24,000 nucleotides of DNA from Gammaproteobacteria bacterium (GTDB lineage: Bacteria; Pseudomonadota; Gammaproteobacteria; Acidiferrobacterales; Sulfurifustaceae), in the NCBI GenBank assembly GCA_016200465.1, contig JACQER010000036.1, positions 790 to 24,789 of the forward strand. Direction: 5' to 3'. Under the pieces are notes generated by a model. That model worked only from the letters and a program-made list of their open reading frames with translations, did no database searches and was not told the DNA's origin. Below, piece after piece: positions 1-24,000 of this stretch. The position numbers were made by a program, and so were the translations under genes. Each line of letters opens with the position of its first letter. Position 1 is the stretch's first letter.

Positions 1-798
<798 letters not shown>

Positions 799-859
799 GG
801 GACTAACCGGGTGTAAGGGCAAAAAGGCCGCGCATTATACACAGTTGCCGAGCAACGGC

Positions 860-1735
860 CTAATGGCGCGTGGGGTTCGCCGGGGCGTTGTGGGGGGTGG
901 CAAACAGCTGTTCCGCGTCGATACGGTCGAATTCGTAGCGGTTGCCGCAGAATTCGCAGTCCACACTGACCGAGCCCTGCTCGTCGAGGATGGAATGGAT
1001 TTCATCGTGTCCGAGCATGCGCAACACCGCCTCGACCCGTTCCCGCGAACAGGAGCAGCGGAAGCTGACAGGCACGCGCGAAAACAGGCGTATGTCCTCT
1101 TCGTGGTAGAGGCGGTGGAGAATTTCGCGCACCGGAAGCGCAAGCAGTTCGTCGCGCGTCAGGGTCGAGCCGAGATGCACTGCGCGCGTCCAGGCGTCAT
1201 CGTCGGAATGCCCGCCTTCCGGCAGGCGTTGCAGCAACATGCCCGCCGCCTGCCGCGGGTCGGCGGCGAGCCACAGGCGCGTGGCGAGCTGCTCGGAACG
1301 GGCAAAATAGTTCTCGAACGCCTCGGCCACGGTCAATCCTTCCAGGGCAACGATCGCCTGGTAGCGTTCCTTGCCTTTCAGCGGGTCGATCGTGACCGCG
1401 AGGCGACCGTCGCCCACCAGTGTGGCAAGCGGGACGTCCGGGATCTCGCCCTGCCATTGGGCAATGGCGCGCATGGTCCGGTTACTGGTGCACTCCACCA
1501 CCAGCAGGCTCACCGGCCCCTTGCCCTGCACCTGCATGATCAGCCGGCCGTCGAACTTGAGCGTCGAGGTCAGCAGCGCCGCGGCCGCCATCAGTTCACC
1601 GAGGATTTCGCGCACGCGCGGCGGATATTTACGGCGTTCGAGTACCGCCTGCCAGGTCGCGTCGAGATGCACGATCTCGCCGCGGATCGGTGCGTGTTCG
1701 AACATGAAGCGTTGCAGGGAGTCGCCCGTAATCAT
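860..1735 (-). CDS. hslO: Hsp33 redox-regulated chaperone
   Basis: 291-aa ORF. The N-terminus reads FMFEHAPIRGEIVHL. The C-terminal zinc and redox switch is present as FRCSCSRERV ... DCEFCGNRYEF (CxC...CxxC), characteristic of Hsp33. Confidence 0.9.
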   Translation of the reverse strand: MITGDSLQRFMFEHAPIRGEIVHLDATWQAVLERRKYPPRVREILGELMAAAALLTSTLKFDGRLIMQVQGKGPVSLLVVECTSNRTMRAIAQWQGEIPDVPLATLVGDGRLAVTIDPLKGKERYQAIVALEGLTVAEAFENYFARSEQLATRLWLAADPRQAAGMLLQRLPEGGHSDDDAWTRAVHLGSTLTRDELLALPVREILHRLYHEEDIRLFSRVPVSFRCSCSRERVEAVLRMLGHDEIHSILDEQGSVSVDCEFCGNRYEFDRIDAEQLFATPHNAPANPTRH

Positions 1736-1757
1736 GATTGGCCTACGGAATAATTAT

Positions 1758-1780
1758 AACCGCCGGCAAGGCCGGCGGTT
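1758..1780 (-). terminator. GC-rich hairpin downstream of the thioredoxin gene (terminator or attenuator-like)
   Basis: Perfect 10-bp stem AACCGCCGGC-ctt-GCCGGCGGTT, followed on the minus strand by ATAATTATT. It lies 33 nt after the trx stop and only 22 nt before the hslO start, so it may attenuate or stabilise rather than fully terminate. Confidence 0.4.
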
Positions 1781-1813
1781 GGTGATGCCGCGGGAAAGAA
1801 GCGGAGCGCGGGA

Positions 1814-2212
1814 TCAGCCGCTTTTCAATTCACCGGCTTGTTCCTTGGCGATTTCGCGGCGGACCTCGTCCATGTCGAGCGATTTGGCCTTCTCGATCAC
1901 CTGCTCCAGCGCCGCGGCCGGCAATGCGCCGGGCTGCGCGAAGATGATGATCTTGTCGCGGAAGATCATCAGGGTAGGAATCGAGCGGATCTGGAAGTAA
2001 CCGGCCAGCGCCTGCTGCTCCTCGGTGTTGACCTTGGCGAACACCACGTCCGGGTATTTCTCCGAGGCGGCTTCATAGGCCGGCGCGAACGAACGGCACG
2101 GCCCGCACCACGGCGCCCAGAAATCCACGATCACCATGCTGTTTCCACCGACGACCTGGTGGAAGTTTTCCTGAGTCACTTCGACGGTTGCCACTTTGTA
2201 CCCCCGCGGCAT
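1814..2212 (-). CDS. Thioredoxin with a roughly 25-aa charged C-terminal extension
   Basis: 132-aa ORF with VDFWAPWCGPC (WCGPC active site) and a thioredoxin-fold layout. An alternative GTG start at 2194 is preceded by GGGGG. Confidence 0.9.
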   Translation of the reverse strand: MPRGYKVATVEVTQENFHQVVGGNSMVIVDFWAPWCGPCRSFAPAYEAASEKYPDVVFAKVNTEEQQALAGYFQIRSIPTLMIFRDKIIIFAQPGALPAAALEQVIEKAKSLDMDEVRREIAKEQAGELKSG

Positions 2213-2250
2213 CGCGGGGATGCCATCTGAAAGTTAAGGTTGAAAAACGG

Positions 2251-2256
2251 ATTATA
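2251..2256 (-). promoter_or_regulatory. Candidate -10 box (TATAAT) for the trx-hslO transcript
   Basis: Perfect TATAAT on the minus strand, 38 nt upstream of the trx ATG. The -35 region is poor (TGCGCA at 17-bp spacing). Confidence 0.3.
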
Positions 2257-2375
2257 CCGGCCTGAAACGACAGTGCGCAGATTACATGGGGATGGGCGCT
2301 GAGATATCAAGCCGGATGTATCACACAAGGTGGGTTGGATGGCTGCCGATGCAAACGGATCGTGTTTGGGTGCGT

Positions 2376-2402
2376 GAAAACCAAGACCGGCGTCCAACGC
2401 CG
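2376..2402 (-). terminator. Putative intrinsic terminator after phoU
   Basis: On the minus strand a 6-bp stem CGGCGT-tgg-ACGCCG starts 1 nt after the phoU stop and is followed by GTCTTGGTTTTC. Confidence 0.45.
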
Positions 2403-2403
2403 T

Positions 2404-3123
2404 TCAGCGCGACTCCTTGCCCAGAATCTCGCGCTCCACTTGGTCCAGGCTGGTGTGACGCACGTCCTTGCCCTTCACCAGGTAGATGATGTATTCGCAG
2501 ATGTTGCAGGCGTGGTCGCCGATGCGCTCCAGTGCCCGCGCCGCCCAGATGACGTTCAGTACGCGCGAAATCGTGCGCGGGTCTTCCATCATGTAGGTGA
2601 TCAGCTGGCGCATGGCGCCGTCGTATTTCTGGTCGATCTTGACGTCCTCGCGTGCCACGCGTACCGCCGCCTCGATGTCGAGGCGCGCGAACGCGTCGAG
2701 CGTTTCGTGCAGCATCTGGCGCACGTGGATGCCGAGCGTCTGGATTTCCGCGTAGTTGTTCTTGGGACGCTCTTCGCCCGCCAGCCGCACCGCCATGCGC
2801 GCGATCTTCTCGGCCTCATCGCCGATGCGCTCGAGATCGGTGATGGTTTTGATGACTGCGACCACGAGCCGCAGGTCACTGGCCGCGGGCTGACGGCGCG
2901 CGATGATCTGGTTGCACTCCTCGTCGATCGTGACTTCCATCTTGTTGACCTGGGTGTCGTGCAGGATGACGTTTTCACCCAGCGCCGTGTCGCCCTTGAT
3001 GAGGGCATCGAGAGCCTGTTCGATCTGCTGCTCCACGAGCCCGCCCATTTGCAGCACGCGCGAGCGGATGTCTTCCAGCTCGGCGCTGAATTGGCGGGAG
3101 ATATGGGTATGCATCTGTTCCAT
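2404..3123 (-). CDS. phoU: Phosphate signalling complex protein PhoU
   Basis: 239-aa ORF with the two-repeat PhoU architecture (ERIGD motif twice: DLERIGDEAEKIA and ALERIGDHACNI). GGAGGAG RBS upstream. Located directly downstream of pstB. Confidence 0.95.
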   Translation of the reverse strand: MEQMHTHISRQFSAELEDIRSRVLQMGGLVEQQIEQALDALIKGDTALGENVILHDTQVNKMEVTIDEECNQIIARRQPAASDLRLVVAVIKTITDLERIGDEAEKIARMAVRLAGEERPKNNYAEIQTLGIHVRQMLHETLDAFARLDIEAAVRVAREDVKIDQKYDGAMRQLITYMMEDPRTISRVLNVIWAARALERIGDHACNICEYIIYLVKGKDVRHTSLDQVEREILGKESR

Positions 3124-3147
3124 CGCTGTGACTCCTCCGGATCGGCG

Positions 3148-3915
3148 TTAACCGTAGCGTCCGGTGATGTAATCTTCGGTCTGTTTCTTGGACGGATTGG
3201 TGAAGATGGTGTTGGTGTCGCCGAACTCCACCGCCTCTCCCAGGTACATGAAGGCCGTGAAGTCTGATACACGCGCGGCCTGCTGCATGTTGTGCGTGAC
3301 GATCACGATAGTATAGTTCTTTTTGAGTTCGTAGATCAGTTCTTCGATCTTCAGGGTCGAGATCGGATCGAGCGCCGAGGCCGGTTCGTCGAGCAGCATC
3401 ACTTCCGGTTTCACGGCGATAGCGCGCGCGATGCACAGGCGCTGTTGCTGCCCTCCGGACAGGCTCATGCCGCTCTGACGCAGCTTGTCCTTGACCTCGC
3501 CCCACAGCGCCGCCTGCGTGAGCGCCCATTCCACGCGATCGTCCATTTCCGAACGCGGCAGTTTCTCATACAGGCGCACGCCGAAGGCGATGTTCTCGTA
3601 GATCGACATGGGAAACGGCGTCGGCTTCTGGAATACCATGCCCACCCGCGCGCGCAGCCGGAACAGGTCGGCTCCCGGCGCGAGGACGTTCTCGCCGTCG
3701 AGCAGGATCTCGCCGGTGGCGCGCTGGCCCGGGTAGAGCTCGTACATGCGGTTGAAGGTGCGCAGCAGCGTGGACTTGCCGCAGCCCGACGGGCCGATGA
3801 AGGCCGTGACCATGTTGGTGGCGACATCCAGGCTGATGTTCTTGAGCGCCTGGTACTTGCCGTAATAGAAGTTCAGGTCGCGCACCTGAATCTTGCCGTG
3901 GATGTCGTTGGCCAT
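3148..3915 (-). CDS. pstB: Phosphate ABC transporter ATP-binding protein PstB
   Basis: Starts at the internal Met [19 protein letters not shown] of the long run-on ORF 3148..5406. Walker [13 protein letters not shown] signature LSGGQQQRL and Walker B LLDEP are present. The ATG overlaps the pstA stop by 1 nt. Confidence 0.95.
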
Positions 3916-4760
3916 CAGTGCTCCAGTCGCACCTTGCGCAGCAGGGTTCGCGCCAAGATGCTCAGCGCCAGCACGCTCAGGGTGATCAGGAGCGAACCGG
4001 CCCAAGCGAGCGTGTGCCATTCCGGGTACGGGCTCATGGCGAACTGGAAGATCACCACCGGCAGGTTGGCCATCGGCTGCATCAGGTCGGTGCTCCAGAA
4101 CTGGTTGTTGAGCGCCGTGAACAGCAGCGGCGCGGTTTCGCCGGCGATGCGCGCGACCGCCAGCAGCACACCGGTGAGGATGCCGGAAAGCGCCGCGCGG
4201 TAGGCCACGAGCGAGATCATTTTCCAGCGCGGCGCGCCCAAGGCGAGCGCCGCCTCGCGCAGCGGGTTCGGCACGAGCCGCAGCATTTCCTCGGTGGTAC
4301 GGATCACGACCGGCAGCATGATGATGGCGAGCGCAATCGCGCCGGCGAGCGCGGAGAAATGCCCCATGCGGATCACGACCATCTCGTAAACGAAAAGCCC
4401 GATGATGATCGACGGCGCGGACAGCAGAATGTCGTTGATGAAGCGGATGGTCCCGGCGACCCAGGTGCGGCCGCCGTATTCCGCGAGATAGGTGCCGGCG
4501 AGGATGCCGACGGGCGTGCCGATCACGGTCGCCAGTCCCACCATGATGAGACTGCCGACGATGGCGTTGGCCAGTCCGCCGGCGGCGCCGGGAGCGGGTG
4601 TGTTCTGGTGAAACAGGTTCCAGTCGAAGGCCGAGACGCCGTAGCTCAGCGTGGTCCAGAGTATCCAGAACAGCCAGAACAGGCCGAAGACGGTGGCGAG
4701 CAGCGACCCCGTGAGATTCACGATGTTGACGGTACGCCGCCGCAAGTAGCGCAGGTCCAT
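3915..4760 (-). CDS. pstA: Phosphate ABC transporter permease PstA
   Basis: 281-aa polytopic membrane ORF with an EAA-loop-like segment ([15 protein letters not shown]), positioned between pstC and pstB. Confidence 0.93.
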
Positions 4761-4763
4761 GGC

Positions 4764-5735
4764 TCAGCTTTTGGCGCTGTCGCGCGACTCCAGCCCGAGC
4801 AGCAGTAGCTTGGCCAGCGCCAGCACGATGAAGGTGATCATGAACAGCACCAGCCCGAGCGCGATGAGCGCGGAGGTGTGCATGTCGCCCACGGCTTCGT
4901 TGAATTCGTTCGCCAGCGTCGAGGCGATGGAATTTCCCGGCTCGAACAGCGAGGCGCTCATGCGGTGGGTGTTGCCGATGACGAAAGTCACGGCCATGGT
5001 TTCGCCGAGCGCCCGCCCCAGCCCCAGGAATATGCCGCCCACCGCGCCGACGCGCGTGTACGGCAGCACCACGTTCCACACCACTTCCCAATGCGTGGCG
5101 CCGACGCCGTAGGCCGACTCCTTGAGAAACTTGGGCGTGGTGAGAAACACGTCGCGCATGAGCGCGGTGATGAACGGAATGATCATGATGCCGAGGATGA
5201 TGCCGGCGGGCAACATGCCGATGCCGAGCGGCGCGCCCTGGAACAGGGCGCCGATGAGCACGGTGTCGCCGAATCGCGCCTGCAGCCAGGGCTGGACATG
5301 CTGCGACATGACCGGCGCGAACACGAACAGTCCCCACATGCCGTAGATGATGCTGGGAATGGCCGCGAGCAGCTCGATGGCGGTACCGATCGGGCGTCGC
5401 ATCCATCCCGGCGCCACCTCGGTGAGAAATACCGCGATGCCGAAGCTCATCGGTACCGCGATCAGCAGCGCGATCACGGAACTGACCAGCGTTCCGTAAA
5501 TCGGCACGAGCGCCCCGAATCGTTCAGTCACCGGATTCCATTCGTCGGTCACGAGGAATTTCGGGCCGAACGCGACGAGAGCCTGCCAGCCGCCGACAAA
5601 CAGAGACACGATGATGCCGGCGAGGATCACCAGCACCAGCCAGGCCGAGCCGGTGGTCAAGGCTTGAAAGAAACGGTCCATCAGGCGTTGTCGCCCGCTG
5701 ATGGTGTCGGAAATGTGTGAACGGCTGATGTCCAT
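4764..5735 (-). CDS. pstC: Phosphate ABC transporter permease PstC
   Basis: Polytopic membrane ORF with PstC-like segments ([39 protein letters not shown]). I prefer the ATG at 5735 (MDISRSH...) because the track's GTG at 5765 lies inside the 3' arm of the intercistronic hairpin. Confidence 0.9.
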
Positions 5736-5743
5736 ATTATTAT

Positions 5744-5777
5744 GGTAAAGAGAAAGCGGGGTCACGAAGGACCCCGC
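5744..5777 (-). terminator. pstS-pstC intercistronic hairpin (partial terminator or mRNA-stabilising element)
   Basis: On the minus strand GCGGGGT-ccttcgtg-ACCCCGC forms a perfect 7-bp GC stem, followed by TTTCTCTTTACC. It lies 27 nt after the pstS stop. Confidence 0.55.
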
Positions 5778-5804
5778 AGATTTACCGCTCGTTTGCCGGC
5801 AATC

Positions 5805-6890
5805 TTACTTCTGGACCATGCCGTCGGTCCAGATAGCCTTGCCGCTCGCGTCCTTGATCTCGGTTTTCCATGTTTCTTCGACCAGTTTCACGATGCTGGC
5901 CGGCATCGGGACGTAATCGAGTCCCTCGGCCATCTTGCCACCGTGGTGATAGGCCCAGTCGAAGAACTTCAGCACCTGCTGGGCGGTCTCGGTTTTTTCC
6001 TGTTTCTTGTAAACCAGGATGAAGGTCGCGCCCGTGATTGGCCAGCTTTTCGCGCCCAGCTGATCGGTGAGCATCAGATTGAAACCCGGCGTGCCTTTCC
6101 AGTCGGCGCCCGCGGCCGCGGCCTGGAACGTTTCGCTGTCCGGCTTCACGAACTGGCCGGCCTTGTTCTGCATTTGCGCGAACGTCATCTTGTTCTGCAG
6201 CGCGTAAGCATATTCGACGTAACCAATCGCACCCTTCAGGCGCTGCACGTACGAGGCCACGCCCTCGTTGCCCTTGCCGCTCACGCCGGTCGGCCAGGCG
6301 ACCGAGGTGTTGTTGCCGATCTTTTCCTTGAAGCCCGGGCTGACCTTGGACAGATAATGCGTGAAGATGAAGGTGGTGCCAGAACCGTCGGCGCGCGACA
6401 CGACGGTAATTTTGCCGTTCGGCAGTTTCATGTTCGGGTTGAGTTTCTTGAGCGCGGCGTCATCCCAGTTGGTGATCTTGCCGAGATAGATGTCGGCCAG
6501 CACCGCGCCGGTGATTTTCAGTTCGCCCGCCTTCACGCCTTCCAGATTCACGACCGGCACCACGCCGCCCATGACCATGGGGAACTGCATCAGCCCGATC
6601 TCGTTGAGTTTTTCCACCGTGAGTGGTGCGTCCGAGGCGCCGAAGTCCACGGTTCTGGCCGTGATCTGTTTGATGCCGCCGCCCGAGCCGATGGACTGGT
6701 AATTCATGCTCGTGCCGGTCTTGGTCTTGTAAGCCTCGGCCCATTTGGCGTAGATCGGATAAGGGAAGGTCGCGCCCGCGCCGTTGATGGTTTCGGCGGC
6801 TTGTGCGAGGCCGGCGGCCAGGCCGAGCAACATCGCCGCAGCCGTCGCCGTATGTTTCAGTTGCTTGGGGAAGATACACATTTTTGTCAT
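5805..6890 (-). CDS. pstS: Periplasmic phosphate-binding protein PstS
   Basis: Starts at MTKMCIFPKQLKHTATAAAMLLGLAAGLAQA (signal peptide), then ETINGAGATFPYPIYAKWAEAY and SRADGSGTT, typical PstS motifs. GGAGA lies just upstream. The track ORF extends to 7106 only as an upstream GTG run-on. Confidence 0.95.
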   Translation of the reverse strand: MTKMCIFPKQLKHTATAAAMLLGLAAGLAQAAETINGAGATFPYPIYAKWAEAYKTKTGTSMNYQSIGSGGGIKQITARTVDFGASDAPLTVEKLNEIGLMQFPMVMGGVVPVVNLEGVKAGELKITGAVLADIYLGKITNWDDAALKKLNPNMKLPNGKITVVSRADGSGTTFIFTHYLSKVSPGFKEKIGNNTSVAWPTGVSGKGNEGVASYVQRLKGAIGYVEYAYALQNKMTFAQMQNKAGQFVKPDSETFQAAAAGADWKGTPGFNLMLTDQLGAKSWPITGATFILVYKKQEKTETAQQVLKFFDWAYHHGGKMAEGLDYVPMPASIVKLVEETWKTEIKDASGKAIWTDGMVQK

Positions 6891-6943
6891 GTCTCCGTAA
6901 TGTCGATTATCGCTGAATGCGGGGCACATCATGCCAAGGCAAT

Positions 6944-6961
6944 GTGACAGATGTATGACAG
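6944..6961 (-). promoter_or_regulatory. Pho box (PhoB binding site) of the pstS promoter
   Basis: The minus strand reads CTGTCATACATCTGTCAC: two 7-bp direct repeats (CTGTCAT and CTGTCAC) with 11-bp periodicity, essentially the E. coli consensus CTGTCATA(A/T)A(T/A)CTGTCA(C/T). It lies 54 nt upstream of the pstS ATG. A possible -10 (CATGAT) is at 6928-6933, 10 nt downstream. Confidence 0.75.
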
Positions 6962-7026
6962 CGCGCTTGCCCAGCACAACTCGAGTACAGCCCTGAAGAC
7001 CGGGCAATGTCAGGTACGTGCCGGCG

Positions 7027-8154
7027 TCAATGTGTGGATGATATGGCCGGAGCCGGGCAGCATTCGGCGTAAGTGGGGATACCCCGTTTGCGCTCGTACC
7101 AGTCACTGCTACGGTTGACGATTTTCACCACCGAGAGCATGACTGGCACTTCGATCAGCACACCGACCACGGTCGCCAGCGCCGCACCCGATTCGAAACC
7201 GAACAGACCGATGGCGGCGGCCACGGCGAGTTCGAAGAAATTGCTGGCCCCGATCAGGGCCGACGGACCGGCGACGCAATGAGCGACCCTGAACCGCCGG
7301 TTGAGCAGGTAGGCGAAACCGGAATTGAAATACACCTGGATCAGAATCGGCACCGCCAGCAAAGCGATGATAAGTGGGGCGCGCAGGATCTGTTCGCCCT
7401 GGAAGCCGAAGAGCAGGACCAGCGTGGTGAGCAGCGCCAGCAGCGAAACCGGATGCAGCCGGCGAAGCGCGCGTTGCAGCGCGGCGTCGCCCCCGTGGCG
7501 CAGCAACTGACGGCGCCACCACTGGCTGAATATCACCGGGAGGACGATGTACAACGCCACCGACAGCAGCAGCGTGTTCCAGGGCACGCTGATTGCAGAG
7601 AGTCCGAGCAGCAGGCCCACGATCGGCGCGAACGCGAAGATCATGATGGCGTCGTTGAGGGCGACCTGCGTGAGGGTGAAGTTGGCGTGCCCACGGCTCA
7701 GGTTGCTCCACACGAATACCATCGCCGTGCACGGAGCCGCGGCGAGCAGGATCAGCCCCGCGAGGTAGGAATCGATCCGGTCGGCCGGCAGCCAGGGCGC
7801 GAATACATGGCGGATGAAAATCCATCCAAGCAGGGCCATCGAAAACGGCTTGACCAGCCAGTTGATGAACAGCGTCACGCCGATACCGCGCCAGTGCTCG
7901 CGCAGATGGTGCAGCGCCCCGAAGTCCACCTTGAGCAGCATCGGCACGATCATGAGCCAGATCAGCAGCGCGACCGGCAGGTTGACGCGCGCCAGCTCCA
8001 GCCGCCCGACCGCGTGGAACAGCTCCGGGAACAGATGCCCCAGCAGTATTCCGGCGGTGATGCACAGGAACACCCACACCGTGAGATAGCGCTCGAACAG
8101 CCCCATCGGATTTCCCGCGGCGTGCTTGCCGGTGACTTCGCATCGGGCGCTCAT
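7027..8154 (-). CDS. acr3: Arsenite efflux permease, ACR3 family
   Basis: 375-aa polytopic membrane ORF whose overall layout looks ACR3-like (e.g. [42 protein letters not shown]); these segments are my own picks, not checked against family motifs. The ATG overlaps the arsC stop (ATGA). An alternative start is at 8106 (MGLFERYL). Confidence 0.9.
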
Positions 8155-8609
8155 GTGTGCTCCTTGCTGTCGCTGCGCGCCAGCATTTTTATTCCGCCGA
8201 TCATTCCCTCGACGCGGCTTTTGACCTCATCGCGCGTGGCGCGGAACTTGGCCATGATCTGTTCTTCCGTGCCGGTGGCCTTGGCCGGATCTTCCAGCGG
8301 CCAGTGTTTCTTCTGCACGCCGGGCGGCAGCACCGGACAGTGCTCATCGGCATGGCCGCACACGGTGACCACCAGATCGGCCTGCACCAGCATCTCCGGC
8401 GTCACGCGTGTGGATTCCTGACGCGAGATATCCACGCCGGCCTCGCGCATGACGGCGATCGCGCGCGGATTTTTTCCGTGCGCCTCGATGCCGGCGGATG
8501 TCGCCTCCAGCCATTCGCTTCCCAGATGATTGGCCCAGCCTTCGGCCATTTGCGAACGGCAGGAGTTGCCGGTGCACAGAAACAGAATCCTCACTTTGCG
8601 TTTGTACAT
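8151..8609 (-). CDS. arsC: Arsenate reductase, thioredoxin-coupled LMW-PTPase type
   Basis: Starts [25 protein letters not shown] (CX5R P-loop). The downstream Cys pair [10 protein letters not shown] resembles the pI258-type Cys10/82/89 relay. I prefer the ATG at 8609, preceded by AGGAAA, over the TTG at 8633 used by the track. Confidence 0.9.
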
Positions 8610-8636
8610 TCGGTTTCCTGTATGAACGATCAAGAT

Positions 8637-10010
8637 TTATCTGCAAACTGTGCCCGTGCTGCAGGCGATGGGGTTGCCGGGCGGATGGCCATCCGGCGAC
8701 GGGCAGAACACCGGTGCGAACCCGCCGCCCTGGGTGCGGAAGTTGGTCGTCTGCCCCTGATACAGTCGCGCGGCGAGCAGCTGCACCTCGCCGTCGTAGA
8801 CGTAATTACGGATGTCGAGTTTGAGTGCCGTTTCGACTCCGTCCTGTCGCAGCCGCCGCTCACTTGGCGCGATTCGCTCCTGCGCCACGTAGTGACCTGT
8901 GATGATTTCGTCCCACACCCGCTTGGTGAGTTTGTCGCCGCGATAGGCCGCTCTTCCGCCGTAACCGGCGGCGGGTTTGAAGAAAAGTGCGCGTCGCTGT
9001 GCCCACAGCAGTTCGGCGCCGGCGCGTGTCACCGGCACGGTGCGTGGAATGCCGGTCAACAGCGTATGGATGACGGGCTCCGGAACCCGCCACGCACGCA
9101 GCCGCGCGCCGTCGGTCAGTGCGACGAGATTGCGCTTGTCGGCATAGAGCGCATGCGCGCGCGGATGGGGCGTGAGCACGACACCGCCTTCGAGGTACGC
9201 CTGACGCAGCACCGCGTGCCGCGGTTCTTCCAGGGCGAAATCGGTCAGGCGGTTGTACACGAGATCGATTCGTTGGTTTTCGTGCCACAGCTTGTCGTGG
9301 CACAACATGAGTTCGGACGGATCGGCGATCACGGCCTTGAGCCCGTGACGGCGGAACAGACGCTCGAATAAAAGAAACTCCGGGTAGAGATACTGCTCCC
9401 GGGGAGCGTCATCCACGATGGCGATGCTCGCGAGCGGTTGTGCGCCGCGTTGCCGGTGCCACTCGCGCAGGAACATTTGATGGAAAATGTCCTCGAGCGT
9501 GGCGACGGGCGTGGGCTCCGGTATCAGCGGTTTCATGGCCTCGCAGCACGCAGCCTGCGCGCGCGCCAGTGCGGTGTTGAGCAGCGCCCCGCCGGCATTG
9601 GTGTTGATCTCGATGAGCTGCGGTCCCGCGGCTCCGAGATGGAAGTCATAGCCCATGAACACGCCACGTGGTCCCGGGTCGAAGCGGGCGATTTCCGGCG
9701 CCTCGGCCAGCGCTTCCTCGCGATAGGCCGGGAGCGCCACCACGGCCTCGACCGCCCGGATGATCTCGCGCATGCGTTCGGCCTGTTCCGGCGTTACGAA
9801 CACCGCCATGGCCGAGAAAAGATTCGGCCGGTTGGCGAGGATTTCGTCATAGAGATCGGCGTCGGCGCCGGCGCCGTCGGCGTCCAGCCCTTGCCGCAGC
9901 GTGTCGCGGTTGACGGTCACGCAGAGACAATCACGATTGAGCGCCGTGGCCAGGTCTTCGGTTCCGGTCGCGGAATGGATCGTCGACGGTTGAGTAATGA
10001 ATCTGTTCAT
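8637..10010 (-). CDS. Uncharacterised ATP-grasp-superfamily ligase, apparently circularly permuted (eukaryotic glutathione-synthetase-like motif order)
   Basis: 457-aa ORF with a strong RBS (AAGGAAAcgtATG), sitting between arsR and arsC on the same strand with short gaps. The motifs FMGYDFHL...QLIEINTNAGG (residues about 118-141) precede the glycine-rich loop FFKPAAGYGGRAAY (about 343-356) and YVAQERIAPSE (about 374-384). It is clearly a real gene. The biochemical assignment is inference from motifs recalled from memory. Confidence 0.8.
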   Translation of the reverse strand: MNRFITQPSTIHSATGTEDLATALNRDCLCVTVNRDTLRQGLDADGAGADADLYDEILANRPNLFSAMAVFVTPEQAERMREIIRAVEAVVALPAYREEALAEAPEIARFDPGPRGVFMGYDFHLGAAGPQLIEINTNAGGALLNTALARAQAACCEAMKPLIPEPTPVATLEDIFHQMFLREWHRQRGAQPLASIAIVDDAPREQYLYPEFLLFERLFRRHGLKAVIADPSELMLCHDKLWHENQRIDLVYNRLTDFALEEPRHAVLRQAYLEGGVVLTPHPRAHALYADKRNLVALTDGARLRAWRVPEPVIHTLLTGIPRTVPVTRAGAELLWAQRRALFFKPAAGYGGRAAYRGDKLTKRVWDEIITGHYVAQERIAPSERRLRQDGVETALKLDIRNYVYDGEVQLLAARLYQGQTTNFRTQGGGFAPVFCPSPDGHPPGNPIACSTGTVCR

Positions 10011-10066
10011 ACGTTTCCTTCAGCCCGCGAGCCGGCTTTCGACTTCACGTATGTCGGCGCCGGCCA

Positions 10067-10423
10067 TCAGGCGCAGCAGCGTACCGGTGGCCGGGTCGGC
10101 GCGCCGCGCAGGCGCTTGCGGTCCTGTGCGAACGGTTTGGCCGCGGCATTGGCCCGGTTCGCGGTGCTCAGAATTTCGCGCGCCCAGGCCGGCAGATCGG
10201 GATTGATACGATAGTGGATCCACAATCCCTCGCGCCGGTCGCTGACGATCCCGGCCTCGCGCAGCGTTGCCAGATGGCGCGAAATCTTGGGTTGCGACTC
10301 AGCCAGCGCGTGGGTGAATTCGCACACGCACAGCTCGCCTTCGGCCGCGAGCAGCAACAGGCAGCGCAATCGCGTCGGATCGGCCAGGGCGAGGAAGAAG
10401 TTTTCAGCGGTAATCATATTCAT
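10067..10423 (-). CDS. arsR: ArsR-family arsenite-responsive repressor
   Basis: Winged-helix HTH with LADPTRLRCLLLL, the metalloid-site motif ELCVCEF and SQPKISRHLATLREAGIV. It is the first gene of the ars operon. Likely start is the ATG at 10423 or 10417; the track's 10453 is a TTG extension into the AT-rich promoter. Confidence 0.9.
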   Translation of the reverse strand: MNMITAENFFLALADPTRLRCLLLLAAEGELCVCEFTHALAESQPKISRHLATLREAGIVSDRREGLWIHYRINPDLPAWAREILSTANRANAAAKPFAQDRKRLRGAPTRPPVRCCA

Positions 10424-10453
10424 GAATATATGACAATACATATATATGTTCAA
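10416..10453 (-). promoter_or_regulatory. ars operon promoter with overlapping palindromic operators
   Basis: On the minus strand: TTGAAC (10453-10448), a 17-nt spacer, then TATATT (10430-10425), followed directly by C-ATG-AAT-ATG. Two perfect palindromes overlap it: ACATATATATGT (10438-10449) and ATATTCATGAATAT (10416-10429). Confidence 0.5.
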
Positions 10454-10524
10454 TCATATATATAAGTCATTGTTTCAATCCTTGAAAATAAGGCTGGTGA
10501 CCGGCTGGCTCGTGGCGGGGGCGG

Positions 10525-11031
10525 CTATTTTGCTTCACTCCCCGTTTCGGGCGAGAAACGCGCCGTCACGATACGCAGTGCGACCAGCGTGACGATTACG
10601 CCGAGCCCCAGCAGGACTTTCTCCGGAGCGTATTCCTTGAACCATAGGCCCATCAGTTCGCCGATCAGCACCACCAGGGCGGTATCGAGAATGAATGTGA
10701 CGCGCACGCGTCCCAGTTTCAAATAGGCCTGGAGCGTGCGAATGACTTCCAGCAGTGCCAGCATGATGAGCGCCTTGATAATCACGTGTTCGGCAATGCT
10801 TGCCCAGCCTGTGGTGAGCGTTTCACGCAGGCCGGCGATCAGGTGAATAATCCCCGCCAGCATCCACAGGCACAGCGCTACGATCAGCAATCCGGTGAGA
10901 TGACGGACCAGGGCAGGATAAATAACGTCAGCGGTAACGTGGCCGGGAACGGGGGCTTGCGCGGCTTGTTCGACGGCCGGGCTTGCTTCGATGCGGTGGA
11001 ACTTGGCGGCCACATTGCTCATGGCCGGCAT
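10525..11031 (-). CDS. psiE: PsiE-family (phosphate-starvation-inducible) membrane protein
   Basis: 168-aa ORF with about four hydrophobic helices. The segment LLEVIRTLQAYLKLGRVRVTFILDTALVVLIGEL is comparable to the PsiE core. It lies 46 nt downstream of phoR on the same strand. Confidence 0.6.
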   Translation of the reverse strand: MPAMSNVAAKFHRIEASPAVEQAAQAPVPGHVTADVIYPALVRHLTGLLIVALCLWMLAGIIHLIAGLRETLTTGWASIAEHVIIKALIMLALLEVIRTLQAYLKLGRVRVTFILDTALVVLIGELMGLWFKEYAPEKVLLGLGVIVTLVALRIVTARFSPETGSEAK

Positions 11032-11077
11032 GATGGACCGTCTCTATGAAATTCGTATTACACCGGTGCCGGCAACG

Positions 11078-12373
11078 TCAGGCGCGGACAACCCGCTGTT
11101 CCGGGAAGATGCAGCGAAACGTACTGCCCTGACCGACCTCGCTTTCGATTTCGAGCCGGGCGTCGTGACGCAGCAGCACGTGCTTGACGATGGAAAGCCC
11201 CAGGCCGGTCCCGCCCGAAGCGCGCGAACGCGCCGTGTCCACGCGGTAGAAGCGTTCCGTCAGGTGCGGAAAATGTTCCGGCGCGATGCCTTCGCCGCTG
11301 TCGCTGACGGCGAATTCGGCGCCGTCACCCGCGGCGCGCCACGTCAGCCGTATCCCGCCGCCGGCCGGGGTGTAACGCACCGCGTTGTTGATCAGGTTGG
11401 AAAAGGCGCTGTGCAATTCGTCGCGGCTGCCGAGCAGCCTGAGCGATGGATCGGCCTCCAGCGTGATGTCATGGCGGTTCTCCCCGCTCAACAGTTTCGC
11501 CTGTTCCACGAGGCTCTTCAGAAGCGCGGCGATATCCACCGGCTCGACGTGTGTGCGCGGCGGCGCGGTTTCGAGTTTCGAAAGCATCAGCAAATCCTCC
11601 ACCAGGCGCTGCATGCGCTGGGATTGCTCGTGCATGGTGGAGAGATGTTTTTGGAGATCTTCCATTTTGATCTGGTCCATTTGCCGCAGTGTTTCGACGT
11701 AGCCACCGAGGACCGTGAGCGGCGTGCGCAGCTCGTGCGAGACGTTGGCCACGAAATGACGGCGCATCTGTTCCAGCCGCATCAGCCGGGTGACGTCGCG
11801 CCCGATGACCAGTTTCTGGCTGCTGCCAAACGGTGTGATTTGGATCGAGACGTGGATTTCGCGATTGTCCGGCGAGGTGATTTCCAGCGGCTCGACGTAT
11901 TCGCCGCGTTCCAGGTACTGGGCGAAGCCGGGCACGCGCAACAGGTTGAGCAGGCGCATGCCCGCGTCATGCGGATAGCGGATGCCGAGCAGGCTCGCGG
12001 CCGAACGATTGGCCCACTCGATGTCGCCCGCCTGCGACAACACCACCACGGCGTCGGGCATCGCCGAGGCGGCATTCTGGAACCGCGCCAACATGCCGCT
12101 CAACTGGTCCTGACGACGCGACGCCTGTTTGACGAGCTTGTGGATCTCGTCGAAGACCTCGCCCCACAACCCGCCGGCCTCCGGCATGTCGCCGGCGCGG
12201 CGGTCGAGCAGCCAGCGGTGCAGGTTGCGCAGGTGACGCAAGGTCCAGGCGATGTAGAAACCGAAGCCGAGCACGGCGATCAGGAACGGCCGGCCGGTGA
12301 GCGCGCCCAAGAAAAGGCTCAGCACGGCGATGCCGACGAGAATCAAGATTTCGCGCCACAGGCCGGGATGCAT
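11078..12373 (-). CDS. phoR: Phosphate regulon sensor histidine kinase PhoR
   Basis: 431 aa with N-terminal TM helices, a PAS-like region, an H-box FVANVSHELRTPLTVL, and an HATPase domain (NLINNAVRYTP, DSGEGI, GGTGLGLSIVKHV). It lies 4 nt downstream of phoB. Confidence 0.95.
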   Translation of the reverse strand: MHPGLWREILILVGIAVLSLFLGALTGRPFLIAVLGFGFYIAWTLRHLRNLHRWLLDRRAGDMPEAGGLWGEVFDEIHKLVKQASRRQDQLSGMLARFQNAASAMPDAVVVLSQAGDIEWANRSAASLLGIRYPHDAGMRLLNLLRVPGFAQYLERGEYVEPLEITSPDNREIHVSIQITPFGSSQKLVIGRDVTRLMRLEQMRRHFVANVSHELRTPLTVLGGYVETLRQMDQIKMEDLQKHLSTMHEQSQRMQRLVEDLLMLSKLETAPPRTHVEPVDIAALLKSLVEQAKLLSGENRHDITLEADPSLRLLGSRDELHSAFSNLINNAVRYTPAGGGIRLTWRAAGDGAEFAVSDSGEGIAPEHFPHLTERFYRVDTARSRASGGTGLGLSIVKHVLLRHDARLEIESEVGQGSTFRCIFPEQRVVRA

Positions 12374-12377
12374 GCGC

Positions 12378-13067
12378 TCAGTCCTGCGTCGAGAAGCGGT
12401 AGCCGGTGCCGCGCACCGTCTGGATCAAGCGCTCGTGTCCGGTGGCGGTCAGGATCTTGCGCAGGCGGCGGATGTGCACGTCCACGGTGCGTTCTTCCAC
12501 GTACACGTTGCTGCCCCACACGCTGTCGAGCAGCCGCTCGCGCGAATGCACCCGTTCGGGATGGGTCATGAAGAATTGCAGCAGGCGGAATTCCGTGGGA
12601 CCCATTTCCAGGGCTTGCCCGCGCGCACTGATGCGATGCGCGACCGGATCGAGCTTCAGGCCGCCGATTTCCACCGTCGTCTGGGCGGCGTGCGGAGCGG
12701 TGCGCCGCAGCAGTGCCTTGATGCGTGACAGCAGCTCGCGCGTGGAAAACGGCTTGGTGATGTAGTCGTCGGCGCCGCTGTCCAGTCCGGCCACTTTGTC
12801 CTGTTCCTCGGTGCGTGCCGTGAGCATGATGATGGGAATGTCCTGTGTCAGTTTCTCGCGCCGCAGACGCCGGGAGTATTCGATCCCGCTTTGTCCCGGC
12901 AGCATCCAGTCGAGCAGGATCAGGTCGGGCTTCTCAGCGAGGATTTTCGCCTGTGCCTCGGCGGTGTCGGCCGCCTCGATGCAGTCGTAACCCGACTGCG
13001 ACAGGGCCAGGCAGACCATCTGCCGGATGGCGGATTCGTCGTCGACAACGAGGATTTTGGCCCGCAT
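12378..13067 (-). CDS. phoB: Phosphate regulon response regulator PhoB (OmpR family)
   Basis: Starts [11 protein letters not shown]. Receiver domain with [10 protein letters not shown], and a winged-helix output domain ([42 protein letters not shown]). The track ORF carries a 25-codon upstream extension. Confidence 0.95.
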
Positions 13068-13207
13068 GGTTGAGTGCCCGGGCGTAATGACCCTTGGTTT
13101 TGCCGCCATTTCATACCATAAATATTGCAATTTGGTTACCATTAACCGTTTCAGCGCCGGGCCGTCGCCCCAAGCGGGCCGGCCGGACGAATCAAGGCAG
13201 GAAAAGC

Positions 13208-13585
13208 ATGAGAAAAGACGCAGTCAGACCCACCGACATCAAGCTGCACCAGAAATCGCGCCTGCTCGAGGTAGCGTTCGACGACGGCAGTCAATTCAAT
13301 TTTCCCTGCGAATACCTGCGGGTGTATTCGCCCTCGGCCGAGGTGCGCGGTCACGCGCCGGGACAGGAAGTGTTGCAGGTGGGCAAGGAGAACGTGAACA
13401 TCACCCACATCGAGCCGGTGGGCAGCTATGCCGTGTGCTTGTTTTTCGACGACGGCCACAGCACCGGCATTTATTCCTGGGACTGGCTGCATCAGCTGGG
13501 CACGAACCAGGAAAGCCTCTGGAAGCAGTATCTGGAACGGCTGGCCAAGGCCGGTTACCAGCGCAAGCCTAAACCGGCGGGATAA
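13208..13585 (+). CDS. DUF971 (gamma-butyrobetaine-hydroxylase N-terminal-like) family protein
   Basis: 125-aa product from the ATG at 13208, which is preceded by GGCAGGAAAAG. The sequence reads [27 protein letters not shown]...Y(A)[19 protein letters not shown]. It ends 5 nt before ubiE. Confidence 0.75.
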
Positions 13586-13590
13586 ACGCT

Positions 13591-14352
13591 ATGCCCGAAC
13601 CCGGCAAGTCAGAGCGCACCACGCACTTCGGTTTCCGCGAGGTGCCGGAGTCGGCGAAGGACGATCTCGTCGCCGGGGTGTTTCATTCGGTCGCGGACAA
13701 ATACGACCTGATGAACGATCTGATGTCGCTCGGCGTCCACCGCCTGTGGAAACAGTTCGCGGTCGAGGCCAGCGGCGTGCGCGGCGGGTTCCGCGTGCTC
13801 GACGTGGCCGGCGGCACCGGCGACCTGGCGGCCAAGTTCGCCATGCGCGCCGGTCGGCGCGGGCAGGTGGTGCTGGCCGACATCAATGCATCCATGCTGG
13901 GCATCGGGCGCACGCGCCTCGTCGACCGCGGCATCGTGGGCAACGTCGCGTTCGTGCAGGCGAACGCCGAGAACCTGCCATTTCCCGAGAATTATTTTGA
14001 TCGCGTGAGCATCGCCTTCGGGCTGCGCAACGTGACGCACATCGATCGCGCGCTGGCATCCATGTTCCGGGTGCTGAAGCCGGGTGGCGCGCTGCTGGTG
14101 CTCGAGTTTTCGCGTCCGGTGGTGCCCGGTCTGAATAACCTTTATGACGCCTATTCCTTCAATGTGCTGCCGTGGCTCGGGCGCGTGATCGCGCAGGACG
14201 AGGGCAGCTACCGCTATCTCGCCGAATCGATCCGCAAGCATCCCGACCAGGAGACGCTGAAGACGATGATGGAAAAGGCGGGATTTGAACGGGTGCAGTA
14301 CCACAACCTGAGCGGCGGCATCGTCGCCCTGCATAAAGGGTATAAGTTCTGA
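13591..14352 (+). CDS. ubiE: Ubiquinone/menaquinone C-methyltransferase UbiE
   Basis: 253 aa with [34 protein letters not shown], the SAM motif [12 protein letters not shown] and GLRNVT. Confidence 0.95.
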
Positions 14353-14382
14353 GCCGTATATCTCTGCCGACGGTAATGCCTC

Positions 14383-14997
14383 GTGAAATCTGATCCGACG
14401 TTTATCCCGCTGCTGGAATCCGCCGTCAATCGCGTGTTGCGCCTGGATACGGGCACGCTCGCGCGAGTCGGTGAACTCGAGGGCAAGGTCATCCGGCTGC
14501 GGATCGCGGGAACCCGCCCGCTCGAGATGTTCGTGCTGCCGTCCGCGTCCGGCGTCAGTCTGCGCGCGAACCATGACACCGAGGCGGATGTCACGCTGGC
14601 CGGCGATATCCCGGTGTTTGCGAAGCTGGCTTTGCGACGCCTCGTGCCCGATGTCGTGGCCGACGGCGAGGTCCAGATAAGCGGCGACATTCCTCTCGGG
14701 CAGCGCTTCCAGCAGTTGCTCGAAAAAATCGATATTGACTGGGAGGAGCAGATCGCCCGCGTGCTGGGCGACGTCGCCGCGCATCAGCTCGGCAATGCGC
14801 TGCGCCGATTCAGCGGCTGGACGCGCCACTCGTTGAATACGCTGGGCGAGGATGCGGCCGATTACCTGCGCGAAGAAAGCCGGTTGCTGCCCTCGCGCTC
14901 GCGCGTCGAGGAGTTTCGTCGGGCCGTGGAATCGCTGCGACTGGAGTCGGAGCGCTTGGAATCTCGCCTCGACCGTCTGCGCGGGGGCGTGAAATGA
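14383..14997 (+). CDS. ubiJ: Ubiquinone biosynthesis accessory factor UbiJ (SCP2 domain)
   Basis: 204 aa with a GTG start. Positioned between ubiE and ubiB, with an SCP2-like N-terminal half and a coiled C-terminus, resembling E. coli UbiJ/YigP. The stop overlaps the ubiB ATG (ATGA). Confidence 0.8.
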   Translation: MKSDPTFIPLLESAVNRVLRLDTGTLARVGELEGKVIRLRIAGTRPLEMFVLPSASGVSLRANHDTEADVTLAGDIPVFAKLALRRLVPDVVADGEVQISGDIPLGQRFQQLLEKIDIDWEEQIARVLGDVAAHQLGNALRRFSGWTRHSLNTLGEDAADYLREESRLLPSRSRVEEFRRAVESLRLESERLESRLDRLRGGVK

Positions 14998-16652
14998 AGC
15001 GCCTGCGCCAGCTCGCGCGCCTGCTGCGCATCACGCAGGTTTTCGTCCGGCACGACCTGGACGAATTCGTCACCGCGATCCATCTGTTCCGTCCCTACCG
15101 TCTGCTGCTGCGGCTCGCGCCGTGGCGGCTGTTCGCGCGCCGCGGGTTGCCGCGCGGCCAGCGCCTGCGCGAGGCGCTCGAGGAACTGGGACCGGTGTTC
15201 GTGAAGTTCGGTCAGATGCTGTCGACCCGCCCCGACCTGTTGCCGGAGGACATCGCCGAGGAACTGGCGCGGCTCCAGGACCGTGTGCCGCCGTTTGCCG
15301 GCGACGAGTCGGTGCGTCTGGTCGAGCGCGCGCTGGGTGGAAAGCTCGAAAGCTTTTTCAGCGAATTCAACCGGGAGCCGATCGCTTCGGCCTCGGTGGC
15401 GCAGGTGCACATCGCACGCCTGCACGACGGCGCCGAAGTGGCGGTCAAGGTACTGCGTCCCGGCATCGAGACGGTGATCGAGCGCGATATCGATCTGCTG
15501 TACATGCTGGCGCGACTTGCGGTGCGTTACGTGACCGAGGCACGGCGGTTGCGGCCGGTCGAAGTGGTGGACGAATTCAACAAGACCATTCACGACGAAC
15601 TCGACCTGCGGGTGGAGTCGGCGAACGCGAGCCGTCTGCGCGCCAATTTCGAAGGCTCGAACCTGTTGTACGTGCCGAAAGTCTATTGGGACCTCACGCG
15701 CCGCACGGTGATGGTGCTGGAGCGCATCCACGGCATCCCGATCGGCAATGTCGAGGGACTCAAGGCCGCCGGGGTCGACATGCGAAAGCTGGCGCACAAT
15801 GGCGTGGAAATATTTTTCACCCAGGCGTTCCGCGACGGGTTCTTCCACGCCGACATGCACCCGGGAAACATTTTCGTCTCGCCCGAGGGACAGTATCGCG
15901 CGGTGGACTTCGGCATCATGGGCACGCTCGGCGAAAAAGATAAACGCTACCTCGCGGAAAATTTCCTGGCGTTTTTCAACCGCGACTACCACGCCGTGGC
16001 CGACGCGCATCTGCGCGCCGGCTGGGTACCGCCCGGCACCCGGCTCGAGGAATTCGAGGCCGCGATCCGCACCGTGTGCGAGCCGGTGTTCGCCCGCCCC
16101 ATCAAAGACATCTCCTTCGGCCGGTTCCTGCTGCACCTGTTTCAGACTGCGCGCCGTTTCAACATGGAAATCCAGCCGCAACTGGTGCTGCTGCAGAAGA
16201 CCCTGTTCAACATCGAAGGGCTCGGGCGGCGGCTCTATCCCGACCTCGATCTGTGGGACACCGCCAAGCCCTATCTTGAACGCTGGATGCGTGAACACAT
16301 GGGGCCGCGCGCGTTCATCCGCGCGTTGCGCAACGAATTCCCCAAGTGGTGGGCCATGCTGCCGGAGATTCCGGCGCTGGTGCACGAGAACCTGCGGCGC
16401 ACGCGTGAGCGAGGCTCGGCTCAGGAATCCTCGGCGCGCGAGATTGAGCAACTGCGCCGCCAGTTGCGGCAGCAGCAGCGCCGGCTTTATTTCGCAGTTT
16501 CCGGGAGCGGCCTGCTGATTGGCGGCGCCTTGTTGCTGGGCCTGGATATGACACATTCAGGAGAGCCGGGATGGAGCAACGTCGCCGGCTGGGCGCTGGC
16601 CGCGATGGGGGTTTTCATGCTGTTGCGAGGCTGGCCGGGCCGGAATCCGTGA
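14994..16652 (+). CDS. ubiB: Ubiquinone biosynthesis protein kinase-like UbiB (ABC1/ADCK family)
   Basis: 552 aa with LGPVFVKFGQMLSTRPDLLP, ASVAQVH, VAVKVLRPG and FFHADMHPGNIFV, plus C-terminal TM helices. Confidence 0.95.
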   Translation: MKRLRQLARLLRITQVFVRHDLDEFVTAIHLFRPYRLLLRLAPWRLFARRGLPRGQRLREALEELGPVFVKFGQMLSTRPDLLPEDIAEELARLQDRVPPFAGDESVRLVERALGGKLESFFSEFNREPIASASVAQVHIARLHDGAEVAVKVLRPGIETVIERDIDLLYMLARLAVRYVTEARRLRPVEVVDEFNKTIHDELDLRVESANASRLRANFEGSNLLYVPKVYWDLTRRTVMVLERIHGIPIGNVEGLKAAGVDMRKLAHNGVEIFFTQAFRDGFFHADMHPGNIFVSPEGQYRAVDFGIMGTLGEKDKRYLAENFLAFFNRDYHAVADAHLRAGWVPPGTRLEEFEAAIRTVCEPVFARPIKDISFGRFLLHLFQTARRFNMEIQPQLVLLQKTLFNIEGLGRRLYPDLDLWDTAKPYLERWMREHMGPRAFIRALRNEFPKWWAMLPEIPALVHENLRRTRERGSAQESSAREIEQLRRQLRQQQRRLYFAVSGSGLLIGGALLLGLDMTHSGEPGWSNVAGWALAAMGVFMLLRGWPGRNP

Positions 16653-16725
16653 CGGACGGTGTCTGCCCGAAGTGCTATTTATGCTAGAATTTTATTACAT
16701 ATATTGATGAAACCGGACCGGTGCC

Positions 16726-17595
16726 ATGAGAGCCGTCGAAAAAACCATTCTCGCAGGCGCGGTGCTGCTGGCCAGCACCGGCACGGCTTTGTCCGCGCAA
16801 TCGGGAAAGCTCTCCTGGTTCGATGATGCCCCGTTCGCGGGCGTGGGCACCCTGGGGGTTCCCCGGGTCCAGTTGCGGAATTCCTCTGAATACAACTCCT
16901 TCGGTCTTGACCTGTACCGCTCCCAGCGTGTCGCCGCGGATGATGGTTCTGCCGTGGATGCCGGCGTGGCCGGAATGGGCGCCTCCTCGGTCAGTTTTTA
17001 CGGGGAGATCGAGACCCCCGGCAACTCTTCTCCTGCTTCTTTTGAGCAGACGCCGGGCAACCGCGTCAATGCCTTCGGTGTCAGATGGCGGCACCATGTG
17101 GATACCGCGAACAGTTTCGCGATTTCCGCCGAGTACGGCGAGGGTACCGCGGTCAACCCGTCGCCGCTGGATACGCTCGACACCCGTGCGGCGATCTCCT
17201 GGACCAGCCGTTTGCCGAGCGCCGTGAAACCGAGCGTTACCGGCAGCGTGTTTCTCGGCGATGAAGTGGCGCGCGAGGAAATCTACCGTCATCTCGGACG
17301 CCGTTACTACGGGTTCACCGTCGGCGGCAGCGTGACGCTGTTCCAGTCGCATACGCCTTATGTGTCGTTCAAGATGCAGAAGAGCCTGTATGACGCGGCC
17401 GACGAGTCGGCGTTCGTGTCGCCGCGCAGCAGCGACCGCTCGCTGTTATCGGCGGGATGGAAGTGGCAGGTGCAGCGTGGTTTCAGTCTCCAGGCCGAGG
17501 CGAGTTACGGTTTGGGAAGCTCCACGACCAGTCTCGACCCCAACAGCCTCGAACGCAGCCGAATCCTTTTCGGTACCCGCTTCGGTTTCAAATAA
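16726..17595 (+). CDS. Hypothetical secreted protein, probable outer-membrane beta-barrel
   Basis: 289 aa with a signal peptide MRAVEKTILAGAVLLASTGTALSA/QS. It shows repeated amphipathic beta-strand patterns and aromatic girdle residues, and ends ILFGTRFGFK. I do not recognise a family. Confidence 0.6.
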   Translation: MRAVEKTILAGAVLLASTGTALSAQSGKLSWFDDAPFAGVGTLGVPRVQLRNSSEYNSFGLDLYRSQRVAADDGSAVDAGVAGMGASSVSFYGEIETPGNSSPASFEQTPGNRVNAFGVRWRHHVDTANSFAISAEYGEGTAVNPSPLDTLDTRAAISWTSRLPSAVKPSVTGSVFLGDEVAREEIYRHLGRRYYGFTVGGSVTLFQSHTPYVSFKMQKSLYDAADESAFVSPRSSDRSLLSAGWKWQVQRGFSLQAEASYGLGSSTTSLDPNSLERSRILFGTRFGFK

Positions 17596-17645
17596 CCGTC
17601 GTGCCGAGTCGCATCTCGCGACGCTGAATTTCCCTTGATGTCTTT

Positions 17646-18144
17646 TCAGTCCGCGTTCGCGGGCTGTCGATGATGGGCCGGCCGTTGCAATCCGGCCTCT
17701 ACCTGATCGCGTTTTTCCTTTCCGGTGAGCAGGCCGATCAATTCCAGCGCGAAGTCCATCGCCGTACCGGGCCCGCGCGAGGTGACGACCCTTCCGTCGA
17801 TGACGAGGGCGCGGTTTTCCAGATGGATGTGCGGCCACCGGGCGGGGTCGAGCGCGCCGGGGAACGACGTGGCATGTTTACCGCCGAGCACGCCTGCGAC
17901 GGCCAGAACCTTGGGCGCGGCGCAGATGGCGGCGGTGTAGCGCCCTTCTCATGTCGTACTCGCGGTTCAACGCCTGATCCAGCGTGACATCCGGCAGCAG
18001 CACCGTGCCACGGCTGCCTTTCACCGGACCGGCATCGAGGCCCGCGGTAACGACCTCGATGCCGGCGCGACGCAACAGGTCGATGACGGTGACCGCCTCC
18101 AGTTCTTCGACGCCCTGCGCCAGCGGAACCAGTACGGTCGCCAT
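17646..18144 (-). pseudogene. DJ-1/PfpI (YajL/ThiJ-like) gene disrupted by an out-of-frame internal deletion
   Basis: The N-terminal frame (18144..17950) reads MATVLVPLAQGVEELEAVTVIDLLRRAGIEV...REYDM. The C-terminal part continues in another frame from 17948 as EGRYTAAICAAPKVLAVAGVLGGKHATSFPG...SRGPGTAMDFAL. The expected roughly 25-30 aa (hVLPGG...L...) between the YD(h) motif and the AAICAAP nucleophile elbow are absent, and the frame shifts at about 17949/17950. Confidence 0.7.
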
Positions 18145-18154
18145 CCGGTCCCGG

Positions 18155-19498
18155 TTATTTATCCTGGGCCTTGAAGAAGCTGATGCCCTTGAGCAGGTTC
18201 AGCGCTTCCTGCAGCTGATAGTCCTCGACCGCGGGCTTGCCGGTTTCGTCCTTCTTCTTCTCGTCTTTCTTGTCTTCCTTCTTCGGCTCTTCCTTCGGCT
18301 TGGCCATTTCATCGCCGTTTTCCAGGTGGCGCGCGAGATCCGCTTCGCGCAGGCGGTCGGCGGCTTCGCTCTTGGTGATCCGGGCTTCCTCGGTCACGAT
18401 ATCGGGCACGATGCCGGATGCCTGGATCGAGCGGCCGCTCGGCGTGTAGTAACGCGCCGTGGTGATCTTGAGTGCGGCGCCGTTGCTGACCGGGATGATG
18501 GTCTGTACCGAACCCTTGCCAAAGCTCTTCGTGCCCATGATGACGGCGCGCTTGTGATCCTGGAGCGCGCCGGCGACGATTTCCGACGCCGAAGCCGAGC
18601 CGCCGTTGATCAATACCACCATCGGCGCGCCGTTCAGCAGGTCGCCCGGCGTCGCCGATAGCTTCATCTTGGAATCCGCCACGCGGCCCTCGGTATACAC
18701 GATGAGCCCCTTGTCGAGGAACGCGTCGCTGACGCCGACCGCCGAATTGAGCACACCACCGGGGTTGTTGCGCAGATCCAGAACCAGCCCGCGCAGCGCG
18801 CCCTTGTTCTCGTTTTCCAGTTTCTTGATCGCCTCGGCCAGACCCTTGTCGGTGCCGGCCTGGAACTGGGTGATGCGCACATAGCCATAACCCGATTCGA
18901 GCATGCGGTTCTTCACGCTCTGGATTTTGATGACCGCGCGCGTGAGCGTGATCTTGAGCGGCTTGGTCGCGCCTTCGCGCACGATGGTGAGCGTGATGTC
19001 GCTGCCGGGTTTGCCGCGCATGAGCCGTACGGCCTCGGTGAGCGTGAGACCTTTCACCGCCTTGTCGTCGAGCCGGATGATGAGATCGCCGGGTTTCACA
19101 CCGGCGCGCGCCGCGGGCGTGTCCTCGATCGGCGAGACGACCTTGACGAAGCCGTTTTCCATGGTGACTTCGATGCCGAGGCCGCCGAACTGGCCTTCGG
19201 TTTCCACGCGCATGTCCTTGAAGCTTTCGGCATCCAGGTAGGCAGAGTGCGGATCGAGCCCGGCGAGCATGCCCTGCACGGCATCTTCGAGAAGTTTCTT
19301 GTCCTCCACCGGTTCGACGTAGTCGGACTTGATGCGGCTGAATACCTCGGTGAAGCTGCGCAGCTCGTTGAGCGGCAGCGGCGCGAGCGCCTCCTTGGGT
19401 TCGTCGCGCTCGGCCAAGACACCCATGTCCAGGATGATCGCGGCACCGACGAACATCCCGAGAAACAGGACCAGAATATAACGTGTTGCAAGTTTCAT
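18155..19498 (-). CDS. ctpA: Carboxy-terminal processing protease (S41 family, Ctp/Prc-like)
   Basis: 447 aa with an N-terminal TM or signal anchor, a PDZ region (GVKPGDLIIRLDD), and S41 catalytic motifs (DLRNNPGG, NGGSASASEI, G.KSFGKGSVQ). Confidence 0.9.
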   Translation of the reverse strand: MKLATRYILVLFLGMFVGAAIILDMGVLAERDEPKEALAPLPLNELRSFTEVFSRIKSDYVEPVEDKKLLEDAVQGMLAGLDPHSAYLDAESFKDMRVETEGQFGGLGIEVTMENGFVKVVSPIEDTPAARAGVKPGDLIIRLDDKAVKGLTLTEAVRLMRGKPGSDITLTIVREGATKPLKITLTRAVIKIQSVKNRMLESGYGYVRITQFQAGTDKGLAEAIKKLENENKGALRGLVLDLRNNPGGVLNSAVGVSDAFLDKGLIVYTEGRVADSKMKLSATPGDLLNGAPMVVLINGGSASASEIVAGALQDHKRAVIMGTKSFGKGSVQTIIPVSNGAALKITTARYYTPSGRSIQASGIVPDIVTEEARITKSEAADRLREADLARHLENGDEMAKPKEEPKKEDKKDEKKKDETGKPAVEDYQLQEALNLLKGISFFKAQDK

Positions 19499-19601
19499 TA
19501 ATGATGCTCCGTTGAATGAACCGTTCCGCCACGTCGGCGGACGGCGAATAAAGTAGCCTTACTCGCTTCGCTCGTTCGTCTTGAGATATGAGCAGCGGTC
19601 G

Positions 19602-20777
19602 TTATCGTGCCTTACACCAGATCAGCGGGTCACGCGGATCTCCGTTCTGACGAATCTCGAAATACAGCCCCGCTTGTGCCGCATCGCCGGTGTTGCCCAG
19701 ACTGGCGACGGTCTCGCCGGTCTCGGCCCAGTCGCCGACCGCTTTGTGCAGGCTTTGATTGTGGCCGTACAGCGTCATATAGCCATCTCCGTGGTCCAGA
19801 ATCAAGAGTAGCCCAAAACCCCGTAACCAGTCGGCGAACACCACGCGTCCGCGGAACACGGCGTTCACGTCCTGTCCCTCGCGTCCGGCGATGAAAAGAC
19901 CGCGCCATTTGAGATTCCCCAGGTTTTTTTGCGCGCCGTAACGCGCCAGTATCCGGCCGCGCGTCGGCAGCGGCAAACGCCCCCGCAGCCGTGCGAAATG
20001 TTTTTCACCGGTGGGCGGCGGGGGTGCGGTTTCCGGCAACACCGTTTTCAGCTCCTCGATCAGCTGTTCCAGGCGCTTTTCGTCGGTTTGCAGCCGTCCG
20101 AGTTCCCGGGAACGGTCATGTACCTCGCGGTTGAGGCTCGCGAGCAGCTCGCCGCGACGGGTGCGGGCCGTCTCGAGCGCCGCTTTCTGCTCCCGCTGGG
20201 TGGCCCGCAAATTTACCAGCTCGCGGTTCTGCTCCCGGATCTGTTGGTCGAGCGTATCCAGTCTCGACAGACTGGCCTGGAGATTGGCGATACGCTCGAC
20301 GCGCGCGCGGTTGAAGTACTGATAATAAGTCAGCACCCGGGCCACGCTCGCGGGATTTTCCTGGTTGAGCAGCATCTTTGAATAATCCTGCTGGCCCATG
20401 ACATAGGCCGTGCGCATCTGGCGTCCGAGCTGCTGTCTTTGTGCCTCGATCTGATCGCGGCCACGCGCCGCCTGCGCCTTCAGGTTCTGCAGTTTTCTCT
20501 CATTGGCATGCAGACGCGTCTCGGTCAGCCTCAGGCCTTGCAACTGGTCGCCGATGCGGCGTTCGAGATCGCGGACTTCATCGCGCACGGTGTCGCGCTG
20601 GCCGCGGGTCTCGTTGAGCCTTTCCTGCAATGCGCCGATGCGCGTGCGCAGTTTTTGCAGCCGTGCCTCTTCGCGGGTGGGGTCGGCGGCATCGGCCGGA
20701 TGAAAGCCTGTGAAAAAAAATGCGGATAACAGTACCGCCACCACTTGGTGCGTCCGATGCGCTTTGCGGCGATTCAT
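19602..20777 (-). CDS. envC: Murein hydrolase activator EnvC-like (coiled coil plus M23/LytM domain)
   Basis: 391 aa with a signal peptide, a long Q/R/E/L-rich coiled coil, and a C-terminal LytM domain (GLFIAGREGQDV, ILDHGDGYMTLYGHN, GNTGDAAQAGLYFEIR). The synteny gpmI-envC-ctp matches that in enterics and pseudomonads. Confidence 0.85.
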   Translation of the reverse strand: MNRRKAHRTHQVVAVLLSAFFFTGFHPADAADPTREEARLQKLRTRIGALQERLNETRGQRDTVRDEVRDLERRIGDQLQGLRLTETRLHANERKLQNLKAQAARGRDQIEAQRQQLGRQMRTAYVMGQQDYSKMLLNQENPASVARVLTYYQYFNRARVERIANLQASLSRLDTLDQQIREQNRELVNLRATQREQKAALETARTRRGELLASLNREVHDRSRELGRLQTDEKRLEQLIEELKTVLPETAPPPPTGEKHFARLRGRLPLPTRGRILARYGAQKNLGNLKWRGLFIAGREGQDVNAVFRGRVVFADWLRGFGLLLILDHGDGYMTLYGHNQSLHKAVGDWAETGETVASLGNTGDAAQAGLYFEIRQNGDPRDPLIWCKAR

Positions 20778-20821
20778 CCGTGCGATATCGGGAAGGCTAA
20801 AAGGCGGCAGGATATGGTCCG

Positions 20822-22402
20822 TCAGGAGCGACCCTCGGCGGCCGCCGGCTGCACGGACGGCAGCGTCACCAGCGGACGGCCGGTCATTTCCGTCGGCTGC
20901 GGCAGACCCAGGAGCGAGAGCATGGTCGGCGCGATGTCCTCCAGCGCTCCGCTCGGCGCGAGCGTGGCGGGACGACCCACGTACAGGAGCGGGACGGGAT
21001 TGGTGGTGTGCGCCGTGTGCGGTTGTCCGGTTTCAAAGTCGAACATCTGCTCGGCGTTGCCGTGATCGGCGGTGATGAGCATCTCCCCGCCGGTCTCCCT
21101 GATCGCCTTGTAAATCTGTCCCAGGGATTGGTCGACCGCCTCGATGGCTTTGACCGTGGCGTCAAAATCGCCGGTATGGCCCACCATGTCCGCGTTGGCG
21201 AAATTGCAGACGATGACGTCGTAATGCCCGTGGCGGATCGCCTTGACCACTTCGTCGGTGAGACGCGGGGCGCTCATTTCGGGCTTGAGGTTGTAGGTAG
21301 GCACGTCCGTCGGCGACGGGATCAGGATGCGATCCTCGAACTCGAACGGGGTCTCGGTGCCGCCGTTGAAGAAGAAGGTCACGTGCGCGTATTTTTCCGT
21401 TTCGGCGATGCGAAGTTGATGCAGGCCCAGGCTCGCCAGGTAGGCGCCCATGACGTTGCGCAGCCGTTCCGGCGGGAACGCGACCGGTACGTGAAACTCG
21501 GAATTGTATTCCGTGAGGCTGACGAAGGCGCCGAGCTTGGGAATCGCCGCGCGCTCGAAGGCGTCGAAGTTCCGGTCGATGAAGGGGCGCGTGATCTGGC
21601 GCGCGCGGTCGGAACGGAAGTTCATGAAGATGACCACGTCGCCGTCGGCGATGTGCGCCGGTTCCGCGCCGGGCGGCGCGATGACGGTGGCCTTGACGAA
21701 CTCATCGGTCTCGCCGCGGGCATAGGCCATCTCGAGCGCCTGCGAAGCCGAGGCGGCGCTGAATTCGGCTTTGCCCTGCGTCATCAGGTCGTACGCCGCC
21801 TGGATGCGTGGCCAGCGGTGATCGCGGTCCATCGCGTAGTGGCGGCCGATGAGCGAGGCGAAACGGCCCTGTTTCACGGCGGCGAATTTTTCTTCCATGG
21901 TCCGGATCGAAGCCGCGGCGCTCTGCGGCGGCGTATCGCGTCCGTCGAGGAACGCGTGCAGGTAGAGTTTGGTCGCCCCGCGTTTGGCCGCGAGTTCGAC
22001 GATGGCGTGAATGTGCTCCTCGTGACTGTGGACCCCGCCGGGCGAGAGCAGGCCCATGACGTGCACCGCCTTGCCGGTTTTCAGCGCCAAGTCGATGGCG
22101 TCGGTGAGTGTCTTGTTGGTGAAGAAGGTACCGGTGCTGATCGCGCGGTTGATGCGCGTGTATTCCTGGTACACGACCCGGCCGGCGCCGAGATTGAGGT
22201 GGCCGACTTCCGAGTTGCCCATCTGGCTGGACGGCAGGCCGACGGCCGCCTCCGAGGCGTGAATCAGGGTGTGCGGGTACTGCTTCCAGAGTGCGTCCCA
22301 CACCGGCTTGCGGGCGGCGGCGATGGCGTTGTACTGGGTGTCTTCACGGTAGCCCCATCCGTCCAAAACGATCAGAACCAAGGGCTTAGGGGTCGATGAC
22401 AT
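20822..22402 (-). CDS. gpmI: 2,3-bisphosphoglycerate-independent phosphoglycerate mutase
   Basis: 526 aa with [48 protein letters not shown] and ITADHGNAE. Confidence 0.95.
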
Positions 22403-22441
22403 GCTCGATGACTCAAATAGCGGTTATTCCAGTCTCTTTTA

Positions 22442-22463
22442 AATATCGCCGATATTGTATAAT
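22442..22463 (+). promoter_or_regulatory. Candidate operator (7-1-7 inverted repeat) abutting a TATAAT -10 box upstream of the ArsR-family gene
   Basis: AATATCG-C-CGATATT (22442-22456) is a perfect inverted repeat. TATAAT follows at 22458-22463, 62 nt upstream of the ATG at 22526. The region lies in the divergent gpmI / regulator intergenic space. Confidence 0.35.
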
Positions 22464-22525
22464 GTTTTTGTTCGCGACACAGCAGAGTTAGGGTCCGCAG
22501 AGGGAGCGTTGGCTGAGAGCGATCC

Positions 22526-22876
22526 ATGAGGCCTGAACACATGAGCGCCGCCGCCGAAAAAGTAGAAGACGTACTGATCACCAACGAAGATGACATCCAT
22601 CTCGCTTCCCGTTCCCTGAAAGCCATGGCGCATCCGCTGCGCCTGAAAATCCTCTGCATTCTCGGGGGCAATACCGAAGTCAGCGTTCAGGACATCGTCG
22701 AGCAGGTCGGCACGTCGCAAAGCAATATCTCGCAGCATCTTTCGATTCTGCGCGACAAGGGCATTCTCGCGGCGCGCAAGGACGCCAACAAGGTTTATTA
22801 CCGTATCAGCGACCCGAAAATCCTGCAGCTGATCGGATCGTTGCGTTCGGCCTTCTGCAGCGCAGTGCGCCGCTGA
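22526..22876 (+). CDS. ArsR/SmtB-family transcriptional regulator with two conserved-position cysteines (SqrR/BigR/YgaV-like)
   Basis: 116 aa with LKAMAHPLRLKILCIL, the HTH VQDIVEQVGTSQSNISQHLSILRDKGIL, and YYRISD. Cys44 and Cys111 are the only cysteines. An alternative start is Met6. Confidence 0.85.
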   Translation: MRPEHMSAAAEKVEDVLITNEDDIHLASRSLKAMAHPLRLKILCILGGNTEVSVQDIVEQVGTSQSNISQHLSILRDKGILAARKDANKVYYRISDPKILQLIGSLRSAFCSAVRR

Positions 22877-23008
22877 GTGCGGCCAGGCTCAAGACGGAAC
22901 GTAATCCACCGACAATCATGGTTGAACCGCGTTAAGCCAATAGCCGGCCCATTTCCCGCCGTCGATCATTCAATTAACTGTTAACCCATCTCATTGAGTC
23001 GTTAAGCC

Positions 23009-23419
23009 ATGCAGTTCATCATCCATAACTGGTATCTGTTCGTCGCCTTGGGCGTGATTCTGTTTTTGTTGGCAGCCGGTCCGCTGACCCAATATATTCA
23101 CGGCATCAAGAACGCCAATGCCGCCCAGACGGTACAATTGCTGAACCGCGAAGACGGCGTGGTGGTGGACGTCTGCGAGCCGAAAGAGTTCCAGTCCGGT
23201 CACGTTCCGAACGCGATTAATCTGCCGCTATCGACGCTGTCAAACCGGTTGCGTGAACTCGACAAATACAAGAACAAGCCGGTGATCGTCGCCTGCCGCG
23301 CCGGCAATCGTTCCATGAAGGGCGCCGTGATGCTGCGCAAAAGCGGATTTGCCGCGGTCTACAATCTTTCCGGCGGAATGCTCGCCTGGGAAAAGGACAA
23401 CCTGCCCGTGGAGAAGTAG
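23009..23419 (+). CDS. Membrane-anchored single-domain rhodanese (YibN-like sulfurtransferase)
   Basis: 136 aa with an N-terminal TM helix (WYLFVALGVILFLLAAG) and a rhodanese domain carrying an intact active-site loop VACRAGNRS. Its position upstream of grxC-secB matches E. coli yibN. Confidence 0.85.
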   Translation: MQFIIHNWYLFVALGVILFLLAAGPLTQYIHGIKNANAAQTVQLLNREDGVVVDVCEPKEFQSGHVPNAINLPLSTLSNRLRELDKYKNKPVIVACRAGNRSMKGAVMLRKSGFAAVYNLSGGMLAWEKDNLPVEK

Positions 23420-23421
23420 CC

Positions 23422-23676
23422 ATGGCGAGAGTGCTGATGTACAGCACCCGCGTTTGTCCCTATTGCCGCATGGCAGAGCGGTTGCTGGAGAAAAAGGGCG
23501 CGCAGGCGGAAAAGGTGATGGTGGATGAAAATCCCGCGCGCCGCGAGGAAATGATCCGGCTCACCGGGCGGACCAGCGTGCCGCAGATTTTCATCGGCGC
23601 GACGCATGTCGGAGGATACACGGAGCTGGCGAGGCTCGAACAGGCGGGGCAGTTGGACATGCTGCTGAAATCTTGA
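23422..23676 (+). CDS. grxC: Glutaredoxin 3
   Basis: 84 aa with CPYC active site, TSVPQIFIG and GGYTEL motifs. It starts 2 nt after the rhodanese stop. Confidence 0.9.
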   Translation: MARVLMYSTRVCPYCRMAERLLEKKGAQAEKVMVDENPARREEMIRLTGRTSVPQIFIGATHVGGYTELARLEQAGQLDMLLKS

Positions 23677-23722
23677 GTCGCCTGCATTTACAAACAAATT
23701 CAGATTAGCGAGGGTAGAGACG

Positions 23723-24000
23723 GTGGAACAGGATCAACAAGAGAATATCGTTTTCAATATCGAGAAGATTTACATAAAAGATATTTCCTATGAGGCGCCG
23801 AGTGTGCCCATGACGTTCGTCCAAGCGCAAGACGGCGCGGCGGAAATCGGCGTTCAGTTGGGGCTCGAGCACGGCGCGCTCAATGCGGAACATGGCATAT
23901 ATGAAGTGGCGTTGACCGTGACGGCCACCGCCAACCGCGAAAGCAAGACCATCTTCCTGGTCGAAGTCAAACAGGCGGGCATTTTCCGTATCAACGGCAT
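23723..24000 (+). CDS. secB: Protein-export chaperone SecB, 5' part (runs off the right edge)
   Basis: GTG start preceded by GAGGG. The translation VEQDQQENIVFNIEKIYIKDISYEAPSVP...LVEVKQAGIFRINGI matches the conserved SecB N-terminal half. There is no stop in the window, so it is absent from the track. Confidence 0.85.
   Translation, partial: MEQDQQENIVFNIEKIYIKDISYEAPSVPMTFVQAQDGAAEIGVQLGLEHGALNAEHGIYEVALTVTATANRESKTIFLVEVKQAGIFRING

Follow-up and report, generated by a model that had tools for sequence, protein, structure and literature searches.

A glutathione synthetase-like, circularly permuted ATP-grasp family in metal(loid) resistance islands of Proteobacteria

Introduction

Eukaryotic glutathione synthetase (GS) and homoglutathione synthetase, represented by the human (2HGS, 8FBZ), yeast (1M0W) and soybean (3KAL) structures, share a circularly permuted ATP-grasp architecture. 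The permuted fold is also that of the GspS/trypanothione synthetase family, including E. coli YgiC/YjfC (2IO8, 7UK6, 7UK8), whose enzymes link an amine to the carboxylate of a peptide. In trypanosomatids, As(III) and Sb(III) are conjugated by the thiol trypanothione. A further family of this kind, CP_ATPgrasp_2 (PF14403; 3N6X, Mfla_0391), typically has Alpha-E domain and transglutaminase-like proteins as operon partners. To our knowledge, all characterised enzymes with the permuted architecture (GS, including human GS, hereafter hGS; GspS; Cp1B) make small-molecule amides. Fungal Cp1B (9CJN) is a GS-like ATP-grasp amide ligase of E-64 biosynthesis, which joins a small carboxylic acid to an amino acid (PMC12568646). 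It is a eukaryotic secondary-metabolism enzyme encoded in a biosynthetic cluster.

Few bacterial loci have been annotated as intensively as the islands conferring resistance to As, Cu and Hg. Among the named ars genes (arsA, D, H, I, J, K, M, N, O, P, T, X and others), we know of none that encodes an ATP-grasp ligase. The original prediction, made from a 24,000-nt stretch of gammaproteobacterial DNA (the window), pointed to the same absence and proposed that an unnamed ATP-grasp ligase gene, called X here, forms part of an ars operon. In agreement with the first point, literature searches found no paper describing such a ligase among the named ars genes, and searches on ATP-grasp ligases in ars operons or heavy-metal resistance found nothing on the X family. 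X is annotated everywhere as a “hypothetical protein” and has no Pfam or NCBIfam model, despite thousands of sequence clusters and carriage on conjugative plasmids. Like the named ars accessory genes, it lies on the same strand as its closely spaced neighbours in operons under ArsR control, and its linkage to ars genes recurs across taxa. Unlike them, it is also found in copper/zinc/mercury and molybdenum-cofactor (Moco) contexts.

Gene X in the arsR-X-arsC-acr3 operon

Gene X (8637..10010, minus strand) has an ATG start and encodes a 457-aa GS-like, circularly permuted putative ATP-grasp ligase of an unmodelled family. A Shine-Dalgarno sequence, AGGAAA (10014..10019, minus strand), is read 3 nt upstream of the start codon. 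The gap from the arsR stop to the X start measures 56 nt and that from the X stop to the arsC start 27 nt, the latter containing a second AGGAAA. The coordinates of the reading frame, both gap lengths and the ribosome-binding site are as originally predicted; the prediction named no strand, which the ORF list gives as minus. The DNA of the window has 62% G+C, and antisense shadow ORFs are frequent in it. X is a real gene: a chance or shadow ORF is ruled out by its codon-position G+C (0.70, 0.47 and 0.77 at positions 1, 2 and 3), by its more than 8000 homologues and by a confident structure model.

Upstream of X, arsR (10067..10420, minus strand) encodes an ArsR/SmtB metalloregulator (NF007528, E 1.7e-34; PF01022) with an ELCVCEF motif and a C-terminal RCCA. 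We place its start codon at 10420 (ATG); the ORF finder gives a TTG at 10453. From the As(III)-type cysteine site of this ArsR, arsenite is predicted to switch X on. The region 5' of arsR (10421..10470, minus strand) is a candidate ArsR operator/promoter and contains the AT-rich palindromes ACATATATATGT and ATATTCATGAATAT, the second of which, by sequence reading, overlaps the arsR start. These palindromes may serve as the ArsR operator. A promoter-like match is also found there on the minus strand (10453..10425).

Downstream of X, arsC (8151..8609, minus strand) encodes an LMW-PTP-type arsenate reductase. Its score against TIGR02691 is 182.7 bits (cutoff 174.3) and Cys12, Cys84 and Cys91 are present, which bears out the proposed thioredoxin-coupled type. 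Hence, arsenate reduction needs no special thiol. The arsC stop and the acr3 start share 4 nt (ATGA), and acr3 (7027..8154, minus strand) encodes the arsenite efflux permease (TIGR00832, E 3e-113). Between arsR and acr3, the search for strong terminators gave none, only weak 5-pair matches. Downstream of the operon, a strong terminator-like hairpin (5756..5777, minus strand; 8 pairs, 7 of them G-C) first appears after pstS. Overall, the short gaps, the ribosome-binding sites, the ATGA overlap and the lack of a credible internal terminator support X as an integral, tightly packed second gene of a same-strand arsR-X-arsC-acr3 operon, as had been claimed.

In the window, the ars/X operon is embedded within a Pho/Pst locus, all genes of which lie on the minus strand. 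On the downstream side are pstS (5805..6890, start approximate; NF008171, E 1.5e-135), followed by pstC (4764-5765) and then pstA (3915-4760), the latter two assigned by the PstC and PstA equivalog models. Upstream of arsR are a psiE-like gene (10525-11031; PF06146), phoR (11078-12373) and phoB (12378-13142), the last two assigned from their translations and from homologue loci with the same synteny.

Family size and fold

The X family comprises more than 8000 homologues, the closest 85% identical, in 3262 clusters at 50% identity. Its members are annotated as hypothetical. One homologue bears the name “Circularly permuted type 2 ATP-grasp protein” in UniRef. Pfam (E <= 1), NCBIfam and PDB sequence searches with the window protein yielded no model that detects X. 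Against PDB sequences, no match of the single sequence rose above noise (E 0.5 or worse), and the profile of alignment A1 had no match at E <= 10, GS chains included. Among 108 diverse members, the ATP-grasp Pfam matches were weak, with CP_ATPgrasp_2 in 26 (best E 5e-6), ATPgrasp_ST in 30 and YheCD in 23, and Pfam GS families were absent from the 25 most-matched families. Thus, of the Pfam models that had been put forward as a check (GS, CP_ATPgrasp and GSP_synth), none recognizes X itself and CP_ATPgrasp_2 weakly recognizes some of its relatives. X does not reach the PF14403 membership threshold, the window protein having no match at E <= 1. Long variants of the family carry a C-terminal extension of about 120 aa, for which no Pfam match was found.

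The AlphaFold model of X is confident (pLDDT 84.4, pTM 0.86) and matches many solved ATP-grasp enzymes, which establishes the three-dimensional fold. In Foldseek, full-length matches were obtained with human, yeast, plant and trypanosome GS, Cp1B, 3n6x, GspS and YgiC/YjfC (457-509 aligned columns, TM 0.5-0.6, E 1.6e-15 to 1e-9), human GS being matched with E 1.6e-15. The domain order is therefore circularly permuted and colinear with that of GS, as also seen in the order of the motifs. In contrast, classical GshB (1gsa) and PsnB align over 266-297 columns only (E ~3e-5). A GshB- or RimK-type enzyme is ruled out, since the classical ATP-grasp enzymes align only partially to the X model. The comparison with human GS and GspS that had been called for, both of which match X over its full length, thereby confirms the permuted eukaryotic-GS-like architecture and the distinction from bacterial GshB and RimK.

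GS and homoglutathione synthetases show the same architecture over the whole length of X (E 1.6e-15 to 4.5e-14, TM 0.52-0.61). However, identity is only 13-15%, and neither the GS Pfam models nor profile searches of PDB sequences find X. Moreover, X comes from bacteria, where it resides in metal-resistance islands. The GspS/trypanothione synthetase family and YgiC/YjfC share the permuted fold with X (E 2e-11 to 3e-9), but X lacks the amidase domain and has no match to the GSP_synth Pfam model, the similarity being structural only (E 2e-11). Cp1B matches with E 4e-14, TM 0.58 and 17% identity; unlike Cp1B, X has no biosynthetic cluster around it. For CP_ATPgrasp_2, the structural match reaches E 1.1e-13, and Alpha-E and transglutaminase-like genes are absent from the recurrent neighbour clusters of X and from 103 neighbours scanned. 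X behaves as a sister family of CP_ATPgrasp_2. The fold does not pinpoint GS chemistry, because the matches to Cp1B, 3n6x and GspS are of about the same quality as those to GS.

Catalytic motifs and cysteines

The motifs FMGYDFHL (residues 118-125), LIEINTNAGG (132-141), FFKPAAGYGGRAAY (343-356) and QERI (377-380) occur precisely where they had been predicted. Correspondence with hGS was mapped by hhalign, using a 116-sequence profile with relaxed settings against validated human GS, solely for the purpose of motif mapping. The alignment is colinear (X 15-433 versus hGS 8-472) with the motifs in the same order, its E of 0.039 being not significant alone; with alignment A1 alone, hhalign gave no meaningful alignment to human GS. 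Hence, the residue equivalences depend on motif matching together with the fold match. In this mapping, GS and X share the linear order of the EINT Mg site, the arginine of the S-loop, both ATP lysines, the Gly-rich loop, the hinge motif and the Gly loop near the C terminus.

EINTNAGG (residues 134-141; 9588..9611, minus strand) is invariant in alignment A1 and kept in 270-271 of 278 family sequences. Its E134 and N136 align with hGS E144 and N146, which we take from the 2HGS literature to be Mg2+ ligands, as we do the other hGS residue roles. R254, K292 and K345 of X correspond to hGS R267, K305 and K364, respectively. K345 belongs to the glycine-rich loop (8943..8984, minus strand). In addition, Q377-E378 aligns with hGS M398-E399, and the GGGF loop of X with the hGS A-loop. 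The ATP-phosphate lysines K292 and K345 are invariant, as are E134 and N136, and the aligned catalytic residues are each at least 95% conserved across the 278 sequences. X is predicted to be catalytically active.

The correspondence has limits. The third Mg ligand of hGS, E368, is replaced by Gly349 in X, so that the Mg site is only partly equivalent. Together with the lack of conservation of hGS R125 in the X family, this indicates that X is no simple copy of GS. For the gamma-Glu-Cys and glycine binding residues of GS, the picture is mixed: the equivalent of R267 (R254) is kept, R125 is not, and the hGS segment with E214, N216 and Q220 is aligned with a different conserved motif, DDxPxxQYLYPEF.

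X carries a CxC motif near its N terminus and a CC pair, neither of which is present in the aligned hGS segments. The CxC (Cys28 and Cys30, in LNRDCxC; 9921..9929, minus strand) is invariant in alignment A1. The vicinal pair (Cys155 and Cys156; 9543..9548, minus strand) is conserved and located 19 residues after the EINT Mg site. All four cysteines occur jointly in 185 of the 278 family sequences, the Moco clade included. According to the co-loss analysis of the same sequences, CxC is often retained where CC is lost, and 13 sequences have three of the four cysteines. Further cysteines (436, 450 and 456) are located in the C-terminal tail CPSPDGHPPGNPIACSTGTVCR (8640..8705, minus strand), a low-confidence region of the model with pLDDT below 50 at residues 441-457. 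The tail cysteines are variable. At least two are found in about 19 of 80 homologues, that is in 7 of 18 ars-linked loci versus about 12 of 62 others, a hand count that we judged too weak to use.

Genomic contexts of the family

A total of 81 genome loci were surveyed, ars linkage being counted within 6 kb of X. Ars genes were found near X at 18 loci, in several clades and architectures (arsR-X-arsC-acr3, arsR-arsC-acr3-X, arsC-acr3-arsD-arsA-X and arsP-X-trx-CDF), with locus L096 as an additional case. P-type ATPase, CDF or DUF411 genes were near X at another set of 18 loci, 5 of which are also ars-linked. The metal-gene-linked loci are scattered across many clades. X was also found on 31 plasmids, and copper, mercury, zinc/CDF or RND/efflux genes adjoin it on all 13 that were examined. 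Transposases flank X on several plasmids. Cultivable carriers include Sulfuricella denitrificans skB26, Polaromonas naphthalenivorans CJ2, Halomonas sp. HAL1, Moraxella osloensis and Azovibrio restrictus, with Rhodocyclales strains carrying the Moco-operon form. The neighbourhood survey that the original prediction had proposed therefore upholds the recurrence of the ars association in other genomes and clades, but shows a framing around ars genes alone to be too narrow, the family being equally frequent in copper, zinc/cadmium and mercury resistance islands and hence not specific to ars loci.

Other contexts are recurrent as well. At 18 of the 81 loci, all from one clade, X is translationally coupled inside dinG-X-mobB-moeA-moaD-moaE, with 4-nt overlaps in 11 of these 18. 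The family is also present within the Pho/Pst locus, and at 29 of the 81 loci neither a metal nor a Pho or Moco context was recognised. No gamma-Glu-Cys ligase (gshA-like) or cysteine-supply gene adjoins X among the neighbours surveyed. None of the neighbours is shared by all loci, a finding that favours ubiquitous small molecules as substrates. Overall, the family is best read as a widespread, often mobile and unannotated accessory of As, Cu, Hg and Zn/Cd resistance islands in Proteobacteria. This recurrence suggests that X may be an overlooked component of metal defence.

Proposed function and alternatives

We propose, with a probability of about 0.45, that X is a cytosolic ATP-dependent carboxylate-amine ligase, whose small, probably thiol-containing product buffers thiol-seeking metal(loid)s. 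ATP would activate the carboxylate of a common small metabolite as an acyl-phosphate, with a peptide that contains cysteine, for instance gamma-Glu-Cys or glutathione, as the most plausible donor. An amine, from an amino acid, a polyamine or a second peptide, would attack this acyl-phosphate. The resulting thiol-bearing amide could buffer As(III) and soft metals, or protect thiol and dithiolene cofactors. The original prediction, too, had suggested a thiol peptide or other amide as a possible product. The conjugation of As(III) by trypanothione would be a functional parallel to a ligase encoded in an ars operon. The four conserved cysteines may bind the metal(loid) and gate the activity; alternatively, they could form a structural Zn or Fe-S site. 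The Moco-operon clade (n = 18) is only loosely explained by thiol buffering. Other points that count against the proposal are the thioredoxin-coupled ArsC of the window, the absence of a gamma-Glu-Cys ligase or cysteine-supply gene beside X, the unconserved hGS positions E368 and R125, and the 29 of 81 loci outside any recognised context.

A bolder form of this proposal, which we regard as doubtful, has X as a metal(loid)-gated ligase that joins thiol peptides into a multi-thiol chelator. This would be a previously unrecognised bacterial pathway, carried on mobile As/Cu/Hg/Zn islands and also protecting the molybdopterin dithiolene. The chelator might be a phytochelatin-type (gamma-EC)2-Gly, made with ATP from the Cys carboxylate of gamma-Glu-Cys and the Glu amine of glutathione, or, by analogy with trypanothione, a glutathione-amine conjugate. 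If X does make a thiol conjugate or chelator, a biosynthetic arm would be added to resistance systems that are now seen as reduction plus efflux. The proposal, if true, would also imply a possible new low-molecular-weight thiol in Proteobacteria and a new resistance determinant, could explain the link of X to Moco genes, and could make X a new marker of metal-stress adaptation, both in the environment and on clinical plasmids (e.g. of Moraxella and Pseudomonas).

Several observations could be accounted for otherwise. The presence of transposases beside X on several plasmids, its occurrence in a Pho/Pst locus and the 29 of 81 loci without recognised context would agree with a passenger that has an unrelated role in phosphate, polyphosphate or central carbon metabolism and hitch-hikes on mobile elements; genes for ppk2, a phospholipase-D-family protein, phosphoketolase, acetate kinase, tal and pgm adjoin X at some loci. 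We consider this unlikely, because X is tightly packed or overlapping in ars operons that represent many clades and no fewer than four independent architectures, and because metal or efflux neighbours on 13 of 13 plasmids greatly exceed the expectation for a random gene, the baseline being our own estimate. That X is an alternative eukaryotic-type GS (gamma-Glu-Cys + Gly -> GSH), boosting glutathione when metal(loid)s deplete the supply, is suggested by its best structural matches, GS and homoglutathione synthetases, by the EINT, VY-R, KP-G-rich-loop and (Q/M)E-I-P motifs, which are colinear with hGS, and by metal contexts, in which GSH demand rises. This explanation is nonetheless quite improbable. 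The window protein has no Pfam GS match at E <= 1, and GS is missing from the 25 top families of the 108 members and, at E <= 10, from the PDB matches of the alignment A1 profile. Furthermore, hGS R125 and E368 are not conserved, no gshA-like partner adjoins X, the structural matches to GS are hardly better than those to Cp1B, 3n6x and GspS, and Proteobacteria normally possess GshB already.

A role in modifying the carboxylate of a protein or peptide, or in transferring sulfur, would explain the place of X in a molybdopterin operon: the acyl-phosphate would serve for ligation or thiocarboxylation and the CxC/CC cysteines would relay sulfur. The translational coupling of X at the 18 Moco loci, a MoaD (ThiS family) encoded in the same operon and the four conserved cysteines are in line with this, as are the RimK, TTL and PsnB clades, which modify proteins or peptides and of which PsnB and TTL appear as weak matches. 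Yet the Moco synteny concerns a single clade and may be an inherited gene order. Outside this clade, no ThiS/MoaD-like or other small partner ORF stands beside X, and the characterised enzymes of permuted architecture all use small molecules. We therefore hold such a role to be rather improbable too. Lastly, the CxC and CC motifs, which resemble the As(III) sites of ArsR and ArsD, the Cys-rich tail of the window protein and the loss of the third Mg ligand of hGS could point to a protein that mainly binds or senses metal(loid)s, as a cysteine-based chaperone or buffer, with vestigial or regulatory ATP-grasp chemistry. This appears very unlikely given the variability of the tail cysteines and the conservation of nearly every ATP-grasp catalytic residue at 95% or more across thousands of sequences, which implies selection for catalysis.

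Among minor observations on the neighbours of X, a spermidine-synthase gene was noted in 2 of 103 neighbours scanned; it was not relocated by motif or among ten neighbours scanned. At some loci, X is paired with an AsnO-like amidotransferase gene, which fits the proposed class of small-molecule substrates.

Gene X lies within a compact ars operon

Gene X, a 457-aa ORF on the minus strand (window 8637..10010), carries FMGYDFHL at residues 118-125, LIEINTNAGG at 132-141, FFKPAAGYGGRAAY at 343-356 and QERI at 377-380, exactly where the original prediction had placed the ORF and its four motifs. Read on the minus strand, the junctions also have the lengths it gave. The arsR stop and the X start are 56 nt apart, with AGGAAA 3 nt 5' of the X ATG, and 27 nt containing a second AGGAAA separate the X stop from the arsC start; the arsC stop and the acr3 start share an ATGA overlap. 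Curated models match ArsR (NF007528, E 1.7e-34) and Acr3 (TIGR00832, E 3e-113). The ArsC is of the thioredoxin type, as had been proposed, with 182.7 bits against TIGR02691, above the cutoff of 174.3, and the three cysteines Cys12, Cys84 and Cys91. The DNA immediately 5' of arsR contains two AT-rich palindromes and a sigma-70-like site. Hairpins within the arsR..acr3 operon are all weak, with 5 pairs, and the first strong terminator-like hairpin is positioned 3' of pstS. Hence, tight junctions, RBS-like AGGAAA sequences and the lack of a strong internal terminator support the proposed operon membership of X. Antisense shadow ORFs are abundant in the window DNA (62% G+C); such an origin for X was ruled out by the codon-position G+C of its minus-strand frame (0.70/0.47/0.77 at positions 1/2/3, a coding signature), by thousands of homologues and by a confident structure model.

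In the ArsR (window 10067-10420), a single repressor has As(III)-binding motifs of two different kinds: ELCVCEF, the classical site, and RCCA, a vicinal pair at the C-terminus. Given ELCVCEF, the C-terminal CC and the compactness of the operon, X should be inducible by As(III).

The minus-strand order is phoB-phoR-psiE-like-arsR-X-arsC-acr3-pstS-pstC-pstA, so that the ars/X operon is embedded in a Pho/Pst locus (window 5805-13142, minus strand), between phoB-phoR-psiE-like and pstS-pstC-pstA. The nearest relatives of X, in Sulfuricaulis MAGs (82-85% identity), have the same layout, except that arsR and X are separated by two inserted genes, arsP and one for a small thioredoxin-fold protein. 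Since the Pho/Pst layout is common to relatives L002-L004, L006, L023 and L094 (L-numbers denote loci or contigs carrying X relatives), this lineage seems to have built arsenate detoxification genes into its phosphate-starvation locus. On L094, an independent contig, the order is phoB-phoR-x-X-(ArsC-like)-pstSCAB-phoU-ppk, without arsR or acr3. Its 151-aa ArsC-like gene 3' of X (L094 7363-7818, JAJYEX010000001.1) shares 45% identity with the ArsC of the window and has none of its catalytic cysteines, neither that of the P-loop nor the two further downstream (VDTDRLSCS; TISGSDSKTAP), leaving a degenerate ArsC between X and pstS. L002 and L068 come from MAGs labelled Bacteroidota and Clostridia, respectively; both carry X and flanking genes typical of Proteobacteria, and the L002 protein and the Sulfuricaulis-type window protein share 82% identity. 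Both contigs are probably mis-binned.

Predicted fold of the X family

No Pfam or NCBIfam family matched X at E <= 1; phmmer found no match among PDB chains (best E 0.5, noise), and a 31-sequence family profile found none at E <= 10. The family itself is large, with > 8000 matches among 90% clusters, nearly all unnamed, and 3262 representatives of 50% clusters at E <= 1e-3 (1128 at E <= 1e-30). Across Beta-, Gamma- and Alphaproteobacteria, aligned members retain 50-60% identity, and dozens of residues are invariant. Among 108 diverse members, sub-threshold Pfam matches were to ATPgrasp_ST (30/108), CP_ATPgrasp_2 (26/108, best E 5e-6), YheCD (23/108) and ATP-grasp_3 (18/108); such matches explain the sole UniRef label, 'Circularly permuted type 2 ATP-grasp protein'.

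The AlphaFold2 model of X, built from the alignment, has a pLDDT of 84.4 and a pTM of 0.86, and is disordered only at 1-17 and 441-457. With Foldseek, full-length PDB matches (457-509 aligned columns) were obtained to human glutathione synthetase (hGS; 8fbz, 2hgs; E 1.6e-15 to 1.6e-14), yeast GS (1m0w, 3e-14), the fungal ligase Cp1B (9cjn, 4e-14), the circularly permuted ATP-grasp 3n6x (1.1e-13), E. coli glutathionylspermidine synthetase (GspS, 2e-11) and YgiC/YjfC (about 1e-9); soybean homoglutathione synthetase (3kal) was matched at E 4.5e-14 with TM 0.61. Classical GshB (1gsa) and PsnB aligned over 266-297 columns only (E about 3e-5, TM about 0.3). The permuted, GS-like architecture first read from the motif order is thus borne out by the structural comparison suggested at the outset.

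A 116-sequence family profile is colinear with hGS (sequence identical to 2hgs chain A, 474/474 residues), 15-433 against 8-472, at an E of 0.039, not significant alone. Every hGS landmark lines up: E134 and N136 of X with E144 and N146, R254 with R267, K292 with K305, K345 with K364, one Gly-rich loop with the other, Q377-E378-x-I380-x-P with M398-E399-x-I401-x-P, and GGGF with the A-loop DGGV. Roles as Mg ligands, ATP lysines or loops are assigned to these hGS positions following the 2HGS literature. The aligned X positions are at least 95% conserved among 278 family sequences. X differs from hGS at two points: the Mg ligand E368 is replaced by Gly349, and R125 has no counterpart. Altogether, the Foldseek matches, the lined-up motifs and the ATP-grasp Pfam matches argue that X is an ATP-grasp ligase of GS/GspS-like architecture, which forms its own unmodelled family; we put fold and operon membership at a probability of about 0.9.

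Two conserved cysteine pairs, CxC (28, 30) and CC (155, 156), are both complete in 185/278 sequences, and three of the four cysteines are kept in a further 13. They resemble As(III)/soft-metal sites, but could equally be structural. Residues 436-457 (window 8640-8705) form a disordered C-terminal tail with three cysteines, CPSPDGHPPGNPIACSTGTVCR; about 1/4 of homologues have tails with a Cys pair, in some cases a terminal CC, and the correlation with ars context is only weak. Homologues of ~540-650 aa (L027, L046, L047, L055, L058, L085, L087) have an additional conserved C-terminal domain of ~120 aa (L085 7327-7662; motifs such as YVFLLDE, LYVALARG, ADWYVRL, VVNETY), for which Pfam gave no match.

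Genomic contexts of X relatives

With one genome scanned per species, 586 relatives were found, and 80 loci were fetched. Genes were called by codon-position G+C, all neighbours were clustered, and recurrent clusters were annotated with Pfam. Within 6 kb of X in 81 loci, including the window, ars genes (LMW-PTP ArsC, Acr3, ArsR, ArsD/ArsA, ArsP or Thioredoxin_3) were present in 18/81: 7 alone, 6 with Pho/Pst genes and 5 with other metal genes. A YHS/HMBD P-type ATPase, CDF or DUF411 gene without ars was found in 13/81, Pho/Pst genes only in 2/81, dinG-X-mobB-moeA-moaD-moaE in 18/81 and no recognised context in 29/81. Neighbours in this last group are heterogeneous, with MFS (6), glucoamylase-like (3), EamA (3), chromate transporter (2), CusB-type (2) and CopB (1) genes; no universal partner was found among the neighbours surveyed.

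The ars- and metal-linked members are spread over many clades of a neighbour-joining tree, and their gene orders vary (arsR-X-arsC-acr3, arsR-arsC-acr3-X, arsC-acr3-arsD-arsA-X, arsP-X-trx-CDF, X-P-ATPase), which indicates that X was recruited repeatedly into ars and metal loci rather than inherited in a single arrangement. On the independent contig L096 (arsR-arsC-acr3-X), X overlaps the end of acr3.

The molybdenum cofactor (Moco) arrangement corresponds to one clade of Betaproteobacteria (Rhodocyclales-like; L010, L011, L014, L017, L029, L030, L037, L042, L043, L052, L054, L057, L059, L061, L064, L070, L073, L078). The X stop and mobB start overlap by 4 nt in 11/18 loci; for the dinG stop and the start of X, most loci show an overlap of 4-8 nt. 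X is therefore a true operon member here too, translationally coupled to its neighbours.

X also occurs on 31 plasmids, annotated 'hypothetical protein' every time, and lies among metal or efflux genes on 13/13 inspected: copAB, copRS, copCD, azurin and DUF411 (Halomonas pHAL1); merT-merF-merA-merB (Pseudomonas pMR68); multicopper oxidase, ICMT, DUF2933, DUF5676 and HMA (Sinorhizobium pSinB, Paracoccus pAK2); Cu P-type ATPase, CueR and DUF305 (Moraxella, Janthinobacterium, Mesorhizobium, Caulobacter); a CDF gene 25 nt 5' of X, between two IS6100 copies (Sphingobium); RND efflux (Acidovorax, Sulfuricella); HMA, ppk2 and a P-type ATPase (Polaromonas pPNAP02); DUF305 and a phospholipase D family gene (Hoeflea). 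The ars link originally proposed thus recurs, but X is not ars-specific: the other metal genes, the Moco operon and the plasmid Cu, Hg and efflux genes call for a broader context, namely resistance islands for thiol-seeking metal(loid)s together with the Moco operon.

Proposed function

Eukaryotic GS/homoglutathione synthetase, GspS/TryS, YgiC/YjfC, CP_ATPgrasp_2 (3n6x) and the characterised ligase Cp1B (PMC12568646) share architecture and catalytic core with X, but X fails the sequence model of each family. What is already known is thus the architecture and core of the GS, GspS/TryS, CP_ATPgrasp_2 and Cp1B kinds; what is new is an unmodelled family of GS-like ligases and its context in metal(loid) resistance islands. 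A literature search found nothing on the family, Cp1B appearing only as a related enzyme. A functional tie of the family to metal(loid) stress appears probable. To our knowledge, no named ars gene encodes an ATP-grasp ligase.

All characterised enzymes of this architecture that we know of (GS, homoglutathione synthetase, GspS, Cp1B) use ATP to phosphorylate a carboxylate, which they then join to an amine, and by analogy X would do the same. X has no fixed partner gene, which suggests that its substrates are ubiquitous small molecules. Thiol affinity is the property common to the contexts (As(III), Cu(I), Hg(II), Zn/Cd, molybdopterin dithiolene chemistry); together with the ligase analogy, it makes a thiol-containing amide our best guess. 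Tentatively, this product might be a glutathione-related conjugate buffering As(III), Cu(I), Hg(II) and Zn/Cd.

A plain GS isozyme would share the fold, but is disfavoured: X escapes detection by the GS sequence models and departs from GS at key residues, and its matches to Cp1B, 3n6x and GspS are about as good as those to GS. A role in ligating proteins or peptides, or in sulfur transfer, is suggested instead by the MoaD-containing operon; outside the Moco clade, a partner for it is lacking. The conserved cysteines would suit a non-catalytic metal binder, against which the conservation of the catalytic residues argues. Finally, a passenger gene would hardly be expected to be so tightly spaced, or to overlap its neighbours, in several independent ars architectures, or to have metal and efflux neighbours on every plasmid inspected.

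An AsnO-like 'N-acetylglutaminylglutamine amidotransferase' gene, occasionally directly 3' of X (L026, L046, L085 7681-9513, L062, L080), fits small-peptide chemistry. These loci lie near transaldolase, phosphoglucomutase, phosphoketolase and acetate kinase genes in metal islands, an odd but recurring carbon-metabolism module. A PF10091 'putative glucoamylase' gene (~435 aa) adjoins X in six loci (L007, L024, L035, L044, L062, L068). On two unrelated plasmids, L084 (Sulfuricella pSCD) and L092 (Hoeflea), a phospholipase-D-family gene is directly 5' of X; on pSCD, X is followed after 1 nt by a plasmid-borne F-type ATPase operon that starts with atpD and includes an AtpZ/AtpI gene.
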